64,000 nucleotides of DNA from NCBI GenBank assembly GCA_016931225.1, contig JAFGFE010000040.1:67149-131148 (forward strand), given 5' to 3'. The notes under the pieces were generated by a model, which worked only from the letters and a program-made list of their open reading frames with translations, was not told where the DNA came from and did not search any database. Positions 1 through 64,000 of the stretch are shown here, piece by piece. How positions within the stretch are numbered: the stretch's first letter is position 1; every line of letters begins with the position of its first letter. The position numbers and the translations under genes are program-made. The stretch comes from Candidatus Zymogenaceae bacterium (GTDB taxonomy: Bacteria; Desulfobacterota; Zymogenia; Zymogenales; Zymogenaceae).

Positions 1-1
1 T

Positions 2-610
2 GACGACGTAAAGAATGACTTCTATAGCGAAATAAAGACAATCAAACAGCTCCAAAATATCCGAGAAGGAGATTTACCCGGCATCAATGACGTTCCCGTC
101 ATGTTGGAAAGCACAGAACTGGCTCACTCTTCCGAAAAATGCCATTTCAAGAAAACACCGGGGCAACAATCTTCCTTGTATGGAACAATGGTGATTACCA
201 ACAGCAAAGTATATTTTATCGGCACAAAAAAAAGTTTTAAATTTACATTAAAGAGTGTTTTTAATCTCTCGTATGACGGCGAACATATTTTCATAGACCG
301 TCAAGGTACCGGCAGGGGACATTATCGAGTCAAAGAGCCGGAAATCACTTTTGAATTATTATTGTATCTTGTCAGAAAAAACAATTTCCTCGTTGCACAT
401 AAAAATGAACGAGAACGATCACGTCACATACCCCAGGATGTCAAAGTTGCCGTTTACCATCGTGATGGGGGACGATGTGTAATCTGCAATAGTGATGTAG
501 GTCTGGAATTCGACCACATAATCCCATTTTCAAAGGGCGGTGCGAATACCGCGGAAAACATCCAACTCTTATGCCATGTCTGCAATCTGAAGAAGGGCGC
601 TCATTTATAG
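2..610 (+). CDS. HNH endonuclease with an N-terminal PH-like (bPH/GRAM-like) domain. The reading frame is open to the window edge, so the gene is probably 5'-partial.
   Basis: The C-terminal HNH motif is 'VYHRDGGRCVICNSDVGLEFDHIIPFSKGGANTAENIQLLCHVCNLKK'. Frame 2 is open with no stop from position 2 to the first ATG at 101. The gene is about 40% GC, against about 58% for the rest of the window. Confidence 0.7.
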   Translation, partial: DDVKNDFYSEIKTIKQLQNIREGDLPGINDVPVMLESTELAHSSEKCHFKKTPGQQSSLYGTMVITNSKVYFIGTKKSFKFTLKSVFNLSYDGEHIFIDRQGTGRGHYRVKEPEITFELLLYLVRKNNFLVAHKNERERSRHIPQDVKVAVYHRDGGRCVICNSDVGLEFDHIIPFSKGGANTAENIQLLCHVCNLKKGAHL

Positions 611-708
611 CTTAAGAAACTCTATAGTTTACAGATTAGCTCAATAATAACCCGCCGCGCCGCCAACCCCTTCCGGTTCATTGTGAATCGTTTGTACGAC
701 GGGCACCT

Positions 709-1359
709 CTACCAGATCCCCGGCACCAGCCGCTTTTTCTCCACCGCATAGGCTTCATACCCGTCCATCCGATACAGCGTCCGCTCTTCGATGAGTATTC
801 TGAGGATGATGGCCGGCGTCAGAAGAAAGAGGAAAAGGGCGAGTGTCACCAGGTTGAAAAAGAAGACTACAACCCCGATATTCGCGACGATCATCCCCAG
901 ATACGCCGGATGTCTCACGATCCGGTACGGTCCCGATTTCACGATCCGGTGATCCTCCACCTCTCTGACGATATGGGAATAGTATCTCCCCAGTTTCCGT
1001 ATCGCCCACTGGCGAAAGGAAACTCCCGATACAAATATCACCAGACCCAACGCATGCGGGAGGGTCAGCGACTCCGTAATGGGCGCATACAAGAGGGCCG
1101 AAAGAAACAGCACCGCCTGGCCGACGGCATATAAGAGGCACGTGCCGTAATCCCTCGTCCGATCGCCCTGGGTCGTCTCACGCTTCGACACCCCCATTTC
1201 CACCAGTATCCACGCGATATAGAGGATGGAAAAGAAGATATCGGCGTTCAGGGAGGCGACATGGAAGGATATCCCGCCAAGCCTGAGAATGCTTAAAAAC
1301 ACAATAAGTCCGATCAACACGATCGACATGACAAGAGGCATATAGTTCTTCATACTCAT
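709..1359 (-). CDS. Isoprenylcysteine carboxyl methyltransferase / phospholipid methyltransferase family membrane protein.
   Basis: Multi-TM protein carrying 'VKSGPYRIVRHPAYLGMIV', which is typical of the ICMT/PEMT/NnrU-like family. Confidence 0.6.
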   Translation of the reverse strand: MSMKNYMPLVMSIVLIGLIVFLSILRLGGISFHVASLNADIFFSILYIAWILVEMGVSKRETTQGDRTRDYGTCLLYAVGQAVLFLSALLYAPITESLTLPHALGLVIFVSGVSFRQWAIRKLGRYYSHIVREVEDHRIVKSGPYRIVRHPAYLGMIVANIGVVVFFFNLVTLALFLFLLTPAIILRILIEERTLYRMDGYEAYAVEKKRLVPGIW

Positions 1360-1495
1360 CCTTTGAGGGGTGTTTCATTTTAAAATACGGTTTTGCTATT
1401 GACGTATTCGAACGGATGCGTCAGTATAACCGGCTGAACATAAAACATCTTTCACTTCCGATGGACTTCATGATGACTCCGGCTCTGATCCCCGC

Positions 1496-4400
1496 TCAGG
1501 ACTTCCAAACGGAGTCCGTCGTGCCGCCTCGATCGAGGGATTCCCGCACCTTGGAGAGGAGTTTTTCGGCCAAGAAGGGCTTCCCGACAAACTCGACGCC
1601 GTCGTACTCCAGAAGCTTCATGTGCTGATCGCGATCACTGTACCCGCTGGCAAGCAGCACCCTGACACCCGGAGACAACTCCCTGATCTTATCCATGACC
1701 TCGTCCCCCTTCATCTCGGGCATGATGATATCCAGTATGACAAGATCGATGTCGATGTCCTCTCTCGTGAACAGTTCCAGGCCCTCCCGACCCGACGAAG
1801 CGGTATATACCTGATATCCCGCATCCTCCAGGATATTCTTAAGCAGCTTCAAGATTTTTTCTTCATCGTCGATTACCAATACTCTCTCTTTGCCCGTAAT
1901 CTTCGTCAATTCGGCTTTCTTTTTAAATTCCAGTTTGGCGTCCTCCGACACCGGCAGGTACACGTGTATCTCGGTACCCTCGCCCTCCGTGCTTGCGACG
2001 GTAATCTGTCCGCCGTGACCGGTCACGATGCCGTATACGACGCTCATACCCAGGCCGGTGCCCCCGACTTCCTTCCTCGTGCTGAAATAGGGTTCGAAAA
2101 TACGGCCCTTTGTGTATTCATCCATACCCTTCCCGGTATCCCGGACCATGATGTGGGCGTAGGTGTCCGGCTCCAGGTCCGCCGTTCCCGGGCGTTTCGA
2201 AGTAATCTCGACCTGTTCGGTTGTAATGGTCAGCTTCCCTCCTTCGGGCATGGCGTCCCGGGCATTGATCACCAGGTTCATAATCAACTGGCTGATCTGT
2301 GATTCATCCGCCTGTATGGGATTCAGGTCGTTGTCCGTCTTGAGCTCGATTTCAATGGATTTGTCGAAGGTCTTTGTGATCAGGTTGTACACCTCGATAA
2401 CCAACATGTTTATACTGACCACCCTCTTTTCGAGTCTCCCCTTTCTAGAAAACGCCAGCAGTTGACCCGTCAGGTCCGCCGCACGATACGACGACTCCTC
2501 GATCACCTCCAGGCCGTCGTAGAGGTCTCCGTCGGAAGTCACCTTGCTCTTGAGGAGTGATGCGTATCCGAGAATCGTGGTGAGGATGTTATTAAAGTCA
2601 TGGGCGATGCCTCCGGCCAGGGTGCCGATGGCCTCCAATTTCTGGGCATGCAGAAGCCGTTCTTCAAGCTTTTTTCGGTCACTGATGTCCTTTATAATGT
2701 TTTGATATGCGTACACATTTGCCATGTCGTCTTTCATAATCCGGGAGGTTATCAGACAATCTATCGGCGTCCCATCTTTTTTCTTCATGACCACATCGAA
2801 GTCCTTCAGCGTCTCCTTCGCATGAATCAGCTCCTGAAATCTCTTTCTGTCCTCCGGATTATAGTACAGCTCACTCAGGTCAAGGTTGAGCAGCTCCTCC
2901 CGGGTATATCCGAAAACCTCCTCACCGGCCGGATTGATATCAATAAATTTTCCGTTCACCGTCGTAATGGAAATAACGTCCATGGACGTCTCAAACAGAG
3001 AGCGGAACTTGCTTTCGCTTTCCAGCAGTGCCTGTTCCGCGATCTTTTCCTGGGTGATGTCGGGAAAGATGACCAATCCCGCCACGATTGCGCCCTTTCC
3101 ATCATAGATGGGCACGCCGTGAACCATTCCCCAGCGCTCGGTACCGTCCTTTCTAACCACCCGGATCTCCTCACCCGGAGTTGTGATCCCATTCAACGCC
3201 CGGGCCAGATGAAGCTCCGCAACCGGTATAACATTTCCCTGTTCATCATAGTCCGTCCAGGACCGGGCGAGATTGAAGATGTTTACGCCCGGCATGATGT
3301 CCGGCACATCATCCACTTTCAGAATTTTTCGGCATGCGTCGTTTGTGGCAAAGAGGGTGCCGTCTGTCTCGGCTATCATTATGGGAACCGGAGACTGATC
3401 GATGACCGAGCGAAGGAGCGTCTGCGCCCTGAGGAGATCTGCCTCCGCCTGTTTTCGCTCCGTAATATCAAGGGCCGTAAACGTCACGCCGCTCTCAATG
3501 TCACCGGGATCAAAAGGAGACGAGGTCAGCAGGACATCGATTGCCGTGCCGTCTTTCTTCACCAATCGGGTCTCCACCGATCCCTTGCCGAAGTTCGCTA
3601 TCTGATCGTATTTTTCCTTCCCAACATAATTAAATTCTTCATCGCTTTCATACACCATTCGGGCATTCCGCCCCAGAAGTTCCTCGGACGTGTACCCCAG
3701 CATATCGCAGAATTGCTCGTTGACCCATTGAATCACCCGATCCTTCACCAGTCCGATACCGACGGGAGAAACCTGGAGAATGCTCCTGAGCGTCGTCTCG
3801 CTTTTGGCGAGCTTTTCCTCCGCTTTTTTTCGATCGGTGATGTCCCGCGTCACCGACAGGACCCGTTCCCGCCCACCGATCATCGCCTTTTTGAGATCCA
3901 CCTCGACCCAGAGCGGATCCCCGGATTGGGTTTTGCCCCTCCATTCAAAGTGTTGCGGCCCCTCATCCCGCGCCCGGTGAATCCATTCCAGCGCCTCTTT
4001 GTCTGAATATGGATAATTGCCCGGGCTGAATCCACCCACACTCATTTGCAGGACTTCTTCCCGGGTAAATCCGATGAGATCGCATGTTGCGCGGTTCACA
4101 TCAAATATTTCCCCGGTATCGGCGTCATGGATGAACATGGCGTCGTTACCCGCGTTGAATATCTCCCGGTAGTTCCGTTCCGACGCACGAAGCTCCTCAT
4201 CGGCCAGCACTCTTTCGGTAATGTCGTTCCCGAACCAGACAACCCGAGAGATCTCTCCTTCCTCTTTGAGTGGATAGATATGATTGTGTATCCAGCGAAT
4301 CCCGCCGTCACGCCGCACAATGCGATATTCCAATTCAAATTCTTCGTCGATGTGTTCCACAAATATCCGGCCGACCCGCTCACGATCTTCCTCGTGAATC

Positions 4401-5320
4401 ATCTCAAACCAAATCGTGACGTCATTATACAACTCCTCCGCCGAAACACCGTATATGTGCTCAAATGCATCGCTGATATATAAGATCTTCTGAATCGGGG
4501 AAGAATACATCCCGAAAATCACCGGAATGACCCTGGCCATTGTATGGAAGCGTTCCTCGCTTTTATGAAGTTCCCGCTCGGCAAGCCGCATATCGGTAAT
4601 GTCCCGGGCAACGGCGAAGATGAGCTGTTCGTCGGGCAACGGATAGGAATTCCATGAAATCCACCGCCATCCACCGTCCTTTACGGTATACCGGTTCTGA
4701 AAGTCTTTGATAACATCACCTTTTTGAAGGGCCTGACCGACGCGAATCGTTTTGTCCTGGTCATCCGGATAAACAAAGGAAAGCCAGGGTCTGGACAGCA
4801 ATTCCTCTTCGGTCCATCCCAACTGCCGGGAAAAGGCGGGATTCACCTGTTTGAAATACCCGTCGAAACCGGCGATGCAGAGCATATCCACTGAATGATT
4901 AAAAAGAAGCTCCCGCTCTTTTTCCACCCTTCGTTTCTCGGTAATGTCCTCTCCGGAGCTGAGGGTGCCGATAACGGCGCCGAAGGAATCTCTGAGTATC
5001 TTGTTGTGCCAGGATATGAGACGCTGTTCACCGTTTTTGGTGACCACCATGCTTTCGAATTGCTTCTTGAAATCCGACGATCCCGAGACGATCTCCTCAA
5101 AAACAGTTCGGACTTCGTTCCTTTCCCGGTCCGTCAGGCAGGTTGTAAACCAGTCCCTTCCAATGAGGTCCTCCTGGTCCCACTCCAGGATGTATGCCCC
5201 CTTGCGGTTTATCAGGACCACCTTCCCGTCCCTGTCCAGAACCACGATCATCACCTCGGCAATATCAAGGTACTGCTTGGCCATTCCCGGTTCAAGGAGG
5301 ATGCTGATTTCTTTGTTCAT
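1496..5320 (-). CDS. Multi-PAS hybrid sensor histidine kinase with HisKA, HATPase_c and a C-terminal receiver domain.
   Basis: Several PAS/PAC-like segments; H-box 'HDFNNILTTILGYASLL'; G-box 'GTGLGMSVVYGIV'; receiver 'VLVIDDEEKILKLLKNILEDAGYQV...DLVILDIIMPEMKGDEV'. Confidence 0.9.
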   Translation of the reverse strand: MNKEISILLEPGMAKQYLDIAEVMIVVLDRDGKVVLINRKGAYILEWDQEDLIGRDWFTTCLTDRERNEVRTVFEEIVSGSSDFKKQFESMVVTKNGEQRLISWHNKILRDSFGAVIGTLSSGEDITEKRRVEKERELLFNHSVDMLCIAGFDGYFKQVNPAFSRQLGWTEEELLSRPWLSFVYPDDQDKTIRVGQALQKGDVIKDFQNRYTVKDGGWRWISWNSYPLPDEQLIFAVARDITDMRLAERELHKSEERFHTMARVIPVIFGMYSSPIQKILYISDAFEHIYGVSAEELYNDVTIWFEMIHEEDRERVGRIFVEHIDEEFELEYRIVRRDGGIRWIHNHIYPLKEEGEISRVVWFGNDITERVLADEELRASERNYREIFNAGNDAMFIHDADTGEIFDVNRATCDLIGFTREEVLQMSVGGFSPGNYPYSDKEALEWIHRARDEGPQHFEWRGKTQSGDPLWVEVDLKKAMIGGRERVLSVTRDITDRKKAEEKLAKSETTLRSILQVSPVGIGLVKDRVIQWVNEQFCDMLGYTSEELLGRNARMVYESDEEFNYVGKEKYDQIANFGKGSVETRLVKKDGTAIDVLLTSSPFDPGDIESGVTFTALDITERKQAEADLLRAQTLLRSVIDQSPVPIMIAETDGTLFATNDACRKILKVDDVPDIMPGVNIFNLARSWTDYDEQGNVIPVAELHLARALNGITTPGEEIRVVRKDGTERWGMVHGVPIYDGKGAIVAGLVIFPDITQEKIAEQALLESESKFRSLFETSMDVISITTVNGKFIDINPAGEEVFGYTREELLNLDLSELYYNPEDRKRFQELIHAKETLKDFDVVMKKKDGTPIDCLITSRIMKDDMANVYAYQNIIKDISDRKKLEERLLHAQKLEAIGTLAGGIAHDFNNILTTILGYASLLKSKVTSDGDLYDGLEVIEESSYRAADLTGQLLAFSRKGRLEKRVVSINMLVIEVYNLITKTFDKSIEIELKTDNDLNPIQADESQISQLIMNLVINARDAMPEGGKLTITTEQVEITSKRPGTADLEPDTYAHIMVRDTGKGMDEYTKGRIFEPYFSTRKEVGGTGLGMSVVYGIVTGHGGQITVASTEGEGTEIHVYLPVSEDAKLEFKKKAELTKITGKERVLVIDDEEKILKLLKNILEDAGYQVYTASSGREGLELFTREDIDIDLVILDIIMPEMKGDEVMDKIRELSPGVRVLLASGYSDRDQHMKLLEYDGVEFVGKPFLAEKLLSKVRESLDRGGTTDSVWKS

Positions 5321-5780
5321 AATATTCTTATTGATTCATTATCATACAATATAATATTTACAGGGGCATCAGTTGGAATTTGGAAAACTTACCTTCACAC
5401 GGAATATGTCATAACATTAATTATACGAATTTTCACACGATTTTTCCACTCTTTGTCATAGTTCTCAGGAAATCTCTCCAATGACCTAAAACAGTGTGCG
5501 TACCACCCCTTCGGCTCCTCCCCACCTACAACCACCGAATGAGGACGTACCAGAGAAGTTTTCCTTTCTGAGGGTACCCCGCACAGACTACACGGAGAAG
5601 ATGTTTGTTTAGGATGATAACAAAACGGCTTTATCGCGGCGAATGCTCGATTGCATACTATGCACGGAGATAATCCGACCAACGTGATGGGTATTCACGT
5701 ATGGCATGACCGTACAGGCATCGGAATATACGCCTCTCCGCACCGCACACCGGGAAACCGAAAGGAAATAACCGGCCGTA

Positions 5781-7142
5781 TTAAAAAAACCAGTCCCCTT
5801 CGGCGTGGGAAAGGGAGGGGTTGTCTCCGTCGGACAGCCAGAAGGTGCTCACTCCGGACGTACCGGCAGAGCTGCTCCAGGAGATCGTGGTGATAATTGT
5901 ATCCTCCGTCTGATCAATACTCACAAATGACCAGGTAATCCTCAAAAAATCGGCGGTTTCAAAGTATTCCCGCACCATATCTATAAGACCATACCGACTG
6001 CCGCCGATGCCGCTGTAGGAAAAATCGATCAGACCCGAAAGAGCCGTCGTATCACCCTCCTCCACGGCGTCTATGAAGTCCTCCAGAAACGATCGGGCGA
6101 TCCTCGAGACGTCTCTCCTTTCAATCGGAGGCCCCGGCTCCCCTTCGAAGGAAGAGTTCGGGCGCTTTTCGCTCCCCCGAAAGGTCTCGGTGCCCTCTCT
6201 CTCCCCCCCGGTGGGGATATCGGGCATATCTCCCGGAGATCCCAGGGCGATCGGCCCAGGCGAGAAGGATTCCCCGCCCTCGAACACCAGTTCCGCGGTC
6301 CAGGATCCCTCCTCGCCTTCGACGGGAATCGTCCCCCCTTCACCTGTGAAAATCGAAACGCCGCTTCCGGCGGTCCTTCCGGAAAGAATAACCCGACCAT
6401 CATCCCCAATGACGATCCGATCGATAACCGCATCGATCGACGCATCCATCGGGCGCACGGCGACCGTCAGCACAATCGAATCTTCCCCTGAATCCGGGGA
6501 CGCCTCCCGGGAGAACGATACGTTCCCCGCGGTGTCCGCCCCAAACGTCATCTCGATGGTACCGGGATGCTCCACCGACACCGTCATGATCCCGTCCCCT
6601 CCGCTCCAATCGACGCCGACGGCTTCGGTCTCCGGGACGTACTCCACCGCCGCGGAGAAGGCGCGCCCGTCGCCTTTAGATGCGAGGCGGAGGCCGGGCG
6701 CCGCGAGGGTGATCTCGCTTTCGTACCGGTCGGATGCGGGAGCGGTTATGTCCACCCTCCCCTGGGTAAGAATCACCGCCGTCACCGCCGTTTCCTCCCC
6801 GTCCCGGGTCACCACAGAAAGCTCCTCTATCTCCACCCCGCTCATGGGAGACAGAGTGATGAGGGTGTCGTCCTTGCACTTCAGGGAAACCTCACCGTCC
6901 GGCCCGGTGAATACGCGGTCGGCGTCCCGCACCCTCTCCATGCGAAAGAGCTCTCTCCAGATATTCTCTCCAGCATAGTTCACCTTGACAGAGCCGGAAA
7001 GCTCCACGGCTCGGGCCGGAACGGACCGGGATTCCTCTCCCAAGGAGGAAAAACCGGCGACGAAACACACCATAACAAAAAGCGCCGCCCCCACGGTCGT
7101 CTTTAAAAATCTCCGCGTCGTTATGATACGTATCATGTTCAA
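5781..7142 (-). CDS. FecR-domain signal-anchored periplasmic protein, cassette A. It has no cytoplasmic anti-sigma domain and carries a C-terminal conserved domain ending in GDWFF.
   Basis: N-terminal 'MNMIRIITTRRFLKTTVGAALFVMVCFVAGFSS' is a signal anchor. A FecR-like segment follows: 'LSGSVKVNYAGENIWRELFRMERVRDADRVFTGPDGEVSLKCKDDTLITL'. The C-terminal domain matches the paralogue at 9464..10747. The gene overlaps the upstream beta-barrel gene by 4 bp. Confidence 0.7.
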   Translation of the reverse strand: MNMIRIITTRRFLKTTVGAALFVMVCFVAGFSSLGEESRSVPARAVELSGSVKVNYAGENIWRELFRMERVRDADRVFTGPDGEVSLKCKDDTLITLSPMSGVEIEELSVVTRDGEETAVTAVILTQGRVDITAPASDRYESEITLAAPGLRLASKGDGRAFSAAVEYVPETEAVGVDWSGGDGIMTVSVEHPGTIEMTFGADTAGNVSFSREASPDSGEDSIVLTVAVRPMDASIDAVIDRIVIGDDGRVILSGRTAGSGVSIFTGEGGTIPVEGEEGSWTAELVFEGGESFSPGPIALGSPGDMPDIPTGGEREGTETFRGSEKRPNSSFEGEPGPPIERRDVSRIARSFLEDFIDAVEEGDTTALSGLIDFSYSGIGGSRYGLIDMVREYFETADFLRITWSFVSIDQTEDTIITTISWSSSAGTSGVSTFWLSDGDNPSLSHAEGDWFF

Positions 7143-8794
7143 AACTCCATATTAATTGACATTCTCCCGATCCTCTCACCGTATCGATCCGAGCCGTCGC
7201 TGGCCCGATCGTGGGTCGCCTCGTATTCCAGGGCGATCCATGCCGTCAGACCGTCTTTCTTTACCAGCACCTGGCTAAGCATCAGGAACAGCTCCCCCCG
7301 CCGGACGTTCGCCCGCTCCCGGCGATCCTCCACACACCCGGAACAGGTAACCAGGAGCGTTGTGTCGTACGGGGAAAACCTGCGGCAGACCACCTCTCCC
7401 CAAACATCCGCACCCAGCTTAAAATCGGTCGTCGGATACGGGCCTCCCTGAATTTCGTATCCCGCACTCATTGCACACCCGATCCGATAATCAAAACCGA
7501 AGGCCGTGTGGTGATGGCTCCATGAGCATTCCACGGCGTGGTTCTCCCGATCGACGCCGTCGGTGATGTGATTTGAGATGTGTTCATATACATATTCGAT
7601 CCCGTACTCGGTGTGCTCCCGGTCGCAGTCGGCGCCGAGGGTCAGGCGGAAGGTCTCCTCATCGACGCTCTTCGGGTCGTCAGTGGCGCGCGCGTCGAGA
7701 TAGTACACACCCGCCGTGAAAACCGGACCGGGACGCCCGCCGCCTGTACCGATCCGGGGCAGGTATTCCACCACCCATTCTGTTTCGATATGATGGGTGG
7801 AAAAGGATACCGGGGACGCCCCGGTCAGCCCGTCGCGATAAAAGCGCCAGTACCCCATGCAGCGCCACCGATCATTCGGTCGATAGTCGAAGCCCGCCGC
7901 CGCCGTCTCCCGATCGACGGCGTGCGTGCCCATCACCGCACGAAAACCCGGCTCCACATATTCATAGGCGAAAAGAAGTGAGAGATCGTCTTGAACCGGC
8001 TCCAGGGAGAGGGCCGCCCAGACGGCCGTATCCCTAACCGTCTCCAAGCGGGGGTTTCGCATGTCGTTATGATACAAGCTCATCGCCCCCTCTCCGGCCA
8101 GCACAACCCGATCGTCACAGAAAGAAAACCTCCCATCGATGGAGAAGACATCGTTTCGATACGCGGTTTCCGTTGAATCATAAAAGAGCTTGGTGATCTC
8201 CGCGTGCACGTACGACGCAGCAAGCGTCGCCCAGGGTCCGGGGGCGGCCACCAGCCGTGCTCCACCGAAGGCCCGCTCATACCTGACCAGGCGGCCGTCC
8301 CGATTGACACCCCCCAACAGGATCAGCTCCAGGCCGGAAGGATGAACGTACTTCCCCCGAACGCCGAAGAAGCCGCGATTGAAGGTGTAATTGGTGAACG
8401 ATGCGGCGGTATCCCCCAGCTCCAGGGACCACCCCTCGCCGGAAACGGAGACGGTGCCCGCGAGCAGGCGGACGTGCTCATCGCCGATCATGAGGGTTCT
8501 GTCGTCGGTGTGACGGACATCGATAAACCCGGAAACCTCAATACCGCCGCCCGTGGCATGGGAAAGACTCAGGCTCAGGCGCTCGGCATACAGGACGTTC
8601 CACTTCCGGTCGTCGTCCACATCGATTGAGGTGACCGCACGATTTCCGTACATCCGCTGGGCGTACATCTCCGCACGATATACGGCGTCTATCCCCCCGC
8701 CGTCCCAGTCCACGGCGTACGCGTGCCCGGAGGCGACAACAAGGAACACCCCCAACATCACGATGTAAATATATATAGTATACGATCGGCTCAT
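7139..8794 (-). CDS. Outer-membrane beta-barrel protein of an uncharacterized family, cassette A.
   Basis: Signal peptide ending in 'SGHAYA', then 'VDWDGGGID'. The C-terminal residue is aromatic ('MSINMEF'). Composition is beta-strand-rich. It is about 60% identical to the paralogue at 11858..13540. Confidence 0.65.
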   Translation of the reverse strand: MSRSYTIYIYIVMLGVFLVVASGHAYAVDWDGGGIDAVYRAEMYAQRMYGNRAVTSIDVDDDRKWNVLYAERLSLSLSHATGGGIEVSGFIDVRHTDDRTLMIGDEHVRLLAGTVSVSGEGWSLELGDTAASFTNYTFNRGFFGVRGKYVHPSGLELILLGGVNRDGRLVRYERAFGGARLVAAPGPWATLAASYVHAEITKLFYDSTETAYRNDVFSIDGRFSFCDDRVVLAGEGAMSLYHNDMRNPRLETVRDTAVWAALSLEPVQDDLSLLFAYEYVEPGFRAVMGTHAVDRETAAAGFDYRPNDRWRCMGYWRFYRDGLTGASPVSFSTHHIETEWVVEYLPRIGTGGGRPGPVFTAGVYYLDARATDDPKSVDEETFRLTLGADCDREHTEYGIEYVYEHISNHITDGVDRENHAVECSWSHHHTAFGFDYRIGCAMSAGYEIQGGPYPTTDFKLGADVWGEVVCRRFSPYDTTLLVTCSGCVEDRRERANVRRGELFLMLSQVLVKKDGLTAWIALEYEATHDRASDGSDRYGERIGRMSINMEF

Positions 8795-9246
8795 TGTCCC
8801 ACTGCATCACCCATGAGAGCAGGGCTTCATTATGGAGAGAAGGAGCCGATCTTGTCAACCGGAAAGTGGGCGGTCGCGATCGATGGAAACGACGGCCTCG
8901 CCTTACCTCTCCCGGACGATTGAGCGGTCGGATTATGGTTTTATACAGTTTTTAATTTGTCTCCGATTCATGCGGGAGACCGCCGGGTGATCCACGATGC
9001 GGAATAACTTCGAGGTGAAGATCGATGAGGACGCCGTTGGAGACATTTTGGTACCCCGGGTGGAGTTCCAGGACTCAGGCGATACACTCGCGGTGGGGGA
9101 AAACCCGGAGGACCGAACCGTTTTCCTCTTTGCGTGATGAAAAAGACCTGGGGAGCCAAACCGTCCCCCGAATCGCTTCATAAAAAAGATCCGGACGCTG
9201 AACCATCCCCCGGATCACGAGACGCGATATCGGAAGCGAATGCTAT

Positions 9247-9460
9247 AAATAGATGGAGTGCGCCGCCATCTTCGTCATGCCCGGCAGTGTCTCGATAGAC
9301 ACATCCTCACATGCGGCATAGGCGGGGACTCTCGCCGCCCTGACCACGCCGAACCCGGCCACGTCGATCGTGTTGTCGAAGCGAACCGACACGGAACCGC
9401 CAAGGTTAGAGGTTAGTGACGCCGCCTCAAGAGATCACACCGAGACGGAAACCACACGCC
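9247..9460 (-). pseudogene. Relic of the 3' end (about 70 codons) of an M20 peptidase gene. It is a paralogous copy of the C-terminus of the CDS at 13802..15064.
   Basis: Minus-strand translation gives 'TSNLGGSVSVRFDNTIDVAGFGVVRAARVPAYAACEDVSIETLPGMTKMAAHSIYL*'. The intact gene ends with 'ISGSTDLGFVSAHFDHKIDVAGFGVIRAANILAHAADEHVYIEDLLSMTKILVHYICF*'. There is an internal stop and no start codon, and the fragment abuts the stop of the CDS at 9464. Confidence 0.7.
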
Positions 9461-9463
9461 GCA

Positions 9464-18117: not shown

Positions 18118-18472
18118 CGAACCTTATAAATCTTCAGGGATAAAAAAAGCCGAACCGTTGTCGAGTCCATAGTTGAACAAAGTCACGCGATTCGATACAC
18201 GATATATAAATCTACGAGAGTGTTCACGGCAAAACAATACAACCCCTCATCCGGAAGCACTATTCGGCATGACTCCGTTCCTCGTCAGCTCACTTCATAT
18301 ATTTATTATATACTTTTTATCTAATATATCACAAAAATAGTCAATAAAACAATGCTGCCTCTCAGACCGATCGGATCGGTACGATCGATACAGCGGCTCC
18401 GTTTCAGAATCGTAATGATGCTCCCCCCTACGCCTGATTATTGGTAGGAAGACCACGTACCGGAGAAATCCC

Positions 18473-19612
18473 TTACTCGGTCCGGGGTATCGCCCCGTCA
18501 TAGACGCCGTATTTATGGGTGGCTTTCACCATCGCGATATAATTCTCCGCCTTGACGCCCGGATGTATCGTGTTTGAAGAGCTCAGAATGTACCCCCCGC
18601 CGGGACCAGCGGTCTTGATGGCTTGTCGCACCTCTTCCTCCACATCCTGTTCCGAGCCGCTGACCAGGGTATCGATACAGTCGATATTCCCCATCAGGCA
18701 CACCGTATCTCCCAGTTTTTCCTTGGACTCGGCCAGATCCATGCACTGGGGCTGGAAGGGATGAATGCCCTCGAAGCCCGCGTCGATCCAGTCATAGATG
18801 ATCCCCCACACGTTGCCGTCGGAGTGCTTGAAAACCAAAAGATCCTTCGAATGAATGTAATCGATGATCTCCCGATAATAGGGAAGGAGAAACTCTCGGA
18901 ACTGGTCGGGAGACATGAACGTACCGCTGTCGAACGCCAGGTCGCCGTCCAGGGAAAAGACATCGGCGCCCAATTTCGCCGACAGGTCGATTTCCTTGAA
19001 AATGTAATCGGTGGCGATGCGGGCCATGCGATGAACCATCTCCGGGTTCCTTCGATAAAGCACCAGAAGCTTGTTCATTCCCCCCACCAGATTCCAGCTC
19101 AACCGGAACGGACACCTGAGACTCATCACCAGCGCACGCTCTCCCTTGAACCGGGCGTTGCAATAGCTGAGTGCTAAAAGATCCGTCTCCTTCGGCTCCG
19201 GGGTACGATACGAGTCGAGATCCTCCATTTTTTCGATAACGCCCTTGACCACCAGGGCCTCGCCGTTCGGATCGAGCTTGTATGTCACCCCCCACTCATC
19301 GACATATCTGAGATCATCGATAAAGGTGACGTCTGAAAACAGGCGCAGCGTCAGGCCGTCCACGTCCAGCCGCTCGATTACCAGAAGCAAGGCCTCGAAG
19401 AGCCTGATCTTGTCCTCGGGATTCATCCGCTGAAAATAATCGAGGGAGGGGAGGTCATCGGTAAAGTGCCGGGCGATGTTGAGAATCGGTCCCTCATTGT
19501 ACGCCAGCTCAAGATGGGGCACCCGATCCGGGATCTCCCGCTTCAGGGCCGCGATAATTCTGGATAGTCCGTTCATTGTCTTTCTCCAAAGCGACGGCCG
19601 CTCCTGTTCCAT
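18473..19612 (-). CDS. Uroporphyrinogen decarboxylase (URO-D) family protein (MtaA/CmuA-like methyltransferase fold).
   Basis: N-terminal 'LSRIIAALKREIPDRVPH' and overall architecture and length are typical of the URO-D/MtaA family. Confidence 0.65.
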   Translation of the reverse strand: MEQERPSLWRKTMNGLSRIIAALKREIPDRVPHLELAYNEGPILNIARHFTDDLPSLDYFQRMNPEDKIRLFEALLLVIERLDVDGLTLRLFSDVTFIDDLRYVDEWGVTYKLDPNGEALVVKGVIEKMEDLDSYRTPEPKETDLLALSYCNARFKGERALVMSLRCPFRLSWNLVGGMNKLLVLYRRNPEMVHRMARIATDYIFKEIDLSAKLGADVFSLDGDLAFDSGTFMSPDQFREFLLPYYREIIDYIHSKDLLVFKHSDGNVWGIIYDWIDAGFEGIHPFQPQCMDLAESKEKLGDTVCLMGNIDCIDTLVSGSEQDVEEEVRQAIKTAGPGGGYILSSSNTIHPGVKAENYIAMVKATHKYGVYDGAIPRTE

Positions 19613-19636
19613 GGAGCGGCCCGTCTGATACAGTCG

Positions 19637-21055
19637 CTATTCGGTCGTATCGGGGATGGTCGGTTTTCCAGGCGGTGTCAGCCCCTTTCGGGTCATATTC
19701 CAGCGAGAAACTAAATACGTAATCACCGCGATGAGCACAAACACGCCCAGCATCACTGCAGGTTTATACCCCATGGCTTTCTGCAATGCCAACAATAGTA
19801 ATGTCAAGATCAAGGCGTTGAGAAACACGGCGCTCCCGCTGATGAACGCCACCACCTTCTTGGATATTTTAAAACCGGATTTTTCGTACACTTTATTCAT
19901 CTGAAAGGGAACTACGGCGCCGGCTATACAGACGAACGTGATGGAGATAATCAGGCCAAAGTTTGTTATTACACCGAAGAGAAACACCGGGTTTCCACCC
20001 ATCTCTTTGGCCATCGGGGACGTAAGAATATAAAGCGACAGAGAGCAGACCGCCCAGATAAAGGTCAGGGCCCAGTGGGGGGTGCCGAACCGCTTGCTGA
20101 CCTTTCCCAGAAACGCCGGGAACAGCCCCTCCTCGGCGATGACCATCATGCCCCGACTGATGATGGTAAAGATGCCGTTGATGGTTGTGGCGCATGCCAC
20201 CAGGGCGCCGCCGATGATAAAAAAGAGCACCGCCCATCCGGGCATGAAGTTCTCCGCCACCTTCATCAATGTCCTCTGCTCCTTGAGGGCCTCCCAGTTG
20301 ACCGCCCCGACGGTGACGACATGAATCAACACGTAAATAATCACGACGGTTAGCATGCCGGTTATCAGGGCTCTGCGGTAGGTGGCGGCCGCTCTTTTCA
20401 CCTCGCCGCCCAGGTCGATCACGAAAAGACCCCCGGCGCAGAAGGTGAAGAGGATGCCGATAACCCCCACGAAGCCTATCGCTCCGTTCGGCATCAACGG
20501 CGAGAAATTGGCCGTCTTTACATCATCGATGCCAAAAATCACAAACAGCACCAGTGCCGCCATCATGGTAAGAAAGAGAAAAATCTGGAGCCTCGTGGTG
20601 AACTTGATGCCCAGCAGATTGACGATATAAAATAGGGTAAACACGATAATGCCGATGATGGCGGGATTGATCTGAGCGGTCTCGGGCATCAGCAGGTTGA
20701 AGTATTCCCCGAATGTCAGGGCGAACAGCGGCTCCGCCCCGATGAGCATGCACAACAGCAGGGTGAACATGTGGATGAAGGCCAGGGGCGGACTGAGCAG
20801 CTGGGAATATCGATAGGTGGAGCTGGTCGTGGGCCAGGCGGTGGAGAACATGCTGTAGGGCACCAGGGCCAGTATGGCCGGGACGGAGGCTACTAGCATG
20901 GCGATGGGGAGCGACGGGCCTGCGCTACTTCCGGCCACAACTGTCAGGGAAAAGAGCGCGCCGCCGATATTGATGGCCACAAACGAGGCCACCAATCCCA
21001 GAAAGGTGATCTCCTTTTTTAAAAAGCTTTCCACATTGGTTCGTTCCATACACAT
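19637..21055 (-). CDS. APC-superfamily amino acid/polyamine permease.
   Basis: A 472-aa protein with about 12 predicted TM helices and composition typical of APC permeases. Confidence 0.75.
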   Translation of the reverse strand: MCMERTNVESFLKKEITFLGLVASFVAINIGGALFSLTVVAGSSAGPSLPIAMLVASVPAILALVPYSMFSTAWPTTSSTYRYSQLLSPPLAFIHMFTLLLCMLIGAEPLFALTFGEYFNLLMPETAQINPAIIGIIVFTLFYIVNLLGIKFTTRLQIFLFLTMMAALVLFVIFGIDDVKTANFSPLMPNGAIGFVGVIGILFTFCAGGLFVIDLGGEVKRAAATYRRALITGMLTVVIIYVLIHVVTVGAVNWEALKEQRTLMKVAENFMPGWAVLFFIIGGALVACATTINGIFTIISRGMMVIAEEGLFPAFLGKVSKRFGTPHWALTFIWAVCSLSLYILTSPMAKEMGGNPVFLFGVITNFGLIISITFVCIAGAVVPFQMNKVYEKSGFKISKKVVAFISGSAVFLNALILTLLLLALQKAMGYKPAVMLGVFVLIAVITYLVSRWNMTRKGLTPPGKPTIPDTTE

Positions 21056-21493
21056 TCCTCCTGTCTACTTTGACGTCATCGCATAAAGAACCATGACCAC
21101 CCGCTTCGCATAGGACCGTTTTCGGCCCCTTGCAAAACTACCGGCCGCCCGGTCAATCGTCCTTCCCACACGGTATCTCTCGGTCATTATCCTGGTACAT
21201 ACCCCTCGAGAGGCCGCATGAATCCATGTTTTATTTCGGGAAGAGCCAGCAGAAGAATCAAGGTGCATCCTATCAGAATACGATGAGAAAAAAAACAGTT
21301 TTTTCTCGTCTTTCGGAAAAAGGAGGGGGAACACTGCACGCCCAACATTGATGACACGTATACCGAATCGACTTTCAAAATGATCGAATGACCATATCCG
21401 GCTTATCATCGTTTCAAAGGCCAAAAAAAGGCCGATACGGATTTATCCCGTATCGGCCCGTAATGGTAAACGTATTATATTCTATCTCGTCTC

Positions 21494-23116
21494 TCAGTCC
21501 GTTCTCGTGAACGTCCGGAGAAACAACCTGTTGAGCTTCATCATTCCCACCAGCCGCTTAAGGATATTCTTCGAGTACAGCATATGCATCATGCCCAGGA
21601 TACCGTCGTACACTTTCTTCCCCTGGGGGAACCACCACATGTTCCGCTTCGCCCCGACCAGATAATCATTCACAAGACATACCGGTTGGGTCATTTCGGC
21701 GAATCCCAGCTCACCATGAGTCCGACCGATTCCGGACTCCTTAAAACCGCCCCAGGGTGTTTCCGGCAGTCCATTGCTCATCATATGATCGTTGACCATA
21801 ATGACGCCCGCCTGAATTCGACGCGCATACTCTATGGCCCTCTTTCTGCTTTTTGACCACACCGACGCCGTTAATCCGAGATAGGAATCGTTCGCCAGCT
21901 CGATAGCCTCTTCCATGTCGTCGACCTTCATTACCGCAAGGACCGGCCCGAAGGTCTCATCGCGCATCACCATCATGTCGTGATTCACGTTGGTGAGAAC
22001 CACCGCGGAAAGGAAATTCCCGGAACTGTTCTCGGGACGATTCGACCGCGCCTGGATACTCGCCCCCTTTTCGACCGCGTCCTGAATGTGTCTTTCCACC
22101 ACCTCCATCTGATCCTTCGTCGTTATCGAACAGATATCCGTGGAGAAATCCTCATCCGGCCCCACCCTGAGGGAAGTCACCATCTCGGAGAGGGTTTCGA
22201 CAAACGGCTCATAGACGTCCTTGTGGACGTATATGCGTTCCACGCTCGCGCACGTCTGACCGCAGTTGGTCAGCCCGGCCCACACGGCTCCGGCGGCGGC
22301 ACGATAGATATCGGCATCGGGGCATACCAGCATCGGGTCATTTCCGCCGAGCTCAAGGGATACCGGAGTCAGTGTCTCGGCGGCCTTTGCCATGAGATGC
22401 TTCCCGACACCGACGCTCCCGGTAAAAAAGAGCTTGTCGACCCCGGCCTCAAAAAACGCGTCTCCCGCCACGCGACCGGGCAGATTGACATAGTGAAACA
22501 GGCCGTCCGGCAGCCCGCCGGCCTTCACGCATAATTCAATCGCCTTGCCGGTGGCCAGGGTTTCACTGGCGACTTTGACAATTACGGCATTCCCCGCCAT
22601 CAGCGCCATGGCGATTTCAACCATGGGGATGGTAAAGGGATAATTCCAGGGCGAGATGATGCCGATTACGCCATAGGGAACCCGGATTATCTTACTTTTC
22701 TTGTACGCGAGCAGGATGTTCGACGCTTTCAGCTTGTAATCCTTGAGCAGCCGTTTGGCGTTTTTCGCCAGATAATCGATATGGGCCACGGTGCCGAACA
22801 CCTCGGCGACCATCGCCTCGGTTCTGGTCTTTCCGTTGTCCATGTATATGATCTGGGCAAGCCCCTCTGCGTTATCGATGACGTAGTCCCTGATTTTGAA
22901 CAGCGCCCGGGCCCGCTCCTTGACCGAAAGCTCGGCCCATCCCTTTTGCGCCTCCCGGGCCTTCATAACCGCCTTCTTCACATCTTCGGGAGTATGAAGT
23001 GCGTACCTGCCGATATCCTCCCCCGTTGTCGGGCTTTTTGACAGGGCGAAATCTCCGCCCGGACGACTCACTTCATCACTCTGCATGAAGACATTCGTAC
23101 TCATGGTATCCTCCAT
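21494..23116 (-). CDS. NAD(P)-dependent aldehyde dehydrogenase.
   Basis: Catalytic Cys motif 'GQTCASVERIY' and Glu motif 'ELGGNDPMLV'. Confidence 0.9.
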   Translation of the reverse strand: MEDTMSTNVFMQSDEVSRPGGDFALSKSPTTGEDIGRYALHTPEDVKKAVMKAREAQKGWAELSVKERARALFKIRDYVIDNAEGLAQIIYMDNGKTRTEAMVAEVFGTVAHIDYLAKNAKRLLKDYKLKASNILLAYKKSKIIRVPYGVIGIISPWNYPFTIPMVEIAMALMAGNAVIVKVASETLATGKAIELCVKAGGLPDGLFHYVNLPGRVAGDAFFEAGVDKLFFTGSVGVGKHLMAKAAETLTPVSLELGGNDPMLVCPDADIYRAAAGAVWAGLTNCGQTCASVERIYVHKDVYEPFVETLSEMVTSLRVGPDEDFSTDICSITTKDQMEVVERHIQDAVEKGASIQARSNRPENSSGNFLSAVVLTNVNHDMMVMRDETFGPVLAVMKVDDMEEAIELANDSYLGLTASVWSKSRKRAIEYARRIQAGVIMVNDHMMSNGLPETPWGGFKESGIGRTHGELGFAEMTQPVCLVNDYLVGAKRNMWWFPQGKKVYDGILGMMHMLYSKNILKRLVGMMKLNRLFLRTFTRTD

Positions 23117-23881
23117 ATTTTATAAAAAATAATGTCAAGCTATATACAATAAGTATATTGTTGTTTTAATAAATGTACTAAATATTGCAGCATGAATAAT
23201 TTCAGCGTATAGGTGCCTCTTTTCGAAACAGGGATCCCCCGCCGGAAAAGTCTTTGACTGTCGACTGAGACGGCGGTCAAACACGCCCGATGTTGGAGCA
23301 CGTTCCCGGATAGATGATGTGATCGGAAAGGAAAGATTCAGGAGGGCACAAGGATATGCATAGATACATCAATGAAAAGTCATTGACTATCCCCTCGTCT
23401 CGACAATCCTCCTTTCCAAACACGGGAGGCATAACCGTTTCCAGTTATACCCTATCGGCCAGCCACCATGGACCTTGAATACATCAAATCGACAGGTGGT
23501 GAGGCTCGGAGAATCCTATGTTACGTGTTATGATAGCAGGATGCAACAACGTCTGTCAATGAATTTTTTCCGTTGACGGCGGTATCGCGACATAACGCTC
23601 GATATAATGAAATCCCGCTTTTTGGTGTTTACTCATCCATATAGACCGTAACAAAAAGACTGTGCTTTCTTATTGACTATCATTTGACGCACCGCTACCC
23701 GCCGACATGGACAAGACGTCAGGGAGGTTTTTTCGGAATACCAACGCTTTCGGCCCCTGAAAATCCTTGACGGAATACGGCCCGGATTCTACAATGTTTT
23801 CGGGCACGATGATCATACATTTGCATCATCACACCCTCTCACCCCATGTGATTGTCTCTGTTATAAAATTCGAGGACCATC

Positions 23882-25084
23882 ATGAAATCCATCTACTTCG
23901 ACGTCAATGTTCCGAAAATCCTTTTGACCAAATCACTTACCGGCATCTTCCCGTTTATCTACTATTCCCCTCTGTCGCCGGTGTCCTTCGGTGACATCCC
24001 CCGGCGGGACCTGCCGGGACCCAGGTGGGTGCGGGTCAAAAGCAGACACACCGGCATCTGCGGGGCGGATATCTCCATGTTCTTCGTGGCGGCAAGCCCC
24101 AGCATATCCCTGGCCGCCCTCCCCGGCGTTCCCCGGGCCTTCATGGGACACGAGGTGGTGGGAGAAATCATCGAGATGGGGCCGGGAGTCTCGTCCCTCT
24201 CCGTCGGAGACCGGATTGTCCTCCAGCGCTATCTCCCCTGCTGCTCCATGAAGGAAATCGAGCCGCCGTGTGTCCACTGCGCCGCGGGTAATTACACCCT
24301 GTGCGAGAACTTCTCCGAGGGGAGCCTTCCCGAAAACCTGGGCGCCGGCTTCACCGAACAGTTTATCGCCCACGAAAGCCAGCTTGTGAAAGTGCCCGAC
24401 GCCCTGACCGACGACCAGGCGGTTCTCATCGAGCCCGTCGCCGTGTCCCTGCATGCGGCGCTCGCACGTCCGCCGAAGGCACAAGAAAAGGTACTGGTCA
24501 TCGGCGCGGGCACCATCGGCCTCAACGTCAGCCAGGCGGCCAGAGCCCTCGAGCCGGACGCCATCATCTACCTGCTGGAAAGAATCGATTTCAAGCGGGA
24601 ACTGGGGAAAAAGCTGGGGGCGGACCACATACTCACCGGCGATCCCTATGACGCCGCGGCGGACGTTACCGGTGCCAAGCTCTACCGGGGGCCCCTGGGA
24701 AACAATGTCATCATGGGCGGATTCGATCTGATATACGACTGCGTCGGCTACTCAAAAACCATCCACGACTCCCTCCGGTGGCTCAAGGCCGGGGGCGATT
24801 ACGTGATGATCGGAAACCAGCTCAGCCCCGTCGCCTTTGATCAAACCCCCATCTGGCAACAGGAACTCACGCTCAGGGGGATCAACGCCCACGGCATGGA
24901 GCACATTGGAGGGAGAACCGTAAGCTCGTTCGACCTGGCGATGGAATATATCACCGATGGATCCATCAACCTCGACGGCTTCATCACGCATCGATTCCCG
25001 CTGTCCGATTACCGAAAGGCCTTCAAACTCGTGAAATCTAAATCCGAACGCGTCATCAAGGCGGTTTTGGACATATCACCATAA
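23882..25084 (+). CDS. Zinc-dependent alcohol dehydrogenase (MDR family, sorbitol/threonine dehydrogenase-like) with a roughly 35-aa N-terminal extension.
   Basis: 'GICGADISMF', 'GHEVVGEIIEMGPGV', 'GDRIV' and Rossmann motif 'VLVIGAGTIGL'. RBS 'gagga' is 5 nt upstream. Confidence 0.8.
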   Translation: MKSIYFDVNVPKILLTKSLTGIFPFIYYSPLSPVSFGDIPRRDLPGPRWVRVKSRHTGICGADISMFFVAASPSISLAALPGVPRAFMGHEVVGEIIEMGPGVSSLSVGDRIVLQRYLPCCSMKEIEPPCVHCAAGNYTLCENFSEGSLPENLGAGFTEQFIAHESQLVKVPDALTDDQAVLIEPVAVSLHAALARPPKAQEKVLVIGAGTIGLNVSQAARALEPDAIIYLLERIDFKRELGKKLGADHILTGDPYDAAADVTGAKLYRGPLGNNVIMGGFDLIYDCVGYSKTIHDSLRWLKAGGDYVMIGNQLSPVAFDQTPIWQQELTLRGINAHGMEHIGGRTVSSFDLAMEYITDGSINLDGFITHRFPLSDYRKAFKLVKSKSERVIKAVLDISP

Positions 25085-25096
25085 CGGAGGAATGAT

Positions 25097-26107
25097 ATGA
25101 AAGCGTTGATGCTTGATGGTATACGAAAAGCCTCGCTCTCCGACGTTCCGGTGGCCGACGTGGGTCCCCGGGATGTCAGGATTAAAGTGAAAAGCTGCGG
25201 AATGTGCGGCACCGATCATTCTGTCTATGCCGGAAACCTCGTCCTCCCCGGAGAATTTCCTTTCTATACGGGCCACGAGCTATCCGGCACCGTGGAGGAG
25301 GTCGGCCCCAAGGTGGATGATATACATGTGGGGGATGTGGTTACCACAAATCCGGTGAGGTACTGCGGAGACTGCTTCCGCTGTCGTACCGGCCAACAGC
25401 ACTACTGCGAGCGGCTTGCCGAGTTGTGGAAGCCCAACGGGGGCATGTCCGAGTATGTGGTGGCGGATCGCCAGCAGGTTTTCGTCCTGCCCGAGGGTAT
25501 CGGTTTCGACGCGGCGGCATTCGCCGAACCGGTGAGCGTATGCCTCCACTGTATCGACATGGCAGAGATCAAGCCGGGCATGAGCGTTGCCATAACCGGC
25601 GCGGGGCCCATCGGCCTGATTCTCCTGCAGCTTGCCATCCGGGCCGGGGCCGCCTTTGTGCTCATATCCGAGCCGGATAAGAAAAAACGGGCCATCGCCG
25701 AGAAGCTGGGGGCGGACGTGACGGTTGATCCTACAAAAGAGGATCTGGTGGCCAGGGCGTTTGAGGAGACAAACAATCGGGCATTCGATGTGGTGATAGA
25801 GGCGTCGGGCAATGCCGAAGCCGCGGTCCAGGCTGTGGCGATTACCGGCATGAAATCGACCCTCTTCTGGTTTTCGGTCTATCCCATGGATCTTCTCATT
25901 CCGGTCAGCCCCTTTATCATGTACACCAAGGAGCTGACCATCAAAGGTGTCTTCTTTTCACCCTATACCTTCCCCCGGACCATCAACCTCTTGCCGAAGC
26001 TGGAGCTGGAATCGCTGATCTCGCACCATATACCCCTAGACGAATCCCCGGGTATATTCGACCTGTACGAGTCCGGTGAAGCGATTAAGATCATGGTGCA
26101 TCCGTAA
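25097..26107 (+). CDS. Zinc-dependent alcohol dehydrogenase (MDR family).
   Basis: 'CGMCGTDHSVYAG', 'GHELSGTVEEVG' and 'VAITGAGPIGL'. Confidence 0.85.
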   Translation: MKALMLDGIRKASLSDVPVADVGPRDVRIKVKSCGMCGTDHSVYAGNLVLPGEFPFYTGHELSGTVEEVGPKVDDIHVGDVVTTNPVRYCGDCFRCRTGQQHYCERLAELWKPNGGMSEYVVADRQQVFVLPEGIGFDAAAFAEPVSVCLHCIDMAEIKPGMSVAITGAGPIGLILLQLAIRAGAAFVLISEPDKKKRAIAEKLGADVTVDPTKEDLVARAFEETNNRAFDVVIEASGNAEAAVQAVAITGMKSTLFWFSVYPMDLLIPVSPFIMYTKELTIKGVFFSPYTFPRTINLLPKLELESLISHHIPLDESPGIFDLYESGEAIKIMVHP

Positions 26108-26239
26108 CCGAAAGAGAAAACATCTTCGATGATGGTCGGATTTCTGTGATCTGAATTCAACAACGCCCTGGATGATATCCATCCGGGGCGTCCTTTCAAT
26201 AAAAAACCGGGTATATCAGGTGCACGGCCGATGTACAGA

Positions 26240-26860
26240 TTAGGACATCCTGGGGTGTACCCGGATGACGCATGATTCATCGCCCATGCCGGCGCATTTG
26301 GTCTGGACCGCCTCGTAATCGTCGCTCCGGGTCGCCCATCGCACCAGGGCGTAGACAAATCCCCGCGCCATATGACAGATGGGTTGATCAACGCTCATGC
26401 CGAAGCAGTGATTACATACCGTATCTTCGTAAAAAAACGCGTCGCCGTCCTCACTCACGATAATCTCCGTCCCGATCTGCTCGGACACCCCCGCCGCCGC
26501 GGTGGCGAGGACGATTCGGATGCACTCGGTATTCTCCATTCCCTCAAACGCCTTGAGGGTGGCCTCCGCCAGCTCACTGTTCTCCTCAATGCCGGCCAGG
26601 GCCTGGGCGATGCCCACGTTGAAAAGGATGGCCCGGGCTCCCCTCTCGCCGTAGATGTCACGTATGGCGTTCTCATACTTCGCACAGTCGCTGATCTTTA
26701 CCTCACTGATATCCAAATTGTTCGGCGGCAGGTCATCAGCGCGCACCGGTATGCCGGCACGGTTGAGAATGGTCTTCAGGCCGTTTTCTCCCACGATCTC
26801 TCGAACTCCCAGAAGCATCGTGCGTATGGCAGTATTCGTCATAAATCTGTCCGTGGTCAT
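26240..26860 (-). CDS. V4R (4-vinyl reductase) domain protein, a probable small-molecule-binding sensor or accessory protein.
   Basis: The C-terminal cysteine pattern 'CNHCFG...ICHMARGFVYALVRW...CAGMGDESCVIRV' matches the V4R domain. The start is chosen at MTTDRF with an upstream ggagga. Confidence 0.5.
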   Translation of the reverse strand: MTTDRFMTNTAIRTMLLGVREIVGENGLKTILNRAGIPVRADDLPPNNLDISEVKISDCAKYENAIRDIYGERGARAILFNVGIAQALAGIEENSELAEATLKAFEGMENTECIRIVLATAAAGVSEQIGTEIIVSEDGDAFFYEDTVCNHCFGMSVDQPICHMARGFVYALVRWATRSDDYEAVQTKCAGMGDESCVIRVHPRMS

Positions 26861-27041
26861 GGATCCTCCATCATTCATGGAACACAGCGATACTCGCAAT
26901 ATGTAAATATCATCTCATACAATTATTATTCTGTCCAACCGAATATCACACAAATATCGAGCGGGACGTGGGAATAATAAAAAACCGGGGGCGGGCGCAT
27001 GCCCTCCCCCGGTCACGAAAGTGTCCGAAATATTTCGTCCG

Positions 27042-28445
27042 TCAGACCAGATCGTACTGCTTCAGGAAACCGTTGAGCCGCGCCTCCAGGAAGGGGAGCA
27101 GTGACTCCCCTTCGGGCGTGCCGTAGAGATTGTTCATCTCCTTCGGGTCACCGACCAGATCGAATATCTCCGACTTCTTCCTGCCGTCGTATACGATATA
27201 TTTGTGGGTATCGGTCCTGACGGCGTAGTGCGGCGGATATCGATAGGGATAGTCCTTGTAGTATTCATAGAGCCAGGCCTCCCTGCCCAGACTGTAGGGA
27301 TTGGTGAAATAGGGCCTGAAGCTTTTCCCCTCCATGTAACTGGGCACGTCGATTCCCGCCAGATCCAGAATCGTCGGCGCAAGGTCCACGTTCAGGACCA
27401 TGCTCGAGACGTTTCGTCCGACGTCCGTCATTCCCCGGGGGTAACGGACGATAAACGGAATCCGCATCGATTCCTCATAGGCCCACCGCTTGTCGATCTG
27501 GTTGTGCTCGCCCCAGAAATAGCCGTTGTCCCCGGCGTAGACCACCACCGTGTCATCGGCGACGCCCATCTCGTCCAGGGTATCGAGCACCCTGCCGATC
27601 TGTTGGTCCAGAGCATAGATGGTCTCGCAGTAGTTTTTGTAGTGCATGTCCACCGAGCCGAACACGCCGAACAGGTGATTCTGGGCCTTGAACAGCACCA
27701 GGGGATTCATCTCATCCGGATAGTTCACCTCCACATCGTGATAGTGATCGGCGAGTTCCGGGGGCGGCAGGAACTGGTGGTGCACCGCCTTGTGGGCGAG
27801 CATCAGGCAGAAGGGATTCTCCCGACCCTTCTTCAGGTATTCGATCGCCCGGTCCGTCAGCTCCTCGGTGATATAGGGTTTTTTCGACGGCTCCTCCACA
27901 CCATTGACGATGAGGGGACAGTTGAAGTATTTCCCCTGTCCGCCCTGGACGGTGAAGGTGGTAAATTCATCCACTCCCCGGAGGTCCGGCAGATCGCCGG
28001 GCATGTGCCATTTGCCGATAAAGGCGGTGTCGTAACCGACTTTTTTCAACAGCTCCATGAAGGTGATGTTGTCGTTGCTCCAGGGGGTGATGTTGTTCTT
28101 GACCCCGTGGGTGTGGGCGTAGGTGCCGGTAATGAAGCTGGCCCGGGAGGGGCTGCAGAGCGACGTCGTCACGAAGGCGTTTTCGAACAGGATCCCCTCG
28201 GCGGCGAGACGGTCCAGGTTCGGCGTCTCGATGAATGGATGGCCCAGGATGCTCAGGTGATCCCAGCGATGATCGTCGCTGAGGATGAATATAATGTTCG
28301 GCCGTTTCCCGCTTGGTTGTGCCTTTAGGAGGTCGGGCATGCCGGCCCCCATCAATCCCGCCGCCGAAGCCGCTCCCATTACCTTGAGGGCCTGGCGCCG
28401 GGTCATCGGCCTTTTAAAGAATGAAGACTCTTTATCCCGTGTCAT
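27042..28445 (-). CDS. Sulfatase (formylglycine-dependent, Cys-type) with a Tat signal peptide.
   Basis: 'MTRRQALKVMGAASAAG' is a twin-arginine signal. 'NIIFILSDDHRWD' and the 'CSPSRASFITG' C-x-P-x-R motif are present. Confidence 0.85.
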   Translation of the reverse strand: MTRDKESSFFKRPMTRRQALKVMGAASAAGLMGAGMPDLLKAQPSGKRPNIIFILSDDHRWDHLSILGHPFIETPNLDRLAAEGILFENAFVTTSLCSPSRASFITGTYAHTHGVKNNITPWSNDNITFMELLKKVGYDTAFIGKWHMPGDLPDLRGVDEFTTFTVQGGQGKYFNCPLIVNGVEEPSKKPYITEELTDRAIEYLKKGRENPFCLMLAHKAVHHQFLPPPELADHYHDVEVNYPDEMNPLVLFKAQNHLFGVFGSVDMHYKNYCETIYALDQQIGRVLDTLDEMGVADDTVVVYAGDNGYFWGEHNQIDKRWAYEESMRIPFIVRYPRGMTDVGRNVSSMVLNVDLAPTILDLAGIDVPSYMEGKSFRPYFTNPYSLGREAWLYEYYKDYPYRYPPHYAVRTDTHKYIVYDGRKKSEIFDLVGDPKEMNNLYGTPEGESLLPFLEARLNGFLKQYDLV

Positions 28446-28479
28446 GATATGTACCTCATAAATCGTATGAACGACTCCC

Positions 28480-29040
28480 TTACACCCCGACTCCAAAGCC
28501 GAAAATCGCCTTGTACCCCTCCTGGAAGGCGTAGAACGAATAGACGCCGATGCCCCAGAAGAGGAAGGAAAGAATCCCCAGCGCCACCACAACGGCCACG
28601 ACCGCCGGCACCGCCGACCCGCGGACATTCTTCTCGATCCTCCTTCGACCGAACAGCTCCGCGATACCCATTTCCAGGAGCGCCAGCGACAGGATGAACA
28701 CGTTCACCGGATTCAGGGTGTAATAGAGGGCCTCGAAGAAGGCGTACACCCCGGTGACGACGATGAATTCCTTGATGATCCAGGCGACGGGAACGAAGAG
28801 GGATCCGAGAATTCGCTCCGCGGCGCCCACCCCCCGTCGATAGGCGATGGGGTATATAATGGCTGCGCTGAAAACCACGCATATCATATGCACCACGCCG
28901 CACACCACCGCTATGATGTGAAACAGGCCCCCGCTGGATATCCGGGCGGCGCCGTTGAATCCGATAAAGGCAACGGCCGCAATCAGAAACAACACCGCCA
29001 CCGGACGCACAATACGCTTCGAACACGGTTGAGTTTCCAT
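28480..29040 (-). CDS. Small polytopic membrane protein, uncharacterized, upstream of and co-oriented with the sulfatase.
   Basis: A 186-aa hydrophobic ORF. No recognisable motif. Confidence 0.4.
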   Translation of the reverse strand: METQPCSKRIVRPVAVLFLIAAVAFIGFNGAARISSGGLFHIIAVVCGVVHMICVVFSAAIIYPIAYRRGVGAAERILGSLFVPVAWIIKEFIVVTGVYAFFEALYYTLNPVNVFILSLALLEMGIAELFGRRRIEKNVRGSAVPAVVAVVVALGILSFLFWGIGVYSFYAFQEGYKAIFGFGVGV

Positions 29041-29142
29041 GTATACCCTCCTGATACTATAAACATAGTATATATTTATTATATATGCCGTCGATTGTAG
29101 CAGGTTGCCGGACCTTTGACAAGAAGTGAGTTTCTCCCCGGG

Positions 29143-29180
29143 AAAAAAGAACGGCCGAAGAGTCCCCTCTCCGGCCGTTC
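29143..29180 (-). terminator. Rho-independent terminator after the GPH/MFS transporter gene.
   Basis: Stem gaacggccg/cggccgttc. On the minus strand it is followed by a T-run (plus-strand aaaaaa at 29143-29148). Confidence 0.55.
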
Positions 29181-29208
29181 GTTCAGGTCAGCATTTTCTT
29201 CACGCGCG

Positions 29209-30564
29209 TCAGATTCCCATGATGTGTTTCGTCTCCTCCTGGGAATCCCCCAGCTTGTAGGGAATGAACGCCAGCAGTCCGATCAGGCATGAGAGAGCGC
29301 AGACCATCCAGATGGCGCGAATCCCCAGGGGATTTTCGGCGCTGTATCCCAGCCAGCCGAAAACGCCGGTGAGGATCAAAGAACAGAGCGCCCAGCCGGT
29401 CTTCCTGACGATGCCGTAGATGCCGTAATAGATGGCCTCCTGGCGCTTGCCGGTCTTCAGCTCGTCGTAATCGGTGAGGTCCGCGATGATAATGAGCGAT
29501 CCCAGAAACACCCCGCCGATGGGGATGGCCGCCACCGGAAAGACCAGCATGGCCAGGATCAAGAGATCGATGGAAGTCGGAAACGCCCCGATGAAAAAAC
29601 AGAGGGTGAAACCGACGATCATGGTCACGATCACCCCACGAAAGACCCGCCGCTTCGGGAATTTCGCATAGAGCCAGTACCAGAACGGCATTGACAGGGC
29701 GATGAGGATGATTACCTCCGCCATCAACATCGAGGCCATGCCCTCATCCTTTCCCAGCACCTCGGTGGTCAAATACGGGACGTTCATCAGCATCAACTGA
29801 TAGGTCAGCTGCACCATCATGATCATGATCGCGAATGAGAGCACCTGCCTGTCCGCGAAGACCTGTTTTACCACGGTGAAGAACCGGGGCGTCTCTTGGC
29901 TGTGGTCAATCTCGTGACGCTGATGGATGCCCAGGAGGGTCAATTCGCCCGCGATCAGGCCGAACACCCCCAGCACCAGGGCCATCTTGAGCTCTCCTAA
30001 AGACTCGAACAGCGGGCCGGACAGGCCCCCGCCCACCAGCGCCCCCAGGATGCCGATGGCCACGCCGATGGAGGCGATTTTCGTCCTGACGGTGTTGTCC
30101 GGACTCATCTCCGGCAGTACGGCGAACCAGGGGATCAGCATGCCGGTGTACGAGATATAATAGAAGAACAGCACCACCGCCAGGTACACGGCGTTGATGA
30201 TGCTGGTATCGGCCACCGGCGGCCTCCATACCAGGATGAACGCCAGAAACAGAATCGGGCTGCTGATGAAGATGAAGGGCTTCCTGCGTCCCCATCGGGA
30301 ATTGGTATGATCGGACCAGTACCCCACCAGGGGGTCGGTCAGCGCGTCCAGCACCCGGCCGCCCGCCATGATGATACCCAGGGCCGCCAGGGGGATGAGG
30401 GCCGTGCGCTCCGAGCCCTCCGGCGGCAGGTAGAAGTAGGGAAGCCATGCGTAGAGAATCGTGTCATACAGGTTGAAGCTGAAGCCCGCCAGGTTGTAGA
30501 GAATCATCTCCATGATTGTGACCGGCTTGTCGGCGGCGGGAGGCGGCTGTTTCGATATGTTCAT
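29209..30564 (-). CDS. MFS transporter of the glycoside-pentoside-hexuronide (GPH, MelB-like) cation symporter family.
   Basis: GPH signature 'DALTDPLVGYWSDHTNSRWGRRKPFI'. About 12 TM segments. Confidence 0.8.
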   Translation of the reverse strand: MNISKQPPPAADKPVTIMEMILYNLAGFSFNLYDTILYAWLPYFYLPPEGSERTALIPLAALGIIMAGGRVLDALTDPLVGYWSDHTNSRWGRRKPFIFISSPILFLAFILVWRPPVADTSIINAVYLAVVLFFYYISYTGMLIPWFAVLPEMSPDNTVRTKIASIGVAIGILGALVGGGLSGPLFESLGELKMALVLGVFGLIAGELTLLGIHQRHEIDHSQETPRFFTVVKQVFADRQVLSFAIMIMMVQLTYQLMLMNVPYLTTEVLGKDEGMASMLMAEVIILIALSMPFWYWLYAKFPKRRVFRGVIVTMIVGFTLCFFIGAFPTSIDLLILAMLVFPVAAIPIGGVFLGSLIIIADLTDYDELKTGKRQEAIYYGIYGIVRKTGWALCSLILTGVFGWLGYSAENPLGIRAIWMVCALSCLIGLLAFIPYKLGDSQEETKHIMGI

Positions 30565-30679
30565 AGTCTCCTCCGGGGCGAATTGGAGTTTTTATCCGGC
30601 GAAAGAAAAATATGCGTGTATATTGAACAATTGCGGAGGATTTGTCAAAGCATTTCTCCCGCGTTTCCCCCCCCATTTC

Positions 30680-30708
30680 TTGACAGTGACCCTTCTTTCT
30701 GCCATAGT
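30680..30708 (+). promoter_or_regulatory. Candidate sigma-70 promoter for the M28 peptidase gene.
   Basis: TTGACA at 30680-85, a 17-nt spacer, then CATAGT at 30703-08. It lies 52 nt upstream of the ATG at 30760. The -10 element is weak. Confidence 0.3.
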
Positions 30709-30759
30709 CGAATCGATAGTCTCTCGTGGAAAGCATTCACACTCTCATGCCGGAGGTAC

Positions 30760-31950
30760 ATGATGGCGCTTCGAACGATCATTGACGACATTATCCGGGA
30801 TATCGGCTACCGCACCTCGGGAAGCGAGGGGGAGGCCGCCGCGGCGGGGCACATCGCCCGGGAATTGGAACGCCACGGGGCCCGTGTCTCCATCCAGGAG
30901 CTTCCCTGCCGCCTGAACTACATTCCCGGATTCGCAAACCTCATGATTGGCTCATTCCTGGCGGTGATTGTAATATATCCCTTCGCGCCGGCGGTCAGTG
31001 CAGTCCTCACCGTCGTGATACTGGCGTCGTTCCTCCTTTCCAGAAAGATCGGAAATCAGGTCATCGACTGGATGTTCAAGAAGGGGACGACCCAGAACGT
31101 CATCGGCGTCGTCCCGGCCGGGGGCGAAAAGAAGCACACACTCATCTTTTCCGGACACCACGACTCACCGGACATGATGCCCATCCTCTCACCGCCGTAC
31201 AAGGCGTACGCCCACATCATCGAGACCGTCACCGTGGCGGGGTTCGCCCTGATGATCCCTGCGGGAATACTGCGGGCACTCTTCGGAGACGTATTCTCAT
31301 GGTTTCCCCTGCACGTCGGCTGGTATGACGTCGTCTATCCGCTCTGTGTTTTGGGTTTCGCGGTCGGGGTCTTTTACCGATCGATGGTGGTCACCGGCCG
31401 GAAAAACCTGGGCGCCAACGACAACCTCTCCGCTGTGGCGGTGGTGGCGGGTATCGCCGATTACCTGGCCGCACACCCGACACGGCACACCGAGGTGATG
31501 CTCATCACCTTCGGCAGCGAGGAATCCGGATTCTATGGCTCCCATTATTTCGCCGCCCACAACCGTGACCTCATCAAGGATGCCGTCAACATCAACATAG
31601 AGACGGTGGGTGCGGGGGAGCTTGCAGTCATCGACAGGGAGCGAAACAGCGGCACCTCCTACACCCCCGAGGTGGTCGATATGATCCGCCACGCCGGGGA
31701 GAGGGCGGGGATAGCCCTCGAGTCCGTGACCATTAATTTCGGCGGCACCGACTCCTACGCAATGATAAAAGACGGGGGGAACTCCGCGTGCCTCTTCGGC
31801 ATGGACGAATACCGCCTCTTCCCAAACTGGCACTCCCCGCTGGACGTCCCGGAGAACGTGTCCGAGGAGAAGCTTGAGAAGGCGCTGTCGGTCTGCATCG
31901 AGGCGATCAAGATCGCCGAGGAGGAGGGACTGCCGATACCCACGGCGTAA
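30760..31950 (+). CDS. M28 family zinc aminopeptidase, membrane-anchored.
   Basis: 'FSGHHDS', 'GANDNLSAVAVVAGIADYL' and 'FGSEESGFYGSHYF' are M28 motifs. The start is the ATG at 30760 behind ggagg. The 30307 ORF extension has no support. Confidence 0.7.
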   Translation: MMALRTIIDDIIRDIGYRTSGSEGEAAAAGHIARELERHGARVSIQELPCRLNYIPGFANLMIGSFLAVIVIYPFAPAVSAVLTVVILASFLLSRKIGNQVIDWMFKKGTTQNVIGVVPAGGEKKHTLIFSGHHDSPDMMPILSPPYKAYAHIIETVTVAGFALMIPAGILRALFGDVFSWFPLHVGWYDVVYPLCVLGFAVGVFYRSMVVTGRKNLGANDNLSAVAVVAGIADYLAAHPTRHTEVMLITFGSEESGFYGSHYFAAHNRDLIKDAVNINIETVGAGELAVIDRERNSGTSYTPEVVDMIRHAGERAGIALESVTINFGGTDSYAMIKDGGNSACLFGMDEYRLFPNWHSPLDVPENVSEEKLEKALSVCIEAIKIAEEEGLPIPTA

Positions 31951-32010
31951 TCAATCGCCCTTTGGCGGACGGTCCAGGGAGGTGAGGGAGACGAAGGGGA
32001 GCGAACTTAT
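31951..32010 (-). pseudogene. Relic of the 3' end of a GH114-like gene, a paralogue of the C-terminus of the CDS at 38731..39747.
   Basis: Minus-strand translation '...LPFVSLTSLDRPPKGD*' against 'VPFVSRTPLDRLPDEI*' at 38731. The nucleotide block ggtccagggaggtgagggagacgaagggga is also present at 38750-38790. Confidence 0.4.
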
Positions 32011-32092
32011 AAGAGCGGCAGGAGTGAACTGCCTCTCGGGCGGACTCTGGCTGTATGCAAGGCACCAAGAAAGACGAGGAGCTTTCTTTCTC

Positions 32093-32130
32093 TTTGAAAA
32101 ATAAGGGGGGCCACAACCGGCCCCCCGTTT
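32093..32130. terminator. GC-rich hairpin flanked by an A-run and a T-rich tract, a relic bidirectional terminator.
   Basis: ggggggcc-acaacc-ggcccccc stem-loop. It is homologous to the hairpin at 38608-38631. Confidence 0.45.
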
Positions 32131-32582
32131 CACTTCAAGCCATTTCAGTCAAACATCGAGACCTGCACCGCTTCTTTCTCTTATTCGAATAATACATCCA
32201 TCACGTAAAACACTTCCCGCCGTCAACGACGAAGTCGCCCGAAACCGGAGGTTTTCGTCTGACAGGCGTCATTATCATTTTTTCTATTGAATAATGAGGA
32301 TACTTCCCATAAGATGTACACTCGTAAAACATTATAAAAATTAGGTTTAAATGACAAAAATTGAGGTGATTATTCACGGTTCGTCCGAAAAACCGTAAGA
32401 TACGTGACGATAATCGGGTGGATACCTTTTCTGACCTTTCAAACATTGTTCGAGTAAACACCTATGCGCCTTTTTCCCAGTCTTTACACACGAGCGTGAA
32501 ACGATTCGATATCCATCATGCATCCTATCACGGTGGTAACTCATGTACTATCATCCCATTTCTTAACAAGGAGGCATAGAAA

Positions 32583-34247
32583 ATGGAAGACCGTCTCTGG
32601 CACAAGGCTTATGTACCTGGTATTCCGAAATCCATCGACTATGAGGACCTCACCATAAGTGAGTTCCTCTCCCGAACGGCGAAAAGATTTCCAAAGAGAT
32701 GCGCCCTCACATTTCTCGGTAAGAAGATCTCTTACGCCGAACTGGACGGACTTGCCAATCGTTTTGCAAACGCACTCATAAAACTGGGGGTGAAGCCGGG
32801 TGACCGGGTGGGCCTCTTGATGCCGAATATCCCGCAGATAGTGATCTCCTACTACGGCATCTGGCGCGCCGGGGCGGTGGCCGTGCCGGTCAATCCCCTC
32901 TATACCGATCGGGAGATAGAACATCAGTTCAACAGCTCCGGCACGACTGCGGTCATCACCCTCGACCTCCTGGCGCCGAGGGCGCTTGGCATGAGATCAA
33001 AAACAAAGATACAGACGGTCATCACGGCCCATATCAACGACTATCTCCCCTTTCCCACAAAACAGCTATACCCCTTTGTCAAGAAGGGGATGTATTTCAA
33101 ATACGAAAAGCAGCCGGACTACTACCAATTTTTGGACCTCATGAAGGAGAGCTCTCCGAAATCCTCCGGCGATCCCTCGAAACTCGATGAACTTGCCCTG
33201 ATACCCTATTCAGGCGGCACCACGGGATTGGCAAAGGGGGTAAGCATCAGCCACAGGAACATCTCTTGCATCACCCAGATTCTGCAGACGTGGCTCTACG
33301 ACGTAAAGGAGCAACCCGAATCGGAGCTTGCGATCTTCCCCTTCTTCCACATGGCCGGTTTCACGGCGGTAATGAACGTGTGCATTATAAACGGCTGGAA
33401 CGCCATCCTCGTGCCCCGTCCCGAGCCCCAGATAGTCATGGATATGATAAGAAAGCACAAGCCCTCGATCGTTTTGGCGGTGCCGACCATCTTCGTTGGA
33501 GTTCTGGCCCTGCCCGAGTTTCAAGAGACCGATCTCTCGTTCGTCAAGGGATTTTTCTCCGGCGCGGCGCCGCTCCCCGTGGAAACGATACACACTCTCA
33601 AAGAATCCACAGGGGCGACAATAGTGGAGGGATACGGCATGACCGAATCCACAACCCTCATCACCGTCACGCCGTGGGGGGGAACCCTCAAGCCCGGGAG
33701 CGTCGGCGTGCCTTTTCCGGATACCGACATAAGAATTGTCGATCTTGAGACCGGGGAAAAGGACTTGCCCTTGGGTGAGGAAGGGGAGATCATATTCCGC
33801 GGACCCCAGTTGTGCCAGGGCTATTACAACAACCCGGAAGAGACCGAGAATTCGTTCAGAGACGGGTGGTTCTACACCGGTGATATAGGGAAGATGGACG
33901 AGGACGGCTATCTGTATATCGTTGACAGGAAAAAGGAGATGATTATCGCCGGCGGCTATAACATCTTCCCGAGGGACATCGAAGAGGTACTCTATGAGCA
34001 CCCGAAGATTCTGGAGGCCTGCGTATTGGGCGTGCCCCACGAATATCGCGGGGAGACGGTCAAGGCCTTTGTCGTCCTCAAGCAGGGGGAGACGATAACC
34101 GAAGAAGAGCTGGACGCCTACTGCAGAGAGAATCTCGCGCCCTACAAGGTGCCGAAGCTGTATGAATTCAGGGAGGACCTCCCGAAGTCTGCCATAGGAA
34201 AGATACTCAAAAAGGAGCTGAAGGAATCCCTGAAAGCGGAAAAGTAA
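32583..34247 (+). CDS. AMP-dependent synthetase/ligase (long-chain fatty-acid-CoA ligase-like).
   Basis: AMP-binding motif 'IPYSGGTTGLAKGV', 'GYGMTE', 'YTGDIGKMDEDGYLYIVDRKK'. Confidence 0.85.
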   Translation: MEDRLWHKAYVPGIPKSIDYEDLTISEFLSRTAKRFPKRCALTFLGKKISYAELDGLANRFANALIKLGVKPGDRVGLLMPNIPQIVISYYGIWRAGAVAVPVNPLYTDREIEHQFNSSGTTAVITLDLLAPRALGMRSKTKIQTVITAHINDYLPFPTKQLYPFVKKGMYFKYEKQPDYYQFLDLMKESSPKSSGDPSKLDELALIPYSGGTTGLAKGVSISHRNISCITQILQTWLYDVKEQPESELAIFPFFHMAGFTAVMNVCIINGWNAILVPRPEPQIVMDMIRKHKPSIVLAVPTIFVGVLALPEFQETDLSFVKGFFSGAAPLPVETIHTLKESTGATIVEGYGMTESTTLITVTPWGGTLKPGSVGVPFPDTDIRIVDLETGEKDLPLGEEGEIIFRGPQLCQGYYNNPEETENSFRDGWFYTGDIGKMDEDGYLYIVDRKKEMIIAGGYNIFPRDIEEVLYEHPKILEACVLGVPHEYRGETVKAFVVLKQGETITEEELDAYCRENLAPYKVPKLYEFREDLPKSAIGKILKKELKESLKAEK

Positions 34248-34451
34248 CCCAACGAGGATGCCGAAGACCCGGATATCTCGGGTGTCCATCTGAAGGTACG
34301 GAAGGCGGTTTTTCAAAAAATGTAGAGTCAAGTTAGTTTTTATATAAGATACGGCAGCCGCGGATTGCGCTGACGGTAAGTCCTTTTGAAAGACAATGCT
34401 ACTTCGCCGCGCGACGCCCTTTTCGGCTGCCGTTTCTTTATGCAGTCATTG

Positions 34452-34700
34452 TCAATATGACCCCAGGCCGTCAAGAAAGGCCTTTCGAGGCGTTCGTCCC
34501 TGGCAGTACTTCCCCTGGTTCGTTCGCCCTTCACTGTAATACTGCATGAACCCGTTTAGGTCGACTTGTATCTCCTCAAGGGACCGATAGAGTTCCTTCC
34601 TAAAGGCCACCTCTTAAAACTCATCCTTGATAATCCGGTTCAGGCGCTCCACCGATCCGTTAGTCTGTGGACGTCTGACCCGTGTCCTCATCGCATCCTT
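34452..34700 (-). mobile_element. Truncated, disrupted C-terminal fragment of an IS481-like (rve/DDE integrase core) transposase gene.
   Basis: Minus-strand translation 'DAMRTRVRRPQTNGSVERLNRIIKDEF*EVAFRKELYRSLEEIQVDLNGFMQYYSEGRTNQGKYCQGRTPRKAFLDG'. There is an in-frame stop, no N-terminal catalytic region and no start codon. Flanking sequence is AT-rich. Confidence 0.7.
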
Positions 34701-34768
34701 TTTTATATGAACAATGAGTTATCAGTAAAATCCCCACAATATTAGCTATTTTATGATAAAATATCTTC

Positions 34769-34797
34769 TTGACAAATATATTTTGTTCTGATATTTT
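34769..34797 (+). promoter_or_regulatory. Candidate sigma-70 promoter of the padR-dehydratase-ligase operon.
   Basis: TTGACA at 34769-74, a 17-nt spacer, then TATTTT at 34792-97. It is flanked by inverted repeat AAAATATC (34758-65) and GATATTTT (34790-97), a possible PadR operator. Confidence 0.4.
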
Positions 34798-34870
34798 GCA
34801 GCAAGATAAAAAAGAGAGGATACGTAGGTGTGTTTAATGAGCGGTTTTTCGCATCAGTAATGCGAAGGAG

Positions 34871-35398
34871 GTGGAAAAGATGACGGACGTGCAGTTGATG
34901 ATCCTGGGATTTTTGTCCTCGGGAGCCAAAACCGGTTACCGGCTCAACCAGATTTTCGGCAAGCTCATGCTGTATTACGCGGTGGGACTGAATCAGATTT
35001 ATCCTGTGTTGAAAAATCTGGAGGCCGAGGGTTTGGTAGAAAAAGAGGTCGTCTTCCAGGTGGGCAAGCCCAGCAAGAATGTATACAGCATTACCCCGGC
35101 CGGTCAAGCCTACCTGACCGAGAAACTCACCGGACCGGCCGTGCCCATGGATTATCATCTGCCGTTTTTACAACGAGTGTTTTTTTTCCGCTTTTTAAAC
35201 CACGACCAGGTCCTCGAGGCCTTCCAAAGCGAAATTTGCTCGATCGACGAGCAGATCAACACCCTTGAAGAAATGGAAGACACTGTAAAAGAGTACGCCG
35301 ACACAGACGGCGAGTTTGCGTACCGTACGGCTTTGCATTTTTTGAAATCGTTGGCAGACTGGTACAAGGCCGAATATTCGAAAAGGAGGCAACAGTAG
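34871..35398 (+). CDS. PadR family transcriptional regulator.
   Basis: 'LMILGFLSSGAKTGYRLNQIF...NQIYPVLKNLEAEGLVEKEV' is a PadR winged-HTH. RBS aaggaggtg. Confidence 0.75.
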   Translation: MEKMTDVQLMILGFLSSGAKTGYRLNQIFGKLMLYYAVGLNQIYPVLKNLEAEGLVEKEVVFQVGKPSKNVYSITPAGQAYLTEKLTGPAVPMDYHLPFLQRVFFFRFLNHDQVLEAFQSEICSIDEQINTLEEMEDTVKEYADTDGEFAYRTALHFLKSLADWYKAEYSKRRQQ

Positions 35399-35401
35399 CT
35401 T

Positions 35402-36835
35402 ATGGGCATCAAAACCGGACAGGAATATGTGGAAACCTTACGCCATCAGGCGCCCTGCGTGCACATCGCCGGACAGACGGTGCGAAACGTTGTGGATAAT
35501 CCCCTGTTTGCCACTTCCATCAAGGAAATGGCCAAGTTCTATGATTTTCAAAGCGATCCTGAAACGCGTCAAGACTTTTCCTTCACCTCACCCCTGATTG
35601 ACGAAACCGTGGGATTCTGGACCCATCTGCGCCAGAGTCCGGCCGAATTGGAGGCCATGATTCGGACCATGAAACATTACAATGCCCGACACTTTTGCAC
35701 CATGTGCATGGGCATCGGCCTTTCGGTGATGTGGGCGACCACTTGGGAAATCGACCAGGCCAAAGGCACTCCGTATCACCAGAACTTCCGCCGTTTTTTC
35801 GAAAAGATTCAGCGCGAGGATTTGCGGTACTGCCTTGGCGTCATGGACCCAAAGGGCGACCGATCCAAAGGCCCCGCCGCCCAGGCGGACCCTGACCTTC
35901 ACATACGCGTGGTGGAAAAGCGCTCCAATGGCATTGTGGTTCGCGGGGCCAAGATGCACACCTCCAACGCGCCCATGACCCACTTCTTCTTTGCCATGCC
36001 GTGTCGGGAACTTTCCGAAGCGGACGCCGACTATGCCGTGGCCTTTGTGACGCCCGTGGAGACGCCCGGCATTTCCTACATTACGCGGCCCGCGCCCGGA
36101 CCAGTGGGCGAGCGTCAATTTGAAAGCCCGGTGTCAACGCAAATCGGGTTTACCGAATCGCTCACCGTTTTCGAAGACGTATTCATTCCCTGGGAAAACG
36201 TGTTCATGTGCGGCGAATGGGAATTCACTAGGCAGCTTATTTCCTGCTTTTCACCCTACGTCCGACTGGCCAAAGGGACCTGCACCTCGGCGAGGATCGA
36301 CATTATCGCTGGGGCCGCAGCTTTGGCAGCCCGATACAACGGCACGAGCAAAGCCAGCCACATAAAAAGCAAGATCAACGACATGATGGTCTCCTCACAA
36401 ATCGGATTTGGCTGCGCCCTGGGATCCATCGCCAACGGTTCCATTCACCCGTCCGGCATCCCCATTCCTGACATTTCCATCGCCAATGCGGGCCTGTATC
36501 ATACCAGGCTTCGTCTTGTGGAATTTTTGGGCATGCTCATGGAAATCGCCGGCGGCATTATCACCACCATGCCCATTGAGACCGAATACGGCAACCCGGA
36601 ATTAAAACCTGTTATCGATAAGTATTTGGCCGGAGCGGCTGGAACTCCCACCAGCGACCGCATGCGGCTGATGTACCTGATCCAGGATCTTACCGCCTCG
36701 CGCTTTTCCGGCTATTTGATTTCAAGCGCCATCTGCGCCGGCGGCACCCCCGAAACCTGCCGCCTGGAAGTTGCCCGAAATTACGACTTATTGCGTATGA
36801 CAAACAATGTGTGCGCCATGTGCGGTATCGACTAA
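35402..36835 (+). CDS. 4-hydroxybutyryl-CoA dehydratase / 4-hydroxyphenylacetate 3-hydroxylase (AbfD/HpaB) family protein.
   Basis: The 'GVMDPKGDRSKGPAAQADPDLHIRVVEKRSNGIVVRGAKMH' block matches the AbfD 'DPKGDR...PSAQKDPDLFLRIVEKREDGIVVRGAKAH' region, with overall collinearity to AbfD. Confidence 0.7.
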   Translation: MGIKTGQEYVETLRHQAPCVHIAGQTVRNVVDNPLFATSIKEMAKFYDFQSDPETRQDFSFTSPLIDETVGFWTHLRQSPAELEAMIRTMKHYNARHFCTMCMGIGLSVMWATTWEIDQAKGTPYHQNFRRFFEKIQREDLRYCLGVMDPKGDRSKGPAAQADPDLHIRVVEKRSNGIVVRGAKMHTSNAPMTHFFFAMPCRELSEADADYAVAFVTPVETPGISYITRPAPGPVGERQFESPVSTQIGFTESLTVFEDVFIPWENVFMCGEWEFTRQLISCFSPYVRLAKGTCTSARIDIIAGAAALAARYNGTSKASHIKSKINDMMVSSQIGFGCALGSIANGSIHPSGIPIPDISIANAGLYHTRLRLVEFLGMLMEIAGGIITTMPIETEYGNPELKPVIDKYLAGAAGTPTSDRMRLMYLIQDLTASRFSGYLISSAICAGGTPETCRLEVARNYDLLRMTNNVCAMCGID

Positions 36836-36870
36836 CAACCCACGGTAAACACTCACAGGAGGTATTTGAG

Positions 36871-38469
36871 ATGAGCAGCGCAAATCCCAATATCGACAAA
36901 CTTGCGACCGAATCCACTCTGGCACTCATGCTGGAAAACCGGGCCGCCGACCTTGCCGGCCACACGGCCCTGATGTTCAGGGGCACGTCATGGACCTATC
37001 AGGAACTCAACGAAACCGCCGACCGGCTGGCCACGGCCCTGCTGAAACTCGGGGTCACGAAGGACGACCGCATCGCCGTGATCATGCCCACCCGACCCGA
37101 ATGGTTGTTCGTGTGGTTCGCGGCGGCAAAGATCGGATGCAGCGTGGTTGGGCTCAATTTTAGGTATAAGCAGGATGAAGTGGTATACATGGTCGGCGAA
37201 GCCCAGCCCCGATTCATGGTCTGTATCAGCGAATTCGCTGGAATCAATTATGCAGACTTTTTCGCGGGCATCCGCGATAAGATCCCCAGCCTCGAGCATT
37301 TTATTTTTCTGGGACACACCAATCACCCTGGGGCCCTGGATCTAGACACTCTCCTGGAAACGCCGGCGGACGAGAAGCTTCTGAAAGACGTCCGGCAAAA
37401 AGTTCGGCCCGAGGCCGACCATTTCATCATTTTCACCTCGGGCAGCACGGGACGGCCCAAGGGTGCGGTGCTTACCCAAAAGAGCATTATGGCCATGCTT
37501 CGGCCCTGGGCCAAAACCATGGAACTGGTCACCGACGACCTGCTTTTAAACGTGCTGCCCATCAATCATGTGGGTGGAGGCACCCTGTGTGCCATGGGGA
37601 CGATGGCTTCGGGCGCGCGGCTGATGCTCTGCGACGTCTTTGATCCATCCGCGGGTCTGGATATAATTGCCGAACACCGGATAACCGTCTTTGGCGGCGT
37701 CCCCACGGTTTTCGCACTTTTCTTCAGCCTGCCGAATTTCGACAAGAATAAGCTGAATAGCGTCAAAATGATGATATACGGCGGATCTCCGGCTACGCCG
37801 GATCTGCTCAAAGCCATGGTCGACAATACCAGCGCCGTGATCCTCGCCTGTTACGGGGCCACCGAGGTATCCGGATTCTGTACGTACACCACCCGGCAGG
37901 ATCCGATTCAAAAGGTACTGGACAACACCGTGGGTCGTGCGCCCGAGGGCGTAGAGCTTTCGATCGTGGATCCCACGAACCATGAACCTCAAACGATCGG
38001 GGAGGTGGGTGAAGTGGCCGTTCGAGGCGACCTTCTTATCGATCGTTACCTGAATGCACCGGACATGACCGCTCAATCCTTTGACAAAGATGGTTGGTTC
38101 TATACCGGCGACATGGGCTTTCTGGATAAGGACGGGTACCTGAGCCTGGTGGGGCGGTACAAGGAAATGTATATCTGCGGCGGATTCAATGTGTACCCCA
38201 AGGAAGTAGAAGACATACTCATGCAGCACCCGGCCGTGGCCATGGCCGCGGTATTGGGCGTGCCCCATCCCAAGATGGGCGAGGCCGGCATGGCTTTTAT
38301 TATGCGGAAACCGGGGAGCACAGTTGACCCTGAAGCTCTCAAAGCTCTCTGCGCCGACCACCTGGCCGACTACAAAGTACCGACTGAGGTTATCATCCGT
38401 GACACGCTTCCCATGACCGCCCTTGGCAAAATCCATAAACCTACTTTGTATGAGGAACTCAAGCAATAG
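36871..38469 (+). CDS. AMP-dependent synthetase/ligase (acyl- or aryl-CoA ligase).
   Basis: 'IIFTSGSTGRPKGAV', 'YGATE', 'YTGDMGFLDKDGYLSLVGRYK'. The start is the ATG at 36871 behind aggagg. Confidence 0.85.
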   Translation: MSSANPNIDKLATESTLALMLENRAADLAGHTALMFRGTSWTYQELNETADRLATALLKLGVTKDDRIAVIMPTRPEWLFVWFAAAKIGCSVVGLNFRYKQDEVVYMVGEAQPRFMVCISEFAGINYADFFAGIRDKIPSLEHFIFLGHTNHPGALDLDTLLETPADEKLLKDVRQKVRPEADHFIIFTSGSTGRPKGAVLTQKSIMAMLRPWAKTMELVTDDLLLNVLPINHVGGGTLCAMGTMASGARLMLCDVFDPSAGLDIIAEHRITVFGGVPTVFALFFSLPNFDKNKLNSVKMMIYGGSPATPDLLKAMVDNTSAVILACYGATEVSGFCTYTTRQDPIQKVLDNTVGRAPEGVELSIVDPTNHEPQTIGEVGEVAVRGDLLIDRYLNAPDMTAQSFDKDGWFYTGDMGFLDKDGYLSLVGRYKEMYICGGFNVYPKEVEDILMQHPAVAMAAVLGVPHPKMGEAGMAFIMRKPGSTVDPEALKALCADHLADYKVPTEVIIRDTLPMTALGKIHKPTLYEELKQ

Positions 38470-38483
38470 CTTATGAATTTTCT

Positions 38484-38590
38484 GATCCAGTATGAGTATT
38501 ATCGGGAGGGTGCCGTTACCCGACGACGACCGTCCGGATATCACTAAGCGCAACCCGAAAGAGCCCGATCATACCGGTCAGGGCGGGAAA
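38484..38590 (+). repeat. Intergenic mosaic of fragments copied from the retropepsin-like gene (40611-40683 and 41311-41330).
   Basis: A roughly 65-bp block 'acgaccgtccggatatcactaagcgcaacccgaaagagcccgatcataccggtcagggcggg' is near-identical to 40611-40676, with 3 mismatches. 'tattatcgggagggtg' matches 41314-41330. Confidence 0.6.
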
Positions 38591-38600
38591 CCTGCTTTTG

Positions 38601-38640
38601 GAAAAAAAGAGGGGCCATAACCGGCCCCTCTTTTCATTTC
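38601..38640. terminator. Bidirectional rho-independent terminator between convergent genes.
   Basis: Stem agaggggcc/ggcccctct with loop ataacc. It is flanked by A7 upstream and T4 downstream. Confidence 0.55.
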
Positions 38641-38730
38641 ATACAAACAGAGAAAACTGTACCGCTTCTTTTTTCGCTTTATCCGTGGCGGTTTCTATCT
38701 CATCGGTACGTATCGACGTCCGGGTCGAAA

Positions 38731-39747
38731 TCAGATCTCATCCGGCAGGCGATCCAGGGGGGTGCGGGAGACGAAGGGGACGAATCCGAGAGAACGAGAG
38801 TAACGAATCGCCTCCCTTGCGTTTTCCGAGTCTACACAGTAATCCACGGTGAACACCGGGAGCCCCGCTTCCCGGTATATCGTGAGCACCCGGGCGATGT
38901 CCTCCCGGCACCACTCACACATACCCCGCTCGGTCTCGATGTCGCCGGAGCGCCTGCTCTCCCACTCCACATCGCCGTCGCCGGAATAGGAGAGGTCCTC
39001 AACGGCCACGGCGTCTATCACATCGAGATACTCATCGGCATTCACCACCAGGTACGGGGCGTTCTGGGGCACCACGAGAAAATCCGGGTTTTTTCCCCTT
39101 GCGTACGCCCGGATCTCCCCGATGAAGCGCACCATCTCTTCCGCGGTGTTCAATCGCAAGTCTTCCGCGCGGCCCGCCACCAACTCATTGTCGTAGGCCT
39201 CCACCCAGTCCAGGTATATGCCGTCGAATCCGAGCTCAATGATCCGATCCAGGACGCTTCCGGCGCCGTATATCACAATTTCCTTCCACCGAAAATCCCA
39301 GTACGCCACCGGGTAGTTGCCGGCCCAGCCGTCCGGGTCCCGGCCCACCATGAAATCCGGCGTGCCGCCTCGAAAAAAGGTGGGGGGAGTCCAGTCGTCG
39401 GCGAAGTAGCTTCGCCACTCCTCCGCCTGACCGATATCCACATACGCCAGCACCACACTGCGATATCCGGGGAGGGATGCGAGGGTCGATTTGAGACGAT
39501 CTACCATCCCCCGGGCGTCGAAGCCCGCGTATTCATCCATGGTCGCCATCGGCTCCACCACCACCATGTCAAATCCGGCCGCCGCGAGACGCCCCAATCT
39601 TTCCGGATATTCGAGCCCCTGAAGCTGATAGCCCCAGCTCTTCACCTCATGAAGGGGTATGGGAGGCGTCTCCTGGGCGGGGGCGGGTCCGGCGCACACT
39701 GCACAGAGCAACCCACATACCATCACACTACGGGCGGCTTGTTTCAT
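38731..39747 (-). CDS. Secreted glycoside hydrolase family 114-like (endo-alpha-1,4-polygalactosaminidase-like TIM-barrel) protein.
   Basis: Signal peptide 'MKQAARSVMVCGLLCAVCAGPAPA' with ggagg RBS. 'SWGYQLQG' and the overall pattern resemble GH114/TM1410-like proteins. The family call rests on sequence pattern only. Confidence 0.5.
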   Translation of the reverse strand: MKQAARSVMVCGLLCAVCAGPAPAQETPPIPLHEVKSWGYQLQGLEYPERLGRLAAAGFDMVVVEPMATMDEYAGFDARGMVDRLKSTLASLPGYRSVVLAYVDIGQAEEWRSYFADDWTPPTFFRGGTPDFMVGRDPDGWAGNYPVAYWDFRWKEIVIYGAGSVLDRIIELGFDGIYLDWVEAYDNELVAGRAEDLRLNTAEEMVRFIGEIRAYARGKNPDFLVVPQNAPYLVVNADEYLDVIDAVAVEDLSYSGDGDVEWESRRSGDIETERGMCEWCREDIARVLTIYREAGLPVFTVDYCVDSENAREAIRYSRSLGFVPFVSRTPLDRLPDEI

Positions 39748-39901
39748 TCCACACCTCCACGATTTTGGTGTACTCTTTCCATCCCGTCTTGACATCGGGC
39801 GTCTTCCTGTGTCATAACCGTATGTACACAGTATAGACCACTTCTTGGGCGATGAGGAACGGTTTTTTTCCAATCGTCAGCACACACATCGGGGGGATAT
39901 C

Positions 39902-41359
39902 ATGCCGGGGAAATTTCTTAGGACGCTTCTGGTGCTTGTAACCATCACTGCCGCATCGGCGCTCTCGCCGGCCGCCCGGGCCCTGGATCCGGATACCGTC
40001 ATGGCCCGGCACATCAGCGCCCTGGGGGGACGGGGCGTCGTCTGGTCCATCGACGACTTCACCATCACCCTGGAAGGAATATACATGGGATTCCCTGCGA
40101 CGATGACCATCCGGGGCATGTACCCGGACTGCTACGAGGAAGTGCTTACGACCGAGCATTTCGAGATCCGGGCGATACACACCACCGAGGGGACCCGGCT
40201 CGTCACCGCCGATGGACAGGTCATCGAACCGGAGGGTCTCGATCGGGAGGCGCTGGCGGCCCGGGCGGCCGTCTTCAACTACGCGTATATTCGGGACATG
40301 TCCATCCCGCTGCTCCCCGATTCACAGGACACCCCCACCGGCTTCACTATGGACACCGGGGCCAACTTCGGCACACATATCATATTCAATCCCGAGACGT
40401 ATCTCATCGACGGCTTTTCGCTCTGCACCGGCACGGAAAACCTGACTGTATTTTTTTCCGAATACGACACATTCGAAGGCGTGACGTTTCCCGGCGTCAT
40501 CGATGTTCGGGGCGATACGGAGATGACCCTTCGCACACGCTCGGTCCTCTTCAATTCGGGCCTCCAGCCCTCCGACTTCATCCTCCCGGCGGAATCCGCC
40601 CCGGCGCCGGCAACGACCGTCCGGATATCACTGAACGCAACCCGAAAGAGCCCGATCATACCGGTCAAGGCGGGTAACAAATCCTCCGATCTCCTGCTGG
40701 ATACAACCTGGGAGACCCTCCCGGTGATACCGAACATGGCTGGCCCTTCGGGAGATGTCTTCTCATACCGTCACGACGGCGAGACGGTCTTTCTTCGGGC
40801 GACACCGCCCGTCTCCCTGAAGCTGGGCGACCTCTCTTTCGACACTCCCCTTCTGACCACAGACGGCGCCTCCCCCCTCTTTGATGCGCTCCCCGACGGG
40901 GCCGACGGCGTCATCGGCGGGATGCTCCTCCTTTTGGGGCCTGTGATGATCGATCCCGGGAATAGTGAGGTGACGCTTTTTGATCGGGAATCGTTTTCGC
41001 CGCCGTCTTTCGGAAAGAAGACCCGGCTCACCGTTGAGGGGTCCACCCCCCTGGTGGCCGGAACGGCGGGGGGGGTGTACGGCTTCTGGATTATCGACAC
41101 CGGTTTCGACGGATTCGGCTACCTGGCGGATGCCGGCCCCGGCGAAGACCTTCCACAGCAGGAGGGCGACGTGTTCGTCGGTGATATCAACGTGGGTGGT
41201 GTGGTTCTTGAGGGTGTGACTCTTACAACCCGTGGATACGTCTCCCCCACCCTGCCGGACGTCCTGGGCGGACTTGGGGTGGAATTTCTCGAGTCTGTCC
41301 CTATCGTTTTGGATTATCGGGAGGGGGTAATCTATCTCATAACCGAGAGGAAAGACTGA
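39902..41359 (+). CDS. Secreted protein with two retropepsin-like aspartic protease motifs (putative aspartyl peptidase).
   Basis: Signal peptide 'MPGKFLRTLLVLVTITAASALS'. 'LLLDTTWET' and 'FWIIDTGFDG' are D-T/S-G-type active-site motifs about 130 residues apart. Confidence 0.45.
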   Translation: MPGKFLRTLLVLVTITAASALSPAARALDPDTVMARHISALGGRGVVWSIDDFTITLEGIYMGFPATMTIRGMYPDCYEEVLTTEHFEIRAIHTTEGTRLVTADGQVIEPEGLDREALAARAAVFNYAYIRDMSIPLLPDSQDTPTGFTMDTGANFGTHIIFNPETYLIDGFSLCTGTENLTVFFSEYDTFEGVTFPGVIDVRGDTEMTLRTRSVLFNSGLQPSDFILPAESAPAPATTVRISLNATRKSPIIPVKAGNKSSDLLLDTTWETLPVIPNMAGPSGDVFSYRHDGETVFLRATPPVSLKLGDLSFDTPLLTTDGASPLFDALPDGADGVIGGMLLLLGPVMIDPGNSEVTLFDRESFSPPSFGKKTRLTVEGSTPLVAGTAGGVYGFWIIDTGFDGFGYLADAGPGEDLPQQEGDVFVGDINVGGVVLEGVTLTTRGYVSPTLPDVLGGLGVEFLESVPIVLDYREGVIYLITERKD

Positions 41360-41408
41360 GTATCAACGCCGGGAGGGGTAAACGGAGCATATCGGCGATG
41401 TCGTGCCG

Positions 41409-41801
41409 TTATCCCGCGGCGAGGGAGACCGTCAAGCACATGAGGGCCAGGGTCGCCGCGACCGGTGTCATCACCCGCCTCTCCCACACGCTTTTCGACG
41501 CAAGATTTCCGATCGTACTCAATCCAAAAAGGACCGTCAGCGCCCAGACGACAACGCGAATCGCGTCCGGTCGATCAAAGATACTGACAACACCCGCCCT
41601 TTCAAGCACACATAACGCCCCCAGGGCGCATATCGCCGCCGACGCGAGGCTTGCAATGCGAAGACCTATGGGAAACCGCGTGTGCATGCCGCCCCAGGCG
41701 AGGCGTCCCAGGGGAACCCCACAGGCCAATACCGCCTGAAAGCAGGCCAGTCCAAGAAGCTCCACCGCGGCGATCCATGCGGCCGTCGATACCATATTCA
41801 T
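41409..41801 (-). CDS. Small membrane protein, uncharacterized.
   Basis: A 130-aa ORF with about 4 hydrophobic helices. Confidence 0.4.
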   Translation of the reverse strand: MNMVSTAAWIAAVELLGLACFQAVLACGVPLGRLAWGGMHTRFPIGLRIASLASAAICALGALCVLERAGVVSIFDRPDAIRVVVWALTVLFGLSTIGNLASKSVWERRVMTPVAATLALMCLTVSLAAG

Positions 41802-41865
41802 CTATCCTCCCGGGCATCCAACCCCATGCCGACCGACACCGTCCGGTCACTCTCCCCTGACGCTG

Positions 41866-41908
41866 TTAAAAAATGAAAGGACGCCCCCCTCTGTGTGAAA
41901 GGGGCGTC
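41866..41908 (-). terminator. Rho-independent terminator after the substrate-binding protein gene.
   Basis: Stem ggacgcccc/ggggcgtcc. On the minus strand it is followed by a T-rich tract (plus-strand taaaaaatgaaa). Confidence 0.55.
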
Positions 41909-41939
41909 CGGTCCGTTTCGTTATGCCCTTCCCGTCCGC

Positions 41940-42887
41940 CTAAAAAAGGTCCCGAACCGCAGGATGCAGCGGAACGATGTATGTATCTGGGTCGTATGGC
42001 CCGATGGAGGCGTCGAGCCGCGGCATGTTCCCCCCGGATTCCGGAAATCCGGAGAGAAGGACCTCGGCCACCGTCCGGGCCGCCTCCTCGTCCAGGTCGC
42101 TTCGGGAGACGAGAAACTGGGGATATCCCGCGGTTATGAAATCCTCCCGCTGGTAGGGATACAACCCCTCGGCTACCGTCAGGGGAAACACCGTCATCCC
42201 CGACGCCTTTATCAGTTCCGTCTCCTCCCCGGTGATGGGAATCAGGTGATACACGTGCCCGGTCTTTCTGAGGATATCGTCGACCAAGGGATTCGGCACA
42301 GCCCCCAGGACCACCGCACCGTCGAGAGGCGTATTGATAAAATCGGCCATTACGTCGATGAGCTCCAGCATCGTCATGTCCGACATGAGGCGCTTGGTGC
42401 GTATGCCCGCACTTTCAAACAGAAGGTCCACCATTGTATGCTGCCAGCTCCCCTCGTCACCCTGAAAAATCCGCTTGCCTTTCACGTCCGAAATCGTGCC
42501 CGTCTTCTCCTTTTTTCTGGTGATTAGGATATGCACCGTGCCGGGCCACACCGGGGCCACGGCGACCACAGACGACGTATCCGTTTCGTTACCCGCCGCA
42601 ACATCCAGAACCGGCCCCGGCACCAGAGCCATATCAACGTCTCCCGCGAGCAGCATCGTCAGGCTCTGTGTATCGTCACCGGACGTGACGACATCCACCA
42701 TCACTCCGGCCTCCTCCCACAGCGGCTCGTACTGTTTCCCCGCCAGCCAGAAAAACGAACCCGCCTCCCCCACCGCCAGCCGAAGCGGGACATCTTCTCC
42801 GTCCTGGGCCGACGCAATCATACAGGAACATGCGAATATAACGATAAAAACGATACTAAAACGAACTCCCTTCATGGAAATGTTCAT
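41940..42887 (-). CDS. Periplasmic substrate-binding protein, probably a TAXI-family TRAP transporter solute receptor.
   Basis: Signal peptide, then 'LRLAVGEAGSFFWLAGKQYEP...VDVVTSGDDTQSLTMLLAGDVDMALV', which resembles the TAXI TRAP solute-binding protein pattern. Typical length of about 315 aa. Confidence 0.45.
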   Translation of the reverse strand: MNISMKGVRFSIVFIVIFACSCMIASAQDGEDVPLRLAVGEAGSFFWLAGKQYEPLWEEAGVMVDVVTSGDDTQSLTMLLAGDVDMALVPGPVLDVAAGNETDTSSVVAVAPVWPGTVHILITRKKEKTGTISDVKGKRIFQGDEGSWQHTMVDLLFESAGIRTKRLMSDMTMLELIDVMADFINTPLDGAVVLGAVPNPLVDDILRKTGHVYHLIPITGEETELIKASGMTVFPLTVAEGLYPYQREDFITAGYPQFLVSRSDLDEEAARTVAEVLLSGFPESGGNMPRLDASIGPYDPDTYIVPLHPAVRDLF

Positions 42888-43056
42888 TGTACGTCACTCC
42901 ATACTCTATTAATCCTTCGATAAGAACAATGTCTACATATCACCCGATTGAATACCTCACCCGGCGATCGGTCGCCAATCGCTCGTATGCCGTGTCGCCA
43001 CAAGGGCATATCGCCGATATAAATCCATCGGTTCGGTCGAATCGAATTCCGTTTTT

Positions 43057-43278
43057 TCAGGGCACCGGGTCGTGTCCACCCGGATTGAAGGGATTACACC
43101 TGAGAATACGCCACGCGCCCATTACTGACCCCTTGATCACGCCGTACTTTTCGATGGCTTCATACGTGTACTGGGAACAACTGGGATAAAAACGGCACAC
43201 ACCGCCGGGCAGAATCCGGGTCATCAGCGGGCTGTGGTCCGGTGAGATCGTATGCTGATAGATGCGTATCATCCCCAT
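43057..43278 (-). CDS. yidD: Membrane protein insertion efficiency factor YidD.
   Basis: '[46 protein letters not shown]' is the YidD/haemolytic-domain signature. The start is uncertain; the ORF could extend to 43428. Confidence 0.7.
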
Positions 43279-43444
43279 GGGGATGAGCCTGATATTATCG
43301 ACGACCCGAAGGACGAGGGGGCGTCCCTTCTTCACATCAATGAGATCGATCGGGCGAAGCGCCGCCTTCTCGCCGGGAGGGCCGCCCCCGTCGGGCACGG
43401 GCGTGTATCCGGAATCGGTTTTTTTCAAAAAAAACCCCCTCCCC

Positions 43445-44587
43445 CTACCGTCTCAGGTAATGGCAGATGATCATCCGTTGGACCTCGGAAGTACCCGCGC
43501 CGATGGAAAACACCTTGGCGTCCCGCATCATCCGCTCCACCCGGAACTCTTTCGTGAATCCGTATCCCCCGTGGACGTGCACCGCGTCGGTGGTGATCCG
43601 CATGCACTCGTCGCACGCCATGAGTTTTGCATACGACGCCGCGAGCCGTGCGTTGCCCCCCTTGTCCAGAATCGACGCCGCGTTATAGATGAGCAGCCTC
43701 GACGCCTCCAGAGACGTGGCCATATCGGCGATGAGCTTCTGGACCATCTGGAAGTTGAAGATCGGGGATCCGAATTGGGAGCGCTCCTGGGAATACGCCA
43801 GGGCCTCGTCGAACGCCCCCTGGGCCAGCCCCAGGCTCAGGGCCGACCACGCCACCCGCTCCGTGTCGAGACCGCTCGTCATCTGTTTGGCCCCCAGCCC
43901 CTCGCTTCCCCCCACCAGGTTCTCTGCCGGAACCCGGCAGTCCTCCAGCACCAGCTCTCCTGTGGGGGAAGAGCGAAGGCCCATCTTGTCGAACTCCTTG
44001 CCGGTGGAAAAACCCTCGAAGTCCCGCTCGACGATGAAGGTGCATATCCCCTTGGGTCCCTGTGATTTGTCAACCGTGGCGTATACCAGCGCCACGTCTG
44101 CCACCGGTGCGTTGCTGATGAATGTCTTGGTTCCATTGAGGATATATTCATCCCCCTTTTTCTCCGCCCGGGTGGATACGCTCATGGCGTCAGACCCGGA
44201 CCCCGGCTCCGTCAGACCCATGCAGCCCATCCACTCCCCGCTTGCCACGAGGGGAAGGTATTTTTTCTTCTGCTCTTCGGTGCCGTTTCTCGCCAGGTTG
44301 TTGCCGAACAGGAGAGACGAAGCCCCCATGACTGTCCCCAGAGACGGTGAGTACTTGGCGATTTCCTCAGAGAGAATCGCCAAGGTAAAAAAGTCGCGAA
44401 ACGTTCCACCGTATTCCTCGGGAATGGCCGATCCCATCAATCCCAGCTTCGCCATCTCACCGACCAGATCCGTTGGATATCGGCCCGCCTTGTCGTTCTC
44501 CTCCTCTACTGGCTTGATGCGCTCCTCGCCGAAGCTCCTGACGGTATCGAGCATGATACGCTGCTCTTCAGATATTTCGTACAGCAC
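43445..44587 (-). CDS. Acyl-CoA dehydrogenase.
   Basis: ACAD N-, middle and C-terminal domain pattern, including '[21 protein letters not shown]'. Confidence 0.9.
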
Positions 44588-44677
44588 CGGTTCCTCCAGA
44601 AAATGATTTTTGGTTGTATATGGGATTATACGTTGTTTACAGCGTCTTTCGCGACAGCCAAATCCATGGGTCCGTTT

Positions 44678-44965
44678 TCAGCGGCGATCAATCGAATCGT
44701 ATGGACAATGGTGTGTGCCGACCAGATCGTCTATCTCCCGCTCCTTGAGAGGGCATCCCTCCGGCAGGACGATCCGCACACCCTCCCAGACGATACCGAG
44801 GGCCAGCATCCCCAGCTCGGTGACCCCCCCTACGATGACGCCGCCGGGAGACACCCGATCTTCGGTGTTCGGGGCGACATCATCCGTCCCGCCCATCGCT
44901 CCGTGCGCTCCTATCACTAATAGCAGGCACAGCATCACCGTTACACTATATGCATACATTCTCAT
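44678..44965 (-). CDS. Small secreted protein, uncharacterized.
   Basis: Signal peptide 'MRMYAYSVTVMLCLLLVIGAHGA' with ggagg RBS. No known motif. The longer 45115 start lacks an RBS. Confidence 0.35.
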   Translation of the reverse strand: MRMYAYSVTVMLCLLLVIGAHGAMGGTDDVAPNTEDRVSPGGVIVGGVTELGMLALGIVWEGVRIVLPEGCPLKEREIDDLVGTHHCPYDSIDRR

Positions 44966-45132
44966 CACCATCCTCCCCCATCGTGCATAACAAGCGCCAT
45001 TATAACAAAATATCGTCGCCTGGCAAACCAAAACCGCCCGGAGAATAAGCGATGCACATTCCCCCCTCTTGATTTTACCGTCGATCATCACTATAATCTG
45101 ACAACCGATCACCACAACCGGGAGGAGTGCGT

Positions 45133-45780
45133 ATGTACCGGGCAGTGGCCCTCGACGTCTGCGGCGTCCTCACCACCCACAAGAGCGTCTGGCAGTTCAT
45201 CCACGAAGAGCTGGGTCTCTGGACGAATAACGCAGAATACTTCCAGGACGATTTTCTGGCCGGTCGCATCTCCTACCGGGAATTCTGCGATCGGGACGCC
45301 CGCCTGTGGGCGGGGATCGACACAGGCGAGATGGAACGCATCATCGATCGCCTCCCCCTTAGAAAAGATATCGATGAGCTCTTTTCGTTCCTCACGGACC
45401 ATTCACTCCGGGTCGGTCTCATCTCCACCGGGCTGACACTGCTGACCGATCGGTTTTCCCGACGATATCCCGTCGACTTCTCTATCGCCAACCACCTGTT
45501 ATGGGAAAACGGCCGTCTGACGGGAGACGTGGAAATACGGGTGGAACACGACGGGAAGGGAGCGGCCCTGGGACGGTTCGCCCGGTCCGTGGGGATACGT
45601 CTTTCGGAAATTATCGCCGTGGGCGACGGCGAATCGGACATCCCGATGTTCAGGGCCGCCGGCATGGGAGTTGGATTCGCATCGGGGGGGAGTGTATCTG
45701 AAAAAATGAAACGGGCCGCCGACGTCCTCGTTACTGCGGACGTGGCGGCCCTGACGGCTGCATTGAATAATCTGCTGTAG
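45133..45780 (+). CDS. HAD superfamily hydrolase (HAD-IB, phosphoserine phosphatase-like).
   Basis: Motif I 'ALDVCGVLT' and motif IV 'VGDGESDIPMFRAAG'. RBS ggagg is 7 nt upstream. Confidence 0.6.
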   Translation: MYRAVALDVCGVLTTHKSVWQFIHEELGLWTNNAEYFQDDFLAGRISYREFCDRDARLWAGIDTGEMERIIDRLPLRKDIDELFSFLTDHSLRVGLISTGLTLLTDRFSRRYPVDFSIANHLLWENGRLTGDVEIRVEHDGKGAALGRFARSVGIRLSEIIAVGDGESDIPMFRAAGMGVGFASGGSVSEKMKRAADVLVTADVAALTAALNNLL

Positions 45781-45807
45781 ATACGGATACGATCGATTAA
45801 TTCGGTA

Positions 45808-46182
45808 TCAATCCTCCGTCTCCGGTTTCACGTAGTTTGGATCGGGCTCCAGATTGAAGCTGAAATTGAAAGTGTTCCCATATCCAAACTGGGATCCCCG
45901 GACGAAATTACCGCTCCAGTACATATCATTCAATTCTTTATGCAAAATGGTCCGCTCAAAGGGAATATAGCCGTCATTTGTCAGCTTCACGGCGGTGGCG
46001 TCCCCACCAAACGAATCCCATTTCTGCGGAACGCTTCTGGGCGTCTGTCCGACATATTCACCATTCACATACAATTTTGAGCCGGTCGGCTCTGAAATAA
46101 TCGTGATAGTATTAATTCCCCAGCAACCGAGGATGGAAACAGAAAACATTACCAGAATGACGGCAACAAGAAACCTTTTCAT
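45808..46182 (-). CDS. PEGA-domain lipoprotein.
   Basis: Lipobox 'SILGC'. PEGA motif 'IISEPTGSKLYVNGEYVGQTP'. Confidence 0.55.
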   Translation of the reverse strand: MKRFLVAVILVMFSVSILGCWGINTITIISEPTGSKLYVNGEYVGQTPRSVPQKWDSFGGDATAVKLTNDGYIPFERTILHKELNDMYWSGNFVRGSQFGYGNTFNFSFNLEPDPNYVKPETED

Positions 46183-46322
46183 AAATCATACCCTCCTCTA
46201 AAGGTGACAATGGAGTTTTCGGTGATTATACATTGTTCATTCATAAAGTCAATAATAATGAGCATCTCAATTAATTAAATGTATAACTCTCGGGACATAT
46301 GCCCAGATATAAAAAAGGGTTA

Positions 46323-47654
46323 TCACCCCCCTCGAATCTCCAGGATTTCATCGATACGATCACAGGCTTCGGGGATGCCTAGGTTACAGGCCTTTTCCAG
46401 GTCCTCCAGAGCCTTGTTGTATAACTCCAGCATAAAGTATGCCTCGCCCCTGCCGTATATTGCCCCTGTATGGACCGGATCGCTGCCAAGGACCGTCTCG
46501 AATTCGGCGATCGCGTTATCGTATTGCCCCAGGCCCAGTCTCGCCATACCCCGGTTGTAATACGCCTCGTTTAAAGTGGGATCCAACCTCAGGGCTTCAT
46601 TCGCGTCCAGCAGTGCTTCATTGTACTCCTCCATCTCGTTGAGGATCGCCGCTCGGGCGGAGTAGTACTCGGCATTTCTGCCGTCTATGTCGATCGCCTC
46701 TGTGACGGCGACCAGCCCCATGATGTCGTTGCCCACACCGGTGTATTCAAGATACCGCTCCCAGGAATTTCTGGCCTTGCCGTTCTTCACGAGTGAATGA
46801 ATCATGTATCCGGGAAGCAGGATCAGCGCTACGATAATCATCGACGCAATAAAGACCCGCATGTTGTTGCTCTTCACTTCAGTCGCAGTCACGGGCATGG
46901 AAATCGACCTGGCGGGGATGTTCCCCTGGGCGGCTGGGGGTGTGGGACGTGCGGGAGACGATCGGGCTCCGGACGATCGTGCCGGTGTCGGTGTGGGGCG
47001 GGCGGCGGGTGCGGAAGACGTCGCCGGAGTCTTTTCCGGCACAGGTTTCGACTGCGGGGGAGAAGATGCCGCCGGAGTCTTTCCCGGGGGCGCCTGCGGT
47101 CGTTCCGATGCCTGTGGTTCGGGACGGGTGCGATTTGGTGATCCGGATGATGTGCTCTTCGCCGCCGCCGGCGGCGATTGAGGCGGAATTGAAGGCTGTT
47201 TTGGTGTCGCCTCTGAGGGTTGTTTCGGCGTCGTTTCAGAAGGTTGTTTTGACGGTGGGCTTGAAGGCTGTTTCGGCGTCGGCCCTACAGGTTGTTTCGG
47301 CGGTGGACCGGCGGCTTTTTTCATTTCAGGGGGTTTCGGCGGTACAGCGGACTCTTTCGGTGCGGGTGTGGGTTCTTGCTCCTTCGGCTCCGCATTGGGT
47401 TCAGTCCGCACTGCCGGTTGCTCTCCGGCCTGCGGTTCCTCCACCGCTTCTACCACCTCCTCGATTTCCTCGATATCTTCTATAGGCTCGTCTTGAATCC
47501 GCTCTTCGGGGATCTCCGTGACTCCATGGTCGCGACTGACCAGAAAGATATGACCGCACTGCGGGCAGGAAACATTCCTGGCCTTTCCCTTTTCCGGAAG
47601 CAGGTCGTCACTGATCTCTGCGGAAAACCTGCATTTGGAACAGGATATGAACAT
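46323..47654 (-). CDS. Zinc-ribbon (MJ0042-type) protein with a long Pro/Ala-rich linker, one TM helix and C-terminal TPR repeats.
   Basis: N-terminal 'CSKCRF...CPQCGH' double CxxC. A 150-aa P/A/S/T/K/Q-rich low-complexity region, then a TM. The C-terminus carries TPR-like 'YYNRGMARLGLGQYDNAIAEFETVL'. Confidence 0.6.
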   Translation of the reverse strand: MFISCSKCRFSAEISDDLLPEKGKARNVSCPQCGHIFLVSRDHGVTEIPEERIQDEPIEDIEEIEEVVEAVEEPQAGEQPAVRTEPNAEPKEQEPTPAPKESAVPPKPPEMKKAAGPPPKQPVGPTPKQPSSPPSKQPSETTPKQPSEATPKQPSIPPQSPPAAAKSTSSGSPNRTRPEPQASERPQAPPGKTPAASSPPQSKPVPEKTPATSSAPAARPTPTPARSSGARSSPARPTPPAAQGNIPARSISMPVTATEVKSNNMRVFIASMIIVALILLPGYMIHSLVKNGKARNSWERYLEYTGVGNDIMGLVAVTEAIDIDGRNAEYYSARAAILNEMEEYNEALLDANEALRLDPTLNEAYYNRGMARLGLGQYDNAIAEFETVLGSDPVHTGAIYGRGEAYFMLELYNKALEDLEKACNLGIPEACDRIDEILEIRGG

Positions 47655-47819
47655 CCTTCCCTCCCGGGTGTAAAAAACGCTGTATAACTACATGCGGAAA
47701 CGGGACACGTCCGCCCGCGTATATTGTGTTAGTATATCAAATTACTCATACGTTTCAAACACCGTTCCTCTCACAATTCTATTTTCTCACGAGTACATCC
47801 ACACACACCCCTCCCCCCA

Positions 47820-48281
47820 TTACTCCATCAAGCGCACCGTATCCCCCACGTCAACACCGTTCTCCGCAAACCATCCCTGGTTCATTTCCAGGGCCCAAAC
47901 AACCGGTTTCGGCGATCGGTGGATGGTGGTGTCATCCAGGGGCTGCATATCCTGGATAGAAACGATCGTTCCCGATGCGTCGATAAACGCAATGGAGAGG
48001 GGAATATAGGTGTTTTTCATCCAGAAGCCGAGCTGCCGGGGGAGATCGTAGACAAAGAGCATGCCGTGATCGTCGGCCATTTCCTTTCGAAACATCAGAC
48101 CCACCGAGCGCTCGGAGGAATTGTCCGCCACCTCGGCGGTGATTTCCACATCCCCCACCCGAAGCCGCACCGTCTCGAGGCCGAAGCACGACGAGGGAAA
48201 AGAGGCGACAATACCCAGAAGGACGACGGCGATGATTGTTCTGTTGATTATATAAAACATACGACTGGTCATGATACCCAT
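47820..48281 (-). CDS. DUF192 (COG1430) domain secreted protein.
   Basis: 'VRLRVGDVEITAEVADNSSERSVGLMFRKEMADDHGMLFVY...IPLSIAFID' is the DUF192 pattern. Confidence 0.7.
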   Translation of the reverse strand: MGIMTSRMFYIINRTIIAVVLLGIVASFPSSCFGLETVRLRVGDVEITAEVADNSSERSVGLMFRKEMADDHGMLFVYDLPRQLGFWMKNTYIPLSIAFIDASGTIVSIQDMQPLDDTTIHRSPKPVVWALEMNQGWFAENGVDVGDTVRLME

Positions 48282-48294
48282 CTTGGGATTTGTG

Positions 48295-49386
48295 TCACTT
48301 CACATGCAATATGCTCATGAGACCGAAGTGATCCGACGGGTGCTGGTTGTTTTTACTCCTGTTCAGCACCACCTCGCTCGATGCGATATCGGACGCCTCG
48401 AACGATCCCCCCGCGAATATGAAATCGATCCTGCGGCATACGAAGTTGTCCATCACGTCCACCGCCTCCACCGGAGTCAGCCCCTCGGTTTCCCGTTCGT
48501 ACAGGGTGATAATGTTCAGGTTTTCGTCCGGATTCCAGGTGTACCCGGGCCGATCCGGGTTGATTTCACCAAAGGTGTCGATGAATCCCGCATTGACGAT
48601 GTCCTGTATTTCCGGAGCATGGATCTGGGCGTTGAAATCGCCCATCAGTACCACGGGAGCATTCTCCGGGACGGTCTCTGTAATCCAGTCGAGCATCAGA
48701 TCCACTTCCTCCTGCCGCCAGACCTGATCGGTTTCGATCTTGGCCAGTATCTCGTCCATCCCCTCGGGCGAGAGGCGCCCGTCGTTCACGGCCTCGGCCA
48801 CGATATCGAAGAACCATTGCTCATGGGGGGGACCCGCATGAATGTGCGTATTCAACAGATACACCGTCTCCCCGGCGATCTCAATCACCCCCCCCACCAC
48901 CTGGTTGGCCTCGGAAAAATGAAACGTGAAAAAATTCGTAATGACGCCGCCCCCCGAGAGCCGCTCCTTGCCCAGGGAGCGAAGATTCAGCTCCTTTTTG
49001 GCCAGAATTGCGTCCCCCTCCCTGAAGTTGGCCGGGATGCCCACACAGCCAATATGGATGCCCCCCATGCCGACGGCAGAGACGTAATCCATATTCAGGT
49101 CTCTGGCCAGTTTCCGGGCGTATCCGGGGAGCGGATTCGCCTCGTTCAGGGCGATGACGTCGGGATCCAGGGCGGTCAGCTCCTCGACCAGAAGGGTATA
49201 TCGCCCTTCCCGCACCTGTTTCGTCTCGTACTCTCCCATCTTCAGGGTGCCGATGTAGTCGAGCCCCGACCAGATATTTATGGTCACCACGCGAAGTTCC
49301 TCTGCGGCCGTGTTAATGGCCCCAAAAAGAACGATACATACCGCCGCGATACATACGATCGACAGAACTGACGAAAAACGCTTCAT
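48295..49386 (-). CDS. Secreted endonuclease/exonuclease/phosphatase (EEP) family protein.
   Basis: Signal peptide 'MKRFSSVLSIVCIAAVCIV'. 'LRVVTINIWSG' and C-terminal 'SDHFGLM' are EEP motifs. The start is chosen at the M with a ggagg RBS. Confidence 0.65.
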   Translation of the reverse strand: MKRFSSVLSIVCIAAVCIVLFGAINTAAEELRVVTINIWSGLDYIGTLKMGEYETKQVREGRYTLLVEELTALDPDVIALNEANPLPGYARKLARDLNMDYVSAVGMGGIHIGCVGIPANFREGDAILAKKELNLRSLGKERLSGGGVITNFFTFHFSEANQVVGGVIEIAGETVYLLNTHIHAGPPHEQWFFDIVAEAVNDGRLSPEGMDEILAKIETDQVWRQEEVDLMLDWITETVPENAPVVLMGDFNAQIHAPEIQDIVNAGFIDTFGEINPDRPGYTWNPDENLNIITLYERETEGLTPVEAVDVMDNFVCRRIDFIFAGGSFEASDIASSEVVLNRSKNNQHPSDHFGLMSILHVK

Positions 49387-49654
49387 ACCGACCTCCATAT
49401 CAATCTTGGTCGTTTTCTTCAAGGTTTTTGTTCGTTATCTGTGGGGATAGGAAACGGCATCGGCTCCCAAGTAAGATTTTCCTCTTATTGTAATGACCGC
49501 CGCACGATATGTCAAAAGAAAAACGGTGAATCGGTTACTCTCCTGACACATGCAATTACAGGGAGCATCGCAGTATGGTTTTACGACGTGTATCTCTTTA
49601 CAAACCATCCCGACCGTGATAGCTTTGGGAAAATTGATTGAGGAGTACTGTATA

Positions 49655-51067
49655 ATGACGCTGGCGGATCGAGATGTCATGGAGGCGATTTTTGCCCCGA
49701 AGAGCGTGGCGATCGTGGGTGTCCCCGCGGGGATGAAGATGGGGCGGCTGTTTCTCATGGGACTGTTGTCCTCCGGATACCGGGGCGCACTCTTTCTCGT
49801 CAATCCGAAGCTGGATGAACTCGACGGGATGAAGGTCCTCAAACAGACACGTGATATTCCCGGCCCGCTGGATCTTGCGATCGTGCTTGTTCCCCGGGAG
49901 AAACTTTTGGATATCATCGATGAACTGGGAGAGGTCGGAACAAAGGCGGCGGTCATCTTCACCGCCGGGTTGGGCGAGCTTGGATCGGACGGGATGAAAC
50001 AGCAAGAGCAGCTCGTCGATCGGGCGCGAGAACACGGCATCCGGCTCATCGGACCGAATTGTCAGGGGGTGTACGCCCCCCGATCCGGCCTGTCGTTCTT
50101 TCCCGCCATGCCGACGACGGTGGGAAACGTCTCCTTCGTCTCCGGGAGCGGTTCATTGGCCTCCCTCTCCGTGGGCCGGGGAGCCTCCCGGGGGATGTAT
50201 TTCAACAAGGTTATCAGCTTCGGCAACGCCGCCGATCTGACGGCTTCTGATTTTTTCTCCCACTTCGGAGACGACCCGGAGACAAAGGTCATTATCTCCT
50301 ACATCGAGGGCATCCCGGAAGGACGACGTTTTTTTGAAACGGTGATGCGCGTCAGCGCACTGAAGCCGGTGGTGGTCTGGAAGGCGGGCCTGTCCGACTT
50401 CGGCGCCCGGGCCGCTCAGTCCCATACCGGCGCCTTGGCCGGCGACGAGCGAATATGGCACTCGGCCCTGATCCAGGCGGGAGCCGTGCCGGTTTCGGGA
50501 ATGGACGAATTGATCGATACCGCCATGATCTTCTCGTTTTCCCCACGGCCTGTGGGAGATCGGGTGGCGATCCTCTCGGGGCCGGGAGGGCTGGCCGTAT
50601 CCGCCGCCGACGCCGCGGCGCGGGTTGGTCTGAGGCTTGCGACCCTGTCCGACGAGACACAGAAGAAGATCGCGGCCGTCCTGCCCCCGGCGGGGATCAG
50701 CATCCAAAACCCGGTCGACGTGGGCCTGGGCGCGTCGGGGATCGTCGAGCAGTACACGAAGCCGGCCAGGTACCTGATGGAGGACGACGGCGTGGACGTG
50801 GTGGTGGTCATCGGCGGGACATTCGTCCGGGAGATGAATCAAGCGTACAGGCGGGAGTTGATTGCGGCCCGAAATGATACGAACAAGATACTGATAGCCG
50901 TCAACCTGCCGGAGTTCGCCCGGGCCGTACAGGACGACGATACGGACACCGACTTTCTCAACGCAGGCATCCCGGTATACCCTTCACCGGAGCGGGCCAT
51001 GATCGCCCTGGGCGGGGCGGTGAGATATGGGCGATATATACAAAGAGAGCGCCGGGAGTCCGCATAA
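49655..51067 (+). CDS. CoA-binding domain protein, alpha-domain homologue of acetate-CoA ligase (ADP-forming) / succinyl-CoA synthetase.
   Basis: 'PKSVAIVGVPAGMKMG...' is a CoA-binding Rossmann pattern. 'IRLIGPNCQG' and 'SGSGSLA' are succinyl-CoA-ligase-like flavodoxin-domain motifs. The start is the ATG at 49655 with an aggag RBS. Confidence 0.6.
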   Translation: MTLADRDVMEAIFAPKSVAIVGVPAGMKMGRLFLMGLLSSGYRGALFLVNPKLDELDGMKVLKQTRDIPGPLDLAIVLVPREKLLDIIDELGEVGTKAAVIFTAGLGELGSDGMKQQEQLVDRAREHGIRLIGPNCQGVYAPRSGLSFFPAMPTTVGNVSFVSGSGSLASLSVGRGASRGMYFNKVISFGNAADLTASDFFSHFGDDPETKVIISYIEGIPEGRRFFETVMRVSALKPVVVWKAGLSDFGARAAQSHTGALAGDERIWHSALIQAGAVPVSGMDELIDTAMIFSFSPRPVGDRVAILSGPGGLAVSAADAAARVGLRLATLSDETQKKIAAVLPPAGISIQNPVDVGLGASGIVEQYTKPARYLMEDDGVDVVVVIGGTFVREMNQAYRRELIAARNDTNKILIAVNLPEFARAVQDDDTDTDFLNAGIPVYPSPERAMIALGGAVRYGRYIQRERRESA

Positions 51068-51115
51068 CCGATGATATCGTCATCGGCGTGGGCCGCCGCC
51101 GCGGCGACGACCCGA

Positions 51116-52087
51116 TCACCTCTCGGGCAGGCCGTCTCGATCGAAGCCTTTTTTCAGCTCCCGAAAATAGTCGATGGTCACCTCCAACCCCTCCTCGAAA
51201 CTCACCATCGGCTCCCAGCCGAAGAGCTGCATGGCCCGGGAGATATCCGGCTTTCTGCGAGTCGGGTCGTCGGAGGGAAGCGCGTCAAAGACGATGGAGG
51301 ATTTCCCCCCCGTCATTTCCTGTATGATTTGTGCAATATCCAGAATGGTGTGTTCTGTGGGATTCCCGATATTCACCGGTCCCGGATACGTCGGGTGATC
51401 CATGAGCGAAACCAGCCCCCGAATCATATCGGACACATAACAGAACGATCGAGTCTGGGAGCCGTCTCCGAAGACGGTGATTGACCGGTCCGACAGCGCG
51501 GCCCAAATGAAATTGCTGACGACTCGACCGTCATTCCAGTGCATATTGGGTCCGAACGTGTTGAATATCCGGGCGATGCGGATATCCACGTTATTCTGCT
51601 CATGATAGGAGACCATCAGGGATTCGGCCACTCGCTTGCCCTCGTCGTAACAACTTCGGGGTCCGATGGGATTGACATGCCCCCAGTACTCTTCCGGTTG
51701 CGGGTGTACCTCGGGATCGCCGTACACCTCGGACGTGGAACTCAACAGGATCCGCGCCCCGACCCGCTTTGCCAAACCCAGCATGTTGAGCGTGCCGATG
51801 ACGTTCGTCTTGATGGTCTTGACCGGATTGAATTGGTAGTGTATCGGTGATGCGGGACAGGCGAGATGATAGATCTGATCCACCTCCAGCAGTATCGGCT
51901 CCACCACGTCGTGTCTGATCATCTCGAATCTCGCGTCTCCCATAAACGAGACGATGTTTTCCTTCCTGCCGGTAAAGAAGTTGTCCAGACACAGGACATC
52001 ATGTCCCTGATCGAGAAGCGCGCCACAGAGATGCGATCCAAGGAAGCCGGCGCCGCCGGTAACCAGTACCCTTTTCATCTTCCTCAC
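51116..52087 (-). CDS. uxs: UDP-glucuronate decarboxylase (UDP-xylose synthase), extended SDR family.
   Basis: '[42 protein letters not shown]' plus the YxxxK region, with typical UXS length. Confidence 0.8.
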
Positions 52088-53394
52088 ACCTCCCGGGGCC
52101 TGCCGATACAGTAATACGAAAAACCCATAAGTTTCATCTCTTTTCGGCTGTATTGATTTCTCCCGTCGAAAATCACCGGCGTCTTCATCAGCTCCTTCAT
52201 GCGCTCGAAATCGGGATTGCGGAATTCATTCCACTCCGTCACCAGGAGCAGGCCGTCGGCGCCGGTGACGGCGTCATAGGCGTCGTCGACATATTGAACC
52301 CGATCGGAAAAGATCGTTTTGAAATTCTCCATCGCCACCGGATCGAATACCAAAACCCGGGCTCCGGCCTCAAGCAGGGCCGTCACAACCTCGATGGAGG
52401 GCGCCTCTCGTATGTCGTCGGTATTCGGCTTGAAGGAGAGTCCCCATACGGCGAACGCTTTTCCTGTTATATCGCCGTTGAAATGATCCAGCACCTTCCC
52501 AACCAGCACCGATTTCTGGCGTCTATTCACATCCAATACGGCGTCGAGGATACTCAGCGAATACCCGTTTTCTCTGGCGGTTTCCGCGATCGCCGCCAGG
52601 TCCTTCGGGAAACATGACCCGCCGAAACCCACCCCCGGAAACAGAAACTTCGGCCCGATGCGGGAATCCGATCCGATGCCCTTCCTGACCCATTCGATGT
52701 TGGCGCCGAGTCGATCACAGAGATTCGCCATCTCGTTCATGAATGATATCTTCGTGGCCAGAAAGGCGTTGGCGGCATATTTCGTCAGTTCGGCGGATCG
52801 GACGTCCATGATGAGAATCGGATTACCGGTACGGGTGAACGGGCCGTACAGCTCCTTCATGATTTCCGCAACCCGCACATCTCCGGTGCCGATTATCACC
52901 CGCTCCGGCCGCATGAAATCCTCAACAGCCGCTCCCTCCTTCAAAAACTCCGGGTTGGAGACAACATCGAACTGATGGGTCGTCTCCCTCCCGATGATCT
53001 CTCTCACTCTATCCGCCGTACCCACCGGAACGGTGCTCTTATCGACGATGATCCTGTATCCATCCATTGCGCGTCCGATATCCCGGGCGACCTCCAGCAC
53101 ATGGGAGAGATCGGCGCTTCCATCTTCATCCGGGGGGGTACCGACGGCAATAAAAAGGATCAAAGATTCTTTCACGGAACCTGTCAAATCGGTGGAAAAG
53201 AGAAGCCTTCCCTTTCTGTGGTTTCGCCGGACAAGATCGGTCAACCCCGGCTCAAAGATGGTAACCTCTCCCGCGTTGAGTTGTTCAATCTTATGCTCAT
53301 CTTTATCCACGCAGATGACATCATTCCCCATATCGGCAAAACAGCTTCCGGTAACCAGTCCCACATATCCGGTGCCGATAATACAGATTTTCAT
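52084..53394 (-). CDS. ugd: UDP-glucose 6-dehydrogenase.
   Basis: '[16 protein letters not shown]', catalytic '[10 protein letters not shown]', with typical UDPGDH length of about 436 aa. Confidence 0.85.
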
Positions 53395-53616
53395 GTTCTC
53401 TTCCTCTCGCTGAGTTCGATCCGAAACGTATCAATATCGGTGATTGTAAACGGATAGCGACTGAAAAGCAATATGGAAACACGAAAAAGAGGTTTTTTAC
53501 AATCTCCAATTTTCCTCCTTGACACCCTTCGAAAGATGGACTATACAGGGGAAACATCCTGCCCGTCATACAGTAGTTTTTCAATATTGTATCAATGTAT
53601 TCTAAAGGATTACATT

Positions 53617-55068
53617 ATGAGTACCAATTTGGGATGGGACATTGTCGTAGAGCTTTCCATCTTGTGCGCATTCCTCCTTTTGGGCTCCTACCTGCGGGCC
53701 CGCGTAAAGTTTTTTCAGAACTTCCTGGTGCCGGTGGCCCTCATCGGGGGATTCATGGCCATGCTTGCCAATGAAAGCTTCCTCGGCAAGCTGTGCGGGA
53801 TATATATCCCCTTCGATGAAAACCGCCTGGGGATTTATGTGTATCATCTCCTATCGATCACCTTTATCGCCATGGCCTTTCGCGGCCGTGGGGGGGCCAA
53901 GGGAAGAGACGCCGTCGCCATGGGCATCGGCTCATCAACGCTGTACGCACTCCAGGGTCTCGTCGGCATCGGCCTGGGATTTGCCCTGATGTACACGATC
54001 TCCCCCGATCTCTTTCCCACGTTCGGCGCCCTGGCGCCCCTGGGCTTCGGACAGGGACCCGGCCTGACCTACTCCATTGCCCACAACTGGGAGGTGAACT
54101 CCAATTTTGCACATGCGGGGAACCTGGGTCTGACCATGGCCGCCCTCGGATATTTCTGGGCCTGTTTCCTGGGGGTGCCGATCGTCAACATCGGTATACG
54201 AAAAGGATGGTGCGCCTTGGTGAAGGACAAGTCACATCTGAGTAAAGATGTGTATATGGGCTTCTTCAGCAAGGACTCCGAGCGCCCCGAGGCGGGACGC
54301 CTCACCACCACCTCGGAGGCCGTGGAGTCGTTCGCCTTCCACGGCGCCCTCATCGGGATGATGTTCCTGATAACCTATATTCTGATGCAGGGGGTGGTCG
54401 CTCTGCTGTTAAAGGTCAACGCGGGGGGATTCGCCAGCACTCTGGAGGGATTCTACTTCATCTTCGCCACACTGCTGACGCTTCTGGTGAGAAAAATTAT
54501 GGATAAGGCCGGATTCGGCCATGTTATCGACGACGGCATTATGAGCAGGATCGCCGGCTTCTCGGTGGACTTCCTGGTGGTCGCCGCCATCGCCGCCATA
54601 TCCCTGGGCGTGGTGATGAAGTTTATCGTTCCGATACTGATCACCAGTGTGGCTGTGGGGTTGATTACCCTACTCTTCTCCTTCTGGTACGCAAAACGCT
54701 CGTTTGCCACCTATCATTTCGAGCGGGCCATCGCCATCTACGGCATGCTGACCGGGACCATCAACACCGGGCTGATCCTCCTTCGGATGGTCGATCCCGA
54801 GTACAAGACCCCGGTGGCCCAGGACCTGGTCTTTACCAGCGCCATCTCCCTGCCGCTGTGCTTTCCGCTCCTCTTGTTTGTAAACTGGCCGGTGAATGGG
54901 GTTGAGGTGACGGGTGATACCTGGGTCACCGCCGATCCCTCTTTTTACTGGCAGACGCTTGTGGCGATCGGCCTGATGTACGTTATTCTCCTGATTGTAT
55001 ATCGGGTGACCGGGCTGCTCCGTTTCAAGCGGCCCTGGCTCAAGTTGTGGCCGGAAAACGAATCATAA
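53617..55068 (+). CDS. Polytopic membrane transporter, possibly sodium/glutamate symporter (GltS/ESS) family.
   Basis: A 483-aa protein with about 12 TM helices. The N-terminus resembles GltS. The start is the ATG at 53617 with an aaagga RBS. Confidence 0.45.
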   Translation: MSTNLGWDIVVELSILCAFLLLGSYLRARVKFFQNFLVPVALIGGFMAMLANESFLGKLCGIYIPFDENRLGIYVYHLLSITFIAMAFRGRGGAKGRDAVAMGIGSSTLYALQGLVGIGLGFALMYTISPDLFPTFGALAPLGFGQGPGLTYSIAHNWEVNSNFAHAGNLGLTMAALGYFWACFLGVPIVNIGIRKGWCALVKDKSHLSKDVYMGFFSKDSERPEAGRLTTTSEAVESFAFHGALIGMMFLITYILMQGVVALLLKVNAGGFASTLEGFYFIFATLLTLLVRKIMDKAGFGHVIDDGIMSRIAGFSVDFLVVAAIAAISLGVVMKFIVPILITSVAVGLITLLFSFWYAKRSFATYHFERAIAIYGMLTGTINTGLILLRMVDPEYKTPVAQDLVFTSAISLPLCFPLLLFVNWPVNGVEVTGDTWVTADPSFYWQTLVAIGLMYVILLIVYRVTGLLRFKRPWLKLWPENES

Positions 55069-55175
55069 GAAACCGCATCCGACGAAAGCCGGTTGAGCGT
55101 TGATACGGGCATTCCGCCCGGGTATGGGTGCGGGCATTGCGTCACATTGAGAACAATTCCCTTAAAACCATGAAA

Positions 55176-55205
55176 ACAAAAAACCCCCTGAAAAGGGGGT
55201 TTTTG
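55176..55205. terminator. Bidirectional rho-independent terminator between convergent genes.
   Basis: aaaaaa-cccccT-gaaa-Aggggg-ttttt. The stem is flanked by an A-run and a T-run. Confidence 0.6.
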
Positions 55206-55273
55206 TGCATGTGAGCGAAAGCACTCACAGGCGTGACGGCTCATGCTATCCGAAATACAACATCGCCGGGGAC

Positions 55274-55729
55274 TCAGGGAAATGGATACGGGTCTTCCAG
55301 ATCGTTGACGTCGTCCCAATTGTTCCAGGGCTCCCTGTTGTAATCCATAATGATCCATCGATCCCGAAAGACATCGGGGTCGATGTTCGCCGAACAGGTC
55401 ACAATAAAATGATGCGAGCCGTCCATAGGATTAACGTATTCATTGACATACCAGTCGTTGTAGTACTTCGGGTCCATGATCGGGTCGAAGTTCAGCACCT
55501 CCGGTTCGGTGGAGAATTCACTGAATTCGCCGTAATAGGCGATTTCGCTGGTATACGTACCGCTGAGCAGCACCCGGGCCTCGCTCTGCATCGACTGGGA
55601 ACGATACTTGAGAAACACCGGTATGGCGAATGACGTGATAATGAAAAGGATCATAACCACAACCATCAACTCGATGATGGTAAATCCTTTATCATCCTGT
55701 ATATTCACGCGTTTTCTCAACATCTTCAT
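55274..55729 (-). CDS. Type IV pilin / pseudopilin-like protein with a prepilin N-terminal cleavage-methylation motif.
   Basis: 'MKMLRKRVNIQDDKGFTIIELMVVVMILFII' contains the G|FT(L/I)IELM class III signal. No pilus assembly genes are adjacent. Confidence 0.7.
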   Translation of the reverse strand: MKMLRKRVNIQDDKGFTIIELMVVVMILFIITSFAIPVFLKYRSQSMQSEARVLLSGTYTSEIAYYGEFSEFSTEPEVLNFDPIMDPKYYNDWYVNEYVNPMDGSHHFIVTCSANIDPDVFRDRWIIMDYNREPWNNWDDVNDLEDPYPFP

Positions 55730-56229
55730 TGTGGATCTCGCTTGACGGTTATTGAACGGAAAAACATGCACTGTGCGGGGACATTGTAGCTATATATGAT
55801 AAGAGTTTATTGCAAGAATTGTTCCAATCGATGAGTACCCGACACTTGATTTCAATTGATAAATAATAGATATTACTATATCTTTTGAAACATCACCCGG
55901 TCTTTTCTTTCTATGCATATGGGGGAAAACACTATTCTTGCGATTATGCAACTTCCTTTGTTATTGTGCAAAACCGATATGCACCCTCATATTTCCGCCA
56001 TGTCCCCTCACATATGTTACTATATATATCAAAAAAAACAATCCACGTCAATTGTATTGACTATGGTCACTCAATACTCTATAATTTTACGTCGTACAAA
56101 GAAATATCATGTATATATCCCCATTCGCTGTTTCTCGTGATATGAAAGACGTCGGCGCGACGGCGTGTGCCGTTTCCGGTCTTTTAAATATTATCTTTTA
56201 TCTCCATATTTTGTGAGGGAATCACGGTC

Positions 56230-57249
56230 ATGGCTGCCGATACGAAAAAGAAAAAGAGACAATTAGCCATTCTCACGATGATTGCGGTTATTTCTATCAG
56301 CACCTTCCTCTACATCAGTTTCAAACCTTCCGAAAAGGCGAAATCCTATGAGGAGTGCAAGAACCTGTTTGACACCGGGGACTTTACCGGATGTGTCACG
56401 TGCCTGGATAATTACATCCAGACAAACCCGGAATCACAGGCGTATCTCATGCGGGGAGACGCCAATGAAAAAATCAAAAACTACGAAGCGGCCCTCAATG
56501 ATTATACCGAGTTTCTCAATAAAAACAAGTCGAGCCACGAAGTGTACTTCAAGCGCGCCCTGGTATACGAGAAACTGGGGAGGTTGGACGAGGCGCAAAA
56601 TGATCTCAACATATCCTGTATGTACGAATACGCGAAGGCCTGTAATTACGAACTGGCCAAGAAAAGCGGCGGATCCGGTGGCAGCACGGTGACCGACGAA
56701 ACGGGACACTCCGCTACAGATTGGGTTACCGCCGCCGGCGATTATATTAAAGCCGAAAACTATTCGGATGCCGTCGTCGCCTTAAACGCCGCCCTCACCT
56801 TGGATCCAAACCAGACCGATGCGTATCTCTTCAGAGGTCTGAGCTTCAGCAATCTGGGACGCTATGACGAGGCCCTGGCAGACTACAACAAGGTGCTGAC
56901 GACAGACCCCAACAACCTGAAGGCCCTCAATAATCGTGGCGTCGTGTATTGGAAGCTGGAACGCTATGATGAGGCGATGAATGATTACAAGACGATCCTC
57001 TCACTCAATCCAAACGACTACATCGTACTGAATAATCGGGGAGTACTGAACTTTCAGATGGAAAACTTTGAAGCCGCACGAAAGGATTTCGACAGAGTCA
57101 TCAGCCTGAAACCGGACTTCGCCCCCGCCTATCTGAATCGAGGGGTTAATTTCAGCAAAATGAATGATACGACATCGGCTAAAAGGGATTTTACCAAGGC
57201 CTGTGAACTACAGCTTAAACTCGGATGTACCGAAGCGGACAAGCTGTAG
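56230..57249 (+). CDS. Membrane-anchored TPR-repeat protein.
   Basis: N-terminal TM 'LAILTMIAVISISTFLYI', followed by repeated 34-aa TPR-like units. Confidence 0.6.
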   Translation: MAADTKKKKRQLAILTMIAVISISTFLYISFKPSEKAKSYEECKNLFDTGDFTGCVTCLDNYIQTNPESQAYLMRGDANEKIKNYEAALNDYTEFLNKNKSSHEVYFKRALVYEKLGRLDEAQNDLNISCMYEYAKACNYELAKKSGGSGGSTVTDETGHSATDWVTAAGDYIKAENYSDAVVALNAALTLDPNQTDAYLFRGLSFSNLGRYDEALADYNKVLTTDPNNLKALNNRGVVYWKLERYDEAMNDYKTILSLNPNDYIVLNNRGVLNFQMENFEAARKDFDRVISLKPDFAPAYLNRGVNFSKMNDTTSAKRDFTKACELQLKLGCTEADKL

Positions 57250-57565
57250 GACGTGCGACGATAGAGAATTCCATACCGTTTTATCGGTCTATAGTCTATA
57301 TACAAATATATAATAAACGGCATCGACCTCGGACGCCGTTTTCAATTTCATCCTGTGTGTAAACACCGAACAATCACTGCATGTACTGCGTTGATGAACG
57401 CGGAGTAAAACGTCGCGGTTCAACTTCTCCCGAGAAAATGGAACACGGAAGACAGTGATAATACAAAAAACTTGATTCAATTTTGATTTATGTGGTATAT
57501 TTACTATCTTTCATGGGTTCTGAAGTACCCGATGGTACAGACGAAAGGAGGGGAGGTGAAAATAA

Positions 57566-57763
57566 TTGGAGGTTAAGGTTCACGACAATGATGTCGAGAA
57601 GGCTATAAAAGTCCTCAAGAATAAGCTTGCAAAAAGCGGTTTCTTCAAGGAGATGAAGGAGCGGCGCTATTACGAAAAACCGAGTATCAAGAAAAAAAGA
57701 AAACGGGCGGAAGCGAAAAAACGCGCCCTCAAGGCCATGCGCCGCAGGAAGCAGGACTATTAG
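57566..57763 (+). CDS. rpsU: 30S ribosomal protein S21.
   Basis: 'MEVKVHDNDVEKAIKVLKNKLAKSGFFKEMKERRYYEKPS...KRKRAEAKKRA' is the characteristic S21 sequence. Confidence 0.9.
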   Translation: MEVKVHDNDVEKAIKVLKNKLAKSGFFKEMKERRYYEKPSIKKKRKRAEAKKRALKAMRRRKQDY

Positions 57764-57791
57764 ACAAATTGAGGGACCCTCAATTTGTCTA
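57761..57791 (+). terminator. Perfect 15-bp-arm palindrome that includes the rpsU stop codon, a possible terminator or regulatory hairpin.
   Basis: tagacaaattgaggg-a-ccctcaatttgtcta. No T-run follows. Confidence 0.4.
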
Positions 57792-58111
57792 CCGTCATGT
57801 AAAAGCCATTGGCATCGCATATAGTAGAAAGATACACTGAACCAACACATCTTGTACCCGGCGTCCCAATCACGCCGGCCGAATCAAACATCGATATAAC
57901 AATTTCAAGCGGGGAGATATGACACATGTCTCCCCGTTTCCTTTTCATCATCCTCGCCCCCCTTTATTTTCTGTATCGGGAGACGCGCACGGCCCTCTGG
58001 CCCTTGCTTTTTTTTATTGAATATGATACACCTTTCTCCATTACGCGTTCGAATGAAACAAGCGCCGCCACCAACTGAATTCCAAATCCACCCTTTTCTC
58101 CGGAGGGATGT

Positions 58112-59623
58112 ATGCGGCTGGAAACAGCGCTGATCGCGCTTTTAGCCCTTCTCCTTATCTACCGTATTCTCAAGGGAACCGTAAAAAAACTCGCCCGGAA
58201 ACGCATCCGTCGCCAGAGTCTCAAGACGATTCGTCGGTTTCGTATTCGAATCGAGCGGTTCAAGCTGACGCGGAAGAAATACATCAAGTTTCAGATCCTC
58301 AAGGAACGGGAGATCTGGGAGGAGATGGATCGATACGCCAGAAGAAACCAGATTACCACCGAGGAGGCGATGGATCGGGTCGAGGAGTACATCGACGAGA
58401 TCGTCCCTTTCTTCAATATCTTATCCTACTACAAATTCGGATACGCAACGGCCCACTTCCTTCTGAATCTCATTTACAACGTTGTCATTGACGAAAAAAA
58501 TCTCAGTATGTTGAAACGGGTGCCGAAAAACAGCGTGGTCATTTACATCATGAACCACCGGAGCAATGCCGACTACCTCCTCGTGGCCTACATGCTCGCC
58601 GAGCACATCGCCCTCTCCTATGCCGTGGGGGAATGGGCGCGCATCTGGCCCCTCGAGTACATCTTCAAGAGCTTTGGTTCCTATTTCATTCGCCGAAAAT
58701 TTCGTGAACCACTGTACCATAAGGTGCTGGAAAAGTATGTTCAGCTCATCAGTAAAAACGGTATCACCCAGGGCATCTTCGTGGAAGGGGGGTTGAGCCG
58801 GGACGGGCGGCTCAGGGACGCGAAGGTGGGCCTGATGGATTATATCGTCAAGATCCTTCAGGATGATGATTTCACCCAGGATGTGATCTTCGTGCCGACG
58901 GCGATCAACTACGACCGGGTCCTGGAAGACCTCAACCTAGTGCGCGAGATACACGGCGCACCCCCGGAAAAAAAGGGAGTCAAAAAGCTTCTCTCCGGCG
59001 CGTCCATTATCGTCCAAATACCCCGGGTCATCATCAGAAACGGTTTTTACTACATATTCAAGGGGATTCGTAAATACGGGTATACATCGGTGGCCCTGGG
59101 ACGACCGATCTCCCTGAGACATTACCTTGAGGTGAGGGGCAGGGACATCTTCTCCCTGGAGGACAAGGAGAGAAAAAACGAGATAAAGCTCTTTGTGAAT
59201 ACCGTCATGAAGCGTGTGGGTGAGGTCATCCCCGTTACACCGGTGCCGCTGGTATCCCTGACGATACTCAAGGACGGACGAGTTGTGATACCCAGAACGG
59301 AGCTGCTCCACGGCATGAGAAAGGCCCTCAGCCACCTTGTCCAAAAGGACGCCCGCATCGTCCGCGGGGACGAATTTCTGGACATCGAAACGGAAAAGGC
59401 GCGCCTGAGGGCCGTGGCGCAGGACAGAACCCGGGAACTCCTGGATTTTGAACACAGCCTCATCGAAACCGAGGAGATGGACAGAACCCTCTCCCTGGCG
59501 CTGGAGGTGCTGTCGCTTCGGAATATCGCCTGGAAGAAAAAGGACGACATCGTCATAAATCCGAATCGGAAGGAGGTGCTCACCTATTACAGCAACTCCA
59601 TCATTCACCTTTTCGACGAGTGA
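58112..59623 (+). CDS. PlsB-like glycerol-3-phosphate acyltransferase (GPAT/DHAPAT family).
   Basis: Motif I 'IMNHRSNADYLL', motif III 'FVEGGLSRDGRL' and an N-terminal TM. Confidence 0.6.
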   Translation: MRLETALIALLALLLIYRILKGTVKKLARKRIRRQSLKTIRRFRIRIERFKLTRKKYIKFQILKEREIWEEMDRYARRNQITTEEAMDRVEEYIDEIVPFFNILSYYKFGYATAHFLLNLIYNVVIDEKNLSMLKRVPKNSVVIYIMNHRSNADYLLVAYMLAEHIALSYAVGEWARIWPLEYIFKSFGSYFIRRKFREPLYHKVLEKYVQLISKNGITQGIFVEGGLSRDGRLRDAKVGLMDYIVKILQDDDFTQDVIFVPTAINYDRVLEDLNLVREIHGAPPEKKGVKKLLSGASIIVQIPRVIIRNGFYYIFKGIRKYGYTSVALGRPISLRHYLEVRGRDIFSLEDKERKNEIKLFVNTVMKRVGEVIPVTPVPLVSLTILKDGRVVIPRTELLHGMRKALSHLVQKDARIVRGDEFLDIETEKARLRAVAQDRTRELLDFEHSLIETEEMDRTLSLALEVLSLRNIAWKKKDDIVINPNRKEVLTYYSNSIIHLFDE

Positions 59624-59734
59624 GGTCCGGTTGACGAGGAGATCCGGCGGCATGTAATACCGATCCGATCACACGGCACAGATCCCCTTTCCCCGGCACG
59701 GTAACCTTTCGAACAACACGGAGACACATGGAGC

Positions 59735-60364
59735 ATGATCATCTTCCTTGAAATTGCGAGCTTCGTCCTTACGGGCCTATTGATATTTCATAGCGTCAGG
59801 GTTCGCGGCGTCTCCTTTACCCTGCTGTTCTTCATCACAGGCGGGATTCTGGGCGTCCTGCGGGAAAATGCCGTTGCGATCCTTTCCAATCTCTATCAGT
59901 ACAATCCTGCAATGTTCACCCTCTGGATCGGACATGCCCCGATCATCCTCATGGTCTTCTGGTCGTTTACCGTCTATATTTCCATGTCCCTGTCCGAGCG
60001 GATGGTGTCCGGCGACCTCCCGAACGGCAGGCGGGTGGTTCCGGTCATCGGTCTCTCCATGGTGTGCATGGGGATATATGCCTGCTTCAACGAGGCGATG
60101 GCGTCGTCGTTTCCAATGATACTGTGGAAGTTCCACCCGGATATTACCGTCTGGGGAGACACGCCGATCATAGTGATCTTCGGATACGCGGGCCTCGCCG
60201 CGATCATGCTTACAATACTGTATCTGATACACCGGCGTCCCTGGAAAACGTGGGTAAAGGTCGCCTCTGGTGCGCTGTCCACGATTGTCATGGTCCCGTT
60301 ACACCTGGCATGGATCGCCCTGACGAGACTCATCATCCAGGTGCTGCACAGGGTCCCCGTATAA
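59735..60364 (+). CDS. Polytopic membrane protein, uncharacterized.
   Basis: A 209-aa hydrophobic ORF with weak RBS support. Confidence 0.4.
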   Translation: MIIFLEIASFVLTGLLIFHSVRVRGVSFTLLFFITGGILGVLRENAVAILSNLYQYNPAMFTLWIGHAPIILMVFWSFTVYISMSLSERMVSGDLPNGRRVVPVIGLSMVCMGIYACFNEAMASSFPMILWKFHPDITVWGDTPIIVIFGYAGLAAIMLTILYLIHRRPWKTWVKVASGALSTIVMVPLHLAWIALTRLIIQVLHRVPV

Positions 60365-60430
60365 AAAGAGACGCCGCTGCAATTTTCACACAGGCTTGAT
60401 GCGACTCGTCGTACCGACGGGAGGAAATAG

Positions 60431-61426
60431 ATGCCCGATATCATCTGCACAGGAGAGATGCTCATCGACTTCGTCGCCGCCGAAAAGGGATACGGCGTCG
60501 GCGACGCACCCGGATTCATCCCGACACCCGGCGGCGCGCCGGCGAACGTGGCGGTGGGGGCGGCGCTCCTGGGAGGATCCGTCGGATTTATTGGTAAGGT
60601 GGGGGACGACCCGTTCGGAAAAAAGCTTGTCCGGGTCCTGGAATCATACGGGGTGGACACGAGTGCGGTGAGTTTTGCAGAGTACGCCAGGACCATGCTC
60701 GCCTTTGTCAGTCTTACCGAAGAAGGAGACCGGGACTTCGTCTTCTATCGTCACCCCTCGGCGGACATGTTGATTGTGCCGGAAGACGTCCCGGACGGAT
60801 ATCTAGATGGTATCCGTATCTTCCATTTCGGCTCCATCAGCCTCATTGGAGAGCCGTCCCGAAGCACCACGCTCACCCTCGTCGAGAAGGCCCGGAATGC
60901 GGGAGCTCTCATCAGCTTCGATCCGAACATACGGATGTCCCTCTGGCCCGATGAAGACACCGCCCGGGAGACAATCATGATGGCGATCAAGCTTTCCCAC
61001 GTGACCAAGCTCTCCGGGGAGGAGGCGGAGTTGATCGCCCGGGATCCGAACCCGAAGCGGGCGGGGCGCATTATCGAGATGATGGGACCGGGACTGGTGG
61101 CGGTGACCCTGGCGGAAAAGGGGTGTGTCGCCGTGACCGCCCGGTACGGTGTGGAGGTGATGGGACACAAGATGAAGGTTGCGGACACCACCGGCGCGGG
61201 AGACGCCTTTACGGCGGCGATGCTGGTGAACCTGACGGAGATGGGGGACGATGTCCTCACAAACCCCGGTCTTTTGGGAGACCTGGAGTTGATTCGGATA
61301 TTTCAATTCGCCAACGCCGCCGGCGCCCTGACCACCACCGCCACCGGCGCCATTCCCGCCCTTCCCCGACGGGAAGAGATCGAGGCGTTTCTCCAGAGGG
61401 AACGCTCCCGGGCGCCGCTGCAATAA
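60431..61426 (+). CDS. PfkB-family carbohydrate kinase (fructokinase-like).
   Basis: 'GGAPANVAVGAALLGG', 'DTTGAGDAFTAA'. RBS gggagg. Confidence 0.85.
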   Translation: MPDIICTGEMLIDFVAAEKGYGVGDAPGFIPTPGGAPANVAVGAALLGGSVGFIGKVGDDPFGKKLVRVLESYGVDTSAVSFAEYARTMLAFVSLTEEGDRDFVFYRHPSADMLIVPEDVPDGYLDGIRIFHFGSISLIGEPSRSTTLTLVEKARNAGALISFDPNIRMSLWPDEDTARETIMMAIKLSHVTKLSGEEAELIARDPNPKRAGRIIEMMGPGLVAVTLAEKGCVAVTARYGVEVMGHKMKVADTTGAGDAFTAAMLVNLTEMGDDVLTNPGLLGDLELIRIFQFANAAGALTTTATGAIPALPRREEIEAFLQRERSRAPLQ

Positions 61427-61444
61427 CATTGAGAAAAAGAAGTG

Positions 61445-62782
61445 TTAGAAGAGCTTCGTCAGCCAGCGAAAGCCGAGGGCGAATATCCGTCTGGCGGGGG
61501 TGGTTGAGAGGGCTTTGCGGATGAGTGATAACAGGGGCAGAGACGGCACGTGATCAGGGCGGTATTCGATTTTCGTGACGTCCCCGATAAAAAACCGCGA
61601 TTGAAACAGGCTTTTGATATAAAAATACGTGATCTGTGCGATGATGTCCCAGGCCCGCTCCCGCTGCCGGGAAAGGTCGTCGTATCGGTATGCCCCCATC
61701 GCCATCGTCACCGGCTCCACCAGGTGATAAATTCCGAGACGGCTCCCGGTCAGCTCCCGGGCCGACCAGAGCAGGTACATGCAGCCGGTGCAGTAGGTGA
61801 CCAGTCCGTCTACCCCCGCGGCTTCCGCCTCGGCCAGCTTTCTCATGGCTCCCTTCATGATCTTGAAGGGAACCGACGCCTTCGGGATATCCGCCGCCCC
61901 CCTGCCGAATCCGCAGCACAGAGAATCGAACCGATTATGGGCCAGCTCCACCACCTCGGCGCCGGTATCGGCCAGAATCTCCCGCACGGCGTCAAAGAGG
62001 CTCTCCCCCGCCGCCTTCGCGTAGCAACTGTCGTGCACGGCGAGTCGCAGTGAAATCTTCTTCTGAAGCTCGATCCGTCCGGACCAGAGCTCATCGGAAA
62101 GCCAGTGGGTAAAGGAGAGGGGGGTGTCTTCGAGCTGGTAGTTTTCGGGGAACACCCGGGTCATGAGCTGTATCACCGCGTCAGTGAGGAGATACGGCGT
62201 CGTCTCGCCGGATGCCAGTTCGTCATAAAAGGGCCGCACCGCTTTTCCGATGTCCTGCACGACCTCGATGTATCCCGCCTGAGCCAGGTACGCGCCGCTT
62301 TCCCAGTGTTCGATGGGATCAAGCAATGTAAAGGAATCAAACAAGGGGGATTCGAAGATATGCGGAAACAGATGGGCGTAGTTCCCGATGATCAGGGGGC
62401 GTTTTCCGGGCGTGTCCAGATCGCGATGCCATCGGGAAAAAGCCCCCCTTTCTTTCGGCGACGCCAGGATATTCAGGGTCGTCCAGGCGTTTTGTTTCAT
62501 ATTGGGGCAGACATACCGATAGATGGGCGAGGCGCCCCGGCGCCGGTAGAGATCGTTGAAACGGCTCAATACCAGGTAGTAGGGACCGGCGTCGGTGGGG
62601 CAATAGGTATTGCATGAAAAACACGACGCGCAGCGTGCGAGCACCCGCCGGGCCAACGGACCATCGGTGCCGGCGATCAACTCGGTAACAGCGGTCCTGG
62701 CGTCCTCGTCCGAAAGGTCGAGTTCCGGACAGCGTGCCATGCACAGGCCGCATCCATTACAGCGCTGTTCAACAAATCGCAC
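61445..62782 (-). CDS. Fe-S oxidoreductase with 4Fe-4S ferredoxin motifs and CCG (cysteine-rich) domains (HdrD/GlpC/GlcF-like).
   Basis: 'CNGCGLCMARCP', 'CASCFSCNTYCP', a CCG-like 'LCCGFGRGAA' and further Cys clusters. GTG start with an AGGA RBS. Confidence 0.6.
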   Translation of the reverse strand: MRFVEQRCNGCGLCMARCPELDLSDEDARTAVTELIAGTDGPLARRVLARCASCFSCNTYCPTDAGPYYLVLSRFNDLYRRRGASPIYRYVCPNMKQNAWTTLNILASPKERGAFSRWHRDLDTPGKRPLIIGNYAHLFPHIFESPLFDSFTLLDPIEHWESGAYLAQAGYIEVVQDIGKAVRPFYDELASGETTPYLLTDAVIQLMTRVFPENYQLEDTPLSFTHWLSDELWSGRIELQKKISLRLAVHDSCYAKAAGESLFDAVREILADTGAEVVELAHNRFDSLCCGFGRGAADIPKASVPFKIMKGAMRKLAEAEAAGVDGLVTYCTGCMYLLWSARELTGSRLGIYHLVEPVTMAMGAYRYDDLSRQRERAWDIIAQITYFYIKSLFQSRFFIGDVTKIEYRPDHVPSLPLLSLIRKALSTTPARRIFALGFRWLTKLF

Positions 62783-62792
62783 GGTCGTCCTA

Positions 62793-63332
62793 TTACATCA
62801 TTTTATCAAGGCTTTCCCGATAGATATTCAGATCCCCTTCACTGAACAACACAAATCGAACCAGCTTGATCTCTGGATGATCGTTGATGTAATCAATGAC
62901 GGTCCTCAGCGCAACTCGTGACGCATCGCGGATCGGGTATCCATATGCGCCGGTGCTGATGGATGGGAAGGCGATGGATGTGATGCCCTCTTTCGAAGCG
63001 ATTTCAAGACTGGTGCGATAGGCACCGGCCAGAAGCGTCTCCTCACCCTTTGTCCCACCACGATAGACCGGTCCCACGGCATGGATTACGTATTTCGCCT
63101 TCAGTTTGCCTCCCGTGGTCAACACTGCGCCGCCCGTGGGGCATCCGCCGATCTTTCTGCATTCCGCCATGATCTCGGGACCACCCACGCTGTGGATGGC
63201 ACCATCGACTCCCCCCCCGCCCCGAAGGCCGGAATTAGCTGCGTTCACAATGGCGTCTGTGGTTTCCGTGGTGATATCTCCCTTTGCCAGCTCCAGAACG
63301 CTGGAGCCGATATTCATGCGTGTATCGGACAT
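62793..63332 (-). CDS. Macro domain protein (O-acetyl-ADP-ribose deacetylase, YmdB-like).
   Basis: 'DAIVNAANSGLRGGGGVDGAIH', 'KYVIHAVGP' and 'ISTGAYGYP' macro motifs. Confidence 0.85.
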   Translation of the reverse strand: MSDTRMNIGSSVLELAKGDITTETTDAIVNAANSGLRGGGGVDGAIHSVGGPEIMAECRKIGGCPTGGAVLTTGGKLKAKYVIHAVGPVYRGGTKGEETLLAGAYRTSLEIASKEGITSIAFPSISTGAYGYPIRDASRVALRTVIDYINDHPEIKLVRFVLFSEGDLNIYRESLDKMM

Positions 63333-63547
63333 AATGAATCAATTCTCCCAAAAAAACTCCATTTCCCCTGAGTGATTGGAGAATTATAGGAAAACATCGA
63401 TAAAATGGCAAGACAATTTACCCAAAAATTTTTCTTCCCTTTCATGACGATTGTCACCGTTACACACCGATCACATTGCGTTATTGACACGGGAAGCAAA
63501 ATTCTGCTATGATTTTATATATAGATATCACACTACGGAGATCACCC

Positions 63548-64000
63548 ATGAACACCGCAAAGAAAAGTCGTGTTATCCTCAGACGCTGCAACGCATATGA
63601 ACCCAGGCTGATATCCGGTATCATCTCGGAATCCCTCACCGACCTCGGATTCAAGCCCCACGGAAAAACCCTTATCAAGCCCAACGTCGTCAGCGCAAAC
63701 AAGGCCTACATCTTCGATTCCTACACCAATCCTGTGGTTGTGGGAAGCGCCGTCGACGTGGTACGGGACATGGGGGCGCGGGACGTGACCATCGGTGAGT
63801 CCGGCGGATACGGAATCCCGTCCCGGCTCTTCATGAGCGAGGCCGGATACTTCGACATGGCCAAAGAGAAACACGTTCGGCTGGTCGATTTCAACGAAGA
63901 GCCAACGGTGACGGTGCCCCTGAAAAAGGGTGTGTGGCACACCTCCATGCTGGCTGCCAGAAGCCTCGCTGAGGCGGAGTGTAAGATCTGGATGCCCAAG
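63548..64000 (+). CDS. DUF362-domain protein (3'-partial; it runs off the window end).
   Basis: 'ILRRCNAYEPRLISGII...IKPNVVSANKAYIFDSYTNPVVVGSAVDVV' resembles the N-terminus of DUF362 proteins. ggaga RBS. No stop before 64000. Confidence 0.5.
   Translation, partial: MNTAKKSRVILRRCNAYEPRLISGIISESLTDLGFKPHGKTLIKPNVVSANKAYIFDSYTNPVVVGSAVDVVRDMGARDVTIGESGGYGIPSRLFMSEAGYFDMAKEKHVRLVDFNEEPTVTVPLKKGVWHTSMLAARSLAEAECKIWMPK

Follow-up and report, generated by a model that had tools for sequence, protein, structure and literature searches.

A decayed 3' fragment of an M20 deacylase gene between two divergent, collinear gene cassettes in a Candidatus Zymogenaceae genome

Organization of the locus

The window, a stretch of 64,000 nucleotides from contig JAFGFE010000040.1 of a Candidatus Zymogenaceae bacterium, contains a locus with the order M20, cassette B, relic, cassette A, PAS kinase. 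All coordinates are window positions, and the cassettes, the M20 gene and the relic all lie on the minus strand. The intact M20 metallopeptidase gene (13802..15064) encodes an ArgE/DapE family deacylase of 420 aa, which matches Pfam models Peptidase_M20 (E=4e-30) and M20_dimer (E=2e-18) and scores 230 bits against NCBIfam model TIGR01910 (cutoff 217.6). Its last 52 codons are the source of the relic. Behind the gene lies an intrinsic terminator (13739..13772), a 12-bp GC-rich hairpin followed by T6. The hairpin (13772-13739) has a folding energy of -27.4 kcal/mol (z=-4.16), and 0 of 200 shuffled sequences were equally stable. This terminator is kept in all relatives.

Cassette B starts with a sigma-70-like promoter, TTGACA-18-TATGAT (13579..13608), that matches the consensus at 11 of 12 positions. 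It is followed by barrel B (11858..13540), a probable outer-membrane beta-barrel protein of 560 aa with 53% amino acid identity to barrel A, and by two copies of a second gene, here called X. The first copy, X1 (10993..11856, 287 aa), is an extra, truncated one that has only the N-terminal and middle parts, is specific to the B type of cassette, and shows 29% amino acid identity to the N-terminal 230 aa of the full-length X proteins of both cassettes. The second, X2 (9464..10747, 427 aa), is full-length, and its C-terminal 120 aa are 56-61% identical to the X protein of cassette A (A_X). X2 consists of an N-terminal membrane anchor, a beta-rich region, a linker encoded by 27-nt tandem repeats (10018-10229, repeat family D1) and a conserved C-terminal domain. 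Cassette A has its own sigma-70-like promoter, TTGACA-18-CATAAT (8829..8858), again with 11 of 12 consensus positions and as far from the barrel start as its counterpart in cassette B. Barrel A (7139..8794), also a probable outer-membrane beta-barrel protein, has 551 aa, and A_X (5781..7142), next to the PAS histidine kinase gene, has 453 aa; they are the orthologs of the single barrel and the single X found in related loci. Cassette A has full-length reading frames under purifying selection (dN/dS ~0.24). Because each cassette carries its own promoter-like site and intact reading frames, both are probably expressed.

The spacer between X1 and X2 holds two further gene fragments. One is the 3' end of an X gene together with about 75 nt of X-downstream spacer (10800..10946), recognized through repeat family D14, in which 10918-10944 matches 9505-9531 and 5822-5848 at 81%; a multiple alignment with relatives agrees. 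The other is the 3' end of a barrel gene (10748..10799), which lies immediately before the X2 start, is present in the related locus L022 as well, and was aligned with the 3' ends of barrels A and B, of the L022 barrel, and with L022 6500-6580. Both fragments are leftovers of an older, nested tandem duplication, scars of the same kind as the M20 relic described below.

Neither the barrel nor the X proteins could be assigned to a family above threshold, since searches of Pfam, NCBIfam and PDB sequences returned sub-threshold matches only, with no PDB sequence match for the barrel. The barrel has a sub-threshold match to OMP_b-brl (E=0.015 for barrel B) and a similarly faint one to Porin_4. The AlphaFold model of barrel A is all-beta, begins with an N-terminal signal helix, contains some 22 predicted strands and ends in ...MEF, at a pLDDT of only 38.7; that of X has a pLDDT of 35.8, and models of this quality are too poor to test the fold. 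The preliminary description of this DNA had labelled X FecR-like, a label that finds no support at the Pfam threshold: the match of A_X to FecR (PF04773) is faint (E=0.043, 14.7 bits where the cutoff is 24), neither X1 nor X2 matches, and no ECF sigma factor gene is adjacent to X. The resemblance to a FecR transducer with its outer-membrane partner lies in the N-terminal anchor of X, its beta-rich region and its pairing with a probable barrel. It ends with the sub-threshold score, the missing sigma factor neighbor and the lack of a TonB-dependent receptor signature in the barrel.

A collinear repeat unit found twice in one genome

The two cassettes form a direct repeat of about 4.6 kb whose collinear unit comprises the M20 3' end, the terminator, the promoter-like site, the barrel gene and the X gene or genes, with the relic marking its proximal boundary. 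Pairwise blastn alignment gives matches in the same order throughout. The barrels (8719-7046 and 13444-11766) are 67% identical in nucleotides and 53% in amino acids, the start of X at 7147-7046 matches 10758-10657, and the 3' end of X at 6077-5781 matches 9751-9464 at 73%. Repeat families D2-D8 and D11 agree with this collinearity over the whole unit.

The same locus was compared in related genomes. Six related metagenome loci have a single cassette behind M20, and only the present genome has two. One cassette each follows M20 in L015-L018, L019, L021, L022 and L024, and the order in L015 runs sigma-54 regulator, DUF5058, a 245-aa gene, M20, barrel, X, PAS kinase. Loci of M20 orthologs at greater distance (66-75%) lack the cassette altogether. 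To find more B-type or two-cassette loci, genomes were scanned with M20 and metagenomes with the barrel alignment, proteins were searched with both barrels and with X2, and 1.84 billion representatives were searched by profile. All that emerged were single-cassette loci, among them L022 as the one B-type relative (its contig breaks off within X2), and L026 as a distant outgroup. The arrangement kept in the relatives, with one cassette between M20 and the PAS histidine kinase, would be the ancestral one.

The product of the M20 gene is 90-93% identical to the orthologs in L015-L024, and in a neighbor-joining (NJ) tree the gene is nested among the relatives, grouping with L019/L021 (95% bootstrap). 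Its GC3 is normal (0.79). Sliding windows from DUF5058 to M20 reveal no recombination breakpoint, with distances so flat (~0.1-0.15) as to be uninformative, and divergence in the flanking genes is about 11-12% whichever lineages are compared.

A dead fragment of M20 between the cassettes

Positions 9401-9243 are homologous to 13960-13802, the 3' end of the intact M20 gene, with 76.7% identity over 159 nt (blastn, E=1e-29). When 5700-9463 is compared with 9464-15100 on the minus strand, 9399-9241 pairs with 13958-13800 (E=1.3e-29). A repeat search independently recovers the same pair as family D6 (9234-9399 against 13793-13958, 76%), and tblastn of the M20 protein against the window finds it at 9398-9252 (residues 370-418, 59% identity, E=4e-11). 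The preliminary description's claim that a relic of the M20 3' end sits between the cassettes is thus upheld, at a level far beyond chance, as are its translation of that frame, the lack of a usable start codon and a nucleotide divergence of about 25% (38 of 156 nt differ). Its extent needs revision. That account gave 70 codons at 9247-9460; homology is confined to about 52 codons (9401-9246), an in-frame TGA lies upstream at 9437-9435, and the fragment ends not at 9247 but with the stop codon TAG at 9245-9243. As defined here (9243..9401), the relic corresponds to M20 codons 369-420 with their stop and is no longer coding; in family members this stretch encodes a C-terminal segment of the catalytic domain.

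The differences between relic and M20 are spread over codon positions 1, 2 and 3 as 11, 15 and 12, and dN and dS are nearly equal (0.290 and 0.307, dN/dS 0.94), compared with dN/dS of 0.02-0.25 among orthologs. Because dN/dS is close to one and substitutions are even over codon positions, the relic is under no coding constraint. When changes are assigned to a side, 25 are specific to the relic and 4 to M20. Identity between relic and M20 (77%) exceeds that between the two barrels (67%) because M20 evolves slowly and only the relic side has changed. The relic is a dead piece of the M20 deacylase gene that decays neutrally and itself does nothing, and 9243-9401 should be annotated as a pseudogene fragment, not as a gene.

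No other genome examined has the relic. It shares four of the eight M20 states that are specific to the window (chance ~0.001), and in an NJ tree relic and window M20 are sisters with 97% bootstrap support, a placement that rests on 156 nt and four informative sites.

Terminator copies behind the relic

The preliminary description also reported one degenerate copy of the M20 terminator behind the relic. A copy is indeed present, and the region holds two weakened copies and a partial third. T1 (9182..9216), at the position orthologous to the M20 terminator, has a hairpin of -14.5 kcal/mol followed by T6, can be aligned to the M20 terminator and to those in the relatives, and also appears in a terminator scan. 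T2 (9140..9174) is the copy described earlier. There, 9188-9141 matches 13785-13739 at 77% (blastn, E=1e-3), and the copy belongs to repeat family D11 and has a hairpin of -11.6 kcal/mol followed by T5. Both retain the form of a hairpin with a T-run, at stabilities like those of shuffled sequences (z=-1.6 for T1 and -0.3 for T2). T3 (9100..9128) consists of the right arm and T-run only. It is identical at 21 of 22 nt to the right arm of the L022 terminator and 86% identical to the window's M20 terminator, and it belongs to D11 as well, at a spacing of 43 nt. About 100 nt of extra sequence next to it (9000-9099) has no match in the window or in the relatives' retrieved loci by blastn or tblastx.

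The hairpin was also considered as a dispersed REP- or MITE-like repeat and rejected as such, the motif being found in the 64-kb window only at the M20 terminator. The spacer between stop codon and terminator in the relic resembles that of L015 and L022, and the corresponding spacer of the window's own M20 is strongly derived, having 'TTTCAC' in common with L019/L021. These likenesses give a weak, conflicting signal in sequence too short and AT-rich to weigh.

The junction between X2 and the relic

The junction region (9402..9463) begins right behind the X2 stop codon (TAA, 9466-9464). The homology of family D4 extends at least 17 nt beyond that stop and continues the X-downstream sequence, so 9463-9447 is X-downstream spacer. 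Similarity to M20 drops abruptly at the other end, from 77% over 9399-9243 to background level over 9400-9446. The 45 nt between (9446-9402), which hold the breakpoint, cannot be assigned to either source; over 9400-9463 there is no significant local alignment to M20 (p=0.18) or to the region downstream of A_X (p=0.13). A multiple alignment hints, without proof, that spacer homology reaches about 9411-9418. The order across the junction is therefore the X2 stop, at least 17 nt of X-downstream spacer, 9446-9402, and the start-less M20 codons 369-420. Judged from these alignments, the breakpoint lies about 20-60 nt past the X2 stop codon, and the relic bounds the rearranged unit to within ~45 nt. 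It had previously been supposed that the relic begins directly behind the stop of 9464..10747 and that the breakpoint fused that stop to the M20 interior. The M20 side of that description is right, and the X side shifts downstream by the spacer.

The cassettes belong to two types

Barrel A has 72-77% amino acid identity to the barrels of L015, L019, L021, L024 and P0004 and 63% to that of L022, and A_X has 55-63% to the X proteins of L015, L019, L021 and L024. Barrel B is only 52-57% identical to the barrels of all relatives. In NJ trees, the only type constructed, barrel A forms a clade with the relatives' barrels (73% bootstrap), and barrel B falls outside, with L022 or basal. Barrels A and B are never sisters; support for the clade of barrel B with L022 is only 52%. 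Structural features point the same way. Cassette B and L022 have in common the truncated X1, the barrel 3'-end relic in front of X2, a promoter with TATGAT as its -10 box and an insert of 16 nt in the 5'UTR, and the L022 ortholog of X1 (248 aa) ends in the same C-terminal motif, IY.(K/R)KEDT. Cassette A shares with L015, L019 and L021 the A-type version of the promoter and a single X gene, a layout that is ancestral because the outgroup L026 also has a barrel and a single X. Cassette A is thus the ortholog of the relatives' usual cassette, and B a different type.

Divergence and composition also separate the two. Barrel dS is 0.89-0.94 for A against B and 0.60-0.84 for A against its orthologs, a ratio of 1.1-1.5, and the corresponding dN/dS values are 0.38 and 0.24. 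From barrel B, distances to L019 and L022 (dN 0.30-0.31, dS 0.79-0.82) are no greater than those to A (dN 0.34, dS 0.89), and dS between B and L022 (0.82) is larger than that between A and L019/L021 (0.60). The relic differs from M20 with a dS of only 0.31, and the same M20 codons differ between species with dS of 0.43-0.61. Barrel B has a GC content of 50.8%, compared with 56-61% for five other barrels. Over whole cassettes the figures are ~50% for B (40% in the N-terminal part of X2) and 60% for A, in a window of 54.6%. The C-terminal domain of X2 has 58% amino acid identity to A_X and 47-55% to the relatives (dS 0.65), and quartet distances give no support to its being a recent copy of that of A_X, which would have made cassette B young at both ends.

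Because the relic's clock disagrees with the divergence of the cassettes, the cassette must exist in at least two old types that have been exchanged or sorted among close lineages. Surface proteins exposed to diversifying pressure typically show such a pattern.

Origin of the two-cassette locus

Bacterial recombination of the unequal or illegitimate kind classically yields a tandem segmental duplication with a truncated gene at its boundary. A plain duplication predicts copies that are identical at birth, and a relic and cassettes of equal age. The preliminary description proposed an event of this sort, and the proposal survives in part. The locus has adjacent collinear direct copies, a novel junction, an intact gene together with its 3' fragment, and relatives with a single copy. 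It departs from such a duplication in that the copies are not each other's closest relatives, the B type is found alone in another genome, base composition differs, and the ages are unequal (dS 0.31 for the relic, 0.89 for the barrels). The trees, the dS values (0.89-0.94 against 0.31) and the features shared with L022 all disagree with cassettes born as paralogs in the rearrangement that left the relic. As a dated scar, the relic records how an envelope-protein cassette acquired a second copy at its side, and its neutral decay serves as an internal clock at odds with the divergence of the cassettes.

We prefer the reading, to which we give about an even chance, that an already divergent B-type cassette was stacked between M20 and the resident A-type cassette. 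One unequal (illegitimate) recombination would have joined a point shortly past the X2 stop to the interior of M20, with a unit running from the M20 3' end through the X gene or genes plus about 20-60 nt of spacer and the relic as the scar at its proximal boundary. Homology within or beside the conserved M20/terminator region would have anchored the incoming DNA, which probably came from a related strain, and its other end would have been joined illegitimately. Such a process might be homology-facilitated illegitimate recombination, or else an unequal crossover of two chromosomes that were not identical. Observed here are the relic and its neutral decay, the collinear layout, the relatives with one cassette, the two cassette types and the discordant trees; how the recombination proceeded and that B came from outside are inferred from them. 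As stacking would have it, the deviant, low-GC cassette B adjoins the anchor gene M20, and the resident cassette A is displaced behind the anchor fragment. A donor for B did not emerge, with no barrel closer than 57% among 5.8 billion proteins and no further B-type locus in the metagenome scan. The profile search found a small, distant family of 58 clusters, in a format that reports no identity to B.

One observation speaks against anchoring in M20. The 3' end of the intact M20 gene would be expected to be derived from the donor, yet it is of the window's own type and sister to the relic. An own-type 3' end with normal GC3 and no breakpoint would suit a near-identical (conspecific) donor, from which the low GC of B would not be expected. 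The own-type 3' end fits better with a two-step version, in which the cassette would first have been duplicated in situ and the inside of the proximal copy then exchanged by homologous recombination, at the cost of two events. Gene conversion by the neighboring M20 could also yield the sister signal between relic and M20.

Such conversion is part of the main competing explanation, which we consider possible yet clearly less probable. It holds that an old tandem duplication took place in situ in the common ancestor with the relatives, after which A and B diverged and were lost differentially (B in the L015 and L019/L021 lines via M20/relic recombination, A in L022), and that the relic was gene-converted by M20. 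The structure is exactly what a tandem duplication gives, and the locus has a record of them, the older X1/X2 event having left barrel and X 3'-end relics and the terminator being in two copies and a partial third. The divergences are of similar order, as in a star-like radiation (flanks ~11-12%, dS ratio 1.1-1.5), loss of B through recombination of M20 with the relic would give back a clean locus with one cassette, like that of the relatives, and the sharp drop in similarity at 9399/9400 could be the boundary of a conversion tract. This history, however, requires at least three independent losses in addition to gene conversion. If no conversion took place, a position of the relic outside the clade of window and relatives would be expected, and instead it is sister to the window M20 at 97%. 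Shared sites are mixed with differences and so form no clean conversion tract. The GC content of B, 10 points under that of A at a distance of 4.5 kb, is hard to reconcile with both having always been in this lineage.

A single duplication in situ within this lineage, giving two identical cassettes of which the promoter-proximal B then diverged very fast, is already disfavoured, and we regard it as improbable. It accounts for the collinear repeat with its junction relic, for relatives with a single cassette and for the sister relation of relic and window M20. Barrel (72-77% aa) and X (55-63%) do evolve fast where M20 remains at 91-93%, and dN/dS is higher for A against B (0.38) than for A against orthologs (0.24). 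Against it, B is sister to A in no sizeable fraction of bootstrap replicates and is at least as near to L019 and L022 as to A in both dN and dS. The derived features shared with L022 would need convergence or export to L022 by transfer, dS between B and L022 (0.82) exceeds that of A against L019/L021 (0.60), and the 10-point drop in GC is left unexplained.

Very little probability attaches to a function of the fragment, either as a small protein (a GTG-initiated reading frame of ~48 codons) or as a terminator or regulatory module that insulates cassette A from read-through out of B. The frame is open over 9434-9246 and contains GTG codons, T1 and T2 keep hairpin and T-run between X2 and the promoter of cassette A, and relic and M20 are more similar (77%) than the barrels are (67%). 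Yet dN/dS is 0.94 with substitutions even over codon positions, the T1 and T2 stabilities do not differ from shuffles (z=-1.6, -0.3), the slow evolution of M20 accounts for the higher identity (25 relic-specific changes against 4), and no other genome has the relic.

That the arrangement is an artefact, by chance similarity or by chimeric assembly of two strains with different cassettes, is the least credible explanation, even though the source is a metagenome-assembled genome in which M20 and most of cassette B are linked to the X2 end, relic and cassette A only through the 27-nt tandem repeat, where the Logan assembly breaks: two independent Logan contigs (SRR13394437) are 100% identical to window 1-10133 and 10171-15109, contig L027 spans the junction of X2 C-terminus, relic and cassette A uninterrupted at 100% identity, the two X2 halves combine into one full-length X homolog, the relic pair (E=1e-29) was recovered by three independent methods, and the relic cannot be a mis-joined M20 read because it is 24% diverged from M20.

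Comparison with known systems

Campbell-type integration by a single crossover leaves intact and truncated copies of the target gene flanking the insert, as intact and truncated M20 do here. Unlike such an insertion, this one shows neither genes of an integrase, plasmid or phage nor att-like repeats within it or beside it, as judged from the open reading frame list and Pfam, and the insert is a homolog of the neighboring cassette, not a mobile element.

A homology-anchored displacement model is known for T6SS, Rhs and CDI arrays with orphan modules (Kirchberger et al. 2017, PMC5361080); Jackson 2009 and Poole 2011 are given here as that article refers to them, in connection with displacement arrays. 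The M20 locus has in common with these arrays a conserved upstream anchor, a new module directly behind it, an older one pushed downstream behind a 3' fragment of the anchor, and different module types at the same locus in related strains. It differs in that the modules pair a probable barrel with a membrane-anchored partner, in place of toxin and immunity protein, and the displaced cassette A is intact with its own promoter-like site. Because each module carries its own promoter, cassette A is not an orphan. Furthermore, the anchor, the M20 deacylase, is not part of the variable protein and contains no detected donor-derived tract, and there are two modules only, in this genome alone, and no long array. 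The locus shows an ordinary footprint of genome evolution and represents neither a new mechanism nor a new type of element.

More speculatively, and we think it unlikely, the region behind M20 might be a cassette-stacking site for a rare, fast-evolving surface pair of barrel and anchored partner. With similarly low confidence, new versions would be captured at the M20/terminator anchor and older ones pushed downstream, each event leaving a 3' fragment of the upstream gene. If so, the site would be a promoter-carrying analogue, for envelope proteins, of the orphan arrays of Rhs, CDI and T6SS, perhaps under pressure from phages or predators. Fragments of the kind expected are the M20 relic in this genome and the barrel relic before X2, found both here and in L022.

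Layout of the locus

All features of the locus lie on the minus strand. In the ORF map the series starts with the M20 gene (15064-13802), an ArgE/DapE-type deacylase according to Pfam and a TIGR01910 score above cutoff. Cassette B follows, made up of barrel B (13540-11858), X1 (11856-10993) and X2 (10747-9464), then a gap of 670 nt, then cassette A with barrel A (8794-7139) and its X gene, A_X (7142-5781), and last a PAS histidine kinase (5320-1496). X2 contains a tandem repeat at 10018-10229 of about eight 27-nt units (six in-register 77-nt copies at 27-nt spacing). It codes for a nonapeptide linker rich in Gly, Ser, Asp, Ala and Glu, and A_X is without this linker.

A decayed M20 3' end between the cassettes

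A preliminary description, made from the sequence alone, claimed an M20 3'-end fragment between the cassettes, and blastn of the proximal half of the locus against the distal half matches 9399-9241 to 13958-13800 (76.7% over 159 nt, E=1.3e-29). An independent repeat search recovered the same pair (repeat D6), and M20 has a tblastn match at 9398-9252 (E=4e-11). The translation first given for the relic is right in its frame, but the stop was misplaced; the TAG is at 9245-9243. Homology covers just 52 codons or so (9401-9246), rather than 70, because of an in-frame TGA at 9437-9435, and it does not start at the X2 stop (9466-9464), directly after which the relic was said to begin. The relic is the scar of a recombination, unequal and illegitimate, in which spacer a short way past X2 was joined to M20 at about codon 368.

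The degenerate M20 terminator copy reported after the relic is present but not single. There are two weakened hairpins with T-runs, T1 (9216-9182, in the position orthologous to the M20 terminator) and T2 (9174-9140), and one partial copy, T3 (9128-9100). The parental hairpin (13772-13739) folds at -27.4 kcal/mol (z=-4.2). Between T3 and the conserved block ahead of cassette A lie roughly 100 nt (9000-9099) for which blastn and tblastx found no counterpart in cassette B, the relatives or the rest of the window.

Relic and M20 differ at 38 of 156 positions, with 11, 15 and 12 differences at codon positions 1, 2 and 3, and with dN 0.290 and dS 0.307 (ratio 0.94). Between orthologs the same 52 codons show dN/dS of 0.02-0.25, with changes mostly at third positions. 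Polarised against four relatives, 25 changes are relic-specific and 4 are M20-specific, all 4 synonymous. The relic is dead DNA. Its 77% identity seems better conserved than that of the barrels (67%) because the M20 side hardly changes.

Two cassette types

A collinearity check by blastn bore out the duplicated order, with ordered matches through the barrel, the X start (7147-7046 against 10758-10657) and the X 3' end. The barrels share 67% nucleotide and 53% amino acid identity, and the X 3' ends 73% nucleotide identity. An 11/12 sigma-70-like promoter match precedes each barrel on the minus strand (8829-8858 for A, 13579-13608 for B), both about 65 nt upstream of the barrel start; its version is type-specific and kept in relatives with the same cassette type.

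Relatives have a single cassette. Each metagenome contig with an M20 at 90-93% identity (L015-L018, L019/L020, L021, L022 and L024) carries exactly one behind M20, so the two-cassette tandem is the derived state, as had been predicted. Contig L015 shows the full order of sigma-54 regulator, DUF5058, 245-aa gene, M20, barrel, X and PAS kinase. No barrel or X gene lies near the M20 orthologs (66-75% amino acid identity) of 11 genomes (L002-L012). A conserved upstream block (window 13802-18117 and L015-L022) encodes, besides M20, a sigma-54 response regulator, a DUF5058 membrane protein and a 245-aa protein that carries no annotation; only in a narrow clade did the barrel/X cassette come to stand behind this block, M20 orthologs at 66-75% being without it. 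In L022 a frameshift near codon 260 breaks the M20 gene (2497-3760) into two ORFs that overlap and are each about 90% identical to the window M20; either a true pseudogene or an erroneous indel in an apparently long-read contig could account for this.

Cassette A is orthologous to the single cassette normally seen in the relatives. Its barrel shares 72-77% identity with their barrels and A_X 55-63% with their X genes, and a single X gene and the promoter version CCACTTTCCGGTTGACAAG...CATAAT are likewise in common. Cassette B is 51-57% identical to all others. It and L022 both have a truncated additional X1 gene ending IY.(K/R)KEDT, a barrel 3'-end relic directly upstream of X2, a -10 box TATGAT and a 16-nt 5'UTR insert, derived characters that join cassette B with the single cassette of L022. 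The X1-X2 spacer (10748-10992) holds an X 3'-end relic with about 75 nt of X-downstream spacer (10946-10800, minus strand) and the last 50 nt or so of a barrel (10799-10748, minus strand; also in L022, spacer 6455-6575). An older nested tandem duplication (barrel 3' end, X and spacer) therefore predates the split of cassette B from L022, and its scar is of the same kind as the M20 relic. In L026, a distant outgroup, one barrel is accompanied by a single X, so the A-type layout is ancestral; the two are directly adjacent there, and the barrel+X pair is thus the conserved unit of this rare family. The L026 pair (138-3225; identity 32% for the barrel and 34% for the X C-terminal domain) is found in an unrelated high-GC metagenome contig.

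Discordant histories

In a neighbor-joining (NJ) barrel tree rooted on L026, barrel A falls in an A-type clade with L015, L019, L021, L024 and the homolog P0004 (73% bootstrap). Barrel B groups with L022 (52%) or is basal (47%), and a grouping of barrels A and B was never recovered. In an M20 tree with distant orthologs as the root, the window M20 is nested as sister to L019+L021 (95%); with only the final 156 nt as input, the relic and the window M20 come out as sisters (97%). The relic also has 4 of the 8 states that set the window M20 apart from all four relatives (chance about 0.001). Synonymous distances agree in direction: dS is 0.31 between relic and window M20 and 0.43-0.61 for the same 52 codons between window and relatives, as against 0.89-0.94 between barrels A and B, 0.60-0.84 between barrel A and its orthologs, 0.82 between barrel B and the L022 barrel, and 0.65 between the X C-terminal domains of A_X and X2.

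Composition differs as well. GC content is 50.8% in barrel B vs 56-61% in the five other barrels, 49% in X1 vs 56% in the X1 of L022, and 40% in the N-terminal part of X2 vs 61% in A_X; it is normal in M20, the relic and the X2 C-terminal domain. Cassette B (9950-13740) is a block of low GC, with about 50% overall and 37-47% in the N-terminal part of X2; M20 on one side has 56.5%, and on the other the relic, cassette A and the C-terminal domain of X2 have 55-60%. The proteins of cassette B have Lys in place of Arg throughout.

The stop-to-terminator spacer after the relic (9221-9242) is ancestral-like, CTTCCGATATC, and resembles its counterparts in L015 and L022. That after the intact M20 (13773-13801) has a strongly derived, AT-rich sequence, TTTTAAAAAC...TTTCAC, which L019/L021 share in part. 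The pattern is a weak signal at odds with the relic as a very recent copy.

Origin of the tandem

The preliminary description is thus borne out in observation, and its interpretation is upheld in part: the relic is an unequal-recombination scar, but two cassette types with discordant histories do not fit simple duplication and then divergence in this lineage. We favor, at about an even chance, an event in which a B-type cassette, divergent by then, was stacked between M20 and the A-type cassette already in place. This could have come about by homology-anchored illegitimate recombination with DNA of a related strain. Alternatively, a duplication in situ would have come first, and homologous recombination would then have replaced the interior of the proximal copy. 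In layout the locus resembles what the displacement model for T6SS, Rhs and CDI arrays proposes (PMC5361080), although here the displaced cassette is intact and has kept its promoter. Against stacking, there is no known donor, and no foreign tract is seen at the 3' end of the intact M20; a near-identical donor would fit the latter, yet would leave the low GC of cassette B unexplained.

A less probable history begins with an old duplication in the common ancestor; relatives then lost copies differentially, and gene conversion by M20 later altered the relic. The locus is evidently prone to duplicate, and the similarity edge at 9399/9400 is sharp, but at least three losses and one conversion are required, and the GC difference is not explained. 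In-situ duplication followed by divergence in this lineage, as first proposed, is improbable given the discordant histories. A functional peptide or insulator is very unlikely. An artefact is scarcely credible: run SRR13394437 has one Logan contig that matches window 1-10133 and another that matches 10171-15109, both at 100% identity, and the first runs unbroken through the junction of X2 end, relic and cassette A. The break between the two contigs (10134-10170) falls inside the 27-nt tandem repeat of X2. The relic is a well-documented, ordinary evolutionary scar, mildly unusual only in that, at an envelope-protein locus that evolves fast, it ties together two cassette types that are both old.

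Cassette proteins

The barrel family is tiny: a search of 5.8 billion proteins gave 6 matches, and one of 1.84 billion representatives gave 58 clusters. It has no Pfam family; the barrels match only OMP_b-brl and Porin_4, both faintly. Structure models of barrel and X had pLDDT below 40 and were unusable. The barrel proteins are predicted to be all-beta, have a helix resembling a signal peptide and end in Phe. X combines a membrane anchor at its N-terminus, a beta-rich part that matches FecR below threshold (E=0.043) and a C-terminal alpha+beta domain that is conserved.

Follow-up and report, generated by a model that had tools for sequence, protein, structure and literature searches.

Two same-strand repeat pairs, A and B-C, flank positions 32060-38730 (+ strand) of the 64-kb window (the whole stretch of DNA that was analysed), and these repeats are probably a scar from an ancient insertion within the final ~35 codons of a GH114-family glycoside hydrolase gene, where this gene met an M28 peptidase gene tail to tail. 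The insert between the repeats consists of ~6.7 kb of metabolic genes (Table 1). Judged from the sequence, the insertion appears to have duplicated the 3′ end of the GH114 gene, which was kept intact through one copy (A_R) whilst the other, frameshifted copy (A_L) was left stranded beside the M28 gene. The initial annotation had proposed that the two genes were once convergent neighbours sharing a hairpin terminator and that a metabolic cassette was inserted between them with partial duplication of the junction; this history is largely right, the exception being the hairpin (block B) as an ancestral shared terminator.

Table 1. Features at and around the M28/GH114 junction, in window coordinates
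Feature	Position	Strand	Description
M28 peptidase gene	30763..31950	+	Pfam Peptidase_M28; left core flank, ancestral convergent neighbour of GH114
A_L	31951..32059	-	Displaced, decaying copy of the last ~35 codons and stop of GH114 (pseudo-3′ end)
Left spacer	32060..32092		Between relic and hairpin; conserved with sister contig L010 (window/L010 alignment)
B_L	32093..32137		GC-rich hairpin with A-run and T-run, form of a bidirectional intrinsic terminator; repeat
C_L	32141..32186		Second half of the B-C repeat
AT-rich region	32187..32582		40% GC, 5′ of ligase 1; 32187-32260 conserved in L010
Acyl-CoA ligase 1	32583..34247	+	Pfam AMP-binding, AMP-binding_C
Transposase relic	34452..34691	-	C-terminal relic of a DDE (rve-type, IS481/IS3-like) transposase; two ORF fragments
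PadR-family regulator	34871..35398	+	Pfam PadR; first of a three-gene operon
HpaB/AbfD-family enzyme	35402..36835	+	Pfam HpaB_N, HpaB
Acyl-CoA ligase 2	36871..38469	+	Pfam AMP-binding
Right spacer	38470..38580		No sister-genome counterpart (window vs. L102+L008 alignment)
B_R	38597..38641		Predicted hairpin terminator, 3′ of GH114 (-) and of ligase 2 (+); repeat
C_R	38635..38680		Second half of the B-C repeat (repeat and alignment)
A_R	38731..38838	-	Functional GH114 3′ end, partner of the A_L relic
GH114-family glycoside hydrolase gene	38731..39747	-	338 aa; Pfam Glyco_hydro_114; right core flank, insertion target

Blocks A, B and C lie on the + strand essentially where the initial annotation had placed them, and their order is also as it described, A-B-C at the left end and B-C-A at the right end. 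Repeat A corresponds to the 3′-terminal ~109 nt of GH114; within it, 31964-32005 aligns with 38744-38784 at 36/41 identical positions with one 1-nt gap, at a local alignment score of 52 against 16.0 ± 2.1 for shuffled sequence. B and C form a single unbroken repeat, in which the 85 nt at 32093-32177 align with the 75 nt at 38597-38671; 62/75 positions are identical (82.7%), there is one 10-nt indel, and the score is 62 against 16.8 ± 2.3 for shuffles (~20 standard deviations above). Local alignment of the left and right copies gave no significant similarity beyond C, and only weak similarity over ~20-30 nt to the left of B. Each of the three blocks occurs exactly twice in the 64-kb window, where no chance matches are expected for A and C and 0.46 for the core of the B hairpin (at least two matches in 6 of 100 shuffles).

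The left copy of A had been described as an orphan GH114 tail; a relic is indeed present, and it is longer than first thought, with its frame broken by a 1-nt insertion relative to the GH114 profile. When five real GH114 3′ ends were used to build an nhmmer profile, positions 3-108 of the profile matched 31953-32059 with an E-value of 8e-10 over the whole window, so that the relic (~107 nt by profile) extends past the 37-nt block A and begins immediately 3′ of the M28 stop codon. Its counterpart in the sister contig L010 carries 8-nt and 1-nt insertions against the same profile, which indicates that the relic is free of coding constraint. The GH114 protein itself is 100% identical to P0001, and its C-terminus, PFVSRTPLDRLP, is kept in all in-group homologues bar one Val-to-Ile change in a third lineage (S2).

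The ancestral arrangement was sought in related uncultured deltaproteobacterial genomes. M28 and GH114 are adjacent and convergent with no cassette between them in L005, L006 and L007/L107, and the adjacency occurs also in L017, which bears out the proposal that the two were once convergent neighbours. In L005 and L006 GH114 is 60-62% identical to that of the window and ~60-80 nt separate the stop codons, whilst in L007 and L107 (an independent assembly, 99.75% identical to L007) identity is 79-82% and the stops lie 6 nt apart. Window positions 31618-32000 are colinear with L007, which places the left A block exactly where the real GH114 end stands in the empty site; part of the junction was indeed duplicated on insertion. 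The order MFS-M28 on one side and GH114-U504 on the other is conserved, the synteny of GH114 with U504 (the adjoining ~500-aa gene) being held in all relatives; the M28 homologues are 391-395 aa long.

The filled layout recurs in a sister genome (L010; L102+L008), complete with both repeat pairs, the hpaB-family gene and ligase 2. L010 carries, in order, M28, the relic, the spacer, B, C and then a match to window 32187-32260; L102 carries the hpaB 3′ end and ligase 2, its terminus overlapping that of L008 by 19 nt, and L008 carries B-C, A and GH114, several such links between short metagenomic contigs resting on same-sample co-occurrence and the 19-nt overlap rather than contiguous sequence. 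In S2 the relic again lies directly 3′ of M28; beyond it come AT-rich DNA of unrelated sequence and a GAF gene, and on the GH114 side a WG-repeat gene precedes a hairpin resembling B. Since the layout is common to the sister species and the A relic occurs also in a lineage with other cargo, the A duplication is old, and it probably predates the present cassette. These observations, together with the mosaic make-up of the cassette itself, do not fit a single recent event.

Block B takes the form of a Rho-independent terminator, a GC stem-loop followed by a U-run, with 8-9 GC pairs and predicted energies from -20.7 to -23.5 kcal/mol (-20.7/-21.5 for B_L and -22.2/-23.5 for B_R); the minus-strand tails of the two hairpins are TTATTTTTC and TCTTTTTTTCC, the latter belonging to B_R. 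As to a possible dispersed (REP/MITE-like) character of the repeat, which would mean many genomic copies, the window has two copies and, among 103 related or fetched loci, the hairpin is confined to the M28/GH114 locus. The suggestion that M28 and GH114 had shared terminator B fails, as neither the hairpin nor block C was found in any empty-site genome and B-C lies inside the inserted DNA. We rejected an integron attC cassette, as the perfect GC stem of B, with its T-run, has the form of a terminator and not that of the imperfect inverted repeat of attC sites, and as the bounded unit comprises four genes and an IS relic, with no intI in the insert or adjacent flanks.

The genes between the repeats are those originally annotated: an AMP-binding ligase, an rve_3 relic, a PadR regulator, an HpaB/AbfD-family gene and a second AMP-binding ligase. 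This cargo is a mosaic: ligase 1 has a copy elsewhere, the transposase is a remnant, and padR, the hpaB-family gene and ligase 2 form an operon. The copy of ligase 1 lies in an unrelated context in L026 (87% nucleotide and 89% amino-acid identity), with homology limited to 32570-34237; the joined transposase fragments match Pfam rve_3 at E = 1e-7; and the padR-hpaB-ligase order, preceded in the window by a promoter-like site at 34769-34797, is also present as a unit in L103. An 86-aa minus-strand ORF in the AT-rich region has no Pfam match. The C-terminal 97 codons of the HpaB-family gene are 99% identical at the protein level in the sister contig L102, and ligase 2, whose ORF opens at 36811 and whose homologues begin at 36871, shares 94% amino-acid identity with P0162 on that contig. 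Homology to the sister ends exactly at the ligase 2 stop codon and restarts at ~38581, and synonymous divergence (dS) between the window and the sister is 0.21-0.24 for hpaB and ligase 2 against 0.37 for M28 and 0.52 for GH114; the cargo has a history of its own, as this contrast and the homology break show. A scan of all insert ORFs gave no integrase, excisionase, phage or conjugation genes in the insert or its immediate core flanks. The internal transposase relic is the sole trace of mobility in the insert. A composite transposon or IS-mediated insertion was rejected, the insert having this one internal relic only, in place of an IS copy at each end, and a duplication of ~109 nt where 2-14 bp would be expected.

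We propose that the duplication arose by Campbell-type integration, in which a single crossover, site-specific or homologous, would have taken up a circular DNA carrying a copy of the GH114 3′ end. Integration would have rebuilt GH114 and pushed its original end aside, as prophage e14 does at icd/icdC, and the inserted DNA would have provided a new intrinsic terminator for the gene (B, with C). The inner B-C pair around the present cargo is best taken to reflect a second, similar step in which a circular or incoming segment with a copy of B-C recombined at the resident B-C. The cargo would then have turned over by the arrival of a ligase gene from elsewhere, of an IS element that has since decayed to a relic and of the padR-hpaB-family-ligase operon, and the direct repeats would permit cargo to be lost or exchanged by recombination. 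As no recombinase is left, the islet would now be fixed, or mobile by homologous recombination only. The orders C′B′-A and A-C′B′ on the two sides call for two steps or, failing that, for an element whose attachment region is flanked on each side by B-C; either assumption is ad hoc.

An unlikely but credible alternative dispenses with a mobile element: the GH114 3′ end would have been tandemly duplicated in place by slippage or unequal crossing-over, unrelated DNA would have accumulated later through separate illegitimate or IS-mediated insertions, and B-C would be a second local duplication. The insert is in keeping with this in having no integrase or other element gene and a heterogeneous cargo that differs between lineages; nor does the GH114 3′ end show a divergence jump of the kind that would mark element-borne replacement, which also tells against the main reading. 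The relics do not clearly side with the empty-site allele over the functional ones: those of the window and L010 are equidistant from the two and yield no sites informative on ancestry, and the informative sites of S2 split 11:6:6, which is not significant. However, a 109-nt tandem repeat would be unstable unless soon separated, at least three independent events would be needed between the same two copies, and the direct-orientation terminator module at both ends of the cargo would be left unexplained. It is quite improbable that the site is instead a recurrent site-specific hotspot, with separate elements entering the GH114 3′ end in the window/sister lineage, S2 and others, each leaving its own relic, and L007 never hit. 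Empty-site L007 is nested within the island-bearing clade in the GH114 tree, a position that calls for the assumption of either a precise secondary loss or repeated insertion; the relic is shorter in S2 (~64 nt) than in the window (~107 nt); the cargo is not the same across lineages; and at least ten contigs from independent assemblies end ~0.05-1.2 kb from the M28/GH114 junction. Against repeated entry, a recombinase is seen in no version of the site, and the relics share a start point and an in-group-specific 9-nt extension; one origin with one subsequent loss would be as good a fit. Different genes, moreover, give different nearest relatives, so recombination among lineages is evident and tree-based arguments are weakened.

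Very little probability attaches to the idea that B-C is kept in two copies for a function of its own, as a small RNA, a 3′-UTR element or a protein-binding site, so that the repeats would reflect selection and not insertion history. Both copies fold well on either strand (z-scores -2.3 to -4.0), and the 80 nt at 32107-32186, which include C_L, are 86% identical to the B-C copy adjoining GH114 in the sister contig L008; this identity, however, is about the neutral expectation at the cassette dS, and B-C has no Rfam match (best E-value 0.37). The left copy in L010 is decaying, with a stem mismatch and C mostly lost, block C was not found beside the hairpin in L009 or S2, and the hairpin motif recurs in unrelated viral contigs without its flanks. 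Similarly, we give very low credence to the M28/GH114 junction being a dedicated cassette-exchange site, with B-C (~85 nt) and/or the GH114 3′ end serving as the site for a recombinase encoded elsewhere. Such a site, if real, would mean that multi-gene cargo is swapped without a linked integrase, at an as yet undescribed type of hotspot, integron-like or ‘tycheposon-like’. Room for it is left by the differing cargo, by the repeated assembly breaks at the locus and by the 10-nt B-C indel, the state of which is swapped between the left and right copies when the window and the sister are compared. Chance similarity or misassembly, to which a metagenome-assembled source and individually short blocks might point, is refuted by alignment scores 17-20 standard deviations above shuffles for A and B-C, by the relic profile match and by the independent recovery of both junctions, left and right, in a second species and sample; its probability is negligible.

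Read as an insertion scar, the locus is a well-documented but ordinary case of bacterial genome plasticity. Genomic islands at the 3′ ends of tRNA and tmRNA genes are bounded by a direct repeat of the target 3′ end (attL/attR) that encloses variable cargo. As in those islands, filled and empty sites coexist among relatives and the cargo varies by lineage, whereas here the target is protein-coding, there is no integrase, the insert is only 6.7 kb, and the repeat copies are only ~77-88% identical, with relic identity dropping away from the stop codon. Campbell-type single crossover of suicide plasmids by homologous recombination has the same outcome, a direct duplication of the homologous segment flanking the inserted DNA, and would explain the A pair as well as the inner B-C pair; the paradigm comes from the laboratory, and a natural circular intermediate here is hypothetical. 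Block B resembles bidirectional Rho-independent terminators in its perfect 8-9 GC-pair stem between A-run and T-run sides and in its position between convergent transcription units, the stem of B_R being lengthened by A-T pairs; unlike a shared bidirectional terminator of the M28/GH114 pair it is not ancestral, since the empty sites are without it.

A close parallel is cryptic prophage e14 (and phage 21) in E. coli icd, likewise inserted in the 3′ end of a protein-coding gene and leaving the icdC pseudo-3′ end. In both cases a direct repeat gives the gene a second copy of its 3′ end and so keeps it intact, the outer copy being a non-functional C-terminal fragment, and the locus described here shares the 3′-end direct repeats, the intact gene with its stranded fragment and the empty site in relatives. 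Missing, in a scan of all insert ORFs and with flanks of conserved core genes, is a tyrosine or serine integrase beside the attachment site; e14 has its own integrase and SOS-induced excision, whereas this insert has no recombinase or phage gene, its cargo is catabolic and its relic is already frameshifted. The e14/icd/icdC case has been described, including deletion by icd × icdC recombination, through which the insert can be lost and a chimeric gene restored (PMC13626634). Recombination of this type between the two GH114 3′-end copies would account for empty-site genomes such as L007.

The genes in and around the insert, the DNA lying between the M28 peptidase and GH114 genes, are those named in the initial annotation (see table). 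A mechanical M28 open-reading frame at 30307–31950 would encode 547 aa and overlap the MFS gene on the opposite strand; as M28 homologues are 391–395 aa long, the gene most likely begins at the 30763 ATG. The insert has a GC content of 52.7% vs. 58–60% in the flanks. Neither the insert nor its adjacent flanks hold any integrase, phage or conjugation gene, and no NCBIfam match to the cargo reached the curated cut-off.

Genes in and beside the insert, in window coordinates
Feature	Position	Strand
MFS transporter	29209-30564	-
M28 peptidase	30763-31950	+
AMP-binding ligase 1	32583-34247	+
rve_3 transposase C-terminal relic	34452-34691	-
PadR	34871-35398	+
HpaB/AbfD-family gene	35402-36835	+
AMP-binding ligase 2	36871-38469	+
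GH114	38731-39747	-

The three same-strand repeat blocks (A, B and C) reported earlier are present, both on reading the two regions and with a repeat finder, each in exactly two copies in the 64-kb window. Block A pairs 31964–32005 with 38744–38784 (36 of 41 aligned bases identical), and B and C form a single continuous repeat, 32093–32177 vs. 38597–38671 (62 identities in 75 positions and one 10-nt indel). Alignment of the two flanks bore this out, with local scores of 52 (A) and 62 (B-C) vs. ~16–17 ± 2 for shuffles; pairwise alignment within the window gave no significant extension past C or past block A. Hairpin B has a perfect stem of 8–9 GC pairs (−21 to −24 kcal/mol) preceded by an A-run and followed by a T-run that is better on the minus strand; the right B-C copy is the predicted terminator of GH114. 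An Rfam search of 31800–39000 returned sub-threshold noise only, so B-C is no known RNA family. The hairpin also has three exact matches in unrelated viral contigs, ordinary terminators with flanks that lack similarity, so hairpin B by itself is not diagnostic of homology, which is argued from hairpin and flanks together. Upstream of ligase 1, 32200–32260 is ~80% conserved with contig L010 of the sister genome and holds a small hairpin (GACGAAGTCGCCCGAAACCGGAGGTTTTCGTC), a site which a scan lists as terminator-like on the minus strand.

Read on the minus strand, 31951–32133 ends in ...LPFVSLTSLDRPPKGD and a stop, and GH114 in ...GFVPFVSRTPLDRLPDEI and a stop. Searching the whole window with a nucleotide profile built from five genuine GH114 3′ ends recovered the real gene and 31953–32059 (profile positions 3–108, E=8e-10), where a 1-nt insertion breaks the frame; this longer relic is visible only by a profile of homologous 3′ ends, as pairwise alignment stops at block A. 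The match and its frame-breaking insertion show a non-coding relic of ~109 nt, comprising the GH114 stop and last ~35 codons. The complement of its stop codon abuts the M28 stop with 0 bases between. For annotation, the 60-codon open-reading frame at 31951–32133 is a pseudo-fragment, not a gene. We considered and rejected replacement of the GH114 3′ end by a copy borne on the element, as identity in bins along the gene has no divergence jump at that end. Mosaic structure in M28 was rejected too, identity to L010 being fairly uniform along the gene with a slight rise at the 3′ end. Informative sites held no signal for an ‘empty-site’, as opposed to functional, allele type in the window and L010 relics, and those of S2, a third lineage with the relic, split 11:6:6, a weak hint that is not significant.

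We compared loci on the contigs of GH114 and M28 homologues, which were of three kinds. At the empty sites the two genes adjoin without the cassette: in L005 (GCA_016929395.1) and L006 (GH114 60–62% identity) they are convergent, ~60–80 nt apart and without a hairpin, with the same adjacency in L017 by tblastn. In L007 (GH114 79%) the stop codons are 6 nt apart, and the contig is colinear with window 31618–32000, the alignment crossing the M28 end into the relic; a different sample gave L107, which matches L007 at 99.75% identity and has the order MFS-M28-GH114. The outer order is conserved, with MFS-M28 to the left and GH114-U504-NMT1_3-YidD-ACAD to the right (U504 being a ~500-aa gene), which together with the empty sites identifies 32060–38730 as inserted DNA. 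The initial annotation had proposed convergent M28 and GH114 genes sharing terminator B, into which a cassette was inserted with partial duplication of the junction. The empty sites uphold the convergent neighbours, and an insertion duplicating the junction also stands, but not the shared terminator: B-C is absent from the empty sites and so arrived with the inserted DNA. The duplicated piece is a 109-nt GH114 3′ end, and the event is old, common to other species and older than at least some of the cargo now present.

The window GH114 protein is 100% identical to one from a ‘Deltaproteobacteria bacterium’ MAG. For M28, a scan of a genome collection without the window's own genome found only distant relatives (37–54% identity), some with a convergent AMP-ligase, not GH114, after M28. 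On L018–L021 (Candidatus Zymogenaceae and other delta-proteobacterial MAGs; M28 37–53%), the AMP-binding ligase convergent with M28 is 37–38% identical to ligase 2, and on L018 an HpaB-family gene lies 7.6 kb away; this arrangement may be coincidence or an older association. Left of M28, L010, L011 and L015 carry two MFS_2 transporter genes, the M28-proximal one having just 56–60% identity to the one MFS of the window. Empty-site L107 and the window have the distal type only (89–93% identical), directly adjoining M28 (window 29209–30762), so a whole transporter gene was lost or gained there too.

In the sister genome, L010 (M28 85%) aligns with window 31838–32260: relic and spacer are followed by a B with slight damage, a C that has decayed and a further 70 nt. 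L102, from the same sample, contains ligase 2 (94% aa) preceded by the end of the HpaB-family gene. In window orientation it shares its final 19 nt exactly with the start of L008, which runs on into B-C, A and GH114 (81%). S2 has different cargo: in L011, L013 and L014 (M28 75%) the relic directly follows M28 (profile positions 1–64, E=1e-10), then come unrelated AT-rich DNA and a GAF gene, and L001, L003 and L004 from the same samples (GH114 72%) carry a WG-repeat gene, a B-like hairpin and GH114, the hairpin being on the GH114 side only. B-like hairpins also lie after GH114 in L009 and, with no relic, 75 nt after M28 in L015 and L016; none of the remaining loci retrieved for relatives and for ligase homologues has the hairpin. 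Contigs of at least 10 independent assemblies (L001–L004, L007–L010, L013–L016, L102) end ~0.05–1.2 kb from the M28/GH114 junction, which suggests strain-level heterogeneity or repeats there in natural populations; the locus accounts for assembly breaks of the clade at this junction.

The cargo has a history separate from its flanks. Between window and sister, dS is lower in the cargo (ligase 2, 0.24; HpaB-family fragment, 0.21) than in the flanks (M28, 0.37; GH114, 0.52). Their homology breaks off precisely at the stop codon of ligase 2 and picks up again 16 nt short of the right B copy, and 38470–38580 is a sharp replacement breakpoint; the last 80 nt of ligase 2 are ~96% identical, 38470–38580 is unalignable and homology is back at ~38581. 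Window and sister both have a second B-C copy at the left end of the cargo. The 10-nt indel is present in the window left and sister right copies and absent from the other two, and the sister right core is 86% identical to the window left copy vs. ~71–76% to the window right copy, which hints at exchange or gene conversion between B-C copies, over very short segments. Ligase 1 has an 87% nt/89% aa copy in unrelated context at L026 9988–11655 (JGI contig Ga0180432_10002710), matching window 32570–34237, from 13 nt before the ATG to 10 nt before the stop; among the genes near the L026 copy are a sulfatase and one of 190 aa, a paralogue of window 27042–29040. The rve-type transposase relic separates ligase 1 from the padR-hpaB-ligase trio, which is also an operon in L103. 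The two-ligase/HpaB-family cluster is best treated as accessory, recently exchanged DNA, not as core metabolism of the lineage.

Three lineages carry the relic, and the closest one differs from the window by dS ~0.4–0.5 in flanking genes, so the duplication is old. In the GH114 tree, empty-site L007 falls inside the island-bearing group, and two readings fit: recombination between the A copies removed the insert from L007, or insertion happened more than once. The nearest relative differs by gene, so recombination among lineages blurs the tree.

The insertion point lies inside the GH114 coding region, ~109 nt from the stop, in a segment that now flanks the insert on both sides. A 109-nt repeat is beyond the reach of short, transposon-style target duplication. 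Campbell (single-crossover) integration of a circular DNA with its own copy of the segment can produce such a repeat, and would leave GH114 whole on one side of the insert and a pseudo-3′ end stranded on the other; nested direct repeats, with A outside and B-C inside, would be expected from two successive Campbell-type steps. The locus offers a clean, comparatively dated case of a metabolic gene block entering a bacterial chromosome with the target gene not destroyed, in which the scar outlasts loss of the insertion machinery. The defining integrase of an e14/icd-type element is absent here, so the feature cannot be filed as one. It nevertheless has the arrangement of e14 at icd/icdC in E. coli, where the target gene is likewise intact and a pseudo-3′ end stranded, and where recombination between the two copies also removes the element (PMC13626634). 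The feature works like an e14/icd-type integration scar, and the locus adds one more case to a kind of genome rearrangement already known, with no challenge to current understanding.
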